A DNA stretch of 63,993 nt, the filler included, from Craspedostauros australis (lineage: Eukaryota): assembly GCA_030167865.1 (NCBI GenBank). It is 20 parts of 20 records of this genome, joined end to end, with 100 filler letters (N's around TTAATTAATTAA, not from the genome) between each part and the next. Parts side by side here need not be neighbours in the genome. Positions count along the whole stretch, not along the records: positions 62,400 to 63,993 come from JALAGF010001923.1; 19 more parts are not named here. One strand, 5' to 3'. Numbering within the stretch: position 1 is the stretch's first letter; each line of letters starts with the position of its first letter. The notes under the pieces are model-generated. The model was not told the DNA's origin, searched no databases, and was given only the letters and a program-made list of their open reading frames with translations. This document shows, piece by piece, positions 1-63,993 of the stretch. Both the position numbers and the translations under genes were made by a program.

Positions 1-83
1 CCAAGTGCGTATGAGAGAATAGCGGGTGAACGATGCACATATACACGTACATCTTGATATATACTCACATGTACATCTCGACA
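1..83. repeat. Probable LTR terminus abutting/inserted into the LINE ORF
   Basis: Positions 1-83 resemble 61040-61100 on another contig (GGGTGAxCGATGCACATA...CATCTxGACA). Both end in ...GACA (TGTC on the minus strand). LINE-like protein sequence starts right after. Confidence 0.45.
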
Positions 84-2717
84 GTCAGCACGGATTCAAT
101 TACGGGCAGAATGATATCACTGTCGATCGAACAGGCCAAACTGGAGACCGCAGGAGGAGGGCCTCTGTTTCAGCAAAGCTTCGTGGAGTGCGAGCAGCAC
201 ATAACGACGTCCTGGGTGACGCAAGTGTGGGAGAACGCTCAGCGATTTGGGGTGGCGATAGTCGAAACCGGCGTGTCTATCCAAAAGCAACGGGTTGGGG
301 ACGTATTCCTTCTAGACAGCTGGCGCAACCAAGGCTACGGCGCGTCGCAAAAGCGGGTGCTTAATGAGTGCCGCATGGCGTTGGGGGTGCTTACGTTGGC
401 TGACATGGTGACAGCGGACGGGACTCGAGTTCTGCGTTCGGCGTTCGACGGGCTGTCAGCGGGGGTGCTCCGATCGAGGGGCCATCCACGCATGCCAGCG
501 AAGTTGCCCCGAAGGCATTGGCTGCTATGGCAGGAGTGGATCGAGGGATTCACAGAGGACAGGCACCTCCGTTTGCGGCGCAGAATGCAAGCATGGGTTA
601 GAGAGGACCGGGAGTGGACTTGGTGGAGGGATCCAGATGATGATTCAGTGGCATGGAAGCGGGTAGGAACGGAAATCCAAACGTGGCGTCGAGTGCAGGG
701 CAGGCGGGCACGAAGGTCTGAGTTCCAAGCTACAGCGGAGGTGAGGCCTGCGGTGCCAGCTGGCGCACGACGGACTTCAGCACTGGGCCAAGGTCCCCTT
801 GGGGTGACACTTGAGTCGTTGGAATTGCAGCGTATGGGCGAGACACTGCCAGTCCACCTTCGGCGAGACACGAACGAATCTACACAGTATTGGGAACGAG
901 GCTGCATTTCCGGCGACGCCACGGATGCGGAGCTGCGCGCTGCCCTTCGCAGGGGTGACGTTCTGGCCGTCAGCGACGGGTCGTTCAAACAAGGATTTGG
1001 TACTTCGGCTTACGTGTTGAGCGTGCTTGACACGGGGGTGCAGCGCACAGGACGCAATGTGGTGCCGGGTGCAAGTTCAGTGCAATCCGCGTACCGCAGC
1101 GAGCTAGCGGGGGTGGCAGGAATACTGCGGGAGTTGCTGGAACTAGAACATGGTGGTGACCTGGGGCCGGGACCGGTGGTCATTGGCCTGGACGGATTGA
1201 GGGCAATGGAGAATTGCCGTGACGGGGTGGCCCAGGTGCATCGACCTTCATTTGACTTGCTCGACCACATCAAGGCCCTACGCCAACAGCTGTCCATCGC
1301 GGTGTGCTTCCGGTGGGTCAAAGGGCACCAAGATGACGGCCAGGAGGCGCTGGATCGTTGGGCGGTCCTAAATGTGCACTGTGATTTGGAGGCCAAACGC
1401 CACTGGAGCGCCATGGTGACGAGCACACGACCGACATGGTCTGGGTGTGGGACCTTCCAGTGGAGATTGCGGGTGCAGAGTCCGAAATCGTCCTGGTCGG
1501 CTGCCGACATCCATGACGACATAGTGGGTCGGGTGGTGGATCGATACTGGGCGAAGAAGATGGGGCCGGTTCAGCAGGCCTGTGACTCCGTCGCCTTCCA
1601 AGGGCGTCGAAAGGCTTACGGTCGGGCTTCATGGCAACAACGGCTCTTCGTGGCGAAGATGTCTACCGGCTTTATTGGTGTGGGGGATAAGCTCAAACAA
1701 TATGGGTCCGAGGAGCGATGTCCATGGTGCGGTCAGGCTGAGTCGGTGGTGCATGTGGTACAGTGCTCAGCGTCGGGGCAAGCGTGGGAAACGTGCTTCC
1801 AACAGTATGTGGATGAATTGGAGCTTATTGGCACAAGCGGACCGCTGGTCAGCCAAGTATTCGCAAGCTTACGATCTTTCAGTGGTCGCTCCGTGCGAGA
1901 GGGTTTCAGGGAGGCGACGCCGGTGCGATGGTGGCCAGTGCTGATGGGCTGGATCCCCGACGACTGGTGCGCACAGCAGCAACAGTGGTTTGAGGCATAC
2001 GGCACAGGGAGGAGGTTTTACACCGTGGAAGCGTGGGCAAGGGACGCAATACTTGCAGGCTGGCGGTTTGTAAGTGGGGTGTGGCGATGCCGTAACAGGG
2101 CCAAGAGCATAGCGGCGAAAGCGCAGGCAGAGGCGCAGGCAGCGGCGGACGCCCTTCAGGAGGAGAGTGAGCGAGCTACAGGTTTCGCGGCGTGGGGCCG
2201 GCTGGACAGAGCGGTGGCTATGCAGCGGCTGTGCGGTTCTGGGGCAGGCAGGTCCGATTCTCGAGCAGCGTGGCTTGGGTTTGTGCGGGCGGTACGGGAG
2301 GAGTCCGGTGAAACCGACGGCGGCGGCGCAGGGCAGGCGATACCGGGTATGGCCGGCACAGCTTCGCCAACAGGGTCCAGGGATGCCGATGCACCGAGGG
2401 GACCGAACCAGTGGAATGGCAGAATGACACCATCCCCAGCCTCTGGCTGGGCATGGTTGGAGATTAGGCAGCAGGTTCCGACGACGATGCGGCAGACAGC
2501 CCACGCCCCAGCCAAAGGCGCTCTGGCCCGTACCCGGGCCGCCCCGGCGGCCCGGGTACGGACAGAACACCTTTGGCTGGGGCAGTGGGCTGTTACTGCC
2601 TTTACAGGCGGCTACAAGTATGAGGAGGGGACAGGTGGTTCTTCGGCCCGGCGTCGTGGACGTGGGCGGGGGATACGAGGACCTGCATTTGCGCGTGGTG
2701 GGCGCGGCTGTTTGTGA
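84..2717 (+). mobile_element. Non-LTR retrotransposon ORF2, 3' part (post-RT region, RNase H, C-terminal zinc knuckle); Ambal-like diatom LINE
   Basis: RNase H motifs VSDGSFK, AYRSELAG, IGLDG, WVKGHQDD, NVHCDLEAK; Cys/His knuckle CPWC..E...HVVQC; no introns. The Ambal assignment is from memory of diatom LINE architecture. Confidence 0.8.
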
Positions 2718-3326
2718 TACTCGGCCAGGCCGTGGCTGTACAGCACGGGCCGGCGAGTCTAAAGCCCTCGGGGCATCCCTTTATTGGGTTAGTCATTGTG
2801 GTTATTATTATTGGTCTGCTGTGTTCTTCGTTTCATCCTGATGCGGATTTGTGTTCGTGTGCGTTGCGATGTGGAGCGATTTTGAAACGTGCTTCTGAAT
2901 CATGAGTCCGCTCAACTCCAATTCGAAATACGAATGGTGTACATGTTTAGGCATATTTGTGAGTTGCGTGGAAATATAACTTTATGTGGTTTTACGCCAT
3001 TCGGACATTGCAGGTACGCATGTACAACTGGGACACCCAAGCAATCCAATTTCAACATGCACGACTTGGGCATCAAGCTATATTTTTCAAACACGAAACA
3101 AAGACGGAAAAAGAGAAATCGTGTGCACAATCGCCACAAGAGGAACAACAACAACGACAACATCGACGCCATGCAACGAGCAACAGGTATGCATACCATT
3201 TCCAAGCCGGAACGAGAAGAACGCCAGTGACAGCACCAGGCTCAACTACATCAGCAACTTGGATGGATCGTTGAAGGCTCTGCGCTCTTGTGATCGGCTC
3301 AAGTAATCTCGGCCAGCGAAACAGAC

Positions 3327-4181
3327 ATGTCGAACGATAGCGGCGATGATGATGGAGTGCAATGGTCATGCTGCAATGACACGCAAAGCCTCTTCCTGCT
3401 CTTCTACGTAGCATTCGTCGCGTTGGCGTGGCTGACGTGGAATTCGGTGGTGGCCAAGCCGATGCGGCTCATGGCGGTCTTCGTGCACGAATGGTGCCAC
3501 GCCGTGGCGTGCTGGATGACCGGCGGCAGCGTGCACGCCATCGAGGTCTACGAAAACGAAGGAGGCGTGACGCGGTACCGAGGCGGATGCCGGTGCCTCA
3601 TCATCCCGGCGGGATACGTCGGCTGCGCCATGTGGGCCATGATTCTCGTCGTCATGTCGGGAGGTCGGAGGCTGGCAACGTTCGCGGCCGCCGTGTTTTC
3701 AATATCGTTGCTGACGACACTGTGCACGTCGCCGAATCGACTGCTGGTGTACATCTCGCTGGGATACACCGTCGTCACTGTGGCGGCCATCGCCATCGAA
3801 TGGTACGTCTTCACGCCCATCGTGCAGTACCTCGTGCTGTACTACGGCGTGACGGTGGGCATCTTCGCAATTGCCGACATATACGCGGACACGGTGCTGC
3901 GAAACATCCAGGGCAGCGACTCCTACGCATGCTCGCACGAGGTGTGCATTTGCTGCCATGCGAGATGCATCGGCGTGCAGTGGGCCGCGCTTGCGATCAT
4001 CTTCCAGATACTTGGCATCTGGATCGCTCTGGTCCAAATGTCCAACGAGTGCGACGATCTGAGTTGGTTCCGGTGCATGCGGCTATCTTGGGGAGACGAC
4101 CTCATCGATTCCTGGGACAGCCTCTGGGACGGTGATCGCAATTGGGAATTCGATGGATTCTGGTCAGGGAACGGACACTGA
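3327..4181 (+). CDS. Peptidase M50B-like membrane metalloprotease
   Basis: HEWCH (HExxH) in FVHEWCHAVACWMTGG, then EGGVT and PAGYVG; several hydrophobic helices; late SDS motif; single 284-aa exon. Confidence 0.85.
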   Translation: MSNDSGDDDGVQWSCCNDTQSLFLLFYVAFVALAWLTWNSVVAKPMRLMAVFVHEWCHAVACWMTGGSVHAIEVYENEGGVTRYRGGCRCLIIPAGYVGCAMWAMILVVMSGGRRLATFAAAVFSISLLTTLCTSPNRLLVYISLGYTVVTVAAIAIEWYVFTPIVQYLVLYYGVTVGIFAIADIYADTVLRNIQGSDSYACSHEVCICCHARCIGVQWAALAIIFQILGIWIALVQMSNECDDLSWFRCMRLSWGDDLIDSWDSLWDGDRNWEFDGFWSGNGH

Positions 4182-4834
4182 GTGCCCACCAAGCTTCATG
4201 CCCGTTCCATACATCAGCGTTGACCCAAGAAATTTCCATCAGATCGTGTGGGCCTGCTGCTTTTGCCTTGCCACCATCCACGACGTTCACGATGATGTTC
4301 TAAAGGTTACCTCTGCTGTCTAACCATTGCGGAGAGCAGTGACGACAGCGACACGCAGTATCAGCGAACATCAATCCACATCAATCTCCAATGATGGCAT
4401 GGCACCCAGTATTTGCTGATGAGACAGTCGGAGATCGTCTCGAACTGGAGGCATGCTTGCTGTTGTGAGCATACCGCGTGCTGTGTTGCTCCAACGCCGC
4501 AATGAATGAAGACCTTCCATGATCCTTCTACCGTGAACTTCGCTTATTGGTACGAGTGCAGTACCAATTGCTGCAATATTTTCTTCGTCGATTTTCTCGG
4601 CTGGGATAGGCGAAACGCGGTTCATTAAACGATGCTTTGTGCGACACCTTGAGTCGGAATCATACGCTCTCCCTTACTCTGCTTCACCCTACTTTGATGG
4701 CACACTCGAATGTCAAAGATGAAAACGTACCATCAATTAAATATAGAATAGAATGATGCACAGCTCGTCTGGAATATGAGTACTGCAAACCACATTGCCA
4801 ATTGCATGTATGCCGGCCTTGCCCAATAGATTCA

Positions 4835-7513
4835 TCACACCGAAAAGACGATCGGATCGAAGTCGAGACTCTCGCCGAAGGAGGTATTGAGATCGGATTC
4901 AGCCCCATACGACATGGACGATCCTGATTTAACGAAACCCCCTTCCATTGATGCCCCGTTTGCCTGCACGCGTCTGTCGTGCTGGTCGATGTACGTGCCT
5001 GAATGATCGCCGCTACCATCGTTATCGCCCATGTCTTCCAACGTCTCCATGGCCTCCAGCACATGATCAATGGCATCGCACAGCTGATCGTTGTTGTTGT
5101 TGTTGCTGCTGCTGTTGTTTGCGTTCGTTGTGGTGTTCGCGTTCGTGTCTGAGTGATTGGCTGTTGCAGCAGCGCTCCTCACACCGGAATGATTGGCTGT
5201 GTGGTCTGTGCTCTGGTTTGAGGAGTCATGCGGCTGCGCCTCGTATTGGGATGATGTATGTTGGGCGTGCTTGTTCCGATTGTGCATCACGATGCTTCCA
5301 GCGCATGTTGCCGTGTCGATACTGAATTCGGACATCTTCACATTGGCATTGCTCAGAGTCTGCGGTGGTGTTGGGTCACGCAGCGCCGGCATCATCTGCA
5401 GCGGCATGCCTGTTGGTATCGTCAATCAGAGCGAGTATTAGTAGATGGATGATGAAGATGGATGGTTTGTGGAGAGGGGGTGTGAGTGGATGGCCTTGGT
5501 ATTCATAAGTTTGGTATTCCATGGAGACAGTCGTCCGATTGTACAATACTCGTCTGTGAAATACTCGTCTATGAAACACCCGTCTTCTTCTGCGCTGGTT
5601 ATTCGCAGATTCTGCTCATCGGAAGGAAGTAGAAACAGACCATAGTGATGATCATCGTCGTAATCATAATCACAATGGTGGTGGTGGTGCTCACTTACCT
5701 TTGTACTGGTACTGGTACTCGTATGGATTTGATGGTTGCAGCATCGTGTGTTTCGTCGTGGAATACTCGCCGATCTTGCTGACGCTCTTGTTTCTTGTCG
5801 ATTGATGGAGATGAACACCGACAGCATCACCAGCACACATGTGATGATCAGTATCCAACGATGCTGGTGCTGATGCGGATGCTGGCGACGATACAGTCAT
5901 AGAAGTTGGCACCGACATCGATCTGGGCCGAGATCCCGATGTCGAGGTCACCATCGACATTGCTGCTGATCTTGTCTTGGAAAGCTCTGCCATGTACGCG
6001 GAGGAGAGGGATTTGAGACTGTCCGCCAGGCTTGTCTCCTGTGTGTCTTCCGTGCTGTCCTTCCTATTTCCGTTGGTGGTGGTCGCAGCGGTGGCATCAG
6101 CGCCAGCTGAGACACCTGTGAAGGTCAAGGTAGAAGTGGGCATTGCCATCGACATTGGCATGCGCAACGGACTTGGCGTCGGCATGGACATGGTGGACAT
6201 GGATGTCGAGTTGGGAACGACTCCGGTTGATCGCCTCCTGTGTTGGCGACTGATGTGAGCGCCAGCAGAAGCGACAGAGACATCGGTAGTGCTTGAAGTG
6301 TTCTCACTGTGTCTGCGTGTGTGCCTCATCCTTGCGCTCACTGTGTCGTTGTTCATGTCTTCGTCGACATCACCAGCGCCGATGGGAGAAGCCGGCACAA
6401 GATCTGGCACTGGCTCCATCGTGTAAAAGTCAGGCTCCGACTGCGGAGATGATGACTTCCTGATCCACGTTCCCTTGATGCGGGTGCGTTGCAGGTAGGC
6501 ACATAGGAAGGTGCGTCCCCGAAGGAACAGCTCGTGGTAGTAACCGCCACGGTCTGGTGTGGTGTTGCTCGTCAACCTTGTGAAACCGTACAGGCTGAGC
6601 TGACGCTGGAAGGAGGACATCTTGGAGTGCTTGAAGTAGGTGGGGAGCACCGTGACAGCGAACTGCTTGGGGTTGTGGATGAGGAAAGCACGTCCGTGCG
6701 GTTGCCAGCTGACGATGACTTCGTGTCCCCGCTTGGATGCATCCTCGAGCATCTGGTGGAGGATGAAGGGGAAGGGGGTTTGGACACCGCCGCGGACGGT
6801 GGTGGGAAGCTGGAGCTGCAGATGCTGGCGGATGGTGCTGGCTGACATGTTGCTGCTGCTGTTGTTGCTGTTGTTGCCTTTGCCGCCCTTGTTGCGATTG
6901 GCGGTCTTTGAGTTGGGCAAAGATAAGGATGCCATGGCTTGCTGCGGCGTGATGTATGAATAGTCATGGTAGTTGTGGGTTGCGTAGTGTCGTTTGAAGC
7001 CTTTGTGCGTGTAAGGTCCAGTTCGTCTGTTGGTTCGTTTGAAGCCACAGTCGTCGACGTCTGTGTTGACGTTTGCATCAGTATCATCGTTTGTTGCTTT
7101 GGAAGGAGGAGGAAGAGGAGGAGGAGACGCAACAGCGGATGAGTCGCGGGATGCTGCTTTGCGGCGGCCGTGGCGCTGTTGGCTGTGGCTACTTCGACTA
7201 TTGCTTCTGCTTCTGCTTCTGCTTGCACTGTTTGCCTTGGTCTTCTTCGCGTTGGTATGTGTCGATGTGTGTGTTGGTGTGGACATCGATATGGGGGATG
7301 CAGATCCATCAGAGAAGTCTGACACTTCGTGGAGTGAAGATGTCCGTGACTTCGTCCTGCCCGCAACGTTGCTGTTGTTGTGGTTTGTGAAGCTGCTGGT
7401 GGCGGTGGTGGCGCCATCTGCATCCGCAGTTGGACCTGCGTTGGCATTGGAGTTCGGGTTCGAGCTGGTGCTCGTTGTTCTGGCCAAAGCATCGAACCCG
7501 TCTTCCGCGGTTG
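4835..7513 (-). CDS. Heat shock factor (HSF)-type transcription factor, 2 exons seen (7513-5699, 5409-4835), 5' end truncated by spacer
   Basis: HSF DNA-binding domain PFPFILHQML..IVSWQPHGRAF..YFKHSK..SFQRQLSLYGF..YYHELFLRG. Donor AG|GTAAGT at 5698; branch-like TACTAAT and CAACAG acceptor at 5410 join the two ORFs in frame. Confidence 0.85.
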
Positions 7514-7613
7514 NNNNNNNNNNNNNNNNNNNNNNNNNNNNNNNNNNNNNNNNNNNNTTAATTAATTAANNNNNNNNNNNNNNNNNNNNNNNNNNNNNNN
7601 NNNNNNNNNNNNN
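7514..7613. other. Artificial contig spacer N44-TTAATTAATTAA-N44 (first of 19)
   Basis: Identical 100-bp spacers with stops in all six frames start at 7514, 8929, 10118, 27706, 30350, 34156, 35517, 40034, 45174, 46304, 47653, 48834, 50092, 51480, 54866, 56795, 58853, 60044, 62300. Confidence 0.99.
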
Positions 7614-8928
7614 CCGAGCCGAGACGAAGCAGCTCAAAGCCTCGCTCAACAAGTCATCCGGCAAGCGAGCAAACAACAAGAAAGACAACAAAGGGACAGC
7701 TCGCCACAAGCGCAGCAACCACCCTCTTGCCAATCGCGATCCGCCAAAGGGCAATGATCCCAAGCACTTCGTCCATCAAGGGACAACCTTCCACTGGTGT
7801 GACAACCACAAGGCATGGGGCAAGCACAAGACATCCGACTGTCGCGCCCGATCCGGCAAGAACGCTGACTCCTCTGGGAAGAAGCGCCAGCACGACAAGA
7901 AATCGTCCTCGTCCAAATCCGTCAAGGTCCATGCCAAGTCAGCTCCTCACGTCCACTTTGACGACAGCGATGGCCACTACGACAGTAGCCAGCATTCCAC
8001 TCCCAGCGATGGAAACGTCAGTGAGAACTGACATGAAGGCACGCCCATCCAGTCAATGTTATCAGTCACAGCACTGCAAGGCATCTCCGCGATGCAGACG
8101 ACATTGCATCAGATGGGTGATGTGCCAATCGGAATCGACACCTGCACGTCGGCCACAGTCTCTGGACAACGTGGTGACTTCAGTAACGATCTTCAGCCAG
8201 TCCGCGGCATGGCCATACAAGGAGTTGGAGGGTCCATCCCCATCCAATCCAAGGGCACACTATCCTGGACCATACTCGACGATGACGGCCAGCCACTGCG
8301 GATAAAGATAGCCAACGCTTACTACGCGCCACGGCTTCGTATTCGACTGTTCTGTCCACAGCAATGGTCAGACCAAGGTCCTCGCAATCATCACGGCAGG
8401 CACCTGCGTACCTGCACAACCTACGGCAACCACACAGTCCTGCGCTCTTCGCGTCACAAGGTAACTGTCTACCATCATCCTGGCACCAACCTGCCTCTGA
8501 TGTCCGTCATCCACGCCAAACGACATGCGCCAGCATTCCTCGCTACCTCCAGTCCTCCAAGCGACTCTGAACTTCTCAACATCACCGACATCCCAGATGA
8601 CATGATGGAGGTTCATGAAGACCCCAAGCTCGCCGAGTTGAGGCCCGATCCTCTCCAAGACAACAACACACTGGTCCGTGATCAGTCGGCAACACATCCT
8701 GTTGGTGCATCCGATGCACAGGGACAGCTACTCCGGTGGCACCATCGCTTGGGGCACCTTCCCTTCCGTGTCTTGCGCAACATGGCATCACACGGAATCA
8801 TACCACGGCACTTGGCCAAGGCCGAGTTCCCTCTCTGCTCTGGATGCATCTATGGCAAAGCCGTCCGCCGGCGCAAGCCAAATCGCATCACACGCGTCGT
8901 CAAGCGAGCGCGATTCCCAGGGCACATC
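7614..8928 (+). mobile_element. Ty1/Copia retrotransposon fragment: gag C-terminus, protease, GAG-pre-integrase
   Basis: Gag knuckle WCDNHKAWGKHKTSDC; protease-like IGIDTCTS; pre-integrase LLRWHHRLGHLPF..CSGCIYGK. Confidence 0.85.
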
Positions 8929-9028
8929 NNNNNNNNNNNNNNNNNNNNNNNNNNNNNNNNNNNNNNNNNNNNTTAATTAATTAANNNNNNNNNNNNNNNN
9001 NNNNNNNNNNNNNNNNNNNNNNNNNNNN

Positions 9029-10117
9029 CACGCAGTGGGGTGTCATGTTTGCGTTGGGGTCTGTTTTTTTGCCATCTGGACCCCTCCTGAGAGGCCGGAG
9101 AAGTGCTTTTAAGACCCACTCGAGTGAACGAAGGTGCAGTCGTGCCTGATAGTGACTTAAACTTTAACAAAATAAGCACATATTCGGAATCTACGTAAAA
9201 TTCTGTCGAGGGATATTTAATTTAAAAATCGGGAGAGTTGTGGATCAAAAGTTATAGACCTTGCAATAGTTTTGGTCTTCGGCCGTTGTAGACCTTCCTT
9301 AGACTTCGCCGGGTATTGCCAAAACTCGCTGATGATGTCACACCTGTTCCTATTTTGAATTATTTGTCGCTTGCAATCTGGTTCTGACACGATTCACAAT
9401 TTCCCACGTCACATTTTCCTTCAATGTTACCGCACTTTCGACTGTTTGTTTTGCCGCATGTGGATGCAAATCATCATGAATTTACTGCAACATTTCGTTT
9501 TCCTTGGCTTTGCACCGTCCAACTTCTTCTTCGTCACAACCAGAATCATGCAGCATTAGTTGCGCACTGGCGCTCGCAGTCATACTTACCATTGTGCACT
9601 CCATCGTTTCAGCGGTTTTTGACTTCTTTTCTTGTTTTTTACTTGAGATAGTCTGTGATGAGGTATGCTTTACTCTCAGTGGTGATACTTGTAGTTGAGC
9701 GTACCAGTCTGTTTTCACCCGTTCCATCGCCATCAGTTGTCGGTGTGNGTCGTNCTCCGACATTCTGTTCCTCGAGTCATGGCAAGCAAGTACGCAGATT
9801 TTGTTCAGCTCTGCCAACAAATAGTCAGGGATAGGTTCAAACGATCGAGTCTTCTTTGCGGCGCAACCCGGTGTTGTAACAGGAGGAAGATCCATAGCAG
9901 CAGTTGTATCCTTCCACATTGCGTCGTGACCAGCAGTTTCCATGAGGTTGTTGCAAAGGGCTGTTTTGAATACATTCGCTTCACCCTGTTTCACACTCTT
10001 CTGGGCTTTACGCCTCATCTTTGCCTGTTTTGTATCCACTGGTACTGGTTGGCGTGACTACTTGTGGTCTTCCTTCACTGTCGTGCCAAGTTCGTTCACA
10101 ACGGAGCACTCCCAAGC
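9029..10117 (-). mobile_element. Possible degenerate DNA-transposon end with broken ORF (9482-10039)
   Basis: AT-rich terminal region starting CACGCAGTGGGG and containing TCAAAAGTTAT; ORF appears to be interrupted by a stop; no diagnostic transposase motif recognised. Confidence 0.25.
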
Positions 10118-10217
10118 NNNNNNNNNNNNNNNNNNNNNNNNNNNNNNNNNNNNNNNNNNNNTTAATTAATTAANNNNNNNNNNNNNNNNNNNNNNNNNNN
10201 NNNNNNNNNNNNNNNNN

Positions 10218-10475
10218 ATTCTGGAAGGATACTACGCCGGTCACAAGAAGGGGAACCTGTTCTTCGACAGTGCCTGTGAACACTTCCAAAATGTGCCTCC
10301 AGCGTCCACAGTGGCAAATCTCTGCGCTCAGATTGCTGGTTTCAATATGGCTGTCATGGACGGAGATACTGTCAATGCAAAGGGAGCAGTAGACTTTGTC
10401 AAGGCCAACGTGTTCAAGATTGCGGCAGGCGAAGCATCCATTTGTCCAACTCCGCCTGGTTGCATTATTCGTTGA
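10218..10475 (+). CDS. 3' end of unknown protein, paralogue of 29270-30349
   Basis: Frame is open from the contig edge: ILEGYYAGHKKGNLFFDSAC..MDGDTVNAKGAVDFVKAN..SICPTPPGCIIR*. It aligns by eye to the C-terminus of the 29270 ORF. Confidence 0.75.
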   Translation: MLEGYYAGHKKGNLFFDSACEHFQNVPPASTVANLCAQIAGFNMAVMDGDTVNAKGAVDFVKANVFKIAAGEASICPTPPGCIIR

Positions 10476-11579
10476 TCCCATCCCATCAAAGCCAAGGACA
10501 GTCCATACGAGCACGAGCATATCTACTCGTATTAATACATTCTGTTATGAAATACTTCGTATTGTGTTATTTATCTGTTATGGATCATGCTACAAGTGCC
10601 ATGGAAGACTAGACTGGAGTAGAGTAGAGTGAATACACATGATGTCGGCAGCGCGATGCCACAGTATGATTTGAGAATGCCTTGACATCCGCCCTGCTGC
10701 GTCTCTGTGTCACGCGCAAGATCACATGCGTCACTATGCTCGTATTGAGTACGACTAGTCGTATGTATTATATACCCCAGCGAAAGAGCATCACATTCCA
10801 ATCCCCCCAGGTGGAGCAGTCTCTTTCATGGAGTGCTCTCGGCAGCTCCAAGAGACTTGCGCAGTGGTGTGTCGCTCTGCCAGCATCATACTATACATAC
10901 TCGCAGCTCGAAGTGATGATCCATGGCCTCCATCCACGCCCGTGTCCCGCACCTCGTCAACCTTTCTGGTGCCTTGCGCGCTGAGATGGCCATGGAGTGT
11001 GTTGCATCCTCTGAGGCTTCCACACGAAGCAGCACGTGTGGAGTATCCACCAAAGAGATGTCGGGGTCACAAGGTCCTCTCTTACTCCGATGCAAAGTTC
11101 GTTGCTGTTGCTGTTGCTGTTTCTCCTTGGACAAGCGACTTCGATTTTGTGGCCAACGGGAGGTCAAATTTGGGTTGCATCCCGCTTGTAACGGCAATTG
11201 GAGTTTGTCGTTAGCTGAATTAGGCGACACATCCATGTTTGTGACACGCTTCATCTGCATTTTCCCACGTTAAAATCCCACCAAAATTTGTCAGCCACGC
11301 CCAAAAAGTTGAAATCCCGCGAGGACTGTGGACCTCCACGCTGTGTTCTTGTCACGCCACGCCATGAACGGAAACAACGGTGGCGGTGCTGGTGGTGACA
11401 ACAGTGGCAATGGGAAAGATGCGAAGGTAGGCGGAGGATGATGGGGTGTCCACGATGACCTCTTTCCCATGTTGTTTGCATGACCATTACACGATCTTGG
11501 GTGGGACTCTTCCACCACACAATGTTATTCACATTGTTCCAACCATCGCACTCCACTCGCACATACCAGCACTAGCACG

Positions 11580-12485
11580 GTGACAGGCAACATGACAAGC
11601 ACCATGACAAGCAAGGAAGTCCACGTTGCCATGCCACTGGAGTATGCGGAAGTCATCGATGATAGCAAGTCCATGGCCGTTCCGTTGCTGGAAGCCGGTC
11701 GATCACGACGCAGAAAGAACGTCGATGTGAAGACCATCCACAAGCATCACCATCTCCGCGACAGTGATGGTGATCCAAATCGCAGCATCAGTAGTAGCAG
11801 CAGCAGCAGCAGCAAGACGGTTGATCTGGACAACGACGATGACCATGTTGACCACGATGATGGCAACGAACCCGATCTGCGATTCGATGTCGAGGCCATT
11901 GATCATTCGGCCCGCACGCGAATCATCCGAATTGCCGGATTGTTCATCGGATTTGCAACGCAGGTCCTCAGTCTCTTGGCGTACGGACGACTCCTGGTGG
12001 CCTTTCCGACCGAAGAGGCGCCCGTGGAGAAGATGTCCACGAAGTTCGTGGAGTACTGGATGCTGCAGATCGCCTCCAGGCTCGATCTGGTCATGTACGG
12101 CTGCATTTGGACGGCGATCGTTCTGTCCATCACCGACGTCGGCGTGCGGTTCCTCCTGCTCGCCCTGCATCCGCGACTCGACTTGACGTCCTACGATCCT
12201 CCCAGCCTGCGGCGATTGGCACACATGATGGGCGTCAACTACTTCGTCGGCTCGGTGGTAGGGAATCTGCTGGCATGGCTGCAGATGGATTGGATGCTGG
12301 GATTCCCAATCGCATTGGTGCCCATCGGCATCATAACCGCCTTCGATCTGTCGCTTTGCTTCCTTTTGATCTGGTGTTTCCGCGTGCTCAATCCGACCAA
12401 GGCACAGCAGCAGCAACAGCAGCAGCAGGGAGGTGATGGTGACGACACTGCACTAGAATACGATCGCAGCACGGCGATCGTGTAA
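11580..12485 (+). CDS. Unknown multi-pass membrane protein (about 4 TM)
   Basis: 301-aa ORF with coding-like codon usage, a low-complexity N-terminus, four hydrophobic segments and a poly-Q tail. Confidence 0.7.
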   Translation: MTGNMTSTMTSKEVHVAMPLEYAEVIDDSKSMAVPLLEAGRSRRRKNVDVKTIHKHHHLRDSDGDPNRSISSSSSSSSKTVDLDNDDDHVDHDDGNEPDLRFDVEAIDHSARTRIIRIAGLFIGFATQVLSLLAYGRLLVAFPTEEAPVEKMSTKFVEYWMLQIASRLDLVMYGCIWTAIVLSITDVGVRFLLLALHPRLDLTSYDPPSLRRLAHMMGVNYFVGSVVGNLLAWLQMDWMLGFPIALVPIGIITAFDLSLCFLLIWCFRVLNPTKAQQQQQQQQGGDGDDTALEYDRSTAIV

Positions 12486-14217
12486 ACTGTGCAGTGCTAT
12501 GATCACGTACTCGACACAAATACACATTTGCATGCATGGTACGTGTATGGCGGAGTCCGACATGGCGTGCGTACATGTGAATGTGATTGTGAATGCGCAT
12601 CTACGGTACTTCTGTGCAGGGCGAAGCCGTGGACGTTCATCGTAATCCACGACAGGCCGCGCCTCTTTTCGCATTCCCAACAGCGGGGCACTCACATGTG
12701 CGTATGCATGGTATGGTACTAATACTTAGAGATTGACGGATGGAAAGATCATCGAGCACCAACTGCATCACATCATCTCTACTTTCGTGGAAATGGGATG
12801 ACCATGGTGTTGCATAGTCTTCTATTGCCCACCCATCCACCCATCGTTCGTACGTTCGTTCGAGCGTACAATATGTTGGAGGGAGGTAGTCATTGACTGT
12901 ATGGTGCTCGATGGTACGTATAATACTAGAAAGAGTATGTACTTATGAGCTACCAGTGCGATTGTGCGTGGCAACAGTGGTGGTGGATGGTCGGAATGGA
13001 GGAATGCTACGATCTATTTCACGGTCTATTCCATGCCACATTCTCACAAAATTCGTGAACGCATCCACGATCATTCGGCCCCCGCTTTGACACGACTCGT
13101 CATGGATGACACATCCAGTTTGGAGAACTCTATTAATGTCTTCGTGACGTCATAATGACATCAATCGACTGGAAAGTATCTTTGGCATCAACAGAATTGA
13201 AAGCGAATTCGGATTTGGCGGGACAGCCCACTGTCATCGATTGAGTCGTGTGGTCAATGTCGCAACAAAGTGAACCGTAACGGCGATTGGATGTGCGATG
13301 GATTTCACCATACAAATCGCGGAAACTGTTGCCAATCGAATTGCCGCGTCCGTCGGCATTCGCAACGGCACAGCGCTCTCACCGTTATTGTCATGTCCGC
13401 GTATTCACAACTCCATTCAGATGCGTGTGTTGCTCCCCAAACAACCGAAACAAATGGCAGAGCGCAAACACCCATGATTGCGTCAGTCCAAACTGGACCA
13501 TCAACTGTCAGTTGGTAAGAGACTCGGCAGTCCTCTACCGTACTATACTCTACTGTTATATGTGTCCTTCCAGTATCATCTCTTTCTCTTGAGCGAGGAA
13601 TACGATCTGCAACTAGTACCACACATACCCGAGCACAGTAATCGGCTATAATACTCTATTGGAACTCATCGCCACCACAACCTCAAACAGAACACCCATC
13701 AGCAACTTGCGGTTACTTTCAATCAAACCTGCGAAAGTGCCAAGCATCGCTCATTCTTTCAGAATCCACCAACGACAATCCCTCTATCATTCCCACAAGA
13801 TCAATTCGTTTGTCATCTCCACCACAAAAAGAAACTCAGCAGAGGACTCTATCACCTCTCACTCTCTTTGCAAATCCATCCACACAATACTCGCACAGTC
13901 AGAGCAGGCAACAGAGTCACTACTTTCAGCGTTGGTACGAGTACACCAGGTTCTCGAGGACGTCCCATTTTGCTTCCTCTCATGCCATCAGTTGCATCTC
14001 TCCAACTGGACGAACAAGCAAACCACGGTGCAACAGCACAGAGTCGACCAGAGCACTGCGAAAGACAGCGTAGAGCGTACCAACAGGCCAACCTCATCTG
14101 TGCTTGATCATTTCGAAGATCCAACACAACCAGCGACCGCATTCCACCGCATCGCATTCCATCCCATCGCCTGGCAACCTTCGACACGATAGCAAAACGA
14201 TCCATTCATAACGAATC

Positions 14218-17200
14218 ATGGCTTCCGTCCCCACCAGCAGAAGGCTTCGCGCCCGCCAGAGCAATATCCCTCAGTTCGTCTCCGGCGAGCCCCATGTGAT
14301 GCGATCAACCTTTTCCACTGCCTCGTCCGTCAGCTCCAGCCTGCGATACCCATCCTCGTCGGCATGCTCTGTGGCCACGGATATTACCACAGAGTCCCGC
14401 GCGGACAATGCGACCGATGTCTTCGACTGCCCTATCCGAGTGGTTGCGCGCATCCGACCGCTGCGACAGCAGGAAGTGATACGGGGCTGCCGCACGGCCA
14501 TCCAGCCAGTCAGGGACAACACATTCTACAAGAACAAGTCCACGGAATATCCTCGCAGTGGCATCCCGCAGCCAAATTCGAGAGCGCACGCTTCCAGGCT
14601 TCCACCGCCTTCGGGAGGATTGGTGCCATCATCGTCGGCCTCCGTCACGACCACAACGACGGCGACGACCATGACGACGCTGAATCCGCTGCTGCCGAAA
14701 TCCGTCAACCGAATAACGAACCACACGGGTACGCCGAGCAGAAGTCCGATGGGGGGCAAGAACGTGCTGGCGAGCAACACTCCCAGCAGCCGCGGCGCAC
14801 ACAAGACGCCGATGCTGATTGATCACACGACCGCCACGGACCGACCAGCGCACGGCAGTTCCAACGCCGGCATTTCCGGATCGCGCAGCCTCATTGCCAT
14901 GGATGAAAACAAGCATCTCTTCAACTTCCACGCCGTGCTCAAGGACAACACCAACCAACGAGAGACGTATGAACGATCCGTCGGCAAGGCGCTGCGACAG
15001 AACCTCGCCAAGGGATACAACACGACCATCATCGCCATGGGTCAGGATGAAAGCGGCAAATCGTACACCATGAGCGGTGGGTGGAAGACGAAACGCAACG
15101 AACGCAGCAGTCATCGCAAGCACGGCCACGGCAGCGGTCACAGCAACAGAAGTAGCACGTTGCGGCAGACAGAATTCGCCATCTCACGTGAAGATGGCAT
15201 CCTCCCGCGTGCCATCCATGACATGTTCTTAGTCAAACGGCGACACCAACGCGGGGATGTCACCATCGAAATGACCTTTGTCGAAATCATCGACAATCAT
15301 GGCTTCGATCTGCTGTCGGAGACCTGGGCAGCGCAGGATCTGGACATCGAGTACACGCCAGAGGCAGGCGTTCAGATGAAGGGCGTGACGCGCAAGATTG
15401 TCCACACAGCGACTGGTGTCAAGAAGCTCATGGCCAAGGCCTTTCAAAAGCGGAGCCGTCAACCCATCCAACGGGGACACTTGGTGTGCGAATTCCAAGT
15501 CCAGTTCCATCCTCGCGCGTCGGCGACGGCGTCGACAGGACGGCATGCAAAGCTTACCATGGTCAACATAGTCGGACATGAGACGATGGTCGATGAAGAT
15601 GGCTTCGAGACGGCGGACGACTTCGCCTCGTCTGATTTGGAAGCCTTGGAGGAAGTCATCGATTGCTTGCATCAAGAAAAGGGAGTGCATGATATCCCGT
15701 ACGGGGCATCCACTATCACACGACTGCTTCAAGATGCTCTGGGAGGTGAGCAAGCACGAGCGTACTTCTCTGCCTGCCAACTTGCATGCATGCCTGCATG
15801 ACACTATGCACGCACAATAGTATTCTGCATTGTTCGCTGAACCCATGGTCATGTTACAACTGCTCCAAACGTGCTCATCAATCGATTGTCGTTGTTACGT
15901 ATGTTTCTGCTTCCATCGCAACATTCCGCGGTCCTTTTTCTTCGATTCCATTCTATCCTTGAATCCACAGGCAACTCGTACACCGTCATGCTGGCCTGCG
16001 TGTCCCCGTCTGATGAAGGTATTGGGGGATCGATGGAGACCTTGGAGATTGCGCGCAAGGCCATGACAGTCACCAACAAGGCTCATCGCAACAAGGGCGT
16101 CATCATCCAGCCCCCAAGCCAACATGCGCGGGTTCTGTTTGACGGCCAGTCAACCACATCAACCCGGGGTGGCGAATCGGAGACCGCCACACGTCCAGAA
16201 GTGCAAGAGGTCCGCGTTCCTTCCAGAAGCGCTGCTGCTTCCGGCCGTAGCATCAGCAGCGTCAAGACCAAGTCCAGCATCAGCACCGGCACCGGCAGCC
16301 GTTTGAAACCCCCGACGCGTGCCACGAGCAAGGAATCCAAAAGAACGATCCCCGTACCACAGACCAGAGTGTCTCGCTTGAACCGGATCTCACCACGTAG
16401 CAACGCCAGTAGCATCAGTGACGACACCACCAGCTTCAGCGACGACGACCGCACGAGCGTCGAATTCACTGACCGACTCGAAAAAGAGTTGAAGGTGACG
16501 AGGAAGCGGTTGTCCAACGAAATTGCCATGACCGACAAACTCAGCAAGCTCCGGGACACGCTGAAGAAGCGTTGCAAGATTCAGGAGCAAGAGATCGAGG
16601 AGCTCAAGTCGGATGTCAAGAAGTCCGATCAGACGGCGGAGGAACTGCGGATGGAAGTCCGAGATCTTCGCTTTGCCTTGGCTGGCGAGAAGAAGCTCAG
16701 GGATCAGGTTGAGAAGTTCCGAGCATTTTGCGAGAATCAGTACGGACTCCGATCGATGGAGAACAACGCGCTGATGCTTGCAGTCGCATCACAGCTGACC
16801 AACAACCCGACCAACATTTCGGAGGAGTTCCTCCGGCAGCGCATCAACATTGCCAAACCCTCTCTCGCACTTCCACCAGCTTCCAACTCCTCCAACATTT
16901 ACAGCCGCAGCCACAGCCACACAAACTCGGGAATGCAGATCCTTGCCCAAAACTCCTCGGAGATTGTGGAGATTCTGGAGAAGGTGGCGAGCGACAAGCC
17001 CACGTCACCGAAACAAGAAGCACCGAGCGGATTCTTGGAAATCCTCGACAATGATGATTCCGGAGATGTCTTCGAAGGTGTCGAAGATCAAAAGGCTGAC
17101 GAATCATCAGTGTCCTCGGAAGAGTCGAGAGGCGTGGAGCGCGTGCTGAGGAAGCAACCGAGCATGTCAACTATGAGCTCGGAAATCCGACGACGCGCGG

Positions 17201-17931
17201 AGATGATGCTCCAATTGGCTGACGATGCCATCAACAGCAAGCGCAGTGCATCTTTCAGCAACAGCAGTAGCAACGACACTTCGGAAGAGGACCACGTCAT
17301 GTCGGTTACGGAACAGCAATCCCCCAAGGCAACTAAAAGTATTGCAGCCATCGATACGCCGCAAGAAGACAGGCCCAGCAACAACCAAATGGTTGAGTCG
17401 CTGACGCAAAGCCATCGCAACTCGAAGGTCGTGATCAGCAATCTGGAGCAGATGAGACTGAACAAGAAGCAATGCCTGTGCCAATCCAACTTCATGACCG
17501 GCAAGAGCGAGACCGCCGAATTCTATTTGCCCCGCCTTGCCGTCGCCTGCACGTGTGGAGAGCAGAAGAAGGACACAGATCCGCAGCTCGCCGCGGACGA
17601 AGTTCTCCTCCTGTGCAACATTCTTCGTCCGTGGCAGGCCGAGTTCCTGCAAAGCCTCGACGTCACCACGGCCAACGAATTCGTTGATATGTACGATAAC
17701 GACGGTTCAGCTCTCGTGACTGCTCTGCAGGAGTGGAAGAAGAACAACAAAGTTGCCAACACCAAGATGACATCCTGCGGCGTGGCGTTGCACATCTGGG
17801 CGCGCACCTGCAAGTGCGTCATGTGGTCGTGCGACGAGCAACGAGCCAGAGGCGTGGAAAAGCCGAAGCGTCCGGAATTCCTGGAGGTCACACCCGCATG
17901 TGGGCAGAGTCTGTCCACCTTGGGAATCTGA
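14218..17931 (+). CDS. Divergent kinesin-like protein (N-terminal motor, coiled coil, Cys-rich C-terminal domain); exons 14218-15745 and 15971-17931
   Basis: IRVVARIRPL, GYNTTIIAMGQDESGKSYTM, GILPRA, IPY..S.ITRLLQDALG. GT-AG intron 15746-15970 restores LGGNSYTVMLACVSP. Confidence 0.88.
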
Positions 17932-18356
17932 AGTGAAGGATAGGCGGATAGGCATTGCTAGAGATCAGGATGGGAAAGGTGGAGGAAGAAGAGCCAAGCA
18001 AGGCAAGGAATAGGAGCGGAGTGGAACAGGAGGGCAAGCGACGACAATGATTCCATCGTCCACGTTAAGAATGAATGGAGAGATTGATGGATGTTTCCAC
18101 CCTCAACCACGAGCAAGATGCTTTAGAATATGTAACATTATAGATGATAACGGAGAAGAGATTCATACTCGCACATGAAGAACAACATGACACAGCATCT
18201 CGCAACTGGCAACTCGGAAGCGCCATTTCGCATCCAGATAGAGGTGCATGGAGCAGGCCGCATTGGGATGAACGAAGATGAACAGTCAGGGATAAGGCAG
18301 CTGACTTCATCACGACCTCGAGTACTCTATTTGGAAGTGGTTTGGAATAACATACT

Positions 18357-20969
18357 CTACTCTATGCTTGACGTGGACATTACATTGGGATTGGTCTCGG
18401 GGATTTCGTCCAGCGATTGTGGTTTGATACCCGATTCCGTCGCCAGTGGATCGTCGCTGGTGTCATTGCTAGCAGCAGCACTTGCCCTCACACCCGCACG
18501 ACCTTCGCTCGTCAGGAGCTTGGACGATGCAGCTTGATCCATCCCGTACATGGCGTTGGGGTTCTTCACCATATCGGCTGTCGTCCCCGTGACGTCGCCC
18601 TTTGGTCGGTGCTTCGATTCCAAGAACAGGACGATGACTGTGATGTCATCTGTGCGTCGTTCGTGTACCAACCACTTGTCGTACGCCGCCTTGACTAACA
18701 GCTCGCATGCCTGCAACGGATTTTCACACTGATCGCACATTTCGATCACCTGCTGGTTGGTGAGGAATTCGAAGACGCCATCCGATGCCACTACGAGGTA
18801 CTCATCGTTGGCCGTCAGTTCCCGCGTGATAATTTCTGGTTTGGCAATGACGCCGATGTCTTCCGCGAGGCGATCACCCAGCGACCGCGTGAAGGCGGTG
18901 CCGGGATAGTTGTTGCCCTTGACCCAAACACGAGGCGGGTCGCCATGGATGTCCACTTCCTTGCCGAGGACCAGATCACCCCAATTGTCATGCATCGGTT
19001 CTCGGTCCTCCATCTGATCGATCGATTTGATTTCGGCACCCAATTTCCGGACTCGTTCACGTTCGTCTTTTCGATACGGCGTTTGATCGCGCGTCAATGG
19101 CAAGGCCAAGAGTTCTCCTCCGCTCTTTTTTGCAAATGACGGCATCCCCATTGGGTAGGCATGTGATGCGCCGTATCCGCCGTCGATCTCGACCTTTTCT
19201 TCTTCTTCTTCGTTGTCAATTTCCACCTTTTCTTCTTCATCGGGCTTTCGCTTCAACCGATGTCCCACAACGACACGGCTGTCGCCAACATTACAAACAG
19301 TCATTCGGCCCCCGTGAAAACTTACGGCAGTCGCGGTCGTTCCGCTCAACTTGTCCGGTACCTGCGGGTTTCGGCAGAGATGAGCGATGGTGGTTGCATA
19401 GTGTGCGTATGAGCAGTGTGGTGTTGTATTTTGCAGAAGCAGTTGATGGTTAGACATCGGAGGTCGTGAGAACGGGGGTGGGAGTGGGAAGCGAAGTGGT
19501 TAGTGTCGGAGAATAGATTGAAGTCGGAGCAAAGCAAAGCAAAGGAGGGAATGAGATGCGAAGGAACCACACGGCGGGACATGACACGGTGTGACAAAGA
19601 CATGTTCGACCACATTATTCTGCTGTCACATTCAGAGCATGCAAATCATTCAAAGCACGATGCGGCAGAGAATGGAGCGCCGCAACTTGACACGCAACAT
19701 GACATCGGTACTTACAGCATCATCGTCATGCATTGCCTTGTTGACTTCGATGTAACTCTTGAGACAGCATGCCTCATAATCCTCCACGTCGAGCATCGGC
19801 CAGCTGCTGGGATCCCATGACCCCTTGGTGGATTTCCCCGCGGCTTTGAGATCCGCTTGGTACCGTTGCACCCGCCTTTGTCGAATGTGCTTGGCTATGG
19901 ATTTTGGCAATCTCTGCTTGGCGTACTTGGCGCAGACGTGTCCATCCGTGCCGTGGCCGTCGTAGACCGCGAACATGGCGTCGCCCTGCTCGCCGGCGAA
20001 TTTCAATGTGATGGAGAGATCATCTTGATTTTCTTTGTGCGGTTCTGTGGATGGCAGGTAGCGATAATGGCGAGTGTTACGATGGTGATTGTTATGATGA
20101 TTGGGAAAGAGATCAATGATGACGGCAACACAAAGTGTGAGCGATGGTATAGTATTATGCTCCATCACATTGACAAGACGATGACATGCGCATCATCATG
20201 CCAATACCGGTTGCGATGGCAGAGCTATCCGCACCGAAGGGAAGGAACAAACCATTCAAAGCGAACACGAATCTAAATGAATTCGAGAACACACCACAAC
20301 CATCGGAGTGGCTGCTTCCGTTCACCCGCTGCGATGTTCTTACCATCTGGATAATAGCCTCTCTGTTTCCAATGAGCAAACTGTTGTGAAGGCAGAAATC
20401 GAACAGAATACAACAGTAAAGTAAGGCGAAGTAAAGTAGAGTGGAATGGAGCAAAGCGGGAGAGAAAACAAGGCGTAAGATCGACGATAACAAAGGAGCC
20501 ACGCAAAGCACGGTAGAGCATGATGGAGCATCGCATGGTTCCGCTCTGCGACAAGACGACCGTCTCTTGTTGCTGCAATGAATGTAGGGATACGTACTTG
20601 AACCTGAATAACACCGTGCGCATCGCTGGGCTTTCCGATTCGATACCGCGAATTGGTGAGACTGGACGTTGTGCGTCGCACGACTTCCTCTGGCATGAGA
20701 TTGCCTTGCGCATTGAGCTTGGGTGGCACCTGCAGGAGCATGGCGACGGCCTCGTCATCTTCCGTCGAGATGGTGTCGCGCTGCGAGGAGGTAGCCGAGG
20801 GGTTCTTGAGTCTGCGCAGCCGTGCGCTCTTGAGGCGTTCCGTTTGACCGATGCCGGAGACTTGTGCTTGGCGTGAATGCGGTGTTCTGTGGGAGCTGCC
20901 AACGGATGTGGGGACGTTCCGCTTGGCCTCGCCATCGACGCCGGCTGCGGTGGATTGGTTGCATCCCAT
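18357..20969 (-). CDS. PP2C/PPM protein phosphatase; exons 20969-20598, 20380-20344, 20044-19716, 19361-18357
   Basis: Spliced product contains QRGYYPDEPHKENQD, FAVYDGHG, SGTTA, CNVGDSR, FTRSLGD, VASDGVFE, DDIT. All three introns are GT-AG and frame-consistent. N-terminus MGCNQS is a myristoylation/palmitoylation-type motif. Confidence 0.92.
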
Positions 20970-21132
20970 GGTATTGTGGACGGTAGAGTGTACTACGATG
21001 TATGCTAAGACGTGTGCTAAGACGTGTGCTGAGACGTATGTATCTGCTTGTTTGCTGATGGGTTCTTCACGTCTTCACCTGGGGCTGATAGTTGAATATT
21101 CAGAGCAGCAAACCTTCTCAGAATCCGGAGGA

Positions 21133-21176
21133 ATCTGCTGTGATCCGCTGTGATCTGCTGTGATCTGCTGTGATCT
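21133..21176. repeat. 10-bp tandem repeat (GATCTGCTGT) x~4 upstream of PP2C
   Basis: Read directly from the sequence. Confidence 0.85.
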
Positions 21177-21335
21177 TCAGGGAGCGTAGTACTGAGAGCG
21201 TCCTGTTTCCTTCTTCCTGCTTGTGTGTCTTATGCTGCTTCGCCGGTGCCTTGGCAGTCGCCTTGACTTCCGCTGCTCACCTGGCTGATAGTGTTGCTGT
21301 CGTGAAAGTGTGATGGGTTGAGATCGCCGCCACAA

Positions 21336-21370
21336 GTTGGTTGGTTGGTTGGTTGGTTGGTTGGTTGGTT
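21336..21370. repeat. (GTTG)n microsatellite
   Basis: Read directly from the sequence. Confidence 0.9.
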
Positions 21371-21997
21371 CAGGAGCTCGTTCCCACAAGGAAGTTGCCA
21401 ATCTTGGCTGTGCTCTTTGTGCGCTTGCTTGCTTCCTTTTGTGGTTGCGGGTGGCGTGATGCGGTGTGGTATTTCCCTGCGCGAGATTTTCGCTTCGCTT
21501 CCTTTTTCCATTACGTGGACAACAGATGCGTCGTGACTGTCATCACACGAGGAAATGTTTGGAGATTCGCCGCGCTTCGTGATTGACATCAAAGAGATTC
21601 ATTCGGAGATTCATCATCACAAATGGGTGACAATTCATGTAACGCTCCATTGTGTCGTTCGGACATTGGATTTGTCCGTTGATTTCGCGTCACCTCCGGG
21701 TTCAAACGTCACAAACATCCAACACAAAGAGTTCCACAATGATGACCACACCCAACAACCACAACCGCAACAGCGATCTGTCGCAAGCATGAATCACCGT
21801 GCTTACCTGCAACTACGAGTGCGACCACATGCGCGGGTACAAGTACGAGCACATGCAGAGCGTTACAATGTAATATAATATTCTATGATCTTTGTATGAG
21901 TTATCATACTATTTGACCACCGATGGCGGAACTCCCNNNNNNNNNNNNNNCCCCCCCCCCGAACCTCGCAGCGATCGATGGCTTGCCTCCGAACAAA

Positions 21998-24900
21998 TCA
22001 ACCCTGCGAGCTGCTGTCATCAAGGATCTGGACGCTGCCACGGCTGCAGCCGCTCATGCTGCGCGTCAGCAGCGGAGGATCTTGAGGCAGACTCGGAAAG
22101 GTCTGGGAGTCCGGACCGTAGCCCATCGTGTGGGAGAAGCTCTCGGATGTCTGCCAGCGCTGCAGCGCCACGGTGCTCCCGAAGCCGCCGTCCTCCAAAG
22201 AGGCATCCTGGGGAAGGATGAGGCTGGAGGAAGGGCGCAGCAGCTGGGTCATCTCGACCGGCGCGCTCAGGTCCTTGGAATCGAGGATCGAAACGCGGGG
22301 GTGCATCGAAGCAGCGGATTTCCAACTGGGGGCAGCGAAGTCGTCGCGGCTGTTGCTGCGCTCGATGGTTGGCTCCGCCAGTGCACCAGAAGAGGCCGCA
22401 GCGGGGAAGTACGCGATGTTGGGCGACCACGATGTCATGCGTCGCAGCAGCTCCGGGCCGCTCGGCGCCTCGGATGAAACCCGCATCCCCAGGGACGTTA
22501 CGCGGGTCAGCTCAGCTTCGGGGGTGTCGAAGGTCCGGCTGTCCAAGCGCATCAGCTCCTCTGTCAACGGCGTTGTGGCGTAGAAGCTGCCACGCGGCGG
22601 TGCGCAGTGCTTCTGGGGAGAGTCTTGTGGGACGACATGGACCATGTCCGGCTTCGAGCCGCAGTGCCGAGCTGCAGCCCGCGCTGGTGATTTGCTCACG
22701 CCGATGGATGTGGACAAGACGTCGGAGGCGGTGCCGGCAGTCCTGATGCATTCATTCAGAGGACTCGCGGCATCATCCGTTGAGTAGTTGGATTTGACGC
22801 GAGCGAGCTCTGGCTTGTCGGGAACGAAGATGTTCGCCAGAACCATCCTGTTGGTCGCGTCGTCGAGCACTTCGAACGACCTTCTCCGGCCAACGAACCC
22901 TTGCTGTGTTGCGGCGGGAGTCGAAGCACCGCTCTCACCCTTGGCCGAGCCTCTCCCATTCGATTGCCCGGACTTGGATCTCGGGTGGCCGGAAGCACGC
23001 AGAGGGGAGGGAGGCAAGGTGAATGCGATGGCCCTCTTCTTGCGGATGGTCTCGTACGGCATCCTGGCGAAGATCTTGTGCCCTGCCTGCGTCCACAGAG
23101 ATGACAGTGGCGAAGACGACGACGACCGGCTTGGCCAGGGAAGGCTCGCATCCCAGCCTTCGGAGGCGCAGGTGCACAGATCGCGAAAGTCCAGACTGCC
23201 AAGACCGAATTCCCAGGTTGCGGGAGACTTGCGGATGTAGGCGAATGTCTTGATGAACCGCATCTTGACGGCGGCATCGCGTCGAGTGGGACACAATGCA
23301 ACCCAAGGTTGGGCAGAGGCCACGTTTCGCTCGACGAAGAGGCCGCCGGTGCGTTCGATCTGCTGGATGAGGTTCATGGCAACCTTGCGGTTCTGAGACC
23401 CTCCTGGGTTCTTGGGCGACTGTCGTTCGCGGTAGGCGTTGTGGAGCATCCATCGGAATGCGAGGTAGCCAGAGTGCCGTCGCTGCTTCTGGTCGATGAA
23501 GGTCGATGGCATGGCTTCGTCCGCCGTGGGGATGTTGAAGGTTGCGTTGCTGGGAGCGATGCCGTTGCTGCTCGGACGATTGCGGTCCATGGACAAGAGC
23601 GTGGAGGCCAAGGAAGCATCCTGTGCGTGAGGAGGCTGTTGGGAGGGAGGGCGGAGCTTGGAGAAGGGCAACAGCCACTGGCAGATGCTGGTGAAGCTGG
23701 ACTCGTCCGGAAGCGGAAGGTTGCCTCCTCGCTCGCCAGGCGTTTCGACGGCCTGCTCCAGCTGGAGCATCAGCCAGTCGATGGTCATCTCCTTGCTGAT
23801 CTTGTACCACGAGTAGGGGGACATGCAGACGATGCCTGCTGCTAGGTGATGCGACGGCGAGGGGTCCAAGATGCAGGCGTAGAAGCCTACGTTGCACTTG
23901 TGCAGGGACAAGGCGATGCCGCGCGCCGCCTCGCGGTAGTCTTGACTCGTGGGACTAGGCTCGCCGGCCTTCGAGCCGTGGCTGGAGGACTTCAGCTTCG
24001 ACAGCTTCCGGGCATTCCACTGGATGATGCCGTGCATGACTCTCGTCCCCGGTGATGTTGGGGGCGGAGATCTTGCCCTGCTGGACGGGTTGTCGTCAGA
24101 GTAGCGGATCTCGTGGTAGAAGACGATGACGTCAGTCAGCTGCAACTCTTGGAACCATCCTCGCAGAACCCCCTCGGGCATGAGCGGATCCTCGTCATCG
24201 GGCGTGTCCGAGCGCGGTTCGGGCGAAGCGGGCTCCGGCTCAAAGCGCGATTTGAACAGACGAAGCTCATGGCAGTGGTAGTCCACGATGGGCTTGAACA
24301 TGGGCGCGTCCTGAGCGTGGGAAGAGCTGAGCTGGTCCCGGGAAACCAGGGGAGGGACAGGAACAGGAGCAGGAACAGAGCTTGCGAAGTCAGGCACAGC
24401 CCAGTGGGTGGACTGCGCCATGGACAGCGGCAGCAGAAGGGCGTCGATGATCTTGCGACGTGCCTCGTAGTCGCTCATCACCCTCCAAGTGTCTTTCGGA
24501 CGTTGCTGCGTGGACTGCGCGTCACGACCGTCCCATGGGTGCGGGATGTTCGCCACGAAGCGAGCGTCGAAGGTCTGGCGCAGCTCTTGGAGGATGGAGA
24601 TGCTGAGCTCGAGCTGGCGCGTCTTGCTGCAGCGCTTGATCAGGGATGCGTAGTGCTTGATGAGGTAGCCGTAGATGGGCTTGGGCCAGTGCGTGTCGGG
24701 CGGTTCGACGCTGGAGTGCTCTGGATCGGCGCTGGGCTTGTAGTAGACGATCACGTCGGTGTGGAGCAGCTGCGAGTTCGCAAAGAAGGCAGGTTCGACA
24801 GCTCCGTCCTGCGTTGGCTCTGCCGCTCGTCGGTTCGAGTGGGAAACGAGACGCTTCGTGAGTCTGCGGGGTTTGGCGCGACGGGCAAGCTTGCCGATGC

Positions 24901-25555
24901 GCTGAGCGGCGTTCTTCCTCTTCCTCTCAGTCGCACGAACCTTGTGGGTGTCCGCGAGTGCGGCGGAAGACTGCGGTGGAAGCCTGGGTGGCGGCATGGG
25001 AGAGACCGCGAGACTCCCCGCGAGAGGAAAGACGGGAAAGATGACATCGGCCAGCTGGGTGTTCCACTGCCGCTTCGTGTGCTCCGTCTTCTTGACATCG
25101 CGGAAGCCCTGCGCTGTCTTCTTCACGGCGCGGCAGTCTGACATGACGTACCAACAGTCGTCCCCGCCGTCCTTGCAGAGGAACCGACCACCGGACGCCT
25201 TCACGCGGTTCACGATCTCCATGTTGATGTCGTACTTGGTGATCTCGTTGGGCCGCTCGGTGATGGCCTTCTTGCTCGACCTCTTGCCCGACTTCTTCCT
25301 CGCCACTTTCATGCAGGCGGCAGCGATGTATCTGCCGTGGTTGGCGTGGATCAGCTCGCGGAAGGCCTGGTTCCCCCTCAGCTTCTTGTCGGTGGAGCGG
25401 CCGCAGATGATATCCTGGTCGGTGAACTCATCCAGACGGACCAGGATGGCATCTTCCTCGGACACCTCCACGTCGCCGTATTGTCCGTCGGATCTCTGGC
25501 GTTTGGCGCCCTTTTGCGAAATGGGTAACGATCCTCTCCGTTTCATGGGAGGCAT
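21998..25555 (-). CDS. Large protein with one clear and three degenerate DUF6824-like domains
   Basis: DIICGR..GNQAFRELI..KYDINMEIVNRVKASGGRFL..W..MSD..AVKKTAQGFRD matches the diatom-expanded DUF6824 pattern. Uninterrupted ORF of about 1190 aa from MPPMKRR. Confidence 0.8.
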   Translation of the reverse strand: MPPMKRRGSLPISQKGAKRQRSDGQYGDVEVSEEDAILVRLDEFTDQDIICGRSTDKKLRGNQAFRELIHANHGRYIAAACMKVARKKSGKRSSKKAITERPNEITKYDINMEIVNRVKASGGRFLCKDGGDDCWYVMSDCRAVKKTAQGFRDVKKTEHTKRQWNTQLADVIFPVFPLAGSLAVSPMPPPRLPPQSSAALADTHKVRATERKRKNAAQRIGKLARRAKPRRLTKRLVSHSNRRAAEPTQDGAVEPAFFANSQLLHTDVIVYYKPSADPEHSSVEPPDTHWPKPIYGYLIKHYASLIKRCSKTRQLELSISILQELRQTFDARFVANIPHPWDGRDAQSTQQRPKDTWRVMSDYEARRKIIDALLLPLSMAQSTHWAVPDFASSVPAPVPVPPLVSRDQLSSSHAQDAPMFKPIVDYHCHELRLFKSRFEPEPASPEPRSDTPDDEDPLMPEGVLRGWFQELQLTDVIVFYHEIRYSDDNPSSRARSPPPTSPGTRVMHGIIQWNARKLSKLKSSSHGSKAGEPSPTSQDYREAARGIALSLHKCNVGFYACILDPSPSHHLAAGIVCMSPYSWYKISKEMTIDWLMLQLEQAVETPGERGGNLPLPDESSFTSICQWLLPFSKLRPPSQQPPHAQDASLASTLLSMDRNRPSSNGIAPSNATFNIPTADEAMPSTFIDQKQRRHSGYLAFRWMLHNAYRERQSPKNPGGSQNRKVAMNLIQQIERTGGLFVERNVASAQPWVALCPTRRDAAVKMRFIKTFAYIRKSPATWEFGLGSLDFRDLCTCASEGWDASLPWPSRSSSSSPLSSLWTQAGHKIFARMPYETIRKKRAIAFTLPPSPLRASGHPRSKSGQSNGRGSAKGESGASTPAATQQGFVGRRRSFEVLDDATNRMVLANIFVPDKPELARVKSNYSTDDAASPLNECIRTAGTASDVLSTSIGVSKSPARAAARHCGSKPDMVHVVPQDSPQKHCAPPRGSFYATTPLTEELMRLDSRTFDTPEAELTRVTSLGMRVSSEAPSGPELLRRMTSWSPNIAYFPAAASSGALAEPTIERSNSRDDFAAPSWKSAASMHPRVSILDSKDLSAPVEMTQLLRPSSSLILPQDASLEDGGFGSTVALQRWQTSESFSHTMGYGPDSQTFPSLPQDPPLLTRSMSGCSRGSVQILDDSSSQG

Positions 25556-26918
25556 GATGGCAGATGGCAGTCTCAAAGCTTGGATGAGTTCCTGCGATGC
25601 TCGTGCGTCCCTCAAAGTGATGGTCTGCTGTTGCTGAGTTGAACTGGATTGAATTGAGTTGGAGTGAAGAACGATCAAACGAAAGAAGATGAGATGCAGC
25701 AGTGAGATCTCCTCCATTCAAAGTCCAAATTGGCGCGCACCTCCATGGCAACAAGCAGCAACAACCGCGCACCCAGGTCACGTCGCCTCGCATCATCATC
25801 ATCATCGTCGTCAGCGGAGAGCTCACTCACCGATTGTGCTTGCGATGTGATCGAGATTGTGTGTGCTTCTGCATACGAGTATTGTTGTGCTGTGGCTCTC
25901 TGTTGCATGCACTGTACGCTGCTTCTGTGTGGTTCGTGCTGCGATTTCGACAACACTTTCGCAAGTGGAAGGCGCAAAGTCCGAGTTGCACCCAGCAAGA
26001 TACTTATTCCACACAATCGCTGTCCCGTAGATGCGTCTGCGTGGCACATGATCGTGGAACGATAGTATTTATGACCCAAGACCGACGCTGCCGATCCGCA
26101 GAGAAGCAGCAAGCAAGATCGGCAGCACAGTTTGTCCCTCGCCAATCATCTTGCCAAGATCCGTGGGATGCCCCTCTCTGCATTCCATTCACAGTGTGCA
26201 TCCGATCGAACAGCCACGCGATCCGCCCGACAAGATTCTTGTTCGCGCCATTTTGTGGGCGAAAGCAGCGAAAAGCGTTCTCTGGCTAATTTTGTCGAAG
26301 ACTCCCACCGATTCTTGGCGCCAAGCAACCTTCTCAAAACTCCCACCAGCGCCCGACCAATCAGAGCACCAAGAAAAGGGAACCGAACCCACGCCAATGT
26401 TGCGAGAAGCACCAAGAAGGAGGAGAGGAAAGCGGATGCAACGGATGCTTCATCCACTTCCAAGACCACAGCTGCAAGACAGCGATGGGAGTGTGAGACA
26501 GAACACGTGGCGCGTCCGAAATGAAACCGTCTTGGTTGTGGCGTCGGCAAGCGAGAGAATAGGTGTGCCGATGTGTGCCTTTGCGGTGTCTCCAGCGAGA
26601 GAGAATGACAGAGATGAATGAGTGTCTTGGGAGACTGATCCGGGTACAGGTATAATACATTCGCGGTGTCGCAAGTGACAACTGCAATTCCGTTAAGTAC
26701 TCCATTCGTTCTTCCGGCGGTGTGGCGCTTGTGTGAGAGGTATCAAGACCCTCAGCATCCGCAAAAGAGAAAGGAATTCAGAGCTGAATGATGGTGGAAG
26801 TGCTTGCAATCGACATGATGACAAATAGTCCAACAAGAAGAAATGAGAGCACGGAGAACGCCTGAAAATGTTGCGGTAGCGTTCAAATGAGCGCGGTTGT
26901 TTGTCGCAACAAAAAATA

Positions 26919-26990
26919 TTCTCCTGCCCGGATTCGAACCGAGGATGCTTGATTCAAAGTCAAGAGTGATAACCACTTCACTACAGGAGA
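26919..26990 (-). tRNA. tRNA-Gln (TTG)
   Basis: Full cloverleaf: acceptor TCTCCTG/CAGGAGA, anticodon arm CTTGA-CTTTGAA-TCAAG, T-arm GGTTCGAATCC; followed by a T6 Pol III terminator. Confidence 0.93.
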
Positions 26991-27805
26991 ATCAATTTGG
27001 GATATGTGGTGAAAATGAATACTAAATAATGTGTGTTGTGGAAGCGCAGAAAAATTGAGAGGCTATTCCTTGTTGTCAAGCGCAACTACTGGGTGGACAG
27101 GGGAGTCGAGGACCATATATTCCCAACTATTATTCCATAAATGACGCACAGTTCGCGTGCGAGCTGATGACTGTCCCATGATCTTGGTTGTCAGGGCAAC
27201 CTCGGCAGTGTTCGCTGGCCAGATTATGACGTGGGAGGAAGCTCTTGCCTCAAAGAGCCGGCTGTAACCAATTTTTTTGGTTACAGTTGGTTACAGTTGG
27301 TTACAAGAATAATGTCGTGTAGATCGTGGTACACGTTCTACGTAAGTCCCGAACAAAAAAGGCCAAAAACAGCATCAACCAAAGTTAAACTCTCCGGACT
27401 TAGCTCGTATGGACCATCCTGTACTCGTCTCTCTATAGTAGCATCATATGGCGTTTATATATACAAAACTAAAGTTTGGTGTCTGTTGCTCTCTTGCTCG
27501 GTGAGCACTGATGCCATTCATCAAGCACCCCCATCATTCACGGACGTTTTTGGCTTCTGATTGCCATGTTTTCTTATTCTGATTGGTCCAAAGAAGTGTT
27601 CCAACCATCGCTGACGTCACGATGACGCAGGTGTTGGAACCAGATTTCTCCAAACTTGCCACCGAAATTGGGGATCCGAGTGGTCAAATATCATTCCGAC
27701 CTCCANNNNNNNNNNNNNNNNNNNNNNNNNNNNNNNNNNNNNNNNNNNNTTAATTAATTAANNNNNNNNNNNNNNNNNNNNNNNNNNNNNNNNNNNNNNN
27801 NNNNN

Positions 27806-28165
27806 GAGTGGGGCACCGCACTGGTTGATGGTGAAGACCATGAGGAGGACCATGAACTGACGTCCCATGAGGTAGCGGTCGAGGTTGTCGCCCTTGTGGG
27901 CGAGGGAGGTGCACTTGTGGCTGGTTGGGTGGGATTCGACGTAGAGGTCGCGGTCGACTGGTGGGAGACCCACGAGGGAACCCTGTCCTCCCTCCACCAT
28001 GTTGAGCCAGACGAGGGCCGTGATCATGATGATGACGGCGACCACTGGGTGGACCTCGGACGAGACCTTGGTCTGCTCATTGAAGATGAGTCCGCAGACG
28101 ATGGTGATCGAGAAGATGAGGAGTCCGGTGGAGTACACCGACTTGATGAGCTGAATGGGATCCAT
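27806..28165 (-). CDS. SIT: Silicic acid transporter, N-terminal part (3' truncated)
   Basis: Diagnostic GXQ motifs MVEGGQGSLVGL and GDNLDRYLMGRQFMV within hydrophobic helices. Confidence 0.95.
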
Positions 28166-28776
28166 CTTGCTTGTTGTTGTGTTGCTTGTTGATACTCTGG
28201 TTGTTGCTGTGATTGAGCGTTGCAGAGATTGCAAGATCTGAGATTGTGAGCACGACAATGTCAGGTCCGATAGATGCTGCGAATTTGCCTATTGTCGCCT
28301 GTGGTTGTCTGGTATGTCTCTGTATTAGTACGTGATGCTGGTTGTTCCCACATTTTCCTGGTCGCTTCTGCTCCTGCTTCTGCTTGACTTGCCATTCCTT
28401 TGCTTTCGTTTGTGTTTGTTGTTTGATTTTGAAAAGATGAGCGAAGCAAGGTCTTAGTCCGCAAAATGGAATCGGTGACGGCTGGCGTCAGCGTCGCGTC
28501 GGTCATATTTGTATGTAACATTCATGTGTTATTATATGTTAATACACAAGTTAACGTCAATTAACCATTGGGCCGAAACGCGATAGCCTGTGAACACCAT
28601 TGTTTCGAACTCGAACGGACAAATCAGAGCCGACCTGACACACATCCGTTCGAGCTGAAAGAGCATCGAGTCCCGGGCGTGACTGATGCCGCAACCAACA
28701 GAAGCAAGCTAGAGAATATCGGAACATACCCTCTAGTACAAGGTACATGGTCTAGAGAGCACTCCATTCCACTCCA

Positions 28777-28822
28777 GCCTGCCTGCCTGCCTGCCTGCCT
28801 GCCTACCTACCTACCTACCTAC
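28777..28822. repeat. Compound microsatellite (GCCT)n(ACCT)n
   Basis: Read directly from the sequence. Confidence 0.9.
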
Positions 28823-29269
28823 TGAAGGCGACATCTGGTTTGAACTTTGAAGGTCACTGCGCCCATGGGCGAAAACAACGTTGCTTCGACCAAACCAAAC
28901 TACTCCGCTGTCCTCTACTCCGCTCGCAATTGTTGCGCTCGCTCGTATGGCCGTGTGCAGTCGCCCACCGTTGGTGTGTGCTCGGCTCTGTGTGTGTAGC
29001 TCGTACTACGTGGCATATGGTACGATCTACGAGTGTTTCCACCAAGCGGCACGGACTCTCTCCGCTCGCACCATGACCTCGATCAACAACCCTCACAAGT
29101 ACAAATGCAAGTGCAAGTACAGGTATGAATGAGATCTCTGGGGGAAATTGATGATCGTTCACTTCCATGAATTAAGTACCGAACATATGATGGTATTTTG
29201 AGTTTGATGCCGACATGGCCATTCGCAAGTATGGCTTTCGCATCGACAAGGTGCGCAAAGGTTGACAGC

Positions 29270-30349
29270 TCAACCATCGAAGCAGCCCGGTGGGGTTGGG
29301 CAGATGGATGGGTCGGCGCTCAAAATGCCTTCCCTGTTGGCTCTGGCATATTCGACGACCCTCTTCGCATTCACCACCTCCCCGTCCATCTCAGCAAGCG
29401 TTGCGCCGACGATGAAACCGCAGAGGCGACTCGCTCCGGATGCACGCGGCTGCTCCAACAAGTCACAGAAGGTATCAAAATAGAGGGTACCCTTCATGTG
29501 AGCAAAAAAGTATCCCTCCAACGCATTGCGGATGGCATCACGTTCGGTAATATAGAAATCGTTGTCGATCGGCGTTTCCGGAGCCAACCCGGGAGGATTT
29601 GTGCTGGAAACTGGTTCAACAACGGTCATGAAGAATATGGGGAAGAGATTGGCGATGGCCCTCTCCAGGATGAAGGTTGATGCGATATCCGTTTCTGCCA
29701 ACCTATCCATTAAACCGTCTCCAAGACCGATGGAAGCGGTGGAGTATTGCTGGACGGTCCTGGCGCCGGATGAATCGATAATTGGCTCGATAAGCGTTCC
29801 TGCGTCGGTCAGTAGCCCATTAACAGTCCCGTCGGACGTGAGCAGAGGGTTGTCGAAACCATCTGGCAGCCCCATCTGGACCCCTGCCTGCAGCTGCAGG
29901 ATGAGTTCGTCGGTGACGGTTGGAGAACCGGCGAAGGTTTCCTTCAGCAAGGCTGTATTTTCCAGAAGTTGTCCCTTCACACCTTGCATTTGGATCCTTG
30001 CCACTTGCGTGTTGTCGATGGCAGGATCCAGCGACCAAAACTCGATGAGCCTCTTGAGAGTAACGCAAGCCGTCTCAGTGAATTCCCCATTTCGTCCGAT
30101 CCCTGGATTGCCGTCCACGCAGGCATCGACACCAACAACCGCGTTCAGTAAGGTGGCAAGCGTGCTGTCCGAAATACGGATAGGAATGGCGGTGGCTCCA
30201 GCCAGTTGCTCGATGAGTTGCATGCTTTGAATTTGACCGAGTTGCTCGTAGTACCAAGCAGAGGCGCTGCGCCTCCATGCCTCCGGGTCAGCCCCTGGTT
30301 GATTGGGCGGGAATTCTCCTTTCTTGGAGCCCTTGGATTGGGAGCCGCC
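29270..30349 (-). CDS. Unknown protein (5' truncated), family ending SICPTPPGC
   Basis: Frame is open from the contig edge (GGSQSKGSKKGEFPP..) for about 360 codons; paralogue at 10218-10475. Confidence 0.75.
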   Translation of the reverse strand, partial: GGSQSKGSKKGEFPPNQPGADPEAWRRSASAWYYEQLGQIQSMQLIEQLAGATAIPIRISDSTLATLLNAVVGVDACVDGNPGIGRNGEFTETACVTLKRLIEFWSLDPAIDNTQVARIQMQGVKGQLLENTALLKETFAGSPTVTDELILQLQAGVQMGLPDGFDNPLLTSDGTVNGLLTDAGTLIEPIIDSSGARTVQQYSTASIGLGDGLMDRLAETDIASTFILERAIANLFPIFFMTVVEPVSSTNPPGLAPETPIDNDFYITERDAIRNALEGYFFAHMKGTLYFDTFCDLLEQPRASGASRLCGFIVGATLAEMDGEVVNAKRVVEYARANREGILSADPSICPTPPGCFDG

Positions 30350-31279
30350 NNNNNNNNNNNNNNNNNNNNNNNNNNNNNNNNNNNNNNNNNNNNTTAATTA
30401 ATTAANNNNNNNNNNNNNNNNNNNNNNNNNNNNNNNNNNNNNNNNNNNNAAGAGGGATGTGTGTTGCGTACAACTCAGAGCACACCCATTAACGATCCTA
30501 CCATCCTTTGGTCTCAACAAGTGATGCGATAACTGCAACGAAGCATTCAGATCATATCAGTCTAAACTCGAACTATATTCTACAGAAGAGAAGCCGATTC
30601 AGTCATGTTGGTCGTCTTTCTGAGTAGGTCACGAACGAGTCATGAGTACCAATGTGAAATCCGAACGTGAGTGCCACATGTGACATGAATGGAGGGGTGT
30701 GAATGTGAAATGCGATATCCCTCTACTGAAACCAAATCTCACTAAGAATCTTTATTTGGAATTGCCGTTGTTTGTTTATCATTTGGGCGAAACAAATCCC
30801 GATTCGTTGGTGTGTTGATTTGTGTGTCCAAGGAGGAAGGGGATGTGAAGGTAGCGAAACGCATTTTTCGTCCCTGATCGTGTTCGGACTCAAACATCTT
30901 TGGCGTATGGTGCAGCTGTTCGCAGTACGAGCGACTTGTGGGTGCCGGTGATGTCCGAGCCAAGACCGATCGAGACCGACACGGGACGATGCCAACACAA
31001 ACACGGAAGGACGAAACAACAACGCACAAAAACACACAACAACACAGAATTCTCCAAAACCCTCCACGAACCAGCGAAGCCTGTTCAAAGTGCCTCGAAA
31101 ACTCTGCAGATCGCACTTGGTTGACTCCAACATACCTGAGGCGAGAGGACTCTTCATCCCACAACAACAACAACGACAACGACGACGACGGTGACGACCT
31201 CCAGCATAAACGACGAAGGACAGAACTCCACTTCGCTCGACTCAACTCCACCGAACTCCCCTTGTTAGACGCCACCGTG

Positions 31280-34155
31280 ATGGACGACCGCAAGCCACCA
31301 CCAAGGAGCCCCGCCGATGACAAAGAACGCAATGGCGTGATGGAGAAGCAAGACAACGATGGCGCCGCCAGTGCTGCTGAAGACAGAAAGCCTGCAGCCC
31401 GCCGTCGGGAGGTCCGCATCGGTCGAGACCGAGATGGACAACGTCGCAGCGGTGCACCGGCCAGGACCAACGCCGACGCTGACGCCAAGGCAAAGGCCAG
31501 GGCTGGAGCGCAACGTGCTGCCGGTCTGCTCCCACCCAGCGGCATGTCCTCCATCGCCAGCGGATGCTTCTCCCCCATTGGATCGGAGCAACCGAAGTCA
31601 GGACCTCCACGAGCGTCAGGATCAGCATCAGTCGTTCCGCCTCCGCCACCGCTGCGACCAGGAGCCGTTTCTGTACCGGGCGTTGACGCATCGAGAGAGG
31701 ACATCGCAGCTTTCAATGAGTCCAATGCGTCCAATGCGTACAAAATGTCGCAGAAGGTCGGGGCTATCCCTACGTCCCTCAGGACCACCGAGGCATCCAT
31801 TGGCACACGGACCGCCGGTGGCACAGGCATCCTCGATAGGAGCAAGTTTGGATTCCCCAGAGGCTCGCGACTGTCGCAACGGGATTCCAATCCCAGCAGA
31901 GCCGCTATGCCCAGTCGCAACTCAGTTGAAACAAACGAGGAGGAGGATGACGAGGAACTATTGCAGCCAATGGATGACATGCTTCAGACCGTCCCGAGCC
32001 AACCAGGCGCCACTTCAATTGTCGACAACTTGCGCCAGTCCACAGCCTCCACCTTCTCCGCCGATCTGTCCCATACGCCACCGGTCTCGGAGGTGCATCA
32101 GAATGCGCCTTCCGACGTCTCCGTCTTCACCATGGACCAGACCGAAGGCCTGTCCACGATCGCCACACCCATCACAGCCCAGCTGGCTCCAACCGAAGAG
32201 GACGTGGCGGATCGTGTCAAGGAGCGTCTCGAGAAGGAGTTCGCGGAGCGCATGGAAACGCAGTTACAGGAGCGCATGGAAGCGCAGGTACAGGAGCGCA
32301 TGCGCTTGGAGAAAGCGCACAATGGCGGCAGCACGGCCCCGAGTGTCGCAGTTGTCACCGCCGAAGCGGTGGAGGTCACGAAGGACGACGAAAACAGCAA
32401 CTCCGGCAGTCAAAGCAGGCGCAGAACGTGCATTGGCATCATCGTCGCTTTGGTGCTGGCAGGGATCGGCGCTGGAGTCGGCGTGGCACTATCAGGCGGC
32501 AGCTCCAACAGCCCCTCCAACGCCGACAACAGATCTCTCGTGACATCGGCACCAACCGCAGCTCCCATCGCATCATCGAGCCCGACCTTCACACCGCAGA
32601 CAGCAGAATTCGACACGCTTGTCAATCGTCTGGCGCAGATACTGGAAGGTGAACCGGCAAACACTGGGCGCGAAGTACTGGAGGACCGATCCACTACACA
32701 GTACAGAGCATTGGATTGGCTCGCAAATCAAGACGTCGCAAAGATTGACCTGGCCTCCGCGCCCATATCCGAACTCCTCGAACGCTACGCACTCGCCGTT
32801 CTGTACTACACGACCGGAGGCGAGGACAAGTGGGGGAACAAATTCAATTTTCTTACCAACAGCAGCGTCTGCGAATGGGGCGATGTCAGTGGTGACATCT
32901 TCGGCGGCATTGTTTCGTGTGACGAAGCCGGCAGGGTGACTGAGGCAAGGTTTGAGTCCAACTTCATGACTGGCACCATTCCGAAAGAGCTCTTCCTCCT
33001 CGAACAGCTCACCAGCTTGTACATCGTCAACAACGTCATCACTGGAACGCTGCCAACCGAAATTGGTCTATTAACAACCTTGATGGACCTCGCGATATTC
33101 TCCCTCCCGTTGTCCGGCCCGATGCCCACGGAGATCGGCCGTCTGGCCAACTTGACGGAAGCTCGATTGGATAAAATTGGTTTCACCGGCACGCTTCCGT
33201 CCGAGATTGGCAACCTGCAATTACTTCAGCGGCTGGATATCTCCGAAAACTCCCTGACAGGCGCGTTGCCGACCGACGTCGGTAAGATGCAAGCCCTGAT
33301 CAGCCTGCAGATCTTTCAGAACAAATTCAACGGGACAGTCCCAGTCGAGTGGGGCCAGCTTACCAACCTGCAGAGTCTCGGTGTGGAGCGAAACAAATTG
33401 CAGGGCAACTTGGATCCAATCTTTTGCTCAGGCTTGCATCTCGACCTTTATGACTTCTACTCAGATTGCGTTGCCACTGACGATGGTGGGATTCCAGCAG
33501 AAACGACATGTTCCTGCTGCTCGAACTGCTGCGATGCCGCGGACAACTGCTGCAGCACTGAGACAGAGTGTCCCATCTTGAATGTCGAGAAGATGAACAG
33601 CATACTCGCCATATTGGAACCACATCTGCAGGGCGATCCAATCTTTACGGACCCGTTGGTGTTCAACGATATCGAAAGCCTGCAATACCGCGCGCTGGAC
33701 TGGTTGGCAAATCACGATTTCTTCTATCTCGACCTCGCCAACACTGCAGATGAGGTGGTCGTGGAGAGATACGCCTTGGCTGTGTTCTACTATGCCACTA
33801 CCAACGATGGGCCTTGGGAAACGACTGCTCCTGTTTTGTCGCCTTCATCCATTTGTGATTGGTGGAATGAGGAAGGTATCCAATGCGACGCCGATGGCTA
33901 CGTCACCTCCATCATCCTCTCAGACTCAAATGTGGACAGTGACCAGCTTCCGTCCGAGATTGCTCTTTTCGAAAACTTGACCATCTTCGATTGCTCCGAC
34001 AATTTCATCCACGGGTCCCTCCCGACAGAAATTGGAAAGCTGGCTTGGCTTGAGGAGCTCAAACTCTCATCTAACTTCATGTCTGGCACGATCCCGACGG
34101 AATATGGAGACCTTTCGAGTCTCAGACTTCTCGATCTCAGTTTGAACTTCTTCAA
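31280..34155 (+). CDS. Type II membrane leucine-rich-repeat protein (plant-type LRRs), 3' truncated
   Basis: Disordered N-terminus with PGA motifs, TM IGIIVALVLAGIGAGVGVAL, cap ALDWLAN..ERYALAVLYY..W..SVCEW, repeats LxxNxLTGxLPTEIG, Cys cluster, then a second cap and LRRs. Confidence 0.9.
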
Positions 34156-34623
34156 NNNNNNNNNNNNNNNNNNNNNNNNNNNNNNNNNNNNNNNNNNNNT
34201 TAATTAATTAANNNNNNNNNNNNNNNNNNNNNNNNNNNNNNNNNNNNNNNNNNNNTGTCGCCGTGCACATCCCCAGTGTTCCCACCACTCCACCAAACTC
34301 CCAATTCATCCATCGTTCCATCATTCCATCGTTCCATCAACACCTCAAGAAGAGCTCCTCTTTTGGCATTCAACAGAAGCCTGGGATTGGAGGCATCGCA
34401 ACCATTGCTCTTTCCTCCCCTCCACATCCGCATACACATACACATACCCTGGAGCATGGATGAGTTGAAGTGCACGAGTACAGAGTAGACGATAAAGACG
34501 AGGGGCAACAGAGCTTCCTCTGCGAGTACTCTGCCCTACAAGCAGACCAGACTGAACTACATACAACAGATCACAGCAGATCACAACAGCTCAGATCACA
34601 ACAGAACAAACCCAAGCTGAAAG

Positions 34624-35516
34624 ATGTGGTTGGACAAGCTTCTGGGGTCGCTTCCATCCCGGTCACCGCAGCAGCAGTCGTACTTGGGTGATCTCGTCGA
34701 TATTGGTGTGGATGAAGGCATGGCAATTGACATTGACATAGATGCTGACATTGATGCTGACATTGATACTGACGCTGATGTGGATGATAGGGGAGATTGG
34801 GACGCCCATCATCGCCATCGTCATCGTCATCATGGGAATCAACATCGTCATCAACAGTACCATGGATACCAATATGAGCAACAAACTCAAGCGGGGCGTA
34901 TGCACCATGGTGGACAGGACAAGCGCAGGAAGGAGGTGCCTACCAAGTATGCTAGGGAAGCAGCAGCAGCAGCAGCAGAAGCAGAAGCAACACTGCCAGC
35001 AAAAACCGCAGCAGTCACAGCAACAGCTTCAGTGTCGGCGTCGGCATCGGCAGCACTCCCGATCTCCATGGAAGAATCGAAGGAGATGACGAAGTTCCGA
35101 TTCTTGCAGTGCTTCCTCTTCGACATGAACTTCCACCAACCAATGTCAGAGGGTCTTTTCCATTCCCACTCACATTCGCATCTGGACTCTGAAGTGCGAG
35201 GATATGAACAAGCAGAGTCGAGGGCAGATGCACATCCTGATTCACATGCACATTCACATGCAGATACGGATGGAGATGCATCGTCGCAATACAGCCAACA
35301 GCATGAGCATGAATATGTGCATGAATATGTACATGAACGGGGCCAAGCGCAAAGACACGAACGTCAAGGTGGAACTGATCAAAGACGTCAGCGTGGGCAC
35401 CAGCATGAAGCACACATTGGTGTCAAGTCGGGTATCAGACAGAGATCGGAACATGCCGTCCACAGCCAACGTGTTGATTACTCGCATCTCCCGAATCATG
35501 CGCATCATGCACGCCA
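34624..35516 (+). CDS. Low-complexity His/Asp/Gln-rich ORF, unknown, 3' truncated
   Basis: Open for about 300 codons to the contig edge; no domain recognised. Confidence 0.45.
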
Positions 35517-35616
35517 NNNNNNNNNNNNNNNNNNNNNNNNNNNNNNNNNNNNNNNNNNNNTTAATTAATTAANNNNNNNNNNNNNNNNNNNNNNNNNNNN
35601 NNNNNNNNNNNNNNNN

Positions 35617-38600
35617 CAGACAACAAACAGGGGCGCCCGCCAATCCCAGTGCCATGCCAATGCAGTACAATGTCAACCAGACCACCGAGCAAGACGGATA
35701 CAACCAGGTTGGTGATGTACAGTCCTATGCCATTGAATCGTCCTCCAGTGATCACACCGACGAGACATATGATGTGTATGACACACATGACACAGATGAA
35801 CGGTTCTTTACTGGCATGGTACAGACTCACTACAGCCCCATCATGCTCATGCCAGTGACTGCACGACCACAAGATCCCCTGGCTACATCCACCAATGTAC
35901 ACATCCAGGCCAACGCTACAAACGTTGAAGAGCCAGCATACGCCATCTGTGACAGTGGTGCACAATGTTCCATTCTTGGCAGCCTTGGGGATGCATGGCA
36001 GGTGGAGATTGTACACCCACATCGATTCATCAACATCATTGGAGCCATCCCGTCATCGATGCGTAAGAATGGACTCCGCGTTGTGTCTGCTGTCACCAAG
36101 GCAACAACATCAAATGGGAAGAACATCATCCTCCGAGCACACGAGTGTGCACTGAATCCCCTGAGTCGGGTGACACTCTTGTCGGAGTTTCAGCTGAGGG
36201 AAGCCGGATGTGTGGTCGATTCGGTTGCAAAGGAACACTACAAGTCCATGCAACCTCGCCAACATGGGACACAGTTGTTCCATCCATCTGACGATGTGTG
36301 CATTGACCTTGTTCTCCACAATGCACTCATGACTTTCCAACTGTCATCTCCAACAGATGAAGACATTTCAACATTGCCATCATACACTATCACCAGAGAT
36401 ACACCATGGAAACCACGTCAACACACAGCACAACCGGACATTCACCAACCGTTTTCCGCATGCAACTCCATGACGAAATCCTGTCCCCACAAAGACCCTC
36501 CTGCCGACAACATTGTCCGTGACGGGTACACTCCCATCATGTCAGTGGATCACATCGACCTGCCGGACCATCCCAGACACATCAACATGAATGAGTTTGT
36601 TCCCACACATGATGACGTCGTGGTGATCGACAATGATATCCCTGTCACCCAACAGGATTTCTCTGTCCTCAAAGCATTGACCACTGTACCTGGGAAACTC
36701 TGGATGCAACAGTCTCCTCTGGTGGAACCAGACGATACCACTGTGCCCGTTGCCAACACACGCAAGACATTGACTGACGATGTGTCTGCCTACGATGACC
36801 TGTCTGATGCCCTGCGGCACCAACACCGTCAACGGCTGAACCAGACTGCTCCGGATGCTCAGAACATCCATGATGTGGGATTCCGAACCAAGGCAAAGCA
36901 TGTGATCGATGACCCGGCCAAGTTACAGCCCTATCTGGGATGGCGCAACATACGGATTATCCAAGAGACAGTCAAACGAACAACACAAAACTGCAAGGCT
37001 GTTATCCGTTGGCCGATGATTCGACACCTTCGCTCACGCTTTGCTTGGATGCGACGCCCTCGTCTCCGTGAGGTGGTGGCCACTGACACCTTCTTTTCCA
37101 ACGTCCCCTCCTATGGTGAAAACTACACGTGTGTCCAGGTTTTCTTTGGCACTTCTTCTCATGTCATAAATGTCATTGGCCTACGGTCCAAACAACAGGC
37201 CCACGATGCCATCAACTACTTCATTCGTGATGAAGGTGCACCCTGGGCGTTTCGGATGGACAACGCTGGCGAACAAACTGGGGAGAAGGTTGACGCCATC
37301 CTCCGTGAACTGCATATCGGCGTGGAGCTATCCGAGCCAGACTATCAGAATCAGAATCCCGCTGAACTCCGTGCCGTCAAGTGGCTGAAGACGAACGTGC
37401 ACGCCATCCTTGACCGTTCAGGGGCACCGCCACGTGCTTGGTTTCATGCAGCCAAGTATGCAGCGGATGTACACAACATCACCTCCGACCAATCACTCCG
37501 GTACAACATCCCCCTCACCATCCGTCATGGGGAAACTGTTGACATCTCACCCTTCCTTTGCTTTCGTTTCTTTGAGAAAGTTTACTATCACGATCCCACT
37601 GGCGCCTTCCCTGACCCCAAAGAGCGGACTGGATATTGGCTGGGTGTGGCTCCATCATGCGGGGATGCTCTGACGTACTTCGTACTCACGGATCACTCTC
37701 AACGTGTGCTTGTGCGGAGCGTCGTACGCCCCTTTCGCACCAATGCAACCAACCACCGCCTTTCCTTTCATCCCGAGCTCGATCCTGGTCGACACCACTC
37801 ACCACCGCCATTGCCGCTCGTTCTTGGCGCACAACGCATGCCTACCAGCCGTCGCCTTCTCCAATACCGCAAGCCTGCCCGTGTTCCTCAAGACCGGCCT
37901 CCTCCTTCCCGTCTGCCCCTTGGTGAGCCTCGTTCCGGTCCAGTCCTTCCGCAGTCTTCCCCGGCTTCGACCTCGCGGCCATCACCGGCGAAAGGGGGGG
38001 TTCCTGCTTTTCCTTCGACTCTTTCTGTTCCACGCAGACCCAACGCAGCACGCTCTCCTCGGGGAACTCAACGACGAACATCCCAACGCATCCAGAATCG
38101 TGGAGACCCAACACCATGGAAGACCAGAATGACCCGGACGCAGGTCAAAGCGATTACACTGGCGGCAACACAGTACGACCAGCCTGTACAAATTGGGCCA
38201 GACACCTTCCTTGGCGTGTCACAGAAGCAAGGGGCAGGCATTCGTCATGGCAATCGCTTCTACCCCGTTGACACAACACCTTCACATGCCACGATGCTCC
38301 GTGATGCACAACCTCGTCGCATCCGTGCTGGACTGAACGACACCGAAATGGCCCAACTAAACCTTGTGACAGCCCTCGATGCCATCGCCGCAACAACGAG
38401 CGACACCGGTGACACAAGCATGAACAACACAATCCAGTCAGTTGTGACGCATCGACATCCTGACATGGTACGTGTGAAGTGGCGCGACAACAGCCAGTCA
38501 TGGCATCATGTGGATGAAGTCCGACTCCAGGACCCATATGCACTTGTCCAATACGCACTGTCATGGGGACTGGAGCATACCACACCTTTCCAGTGGATCC

Positions 38601-40033
38601 CACGATTCCAAATGGACACAGTCTTGGTACAAGCAGCCAGCAAACCATCCGCAAAACCCAAGAATCGATACAAATTTGGTGTGCTTGTTCCCAACAATGT
38701 CCGACACGCCCTCTACCTTGATCGAATGAATGGCGACCATCAATGGAAGGAAGCAATTGACAAGGAGCTTTGCCAAATCAATGAATACAAGACATTCCGC
38801 TTACCCCGCGAGGACGATGACTTGACGACGTACCAGCACATCCCGTACCACATCATTTTTGACGTCAAGTTTGACCTACGGCGCAAGGCCCGCCTTGTTG
38901 CGAACGGCAACATGTCAGACCCTACCATCGAGGATGTCTACTCAGGGGTTGTTGCCTTCGAAACCATGCGGATTGCATTCGTCATTGCAGCCATGAACAA
39001 TCTTCAGGTATGTGCTGGTGATGTGGGAAACGCCTTCTTGTATGCACAGACAAAGGAGCGCTGCTATGTCACTGCTGGCCCAGAATTCGGGAACCTTGCT
39101 GGACGACCCCTCATCATTCACAAGGGTCTGTATGGTCTGCGAACGTCAAGTGCACGTTTTCATGAACATTTGGCGCAGTCTTTCCGCGACCTCGGATTCC
39201 GCCCCACCCAGTACGACACCGACCTTTGGATCCGACCCAAAGACGATCACTACGAAATGATTGCGTCGTATGTGGATGACGTGTTGGTGTTCAGCAAAGA
39301 GCCCATGGAGATCATGAATGTACTCAAGTCCAAGTATGTCATGAAGGGGGTTGGCACTCCCATGTACTATCTGGGTGGTGATATCGAACAGCTTGACGAA
39401 CCATGGCAGAAGGAAGGGATTTTCACCGCATTATCCGCTCGCACCTACATTGGGAGCGCATGTGAGAAGATTGAAGCATTGCTTCAACGATCACTTCCAA
39501 CGCATCAAACACCGATGGCAGAGCAATACCATGCAGAGTTGGATGACACCGACATGCTGGACAAAGGGGCGGCAAGCAAGTTCCGAACCATGGTCGGGTG
39601 TGCCAACTGGATCATCACATTGGGTCGGTATGACGTCCAGTTTGCGACCATGTCCCTCTCTCGGTTCTCGATGGCCCCACGTCAAGGCCACCTCAAGGCC
39701 ATGATCCGTGTGTTCGGCTACCTGAAATCACACCGAAATGGACGACTACTCTGCGATCCCACACCACCAGATCACCCCATGCAACCACAAACGGATGATG
39801 AGAAATGGATGGAGTACTACCCACAAGCAGAAGAAGCAACACCACACAACATGCCACCACCCAAAGGGAAACCTGCATACATCACAGTATACGTCGATGC
39901 TGACCATGCACATGATGTTGTAACCCGACGTTCTGTCACTGGCATCGTCGCCAAAATCAATGGGATGGTTGTCCGTTCCTTCAGCAAGCGACAAAACACA
40001 GTCGAGTCATCAACATATGGTGCTGAACTCGTT
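35617..40033 (+). mobile_element. Ty1/Copia (CoDi-type) pol: protease, integrase, chromo-like domain, RT, RNase H
   Basis: CDSGAQ; ATDTFFS..MDNAGEQ..QNPAE; FDVKFDLRRKARLVA; DVGNAFL; YVDD; YVDADHAHD..TRRSVTG. The PR-INT-RT-RH order is Copia-type; ORF intact for about 1470 codons. Confidence 0.95.
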
Positions 40034-42363
40034 NNNNNNNNNNNNNNNNNNNNNNNNNNNNNNNNNNNNNNNNNNNNTTAATTAATTAANNNNNNNNNNN
40101 NNNNNNNNNNNNNNNNNNNNNNNNNNNNNNNNNGCAGGCAAATCTTCGCATCGCCATCGTTGACTTCTTCATCAGCATGCAGTTCCGGTTCTTGCTGCTG
40201 GCCTCGCCCCTTGTCGTCGCGGTGTTGGTTCCCGCAAGTGATGATGCTCGTGATGATGATCAGGATGATGATTGGGATGATGGAAGCGATGGCAGTGTTC
40301 TGTGGAGTGGTGGATGCGAAAGACAGTGAATGATCTTTGAGCAATGGCTTTGGACGTCGTTTGTGGATGATGGTTGGCACGTTCTGTACGTACTCCAGTG
40401 GAGCATAAGTTGAGTATGGCAGAGATGAACGCAGAGCGTATTGGTAAGTTCTGGGATTGTTATTGTTATTGTTATTGCTCGTGGGTATTGGTGTTGGCAG
40501 GTGTGGCATGAATGGTGCGAGCGGGTGCACCGTTGCTGTTCGCGATGATGACATTTCGGCTCCTCTTTGAGGAGGCGTCGCACCATGCGCCATGAAGGGG
40601 CGTTCGTTGTTCCACAACATTCGCATCGCGTGGTCGCAGTGATCGAGCTGAGAGAGATGCGAACTGTTGCTCGCAGCAACAAGGACACATCAAACGCCAC
40701 GATTCGCCGGATGGATGTTCTGTTTCGAAGAGTGTGTTGGTGGAAGCGGTAGTAAGAATATATATTGCACAAATCGGATATAACGGCTGTTTTCCGTTGT
40801 TGATAAGGGGCACAATTGAAGTTGGTGCGGTAGCCGTTTGCACGATCGGATTCGCGAGGCTGTGAAGGCACTCAACTTGCGATCAGTCGTGTGCCGTTGC
40901 ACCACATCCCGACCTGAATCATCGTGTTTGATCCAATCGATTGTTGTTCACGAACCGGACCAACAAGCTGGTGCTAGTCTTCCATGTTCTGCATGACTTG
41001 AAGGTAGCGTGTCTACCCAGCAATTACTCCACGCCACAGCACAACAAGTAGTCTCTCAAACTGATTGGTAAGAGCAAGAGTGCTTTGGACGCGCGTTTTA
41101 CGAACAAACCAACAGCTTTCGCGTACTAGAATACGAGGATGCGATTCACTGACGCGAGCAACAACCAGAAAGGCCATTGCCGCGTGAACACAGAGGAAGG
41201 CACAAACACGACCGCTACAAGAATCCAACGAAGACGGCAGCCCTGTTTGGAATCGTTCACCACCTTGTCTCGCTGCTTTATCGCACTCTCTCTCTCTCTC
41301 GTTGTTCCGACAATTAGCTCGTTCCTGTGGTAGGTGGTGGGAGGAACATTTGCTCCCACAGGCGAAGCAAACATTGTGCGTTGTTGTTTCCACCTCCCGA
41401 AACAGCCTTTGTTGAGTGCGTGATACTGTCTGGAGATGGACGGATGAAACATCACTAGAATAAAACAGGCCGCCATTGATGCGGACGAACCACTCTGCAC
41501 AGCAAAGCCTAAACAAGGAGCGCGAATTGTTCTCGCCCACAAGCGATAGCGCGCCAGCAAGGGGAGAGCAAAAGTGCTGTGCTGGGATTCGTCCCCGCAT
41601 TCGCCAGGTCCCAAACACTTGCTTCATCAACGCCAACAAAAGGCGGAGAAGAAAGCGGAACAAGCAGCAACAGAACAAACCACAAACGACGTCTCCATTC
41701 GATACGAGCAACTCGCACACGACCAATGATTGTAAAGACGCTCTCAGAATAACCAGTGTCATTCAGTAACCAGGGTGCAGAAGCAACCAACGAAGACGAA
41801 ACAAGCGCGTACCGCCATAGGTACACTATTTCTCCAAATATTTAATTACTCTCCTCGGGCTTGTCTCCGTCTTTCGCTGGTCTAGTGACCCGTCGTGCCT
41901 GGCTCCTTGGGGCTTCCAGTGTCATCGAACAAACACATATAGCCGCTTCACAAAGGCCGCTTAACAGGACCAACGGAGAATCATGAGGCAGAGCGCTGTG
42001 CCAGCAAAGTCGCCCACAGGGACAACACGCATAGCTTGTACCAGCCGAACCGCGCCACCTGCGCAAGAGGAACCTCTCTTTGGCGAAGTTCCCCTCTGTG
42101 TTGGCGCTGCTGACCAACAGGCAACAGCCATTTGCCTTTCGCACAAACACAACCACAAATGCAAAACAACACAGGGTTTTTGGGCAGTGTCCGGATGCTA
42201 GTGCCAACCTCATCATCGCGACCATCAACAGCATCAGCATCAGCATCAGCAGCGCAGTCATTGTCAACAGCGCTCATACGAAGGCTCTTGCAAGTACTTG
42301 GAGCATAGGGAAATAAAACGGGAGAAACGGCTTGAGAGAAGGCAGTGCACCAGTTCGGCAACA

Positions 42364-45173
42364 ATGACTGGAGCAGCCCCAACGAGATTGAGGAAGAGAG
42401 GGACGAGGTTGAGAACGATGAGAACCGGAATGACGACCTACCAGCATGCAAGGAAAGTGGCGATAGTCCTCGTGTGCCTCCAGGCAACGTCCCTGCTCCT
42501 TGCTCGCGCTCCCGTCAGGACCGGAAGCATCAGCGCATCACCACAGTGGCTGGCATCGGCTACCCTCCAGAGAGAGCAATCCACGACGAAGAACGCGCCA
42601 TCCAAGATCAGCTCGGCCAACAACTTCACCTGCGAGATGTTCAGCTTCATGCCGTTCACCACTGTCGACGCAACAACCAACGAGAAGGTCGCCAACCTGC
42701 CCTTCTCCAACGATCTCCGCCATGACAACCCAGGATACAACCAGCTCATCGCGGCCGTGATGGCCCTGGAGGAATTCAACTCCAAGTCTACCGCTCTGGT
42801 GCCCGACCTCGCGCTCATGCATGATTGCCCCATCCAGCTGGGCTTCGATGAGAAATCCTTCCTTGACTCTGGAACGGTCGGTCACCTCGCCTCGCAGGGG
42901 CTCTTCAACGCGGGACGGCCGCCATGCGCCATCGCAGGTCCCTACCACGACGATCCCGCACTCGAGCTGCAGACGCTGGCAACGGCAGCGCAGTTCCCGC
43001 ACGTCGTCAGCCGGGCTTACAATACCAAGGTCGCCTCCGTCGATGATGGACCTTACACCACGTCCCTCTTCCCCGACCTCTTCGCATCCATGGACGTCGT
43101 CACGTCATTCCTCAGGAACTTCAACCGCACCGACTTCGTCAGCCTCATCCACAGCCTGTCGGAACTTGGCATCCAGCGCAGGGAGGCCCTAGGATTGGCC
43201 CTCGATCAGGATGGCTTGCCACCGGTTCAAACGGAAAAGGTCACGAAAATCCCGAAAGAAGGACGTGCGTCAAACAGACAGAAACGCACCAAGGTCTCCT
43301 GGAATTCATTTGGCTACGACATTGGTGTCAAGACTCGGGAGATCAGAAACGCCATGCAACAAGTCAGGGAGAGCGGCTACCGCACCATCATCGTCGCCAT
43401 GGATAATCCATCTTCTGGCGAGATGAAGCAGCTGGCGGACGCTGCGCAGGACCTCGGCATGAACAATCGCGACGCTGTGGCCAAAGGCGACACGGACTAT
43501 CTCTGGATCTTCTGGGGCAAGTTCGATCCCGAGTACATCTACACAGACGATGAAAACATCGCCCAGTTGCTGGCGGGATCCGTGTGGTTCTTCCCCCTCA
43601 TCTTAGAACACAACGGTTTTCGAAAGGCTTGGGCATCGATGGCTTGGGATGCAGTGAAGGCCCGCGAGCTCCTCGACAGGGTTGATGCCTTGTCCCCCAT
43701 TCAAGATCCATCACAACCTGGCTATTTCCGAGGCGAGGATGACTACTTCCTCAACAATGTACCAGAGGCAGGTTCGGACTTGCTCTTCGATGCGATCATG
43801 TCCATTGGTATCGGGGGCTGCCTCGCCTACTACGACAAGCTTGATGGCTGCAAGCAGTACGAGGCGCGCCGCGAGGAGTTCGTCCCTTACTACCTTGACC
43901 ATCTCGCCAACAACAGCACCTACATTTCGGAACTCCCAACGCTCGATGACTACAAGGCCGCCTTGTCGCAAGACTTCTTCACGCCGTTGCAAGCACCAGA
44001 AGGGGCCTTCAAGATCACCGGCCAGAAGCACAACAACATGATCCGGAGGCTTGAATTCTTCGGTGCCTCCGGTCACGTCCAGTTCCAAAAACCCGAAACC
44101 GGAGATACCACAAACAATAAAACGAAGAACGACGACGAGAAGGTGGAGATGACGGTGGACGAGGATGGTCTCATTGCGGAATCCAAGGCCGTGCGCAGAA
44201 AGCAGGAGATTCGCAACTACGCGCGCGATCAATCCAACTTCGCGTGGTTTGTCATCAACAATCTGCCACCCGGAAAAATCCTGTCTGACTACTACGATGA
44301 CGACGGTTATTCCAACAGGGGGGGAAACTACACCAGCTCCAGCGAGGATTCCTCGGAAGACTCCGGATCAGGCCCGGATGCTCCGTTGGATTACATCCTC
44401 TCTCACATCTTTTATCCGGAGACGGAAACGATGCCCATGACATGGGTTGAGTTGGACCAAATCATCTACGCCGACGGCACAACCAGCGGGCCCAAGCTGC
44501 TTCGCACCACACCAGAACAGAATTATCTCGAACCAGGTACGCACGTCCATCGTTGTCCATTCTATTGCTCGTTGACATGTGGTACCATACATGTTGCTAC
44601 GTACCCATGACTTCATCGCTCGATTGGCTGGTTGGTTGGTTGGATTACTGATCCTCCCATTTACGAGTGCAAGTACCTCTATACTCCATCAACTCACGAC
44701 CTGCACCATACCGCACCATTCCACGTTCTGGTATCTCCTCTTCGGTTTTGCGCATTGTGCTGTGTGCGATGTGTCGGTTGGACCTTTTATTCGTGTGCCT
44801 ACCTGGGCTCTACCAATTTCACTCGACTCTGCTCTACACGGATGTGATCTTGTTTGATACTGTCCTCGCGCACCACTACCCCGCGCAAAATTACAAATCC
44901 TTCATTCTGCAGCCATTCAAATACTCGGTTTTGTTGTCATGTCCACCATCATGGCATCCGCAGTGTTCTGCGCGGTGTGGGTGTACATGCACCAGAAGGA
45001 CCGGGTGCTGAGAGCATCCCAACCCCTCTTCCTTTACCTGCTGTTCCTGGGATCTGCGATCGTCGCTTCTGGGATCCTTTCCATTTCCTTCGATGAATCC
45101 TTCGGTTGGGGCACAGGTTCGTTGAGCACGATGTGCACCTTGATGCCATGGTTGCTATCCACGGGATTCATCA
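42364..45173 (+). CDS. Class C (GABA-B-like) GPCR: Venus-flytrap/ANF-type ectodomain plus start of 7TM; exons 42364-44536 and 44913-45173, 3' truncated
   Basis: Periplasmic-binding-protein-like ectodomain (AAVMALEEFN..PCAIAGP..SGYRTIIV..F.GASG.VQF). Intron 44537-44912 splices in frame to TM1-3 with RVLRASQPLFL and C..MPWLLSTGF. Confidence 0.85.
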
Positions 45174-45273
45174 NNNNNNNNNNNNNNNNNNNNNNNNNNN
45201 NNNNNNNNNNNNNNNNNTTAATTAATTAANNNNNNNNNNNNNNNNNNNNNNNNNNNNNNNNNNNNNNNNNNNN

Positions 45274-46303
45274 GGAGCATGAACCGGACGAATGCCTGCT
45301 ACTGAAGAAGACCATCTACGGGTTGGTTCAGAGCGCGAGGCAGTGGAATAAGAAGCTTGTGGACATCCTGATCAAGCTTGGCTTCCGGCAGAGCAAGGTG
45401 GACCCATGCCTGCTAATTCGGAATCGGGAAGGGAACCTCGTCCTCATCGGGACGTACGTCGATGATTGCTTGTGCATCGGAAGCACCCTCGAACTGAAGC
45501 GACTGGTGAAGGACATCAAGCGCGAACGATTCGGAATCAAGATCGAGGATGGACTCGAAGACTACTTGAGTTGCCGGATCGAATTCAACAAGAGCGAAAC
45601 CAACTGCTGGGTGAACCAGCCACACATCATTAAGAACATCACGGATACATTCAAGAGCGACGTGACGAAGCTTCAACGATACGGAACCCCAGGCACTCCA
45701 GGCCAAGGGATCCAGAGGAATAGCGAAGCACCCAAGGTCGACAAGGACCGACACAGCAGATACCGCAGTGGAGTGGGCATGTTGCTATACCTGGTGAAGC
45801 ATTCGAGACCAGACATCGCGAATGCAGTCCGAGAGCTCACGAAGGTGTTGGATGGACCAACAGCCACAGCATACAAGGAGATGTTGAGAGTGATGAAGTT
45901 CGTATCGGACACGAGAGAGTACGGATTGAGGATGGAGCCCAAGCCGTTGAACAACAACGCATGGAAGATTGTGGTGTACACCGACAGCGAGTTCGCAGGA
46001 GACAAGGACAACTGCATCAGCGTTGGAGGACATCTGGTCCTACTGCAAGGAGTGCCTATCATCTGGAGATCGAAGGCGCAACGCAGCGTGACATTGAGCT
46101 CGACCGAGGCCGAGTATGTCGCACTGTCAGAAGCTGGAAAGGAGATCCGCTTTTTAACTCAACTGATGGAGGACATCGGGTTGAAGATGGAGAAACCTGC
46201 AGATGTGATGGTCGACAACGTGGGGGCGATCTTCATCGCCACCAATCCATCGACATCAGCGAGAACGAGACACATCGATATACGCAACCACTTCATCAGA
46301 GAG
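45274..46303 (+). mobile_element. Ty1/Copia RT-RNase H fragment
   Basis: LKKTIYGLVQSARQW, YVDD, SRPDIANAV, YTDSEFAGD, LSSTEAEYVA, HIDIRNHFIRE. Confidence 0.95.
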
Positions 46304-46403
46304 NNNNNNNNNNNNNNNNNNNNNNNNNNNNNNNNNNNNNNNNNNNNTTAATTAATTAANNNNNNNNNNNNNNNNNNNNNNNNNNNNNNNNNNNNNNNNN
46401 NNN

Positions 46404-47652
46404 CTCGCCGGTGACTTCAACAGCATCCGCGACGACGTGATGACCCGCTACCTCAACGATGTGGGTCACATCCTCCGCCACGGCTACTACTCCGACGAGC
46501 AAATCACTCTCTACCAGCAAGGCGGGGGATGGGTCGCTGTCCTCAAGCTGTTCATGACCTACTACCATGAACTCCTCCTCAAACTACAAGAGGAGGCATT
46601 CAAGACAACCAACGGGTGGGAGGACTCAGCCCTCGTGTACCACGAGCACTACGCCAAGGCCCTCTTCGACGCACGCAACTTCGCGGCCTCGCGCAACCTC
46701 ATGATCTTCCGCACCTACGTCATCGTGCGTGAAGGAGCGCGCGGCGGCTGGTGCAACCTGAAGGTCTTGGAGAAGTTCCAGCAGCGTGCACTCACCACCC
46801 TTGGTTCGCCCTCGACACCAAAGGAGGATACTGACACCGCCCCAACCGAAACGGGTCGGAAGAAGTGCAAACACTGCGGTGGAAACAGCAAGGTCCATGA
46901 GATCCGCGACAGCGGCTGCCCCTTCGGGTATCTCTTCAAGAAGAAGGTGGCGATGGCGAAAGCCAAACAGGTCGCGAAATGTGTGAACCAAGGCGAGAAG
47001 GCCGCCGACGTTATCACCCGCATCCTGCAGGAAGCAATCTCGAAGCGCGGAGGCGGAGAAGAGGATGATGCCTAACCCTGTGTTTGCCTTGACTCTTGCT
47101 TCTCTGTGCTGCCCACAACTCGTGCCTACCTCAACACCATCCAACAACCACTGATACCGACATCACCACAGACCGCCAGCATACGCCCACCGACACCCAG
47201 GACGACCCGAGCGACATACTCCTAAGCCCTAACTTAGCAGATATCGTTGCACTTTCAACAAAACAACTCCCTAAGTCCTCTACCTGCTCGCTGCGCTACG
47301 CCACCCTGAACTTTGGTCTACACATGACCGAAAGCACCTGGCCTGCTTTCGAGCACGTCCTCTGCACCCACGACGGCAACCTGGCCCAACCACTCCGGAC
47401 TTATCCGGACTCGACCCGTTTCCTTGGGTCGACGGCAAGAGTGTCCCACCGGATTTTGAACAAATTTCCGGTGGACTTTCTGGTCGCCCACGGGGTCCAG
47501 CACACGGAATGGCGTAACTGGGTCCTCCATTGCCAGACCAATCTACGGCCTCGGTTGATCATTGAGATATGGTCCGGGCCTAACTTGGGATGGGTACAAC
47601 ACGCCGCCTCCAAGCGAGAGTGTAAACTCTGGGAGGACCTCGGCTACGGAAC
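46404..47652 (+). mobile_element. Probable retroelement fragment: Gag-like ORF1 (to 47075) followed by ORF2 with methyltransferase-like remnants
   Basis: ORF1 has a CKHC-x6-H-x6-C knuckle near its C-terminus. ORF2 begins about 20 nt later with no intergenic promoter space and no introns. No RT or recombinase lies in the contig, so the element class is inferred. Confidence 0.5.
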
Positions 47653-48933
47653 NNNNNNNNNNNNNNNNNNNNNNNNNNNNNNNNNNNNNNNNNNNNTTAA
47701 TTAATTAANNNNNNNNNNNNNNNNNNNNNNNNNNNNNNNNNNNNNNNNNNNNTATCCGATCATCGTTCGTGCGGCAGTGAATAGGATTGGTAGAAAATTT
47801 GGATCCTATTTGATGTTGTGGTACAGCGAGGTCTACCCCGTGAACATCTCCAATCGGACGCGTCCGGATCCAAATTCGTCGCGCATATCGGTGCATCGTC
47901 CGAATGCAGATCTTTGACCGCTTGATGACATGGGTTGACTGCCCAACGCACCGCGCTGAACAGTTCAGGAGCATCGCGAAAGCATCCGCACCACCAATCC
48001 TCCGCCTGATCCGCCGCGGATGGCCAATGTTTTGGCTTTTCATTTTTTNNNNNNNNNNNNNNNNNNNNNNNNNNNNNNNNNNNNNNNNNNNNNNNNNNNN
48101 NNNNNNNNNNNNNNNNNNNNNNNNNNNNAGACGATATTGCAGCAATTCAGACACATGGTTGGAGTGGAGTCCATCATTCGGGATGAGAGTGTGTGCGAGC
48201 AGTACCACAGAATGGGCGCAGTTTGTATCATATCATGCCATGCCAACCAATCGGACATTGATTCAATTGTGAGTATGACTTGAAGTGAAGTGAGAATACA
48301 AATGGAAAAGAATGAAGGAGTGAATGGCAGGTGTTCCCACAAGCTCCGAAAGTCGTACTCCTCCAATGCGCCTATTGTGTGCACGCTTTCCATTCCTGAT
48401 TTTTTGGTCTGCTCTGCGCCGCGCACATGTCATGCACAGCTGCGCGAGTGAACAACACAACCATACACAGCAGCAACAACATCGACAATAATTGGCACTC
48501 ACCTGATGCCAGCTGGGNCCAAATTCTTCATCACCACGCACGTTGGCTTCCGCGCACACGCCGCCACATTCCAACCATGCCAGACCTGTTGCGGGTTGTA
48601 ATGCGGACCGCCACGACCTCAAAGGCACCGTAGGCGTAGAGCAAGGTGGGTCCGCTTGTTCGTGGGGACGCCTCTTCGACATCATGAAGTGCAGAGCATC
48701 GGTGCTGTCTTTGCTTTCTGCGATGCATTGCATGACGTCCAAACCTTTTGAATCGAAATGACTCGGTAGCAATTGCAGCTTGCTGCCAAGGTGGACCTCT
48801 GGATCGACATGCTTCATGATCTCCATGTCTTCGNNNNNNNNNNNNNNNNNNNNNNNNNNNNNNNNNNNNNNNNNNNNTTAATTAATTAANNNNNNNNNNN
48901 NNNNNNNNNNNNNNNNNNNNNNNNNNNNNNNNN

Positions 48934-50091
48934 TCGACGTTGGTTTCGAGCAAGTCCTAGGTGTGGCCGTGAAGCCCATCTGGACCTCTCAGCCCAGGCG
49001 GTTGGTCCTCAGTGACCTACGTGTCACCCAGAAGTACAATGACGCACTGTTGGAAGAGTACAGAAAGCACAACATATGCGAACGGGTGCAAGATATATGG
49101 CGCCTGGCGAAATCTCAAGGATGGCGACTGACCCCTGCCCAACAACTCCAGTACGACAAGCTCTTGGTGCAGACCTATGAGATCAGAAGATACGCAGAGA
49201 AGAAGTGTCGCAAGCTGAGAATGGGTGCCGTGGCGTGGTCTCCCGACCTGCAACACGCGAGGAACGTGATCAAGTTCTGGTCCTTGGAAGTGAAGCACAT
49301 GTCCGGTGTCAAAGTCAGTTCGTCCCTTCGACAACGCACCAAGAAGTCAGTGGGGCTGGACAGCGAGGCAACGCTGGAGCAAGCGAAACAGAAACAGTCT
49401 GAAGCATACGCAGCCTATTACACACAGAAAAAACATCACACACAAGCGCAACAACACTACCTGGTGGAGATTGCGAGGCAACGCCACGATGCTCATGATC
49501 AAGAATACGAAACTGCGCTACATCTTCTGCTGAACTGTGAGAGACAAAGGGAGCAAGCAGGCCGCCTTCGAGCGATCTTCGGTCAGGACAAGTCAATGAC
49601 CACCAAAGTCCTGTTCACCAATGAAGATGGCAGGCTTCATGAATGCACCAAACAACATGAGATTGTCACTGCGTGTATCTGGGAGAACAAGCGAAGGTTC
49701 TCACAAGCAAACGGTACTCCCTGTATGACAGGTCGAGACAAAGGTGTCATGGATCGTATCTGGCCACCGGAACTCGCAGCCCAACAGGTGAACAAGGAGG
49801 GCACGTCTCCAGCCGAACTTGACCCCATGATCCGGACCCTACTCGCAGCACTAGAGCCCATAGCACAGGACNNNNNNNNNNNNNNNNNNNNNNNNNNNNN
49901 NNNNNNNNNNNNNNNNNAAACAGAGCTCACCAACTTGGAGCCAAGCAACCCACATTTTGGCCACTACAAGGCAGCAATGATGGTGGATAGCTTGGCTAGA
50001 ACAGACATGCAGTTGCGTGATGTCCCATACCAGACGGGACACTCACCCCGACCATGGCAACGGATCACAGACGTTGAGATCCTGAAGAAGG
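48934..50091 (+). mobile_element. Ambal-like LINE ORF2 fragment (linker region leading into RT)
   Basis: RRLVLSDLRVTQKY..AEKKCRKLRMGAVAWSP..HFGHYKAA..P..TGHSP.PW...TDVEILKK, typical of the region just upstream of and at the start of LINE RT. Confidence 0.75.
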
Positions 50092-50191
50092 NNNNNNNNN
50101 NNNNNNNNNNNNNNNNNNNNNNNNNNNNNNNNNNNTTAATTAATTAANNNNNNNNNNNNNNNNNNNNNNNNNNNNNNNNNNNNNNNNNNNN

Positions 50192-51479
50192 TTCCACATA
50201 CACGTTGCCTTTGTGTTCGAGGTCGTGGAGTTTGTACTGTTCGACGACTTCTGGTGGCATCATGGCGATGGGCATGCGCATGTACTCGTATCTCTCCATC
50301 TCGGTGTTGAGGTAAAAATCCTTGATGTCGATGGTCATGAATTTGGCTGCTGGTGTGGAGACCACGCTGTTGAAGAGACACTTGGCCGTCGTNNNNNNNN
50401 NNNNNNNNGTGTGTACGTCGAAGGGGTAGTCGATGAGGTTGCCGCCCACGGTGAGGCGCGTGCGGTGGGTTTCTGCCTTCTGTGGTCGCACGGCGCATAC
50501 GATGCGTCCGTATGTGATGGTGCGATCCTTGGGGACTTTGTTTCTCGGGATGAAGAAGATGGTGTTTGTGGCCGCTGCCGCTGGTATGCGCGTGCCGATG
50601 GCTTGTGCCAGGCGTCCGATCTCGTTGGCAAACGATCGGTACCACTGCTCGGGTGTGTGGCCATGCACTTTGCCTGCGACGAGATGTCGGTACTCGTACG
50701 CGGTTCCGGTGCGTTCGTCGATGACGGCGTTGGCCTTCGGGGCGTTGGTGTCCCATCGTCGTNGCTGGATTGCGCCNGTGCGCAGTCTCGTGCGGGCTGC
50801 GGCGGTCGTCTCGCTCGGTGGTGTTTCCTCGTGGTCGTCGTCGTCTTCGTCGCCGGAGTCTTCGTCGTCCGTCACTACCGGCGCCGTCTCTGGCACCCTC
50901 GGAGGTGCTGGCGTGTGCTTGTTGGTAGCGTGAGGTTGGTTGGTTCGAGTGTTTGTTGCTGCCTTCGTCGCTGGGACTGTGGCGCGCTCCGGCACCCTCG
51001 GAAGTGGTGCATCTCGTTTGGTTGGGGCGACTGTTTGGAAGATTCGGCTGAGCTCCTCCAACGCGCCTAGTTGCTGGTCGCCGACTGCCTGTATTGGTGG
51101 GCAGGGCGTTTTGAGTGCCTCGGCCAGGTCGCCTGCGGCTTTGATGGCTAGCTCTGCATTGGTTGGCATCGGCGTTGCACAACGACTTGGCTTGAGTTCG
51201 ACGGTGTCGGTGATGCGGACTTTCCGCGTGTTGGTGCAGTAGATTTGGTAGCATCGGTAGTGTTCCATGGCTGGTGCGATGTACCATCCTTTGGTTCCGT
51301 GCGGTGCCCATGTGGCTCGTTTTGCTGGTTTGTCGTGTGCGATGGCTTTCGTGCCCGGTGGTGCGAGGGGTGTTGCGTTGAAATCGAAGTTTCCATGGAG
51401 GACGTGATACGCGGAGACGTGTGGGTTCACTCGTGATGGCCGGAGCAGATTGAGTGTGATGTCGCACTGAGGTAGCATT
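50192..51479 (-). mobile_element. Ty1/Copia fragment: integrase C-terminus to RT N-terminus
   Basis: TLNLLRPSR.NP..SAY..FDFNATPLAPPG..WAPHG..GWY..EHYRCY; NEIGRLAQ; RTRLTVGGN; DIKDFYLNT. Confidence 0.92.
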
Positions 51480-51579
51480 NNNNNNNNNNNNNNNNNNNNN
51501 NNNNNNNNNNNNNNNNNNNNNNNTTAATTAATTAANNNNNNNNNNNNNNNNNNNNNNNNNNNNNNNNNNNNNNNNNNNN

Positions 51580-54500
51580 TGGATTGGTTCGTCGCCCAAT
51601 TCCAACTCCACCGCCTTATCGCACTGGTCATTCGGCACGACTTCATTGATACTGAGACTAAACGTACCAAATTGACCTGAGGCACCATGCACGATCACAC
51701 GATACATCACGTCAACTTTGGAGTCAAACTCGACGTAGGCTTGCTCGAGAATTTCGCCGGTCACATCTTGAAAGGGACAAGAGCCAAAGCGCTGGTTCAG
51801 CCTGCAGTTCAGTGAGCCGCAGTCAGTACCTTCGAGCACAGTAACCCTCGAGCTGTAGGATGTGCGGGTGCTGCAGGTGGAGGCAACAAGCCGTTTGCCA
51901 TTGCCAACGAATGTGCGCCATATAGCAGAAGTTGCAGTACCAAGGCCTCCACAAAAGGGCCCGAACGTCCCCGGTGAGCCGGAGTTGCGGTTGAACGTAA
52001 CTTGTCCAATTGCAATAGATTGTGGAGCATCGCACCGATAATCGTATGCATCTTTGTCTGATTTGGTGGTTGACAATATGAATTCGCCGTGTCCGCCGAG
52101 TGCACTGTGGACGAGAATGAAGTACCGTCGGTTTCGTTGTGCGAACCACCCCGTTTCGCTTTGGAATATGCAGTGATCGGTCGCTCTATCATTCCCAGTG
52201 ACGCATTCCAACGAATTGCAGTCATTTCCCCTGAGAATCGTAATTTGGTTGTCGAACAGCCGGAAGGTCGTCTCATTAGGTAAAGGTGGCGGAGCTGGGA
52301 AATCAAACCCGAGCGAGGCATCATACTCGTGTGGTGTCATATCGAGAGATTTGCATGTATCGACATCGATGTATGAGTCATCCCCGACCACTGTGTACCA
52401 CACCCCCGGAGATACCACTTTGGATGCAAGGTCACAGCTTGATGTGAACTCGGTTGGGATGGTTGCTTCCATCGTTGATGCATGGATGGAGATGTTGCCT
52501 CCTACATCCAGAGGAACAGCCGCCTCACACAAGTCATTGTGCACTGCCGACTGGATCGAGAAGACGAATTCGGGGCTTGACGAAGCGCCGGCATCCGTCG
52601 TTGTGTCGGTGTTGGTGCTTGTGTCTGCACTCGGGTTGTTTGGCGCAATGCCATTCGTCCCTTCTTTGCCGCGAACTTCCTTGGATGAGATGTGCACGAA
52701 GTACGTCTCGTCGAGATTGGATTGCCACGCAACTTCGTTGAAGTTGGAGTCGCTGTCGAATTCCGCATGAGTTTCGTGGGGGGATTTGCATCCTCGGTTG
52801 AAGACGGTCTCCGCACCATCGAGGCACCCCAGGTTGTCGCACGATCCCTTGAAGACTTGCGCTTTGACAGATTGGAATGGAATCTCATCATCGCCGGAGT
52901 CCCTGCCACCATCGCCGAAGTTATCATCCAGACAAGTGGAGACCTTCATCAACGATCCTGTTCCATTCACTGCATACCACGTTCCCTTCCTATCCACCAC
53001 ATCCTGTACGCTGGATAGCTCGCAAGGTGGTGCGTTGTCGCTGGTCGCGGTGTGATGGGAAGCATACAGTTTGCGGAACGAGAATGATGACAACCCATCG
53101 ATCGTCTGCGCTTTGTGACAGATGTCATTGTCAGCCGTTTGGCGAATCGACAGTTGATAGTCGACATTCTCAGGGTCAATTGTGGATGCAGAAGTAGAGA
53201 TTGCTGCAGGTGTTGATGCTGATGCCGACGATCTCAGTCCGTTGCGCTTGCTACCATTTTCGGCGCTACCGTTGCCGTTGCCGTTGGTACTGGATGTGGA
53301 TAATCCGTCGGCAGGATTCCAATCGGGATGGCCAGCAGGAGGAGCAGAAATGGCGAGGAAATACTCTTCGTCATGTTCTGAATACCACGTCACCTGATTG
53401 CGAGATCCACACGAAACGCTGCTCGTCTCCGTGGCACATTGCAAACTGCCGCAATCCCCATTGAACACAGTGATGTAAGCGGGGGCGTTGCCTTGGACGG
53501 AACTTGGGTTGGCGTTGCTACTGCTCGTACTGCTGTCACTGCCACTATCGTTGCCACTACCGTTGTCGATGCAAGTGGATACAGTCACAATGCCCGACAC
53601 GTTCGTCTTCACGGAGTACCACGTAGCAACTCCAGACTTCACACCGCAAGATGCCAACGATGTGTCTGCCGGTGTCGCATATTCGTATGACCCTGTCACG
53701 ACAACAGCTGGCTTGATGGATGGCATCGATGTTTCGGACTCTGATGTGGTGGTCAGGATGATATCGAGAGACCTCGCCATCTCACATCTATCGTTTGACG
53801 CGATGAGTTGAGATCGTATGGTGTAATCGAATGGCTCCATTCCGCCAATCGCAACAGTCACAGATTCTCTCTTCGCCGCCGGAATCACCAACGCGCATTG
53901 TCTTGTTGCACAGCTGCCGAATGCTATCGCACAACCGAGATCGTCGCAGCTTGCTCCATCGAAGGCGACCATCCATGTTGCGAGCGGCGAATCCAACGCA
54001 ATTTCGATGTTGATGGCTTCGCCACCGCCGTTGGCATCAGTTTCAAGCCCATCAATTGATATCCATGAATGATATCCGGTCCAGGACTCTTGCTCGTCAC
54101 AACCGATTGTGGTTTGCGTCATGTTGCGCGATGCTCCACCAGACGTCTGAGATGACGTGGCCGTTGGAGATTTCTCACGCACAAGATCGACCACCTCTCC
54201 GCCAATGCCCACCGCGACAGATCCTTCGCATGTCAGGCTTGTGAGGAAGGTTGTTGCGGGGGAGGCTGGGGAGTGGGTGGGGGTTGATTCTGCCCCATTG
54301 CCGGAATCGTCATCTTTGCATTGCTTCAGCCCGGGAAAGAGAGAGCATGCACTTGTGAGCATGACGATGCCGACGATGATCGAAAGGACAATACACGCGC
54401 ACATGGCTGTCAGTCCGGACGAGCGCTTCTGATCATGATGCAATGGACCAGCTATACCAGCGCTTTCTCCATTGTCCTCTCCGTAGCTTTCATCTGCACC

Positions 54501-54865
54501 ATGTACACCATTTGCACCTCGAGGACCGGGTTCGTAATGGATGACATTTCCATCATAGTCAACCACTGCGCGTTCCATCTCTTCGGCGGTGACAGGTTCG
54601 CCGAGGGCAGGATCCACCACGTTGGTGATTCTGTTGCCTCTTCGGCCATTCCTTCTCCTCCGATTGCGAGGAGCATACGACGCATGGGCGTCCATGACGC
54701 TGTCACCTTGGCGCTGTCGGAACTGATCCCCTTCAACCATTGAGGATTCGTCGATGATTTCGCCTTGAGCAGTGTACAATCCCGCATGCATGGCAGGGTC
54801 GTACTGTTGTGGAGCCAGGGCTTCCTGAACCCCTGACCGCTGTCGGCCTTGTCCCGAAAGAGACG
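51580..54865 (-). CDS. Single-pass membrane protein with tandem Cys-containing ~120-150 aa modules; both ends truncated
   Basis: TM AMCACIVLSIIVGIVMLTSA, then repeats of NDxCxxA..WYxV..VSTC..VFxGxCxxLxC..W..YF. Confidence 0.8.
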
Positions 54866-54965
54866 NNNNNNNNNNNNNNNNNNNNNNNNNNNNNNNNNNN
54901 NNNNNNNNNTTAATTAATTAANNNNNNNNNNNNNNNNNNNNNNNNNNNNNNNNNNNNNNNNNNNN

Positions 54966-55567
54966 ACAACCTCAAACCGATCGTCACCGACAAGCTCGTG
55001 CCTGTGCAGAAGCAGGTGCAACCGCTGCACATGTGCGCGCACTTTCGTCTGGGGAACGGCGAGACAGGCAACTGGGAAGGCAGAAAATGGCGCCACGTCA
55101 ACAATAAAGATGCCATGATGGGAATGGTGTTGGAGGAGATGATCAAGTTCTCAAAGGACAAGGCGAACAGCGAGAAGACGGAGGGCGGCGTCAGCCTTTT
55201 CGTTGCTGGTGACGATCCCAACATCCAAGGCTGGTTCCAGAACAACGTGCCAACGGGATGGAAGGTCATCATGCCCGAGGTGGATACATCTGAGACGGCG
55301 AAGCGGTTGCCAGAATCAGGCGTTTGGTTCGGAGATTCCAAGAGCAACACGAGTGCTATCCTCACGCCGGACGAGAAAAACGACAAGATGGCCGAAGCGA
55401 TGGCGGACATGATCCTCCTGGGACAATGCGACGGTCTGTTTGCCCCGACGTACTCCTCCTTCATCATTTTGCCCATCATGATGAGCTACATCCGCGACGC
55501 GGCCATCTTTATTCGCAATCGCGAGGAGTTCGAACCATTCCGTGATGATCCGTTCAAGAAGCCGTAA
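54966..55567 (+). CDS. Fucosyltransferase-like (NodZ/GT23/GT11-type GT-B fold), 3' part
   Basis: HFRLGNGE (HxRxG), FVAGDD, DMILLGQCD..YSSF. Confidence 0.75.
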
Positions 55568-56894
55568 CCTGACGAACGAGAAACATAACATCAGCACCAT
55601 ATTGGAAGTTAAGAATCGTTTGCATCGCCGATAGCTTATATGCCATTTTACTAGAGAGAGCATGTACACCAGCAATACACCAGAATATCCAAGCAGGTAG
55701 TCATTCTATTCGTGTCCACGCCCTGATCCTGACCTGTACCTGATTCATTTAGCGATGCTCTTGGCCTTACCCACGAGTACTTTTCGTCCTCTCCGGGGAG
55801 GACAAATTCCATCTGTATTGGTGGAATTCGATGAACAAAAAATGTGCTCCAATGCGCCATGAAGGCTGCGGCAAAGTTGGAAATCGCACCGCAGACTTCG
55901 GTGCGCACAAGAACCTGACGTATGCACGACAGACGACCAAAGTCTACCCAAAGTTAGACTTCTGAAAACGAAGTCCGAAGTTTGATTGGCACAATAGTGC
56001 ACATCGTACTTAGGCACGCACTCGGTTGCACTGTTCCACGTTAAGATCATACTTCCATTGCATGTTCCTCCACCGTAAAATCACCTGAACTTCTTATTGT
56101 AGAGTATGCTTGATGGCAAAGAGAATCAATGGCCTCCTTCTCGTTGCTACATCCGCACTTCTTCCAACAATTGACATCGTTGAATGGAATAAGAAACACG
56201 CCAGAAATTGTGAGATGCCTGCTTCAAGGCTGGCCACTGGTCGGAAACAAGTAATCGAGACATCTATGCGATTCATGGTATCGATAGTGATAGAACACAG
56301 ACAAGAATGGGTACTTACCTCGAGATTGGGAGTGATCAGGTCCGTCAAATGAAGTAGAGTGAAGATGGTAGGGATTGTCAGTGTGCTCTGAGTGGTTAAT
56401 AGTATTAGATGGTAATAGAGCTAAACTAGTAACCACCTTAGCGAGAGAGACTACGAATCATCCGACTCGTCAGCATTCCAGTAGATCGAACGAACACTTC
56501 ACCGGCCCCCACGTTTGGGAACAGATCCAGAACCTTGAAGCAGATCTTCGGAATCCGTGTCAGGGAACCAATAGGGTTCCAATAACCAAGTTTCTGACAC
56601 TCACCATCGCCAAAACGCCGACACACGGAACCAAAGCCCCAGCAACACGCATCATCGCCCATTGTCTCTCACGAAACTCAGACAACGGATCTCGACCCAC
56701 GGTACTTGGGCTACACAAACCCCACGCATTGTCATTCAGGACACCACAGGAGATCCTCCCCGAAGGAAAGAACCATAGCACTAATCTCATAATCNNNNNN
56801 NNNNNNNNNNNNNNNNNNNNNNNNNNNNNNNNNNNNNNTTAATTAATTAANNNNNNNNNNNNNNNNNNNNNNNNNNNNNNNNNNNNNNNNNNNN

Positions 56895-58042
56895 GATGTA
56901 TCCACCTCGGGCATGATGACCTTCCATCCCGTTGGCACGTTGTTCTGGAACCAGCCTTGGATGTTGGGATCGTCACCAGCAACGAAAAGGCTGACGCCGC
57001 CCTCCGTCTTCTCGCTGTTCGCCTTGTCCTTTGAGAACTTGATCATCTCCTCCAACACCATTCCCATCATGGCATCTTTATTGTTGACGTGGCGCCATTT
57101 TCTGCCTTCCCAGTTGCCTGTCTCGCCGTTCCCCAGACGAAAGTGCGCGCACATGTGCAGCGGTTGCACCTGCTTCTGCACAGGCACGAGCTTGTCGGTG
57201 ACGATCGGTTTGAGGTTGTTCATCATGTGCTGCAGCACTGTTCCGGATTCCAGATTCGTCATGAGGATCCGCTGAGACAACTCAAACGAGCTATACACGC
57301 TAGATAGGTCGCCTCTGCCCGCCGGGAAGTTGTGAGTGCGCTCGACGCCATCGAAGTTCCAGGGGAGACCGTTGACGAAGTTCTCTTGCGGTCTGGGTTT
57401 TGTGTTGATGCGCCGTCTCAGTGCTCTCTCGCACTGGACGTACGGGGTCTCCTCAAAGAATGCACTCCATGGCGTGTCGCCCCAGTACACGATTGCTCGA
57501 CGTTGATGACGCAGAGCGTACGCCAATCCCGGTATCGTCCGGGACAGGCGATGTCCCAGACCGCAGCAGCCGCCCGTGCCGACTTGCTTCAAGGGTTCAG
57601 TGAAGTCCNNNNNNNNNNNNNNNNNNNNNNNNNNNNNNNNNNNNNNAGGAATCTTCGGGTTGCCGGTGAGGAGGACGCCGCCCAGCTTCGCTCTGCGGCT
57701 GAATTGGGGTGCCTTTTTCGCCACAGCAGCTGTGGCCTTGGGCGTGGTCGCGGTTGTGGTTCCATCGACGCAAGGACGAAGGCCAGAGGACTGGGCGATC
57801 TCCTTGAGCAAGGCGAGGGTTTCATCGATCTTTGCCATGTCAGCGGGGTCGATCTTGACGGGCTGCGGCTCCGTGACTGGCAGGTCCTGCGGTGTTGGCA
57901 GCAGCTGCGGCGACGCGAAGGAGGTGGTCATCGTAACCAAGAAAGATGAGAGCATGCTCAGCAATCCCAGTGTCACCATGACGATCATGAGGATGGATCC
58001 TCTGCCATGGTTTCGGATTCGGCGATCAACTTGTGCAAACAT
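56895..58042 (-). CDS. Same fucosyltransferase-like gene, 5' part (type II Golgi-like topology)
   Basis: Short tail, TM, Pro/Thr stem, GCCGLGHR and HFRLGNGE. 56895-57219 is the reverse complement of 54966-55290. Confidence 0.75.
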
Positions 58043-58952
58043 CGTCGGCCGCTTTGCTTTTCTATACTTTATTGCATGTGGATCCTTCGACGACAACGGT
58101 GCGATGGGGTGCTCAAATTGGGCACGATGACGTCCTCTGCGTTGCGGTCGGTTGCGGAGAGTGAAAATGACAAACAGCGATGATGGGTGGAATTGTGTTC
58201 CTGTTGGGGAAGACGCCTCTATCCACACTGTCGCCGAAAATGCCATGTGTACTACTTTAGTCCCATGTTCCTCACGATGTACCGTGTTGTAGAAAAAACG
58301 TGATTTGCCTTCCAAATCCCAAAATAAGTTGCTTTTTTGGACTACTTCGAGTAACACATCCATTGGTGATTTCCAAAAAAGCTCACGATGCAGCGCGGCG
58401 TCATTGGTCATGTCTCAGGGGTTCCTTTCCATGCACCTCACTTGCTTTCTCGACGTCGTGGGATCTGGGGTAATAGTTGCAATATACCATGATGTCACTG
58501 AAAAATTGCTGAAAATTGGTATTTTCCCTTCATGTCCCCATTGACCGGTGACCGAATTGTCTGTACTACCACCAGTACACACGATTGAACAACAAATGGA
58601 CAGGCACTCTACCTCCAAAAGAGACTACATATGTGAAGGCATCTGTCTACAAGAATACAAGTGCATGGCTCATCCTGCATGCACAGTTGATGCTTCTCAC
58701 TTGCCTCTTTGCCATGTGTTCCAAGATTACATATGTATGAAACTGACATCTTCCATGCAGGATGTGCTGGTCTTGGATCAAAAGCAAGACTATCCTGCAA
58801 AATTGGAACAAGACTAAGACATGGAACACTCGCACCTTCACTCCAACAATTGNNNNNNNNNNNNNNNNNNNNNNNNNNNNNNNNNNNNNNNNNNNNTTAA
58901 TTAATTAANNNNNNNNNNNNNNNNNNNNNNNNNNNNNNNNNNNNNNNNNNNN

Positions 58953-60043
58953 CCGCTGTGTCCAACGACACTGAGCCCAAAGGCTCCAAGCCTCTCAGGA
59001 CCAACGATCCTGACTAGCAATCTATGAAGTTAGCCCAAAGGCAACTCATCAAATCAAGCCCTTGCTAAGCAAGCGCACCCACCAACACCTGCAAAACCAG
59101 GTGTACGTCTCAAGAGCACCCCTGCCAAGACCTCCGTGCACACCTTCGCCACCGAAGGGAGGAAGAGCAGCAAGGCCTGAGACAACCGTCGACACCAAGC
59201 GAAGCCCAACGACTTCGACACCTCCGCCGCCTCACCATGAGCGTCCAAGGAGAAGACACGAGCATCAGCAGCGAAGAACGCAGGCTGGAGGCCTTCGTGG
59301 AGCGGCTTAACCAACAAGCCGCTCAAGCCCTTCGAGACCTCAACGAATCCCGAATCTCGCGAGGAGCTACACTCATCCCTGCTCAGCAAAGAGACCAAAC
59401 GGCAGCCGGGCAAGGAGAGGGCGAAACCGCCCAAGACAACGATGGAGATGCCAACGACCAACCGAACCCTGGTGAAACCGAGGGAACCGCAAGACGCGGA
59501 GGGAACGTAGGCAACCCAACCGAATCCACCGGGGGTGACTTCCCTTTTGCCGCCGACAAGGACCCCATCGGACCCGAGACCACGTACGTGGCGTACGAAA
59601 GCGAAGACAAGCCAGAGAAACCCATCATGGGCGGCCTCACCAAGGCTGGTCGTCACTGGGTACCATGGACGGGAGGGAAACCGAACGTCGAATGGACGGG
59701 CCTTGCGGAAGACGCAGCCACGTCCTACGACAGCTCCCAACAACAGCGCGTCCTCCACAACGGCTCGGACTCCAAGAACCAACCGGAGCGAGAGAAGGGC
59801 ATCCGCCCACGCTTCCGAATCGGGGACNNNNNNNNNNNNNNNNNNNNNAACCGCCAGCGCATGCTGCGCCTCCTCAAGGACCACATGTCCACAGCAGGTC
59901 TCATCTCGATGACCTACATGAGGAGCAACGAACACCCCGATGAGATGGTGTGTGTCCTCGACGCCCCAGGCAGCACCACCATCAGCCAAGCCACTGACCA
60001 CCATGACCTCTATCGCCACTTGTGGGATCGATACGACAAGCAG
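58953..60043 (+). mobile_element. Probable Copia 5' leader and gag N-terminus (ORF from 59237)
   Basis: PIMGG..WTGGKP..WTGL motif recalled from diatom Copia Gag proteins; intronless; isolated short contig. Confidence 0.55.
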
Positions 60044-60143
60044 NNNNNNNNNNNNNNNNNNNNNNNNNNNNNNNNNNNNNNNNNNNNTTAATTAATTAAN
60101 NNNNNNNNNNNNNNNNNNNNNNNNNNNNNNNNNNNNNNNNNNN

Positions 60144-60508
60144 CAATTCGACCTGATATACTTCCCAACTAAACCTGAAATGACAACACACTCGACGACC
60201 TCAAGCATCATCAATGGAATGTGGAATTGAGAGAGCCATGGAACGGTGATGAGTGACGTCGACACAGAAGACATCATCGCCACATCATGGGTCATCTCCA
60301 CATCAGAACAAGATCGCAGAGGTGCAATGACTGAGAGCTGACCTTGAAGACAGCAACATGAGATACAACTCAATGAAGATAACATAGAACTTGAAGTCAC
60401 TCAACCCAAACAGTGTCTTCACTCACCAGCTTGTCACCCTTGTCCTGAAAGACTTGATCTCTCTTGAAGGACTCGTGTGATCTCGCTGTGTACAATACCG
60501 AGTTAACA
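60144..60508 (+). repeat. LTR (3' or solo copy, 5' part missing)
   Basis: 365 bp apparently identical to 62400-62764, ending ..GAGTTAACA; the flanks diverge immediately afterwards. Confidence 0.9.
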
Positions 60509-60525
60509 GCTCTCTTGCTCAATAT

Positions 60526-60923
60526 TGTGTGTTTGTATTACATGATATTCTGTACTCAATATGTGCTCTGTATTTGATACATACTCCATTGTCTCATTCT
60601 CTACTGGCCCACTTCTCTGCAAGCAACCACCAATGTCTTGTCCAAATTCCTCCTTGTATATCCACAATCTTGATGTTGCTCAGTCATCGAATCTTTGCCT
60701 TCTTGATCTGATGTGGAGACAGATGTCAATGTGGTGACATGATGACATGCTGTTGACATCTGCTGTCACCTTCCATGGTCCTTCAGATTCCATATTCCAT
60801 TGATGATGAAGTGGTCTGGCAAGGATATTGTTGTTTGAGGTTTAGTTGGGAAGTACATTGAGCCTCGCTCGATGCCATATGTTTCAGTTGGTTGATGGAC
60901 GGACAGGATTCCTGATGCTCTCA
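60526..60923 (-). repeat. Diverged related LTR in inverted orientation (boundaries approximate)
   Basis: The reverse complement of about 60680-60857 aligns to about 60155-60335 (TACTTCCCAACTAAACCT, CATCATCAATGGAAT, CCATGGAA, TCTCCACATCAGA, ATGACTGAG). Confidence 0.7.
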
Positions 60924-61645
60924 GAAATGGTTGTTCACAAATTTCCTTCCAAAATTATGATTGTTTTTGTGTGTCCGATTTTGTGATGTGATTTTGATCA
61001 ATCACAGATCAGTATTGACACGAATGTAGTTGCGCTGTCTGCGCGTAGAAAAAGAGAACAATGGGTGAGCGATGCACATACACATACGCACATCTTGACA
61101 GACCAGTGAACTGGTGCATGTTGGAAATCCGGGGTACCCCAGTCTCTAGTAGTAGTATCTGGCTACCTATTCATGTTATTGCATTGTTGGAACTGTGAGT
61201 ACAATAAATATCAATAACTCATGGATTACATTTGCCAAAGCATACATAATCCACAGTAGCACACAGTCTTGCCCTTGCTCATGCAGTGCTGTCCTCCTGC
61301 TTCATCATGTCATGCAGCATGTACTCCATGCACATGTCATCTTGCAGTATTGGTGCATCTCAGATATTCCATCTCCTGCCTTCTACCAATAGTTTCGGTA
61401 GCATAGACAGCGTTGGTTCACAGGCATTCTTGACTCGCTTCATTCGGTCAGATCACCATCTCCATGTTTCACACAAGAGCTCGGACGATTGCTGCCAGTC
61501 TTCTCGTCTTGGGACAATCTCCATTTCTCTTCTCGGATCACCTTTCGTTTCTCTCCAAAACCTCTCCAATACTTCTCCGATATTTCACCGATACTTCACT
61601 GGCTCTTTGCAGGTTTGTCATTGGTGATCCGTTCACAGGCCATCT

Positions 61646-62299
61646 CACACTTTGTGACATCAGCCTGTCTCGAGTACTCTCTTTTCATTGGTTGCAACAT
61701 GGGGGCCGTAGTCGCGTGTATCGTGATGTTGGTCACAATTCCAACATCCCTGCCCCCTGCAACATACACGTGTGATTCGCATTCCTGCATTGAGGTCACG
61801 GACACCATAGTCCGGTTCACATTCGGCACGTGGCATTCTCCACCACAAGACGCGTGCAGCTCACATTTTCTGTCACAAAGATCCACGGGTGGGGGTTGCG
61901 GTAATGTATCATTTTATGACATTCGACTCCGTACTCTTGAGAGGTGCGGCAATTCGGTGTGTCAGGAATCGGGTGTTCTGAAACACCATATTGCCGCACC
62001 TCCCAAGAGTAAGGAGCCGAACGTCGGGATATTCTACATTACCGCAACTCCCACGTTTGATCATTGTGACACAGAAAAATGTGAGCTGCACGTAACTCGC
62101 GGTGGAGAACGACACGTGCCGAATGCGAACCATGCCCTGACGTTCATGACTCCAATGCAGGAATGCGAATCACACGCGTATGTCGCAGGGGGCAGGGATG
62201 TTGAAATCGTGACCGACATCACGATACGAGCGACTACGGCCCCCATGTCGCAACCAATGAGAAAAGAGTACTGGAGGAAGGCCAACATCACGAAGTGTG
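61646..62299. repeat. Long imperfect palindrome / foldback element, centre about 61972, right arm cut by contig end
   Basis: The arms pair continuously from a loop of about 8 nt out to the contig edge. Confidence 0.9.
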
Positions 62300-62399
62300 N
62301 NNNNNNNNNNNNNNNNNNNNNNNNNNNNNNNNNNNNNNNNNNNTTAATTAATTAANNNNNNNNNNNNNNNNNNNNNNNNNNNNNNNNNNNNNNNNNNNN

Positions 62400-63993
62400 C
62401 AATTCGACCTGATATACTTCCCAACTAAACCTGAAATGACAACACACTCGACGACCTCAAGCATCATCAATGGAATGTGGAATTGAGAGAGCCATGGAAC
62501 GGTGATGAGTGACGTCGACACAGAAGACATCATCGCCACATCATGGGTCATCTCCACATCAGAACAAGATCGCAGAGGTGCAATGACTGAGAGCTGACCT
62601 TGAAGACAGCAACATGAGATACAACTCAATGAAGATAACATAGAACTTGAAGTCACTCAACCCAAACAGTGTCTTCACTCACCAGCTTGTCACCCTTGTC
62701 CTGAAAGACTTGATCTCTCTTGAAGGACTCGTGTGATCTCGCTGTGTACAATACCGAGTTAACAGATTAACAGTCGCAAGCACTACGTCCTGACCTGACT
62801 GAGTGAAAACGCCTCCAACCCACCGAGCTGATCCCATCAGCAACGAACCAACTGCATCACATGACGACGTGAAGCAGGAACCGAACAACAAGAGCCTTCC
62901 AAGGCAGTGCACCCGAACACACCGAGCACAGCGTATCCGCTTCTCCGTGACGAACCGAACAAGATGACAGAACCCACCGACCCCATCACCGTACTGAACC
63001 ACGTCCTCAAGGCTGTGGGTATCTCCGACGACTCCGACCATCGCCGCGTTATCATCGACGCAGCGGTGGAGAACGTTGACGACCTCACCTTCCTCACCAA
63101 GGAAGACCTCGACGGTCTTCATCGCGACATCACTCCCACCACGGGAGACCCATACTCATGCCGATTGACTGCATTGTACATTCGCAAGATCCTCGCACTC
63201 CCAATGTGGTATGACGCGCAAGCTGGCGACGACGACTCCGTCTGGCTTGGCCTGAATGCTGCGAGGCTCCAGAGCTTCATGAGAACCAAACTCAAGAAGC
63301 GCATGGATGCCTCCATGCCGACACCCGAACCCACCATGTCATCCATGGTGGCACCACCACCACCACCACCTGCACCTGTCTCTGACGAGGCCGCTGCCTT
63401 CGACAAGGGCATCAAGCGGAACCTCAGCGACTATCCGATCCTGAAGAGCGATGACCAGTTCATGATCTTCGACCGATGTCTCCGAGCCACCGCTGCAGCG
63501 CACGGTGTGAAGAACGTCGTAGACCCCGAGTACCTCCCGACCCAAGACGAGTCTGAGCTGTTCGACAAACAACTCACCTTCCTCTTCTACGTCTTGACCC
63601 ACTGCCTCAGGACCACGAAGAGCCGCAACTGTCTCCAGGCATACGCCGATGACGAGAACGGTCATGGGGTGTATACCATGCTCCGTGAGGAGTACACGAC
63701 CGGAGTAGCTGCAGCCAACAAGGCCCAGCTGATCCAAGAGGAGATCCGGAACCTCAAGCTGAACCACTCCTGGAACAGCAGCCGCGAAGCCTTCGTGAAC
63801 AGCTGGCTCAGCAAGATCAACAACCTCGAGGAGATCCAGGATGCACCTGTCTCTGAGGACTGGAAGCTCCAGTGGCTCAAGGAGGCCATCACCCCTGATG
63901 CCGATCTCTTCCGTTCCCTTGATGACGCCGATACTCTCCAGAGCAACTTGGCGTTGGCAACAGGAAAGACTGACTTCAGGCTGGACTTCGATG
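62400..63993 (+). mobile_element. Copia (CoDi-type) 5' end: LTR 62400-62764, PBS 62765-62778, gag from ATG 62964 running off the window
   Basis: The LTR is duplicated at 60144. An open frame absent from the ORF track (no stop in window) reads MTEPTDP..FDKGIKRNLSDYPILKSD..AHGVKNVVDPEY..LKLNHSW. Confidence 0.9.

Follow-up and report, generated by a model that had tools for sequence, protein, structure and literature searches.

The priming question at the LTR junction

Which RNA primes minus-strand synthesis in a retrotransposon whose long terminal repeat (LTR) is not followed by TGG? The question is raised by an element at the end of the window, the 63,993-nt stretch of DNA analyzed here, which is not one continuous stretch but a set of about 24 small contigs separated by linkers of the form N44-TTAATTAATTAA-N44. 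The sequence behind the LTR of this element contains no TGG. Instead, the 14-mer GATTAACAGTCGCA (62765..62778, plus strand) directly adjoins the LTR end, and the junction reads ...ACCGAGTTAACA|GATTAACAGTCGCAAGCACTACG. In our view this 14-mer is likely to be a minus-strand primer-binding site (PBS) whose partner is cytosolic tRNA-Asn(GUU), paired through positions 27–40 of its anticodon stem-loop.

The element belongs to a Copia-type family

Two features follow the candidate PBS on the plus strand: a 5′ leader (62779..62963) and a gag-like open reading frame (62964..63993) that starts 185 nt beyond the PBS. The reading frame has 343 visible residues and runs, still open, past the end of the window. 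No Pfam family matched the gag-like product or 12 long gag-PR-IN homologs, and word-based protein searches with the gag-like sequence returned no homolog. An exhaustive HMMER search with it did return homologs: 1101 passed E<=0.001, and the top one had an E-value of 7.9e-43. Long homologs of ~1100 aa (P0002, P0007 and P0015) run from gag through a DxGANGG protease to an integrase-like region, which has 39% identity with the same part of an RVT_2 polyprotein encoded elsewhere in the window (35618-40033). All four full-length metagenome relatives that were scanned carry RVT_2 at about residues 1330–1675, C-terminal to gag-PR-IN. Because the homologs lead to a protease and an integrase and the full-length relatives to RVT_2, the family is of the Copia type. 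By homology, the element is therefore Copia-type as well (gag-PR-IN-RT), with the window copy ending within gag.

Relatives for comparison came from a single scan of metagenomes, in which a profile built on the long homologs detected 79 loci with a total of 455,747 nt. Viral contigs scanned with a 19-mer, with gag and with the polyprotein profile contained no relative of the element. The nearest Atlas cluster with assigned taxa is mostly Bacillariophyta. Elsewhere the window encodes DUF6824 and HSF proteins. On these two grounds, a host of the diatom type is likely.

LTR copies and the LTR/internal boundary

The LTR is represented by two copies on different contigs. The visible 3′ part of the 5′ LTR of the element (copy B, 62400..62764, plus strand) ends in ...GAGTTAACA, and a second copy, either a solo or a 3′ LTR (copy A, 60144..60508, plus strand), is followed by a G and then by non-element sequence. 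The two are identical over 366 nt (60144-60509 and 62400-62765) and first differ at 60510/62766. Beyond the shared part, copy A continues as CTCTCTTGC... and copy B as ATTAACAGTCGCAAGCAC.... Both contigs open at the same base within the repeat, so the 5′ end of the LTR lies outside either contig; the 3′ terminus is CA. No insertion is complete within the window. A diverged, inverted relic of a related LTR (60510..60870, minus strand) adjoins copy A tail-to-tail. Its inverted arms (I3–I5) are 82–87% complementary, and its reverse complement aligns to the LTR.

Since G62765 is common to both copies, its assignment to the LTR or to the internal region is ambiguous from the window alone. The related locus L048 has both LTR ends. 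Its LTR closes with ...CTGTTA; behind the 5′ copy stands GATTAACAGTC, behind the 3′ copy TCAAG. The LTR of L048 thus ends at the A, and the G is counted as part of the internal region. We fixed the 3′ end of the window LTR at 62764 from the divergence between copies A and B together with this analogy. The preliminary description of the locus had placed the LTR end at TTAACA on the strength of the second copy, with no TGG behind it. The absence of TGG holds, whereas the stretch shared by the two copies proved one base longer, extending through G62765.

The LTR ends of the relatives have a conserved T-rich/TNNCA pattern. In L040 the LTR runs TGACA...TGTCA; L040 and L058 both open with TGACA and close with TGTCA right before the motif, the 3′ copy of L040 being truncated. 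Compared with the termini of L040, the TTAACA-type ends look like ordinary ends of a terminal inverted repeat. What seemed to be a gap between LTR and motif in L076 is a contig end inside the 3′ copy. Paired LTR ends show the adjacency of LTR and PBS in two cases only, the window element (within 1 nt) and L048.

The site is complementary to the anticodon arm of tRNA-Asn(GUU)

The complement of the PBS core is GACUGUUAAUC, or GA-CUGUUAA-UC, which includes U33, GUU as the anticodon, A37 and, closing the stem, two base pairs (GA/UC). If the anticodon is numbered 34–36, as is standard for tRNAs, the complement of the whole 14-mer covers positions 27–40 and takes in the 5′ side of the anticodon stem, the loop of 7 nt and two nucleotides at the start of the 3′ side. 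The same 11-mer is printed for Escherichia coli tRNA-Asn in the appendix of PMC13363220. Viral contigs were scanned for the 11-mer followed by a T-loop motif, which gave at least 118 loci; at least 106 of these are tRNA-Asn genes according to ARAGORN, and at least three (L100, L186 and L195) contain the full 14-mer of the window. The agreement with E. coli and viral genes is the reason why we read the motif as a signature of the tRNA-Asn(GUU) arm. By this comparison, in which the tRNAs are bacterial and viral and not from a diatom, it is a specific one. The tRNA-Asn(GUU) stem-loop proposed from the window alone is therefore borne out by known arms. Yeast tRNA-Asn presumably also matches the complement of the window 14-mer.

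tRNA genes closer to the element offer no direct comparison: the window holds a tRNA-Gln gene alone and no tRNA-Asn gene, and the 79 related loci contain no tRNA gene. Literature string searches with tRNA-Asn arm sequences returned E. coli tRNA-Asn and unrelated primers only.

The likeness to tRNA-Asn would be coincidental if the site served another primer, whether a small RNA other than a tRNA or, in Tf1-type self-priming, the transcript of the element itself. The motif-bearing tRNA-Asn genes are those of E. coli and of viral contigs and none is the host's own, and both contigs lack the 5′ portion of the LTR, in which transcription might begin. Self-priming is moreover common in some Copia lineages, such as plant TAR, and is predicted for 12% of plant elements (PMC6317226). 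Against this, the complement shows all the hallmarks of an anticodon loop closed by two base pairs and is identical to known tRNA-Asn arms. The 366 nt of LTR that are visible contain no stretch of 7 nt or more complementary to 62765-62790, and Tf1-type self-priming from this part was rejected on that ground, the unseen 5′ part of the LTR being a small gap in the comparison.

Judged from window statistics alone, the 14-mer is no more than chance would provide. It is the sole match to its own sequence in the window even at up to two mismatches, and 26 of 100 shuffles yield at least one match at this level. The heptamer TTAACAG is also present twice, 8 nt apart. These observations favor, respectively, a coincidental match and a local repeat of the LTR end in tandem, and the weight of this explanation is best judged from the relatives.

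The putative PBS core is conserved among unalignable element families

The 11-mer GATTAACAGTC occurs 32 times in 31 of the 79 loci, always on the coding strand and never on the opposite one, as against 0.11 occurrences per strand expected by chance. It lies upstream of gag in every locus where both can be placed. The preceding base is A at all 32 sites (CA in 18, TA in 13, GA in 1), and this invariant A has the look of an LTR terminus. When the window is included there are 33 sites; the 150 nt upstream of them sort into 28 clusters that cannot be aligned with one another, and the 150 nt downstream into 29. With flanks that cannot be aligned and a core that is shared, the motif has been kept where its surroundings have diverged. 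The preliminary description had proposed a PBS-like element abutting the LTR and had allowed that the motif might not recur among copies; the site adjoins the LTR end that two identical copies in the window define, and its core is retained across at least 28 unalignable families.

These comparisons settle the question of chance and duplication. LTR ends of the TTAACA type are found in only 3 of the 28 cluster representatives (the window, L003 and L022), and the remaining 25 have TGTCA, ATTA, CTCA or other ends in front of the same core. The suggestion that the site is just a local duplication of the LTR end fails on this point. Strand-specific conservation, unalignable flanks and varied LTR ends together refute both a chance match and a tandem duplication, and we assign this explanation a negligible probability. 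L028 belongs to the same family as L022. The same data bear on priming by another RNA: a self-complementary site would not need an 11-mer that is invariant over 28 families with unalignable LTRs, and we regard a primer other than tRNA-Asn as improbable.

A FastTree tree of the polyproteins was built from the 37 of the 79 loci that have an open reading frame of at least 1100 aa, and 24 of these 37 carry the core. Core-bearing elements stand on both sides of the deepest split, and the end branches have a median length of 0.53 changes per site. The PBS motif appears to belong to the whole of a deep clade of diatom-type Copia elements and to be no quirk of the window copy.

The extent of the conserved block was analyzed with one representative per cluster (28 rows; L028, L058, L066 and L076 were left out). 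PBS position 12 is unconstrained. Position 13 has C in 21 representatives and T in 6, and position 14 has A in 19 and G in 9. At position 15 and beyond, the information is at most about 0.4 bit. This drop delimits a constrained block of 14 nt, which is, on the alignment of representatives, the exact span of tRNA positions 27–40. A possible 4-nt extension of the PBS, AGCA (62779..62782, plus strand), is also present in the unrelated family L075, so that the window and L075 share 18 nt counted from the G; positions 15–18 have an information of ~0.1–0.4 bit, and the extension is not conserved across the clade.

Loci without the exact core

The exact core is absent from 48 of the 79 loci. Most of these end before the site, and several others have less than 400 nt upstream. 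L023 and L024, for example, open just past the site, as a comparison with L006 indicates, and L051 is the same element as L048 minus the long leader. Variants of the core with one or two changes or an indel are present in L006, L011, L027/L030, L068 and L038. The L006 variant is GATTAACAGCTC, and that of L011 has an extra A. L038 has GATTAACCAGCC in an apparently intact tandem element, a variant that is incompatible with a normal 7-nt anticodon loop. No clear core was found in L025, which has 1,217 nt upstream of the open reading frame, or in L002, where the interval between the pol and gag parts is present.

The conserved block might be a cis-signal of another kind, acting in integrase end recognition, packaging or dimerization, with priming taking place elsewhere. 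There is a precedent in fungal GalEa Copia elements, which have a conserved non-tRNA hairpin at the PBS position (PMC5445492), and the LTR ends of this clade have the conserved T-rich/TNNCA pattern. Against a cis-signal, no alternative PBS was found, nor a TGG after the LTR. Shared 10-mers and complements of the Lys and iMet anticodon loops were sought upstream of gag in the core-less loci, and none was recurrent. The local RNA fold is unremarkable as well, with a z of -0.55 that leaves the 5′ leader without a significant fold; a special RNA structure at the leader was rejected on this value. The same motif has, furthermore, been read as a tRNA-Asn PBS in fungi (PMC10886601). We regard a cis-signal without a role in priming as very improbable.

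Proposed priming by a 5′ half of tRNA-Asn

If the site is a tRNA-Asn PBS, the primer would pair by its anticodon stem-loop and not by its 3′ end. The paired positions 27–40 of tRNA-Asn(GTT) would read TGCGACTGTTAATC. With no base between the site and the LTR end, the 3′-OH used for priming would have to be that of nucleotide C40. The tRNA would then have to be severed on the 3′ side of the anticodon stem, between nucleotides 40 and 41, and this cut might be made before or after annealing. Reverse transcriptase would then extend the ~40-nt 5′ fragment into U5 to give strong-stop DNA, as it does in copia and Ty5 with initiator tRNA. We infer from the complement that the host has a tRNA-Asn with an exactly matching stem and, by analogy with these elements, that a cleaved tRNA-Asn fragment exists and primes. 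The clade would thereby offer a testable case in which the origin and use of an internal tRNA cut could be studied. The idea that anticodon-arm primers are t6A37 tRNAs throughout was rejected, since the primers in Kojima 2024 include tRNA-Tyr and tRNA-Asp (PMC10886601).

Comparison with known primer systems

The proposed mechanism has well-described counterparts. Drosophila copia and yeast Ty5 are also members of the Copia superfamily, and they share with the window element a PBS that abuts the LTR, pairing with an anticodon arm and priming from an internal cut; a review of Ty3 speaks of a ‘half-tRNA’ for copia and of internal cleavage for Ty5 (PMC5371799). Their primer is initiator tRNA-Met, whereas that of the window element would be tRNA-Asn, the adjacency of LTR and site implying a cut after position 40. 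The copia primer is cut after position 39.

Half-molecule PBSs occur in ~2% of plant elements according to Neumann 2019 (PMC6317226), which gives half tRNA-Met for Osser, Bryco and part of Gymco-II and half tRNA-Ile for Bianca. In Bianca and in Osser/Bryco/Gymco-II, the half-tRNA PBS is a lineage-wide trait, as it is in the window clade, and Bianca provides a precedent for a primer other than the initiator tRNA (PMC6317226). These plant lineages use other tRNA species and belong to another kingdom of hosts than the window element. Among fungal Copia elements, FunCo1 has the PBS ATTAAGAGTCT, described by Donnart 2017 as complementary to an internal region of tRNA-Lys (PMC5445492). Its architecture (ATTAA-NNG-TC) is nearly identical to that of the window core, from which it differs only at the positions complementary to the anticodon. 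The FunCo1 primer is tRNA-Lys and its hosts are ascomycetes, in contrast to the tRNA-Asn of the window element.

The closest counterpart is found in rust fungi. Kojima 2024 describes priming by the anticodon loop of tRNA-Asn-GTT in Helenus TRIMs and their Copia partners (PMC10886601), and the internal regions in its supplement start with cGATTAACAGTCGAA (Helenus-3_PGr-I) and caATTAACAGTCGAA (LTR-2_PSt-I). Helenus thus uses the same tRNA species and the same region of it, with a core equal to that of the window element except at stem positions. The preliminary description had presented an Asn half-primer as a distinct and perhaps unreported priming system; that part of the proposal does not stand, since practically the same motif is on record in Helenus (PMC10886601). 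An Asn anticodon-arm PBS is already in print with nearly the same motif, and the window element, as read here, adds no new priming principle.

The two groups differ in other respects. The hosts of Helenus are fungi of the order Pucciniales, whereas the window clade comes from a diatom-type host and aquatic metagenomes. Helenus elements are non-autonomous TRIMs in which the Asn type arose once, while the window clade is a deep group of autonomous Copia elements in which the Asn type is near-invariant. The fungal consensus also has one or two extra bases between the LTR and the motif, and its likeness to the window element rests on the PBS motif (all from PMC10886601 on the Helenus side).

The CoDi groups of diatoms resemble the window element in their Copia-type polyprotein and in a host that is likely of the diatom type (PMC2806351). 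The main text of Maumus 2009 (PMC2806351) contains no ‘tRNA’, uses ‘PBS’ for a buffer only and describes no primer site for CoDi elements. A search of titles and abstracts on primer sites and tRNAs of diatom LTR retrotransposons, with figures and some supplements outside its range, gave no relevant description. On the present reading, priming by the tRNA-Asn anticodon arm extends beyond the TRIMs of rust fungi and would be the fixed state of a deep and abundant Copia clade, with members in one genome of the diatom type and in many metagenomes from water and soil. For annotation, the motif provides a precise landmark of 11–14 nt at the LTR/internal boundary of these elements, one that standard PBS finders would miss as they seek tRNA 3′ ends.

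Variation at the distal end of the site

The last three positions of the block differ among elements in a way that parallels the tRNA. Positions 27–29 vary widely among the viral-contig tRNA-Asn genes listed, like PBS positions 12–14, and the part that is variable among the tRNAs is, in these two sets, the part that is variable among the PBSs. On the element tree, the classes defined by positions 12–14 are scattered, with 13 changes over 24 labelled rows; the GCA class alone takes six changes for six rows. This scatter is in keeping with a PBS set anew by the tRNA of each host, as opposed to one passed on by descent.

A more specific proposal is that positions 12–14 are rewritten from the host tRNA-Asn at plus-strand synthesis and that the 40/41 cut couples retrotransposition to regulated cleavage of the anticodon arm. 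We consider this unlikely at present. If it held, the PBS would be a built-in host tag by which environmental Copia elements could be assigned to host lineages, and regulated cleavage of the anticodon arm might act on retrotransposition, for example under nutrient or stress conditions. tRNA-Asn is a queuosine-34/t6A-37 tRNA, and these modifications may matter for cleavage of this kind. As an anecdotal observation, the ACA extension is common to L005 and L067, distant lineages that come from the same assembly.

Organization of the window

The window (positions 1–63993) chains about 24 small contigs through N44-TTAATTAATTAA-N44 linkers, and features that are adjacent in it may therefore be apart in the genome. 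The two contigs that bear LTR copies, copy A (60144–60508, plus strand) and copy B (62400–62764, plus strand), start at the identical base of the repeat, and this shared start looks like an assembly break. By eye, the contig starts at 54966–55300 and 56895–57230, the latter on the next-but-one contig, are mutual reverse complements over a few hundred bases; the pair may represent a single gene, carried on contigs that overlap or on haplotigs.

A diverged remnant of a related LTR (60510–60870, minus strand) lies in inverted orientation directly against copy A, so that the two meet tail-to-tail; three inverted arms show 82–87% complementarity. Together, copy A and the relic may constitute a nested or rearranged insertion. 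A large inverted repeat at 61646–62299 is composed of two 224-nt arms (61646–61869 and 62076–62299; 83%) that enclose an inner pair of 77-nt arms. The structure is foldback-like.

Other genes in the window

An open frame of 1472 aa (35618–40033, plus strand) fills its contig and matches RVT_2 (E = 2.5e-21). The N-terminal part of this polyprotein is unrelated to the gag-like ORF that starts at 62964, and the polyprotein belongs to a different Copia element. The contig preceding copy A contains an ORF beginning MSVQGEDTS (59237–60043, plus strand), for which a Pfam search returned no significant family; it may be part of another mobile element. The sole tRNA gene found in the window encodes tRNA-Gln(TTG) (26918–26991, minus strand).

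Related elements in metagenomes

Many contigs among the 79 metagenome loci with related Copia-type polyproteins (L001–L079) are terminally redundant or tandem, with the order pol 3′ end, LTR, primer-binding site (PBS) and gag. Assembly that runs through LTRs would be expected to give this form, as would tandem arrays in which one LTR is shared. In several of these relatives (L048, L001, L003, L021 and L019), gag starts approximately 1.0–1.4 kb beyond the PBS, compared with 185 nt in the window, and these long leaders might contain an extra ORF or a structured RNA. The PBS itself varies in L038, an apparently intact tandem element that carries GATTAACCAGCCGCA at the PBS position (4220–4240), following a sequence that ends in CAATA. 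The L038 variant does not conform to a 7-nt anticodon loop.
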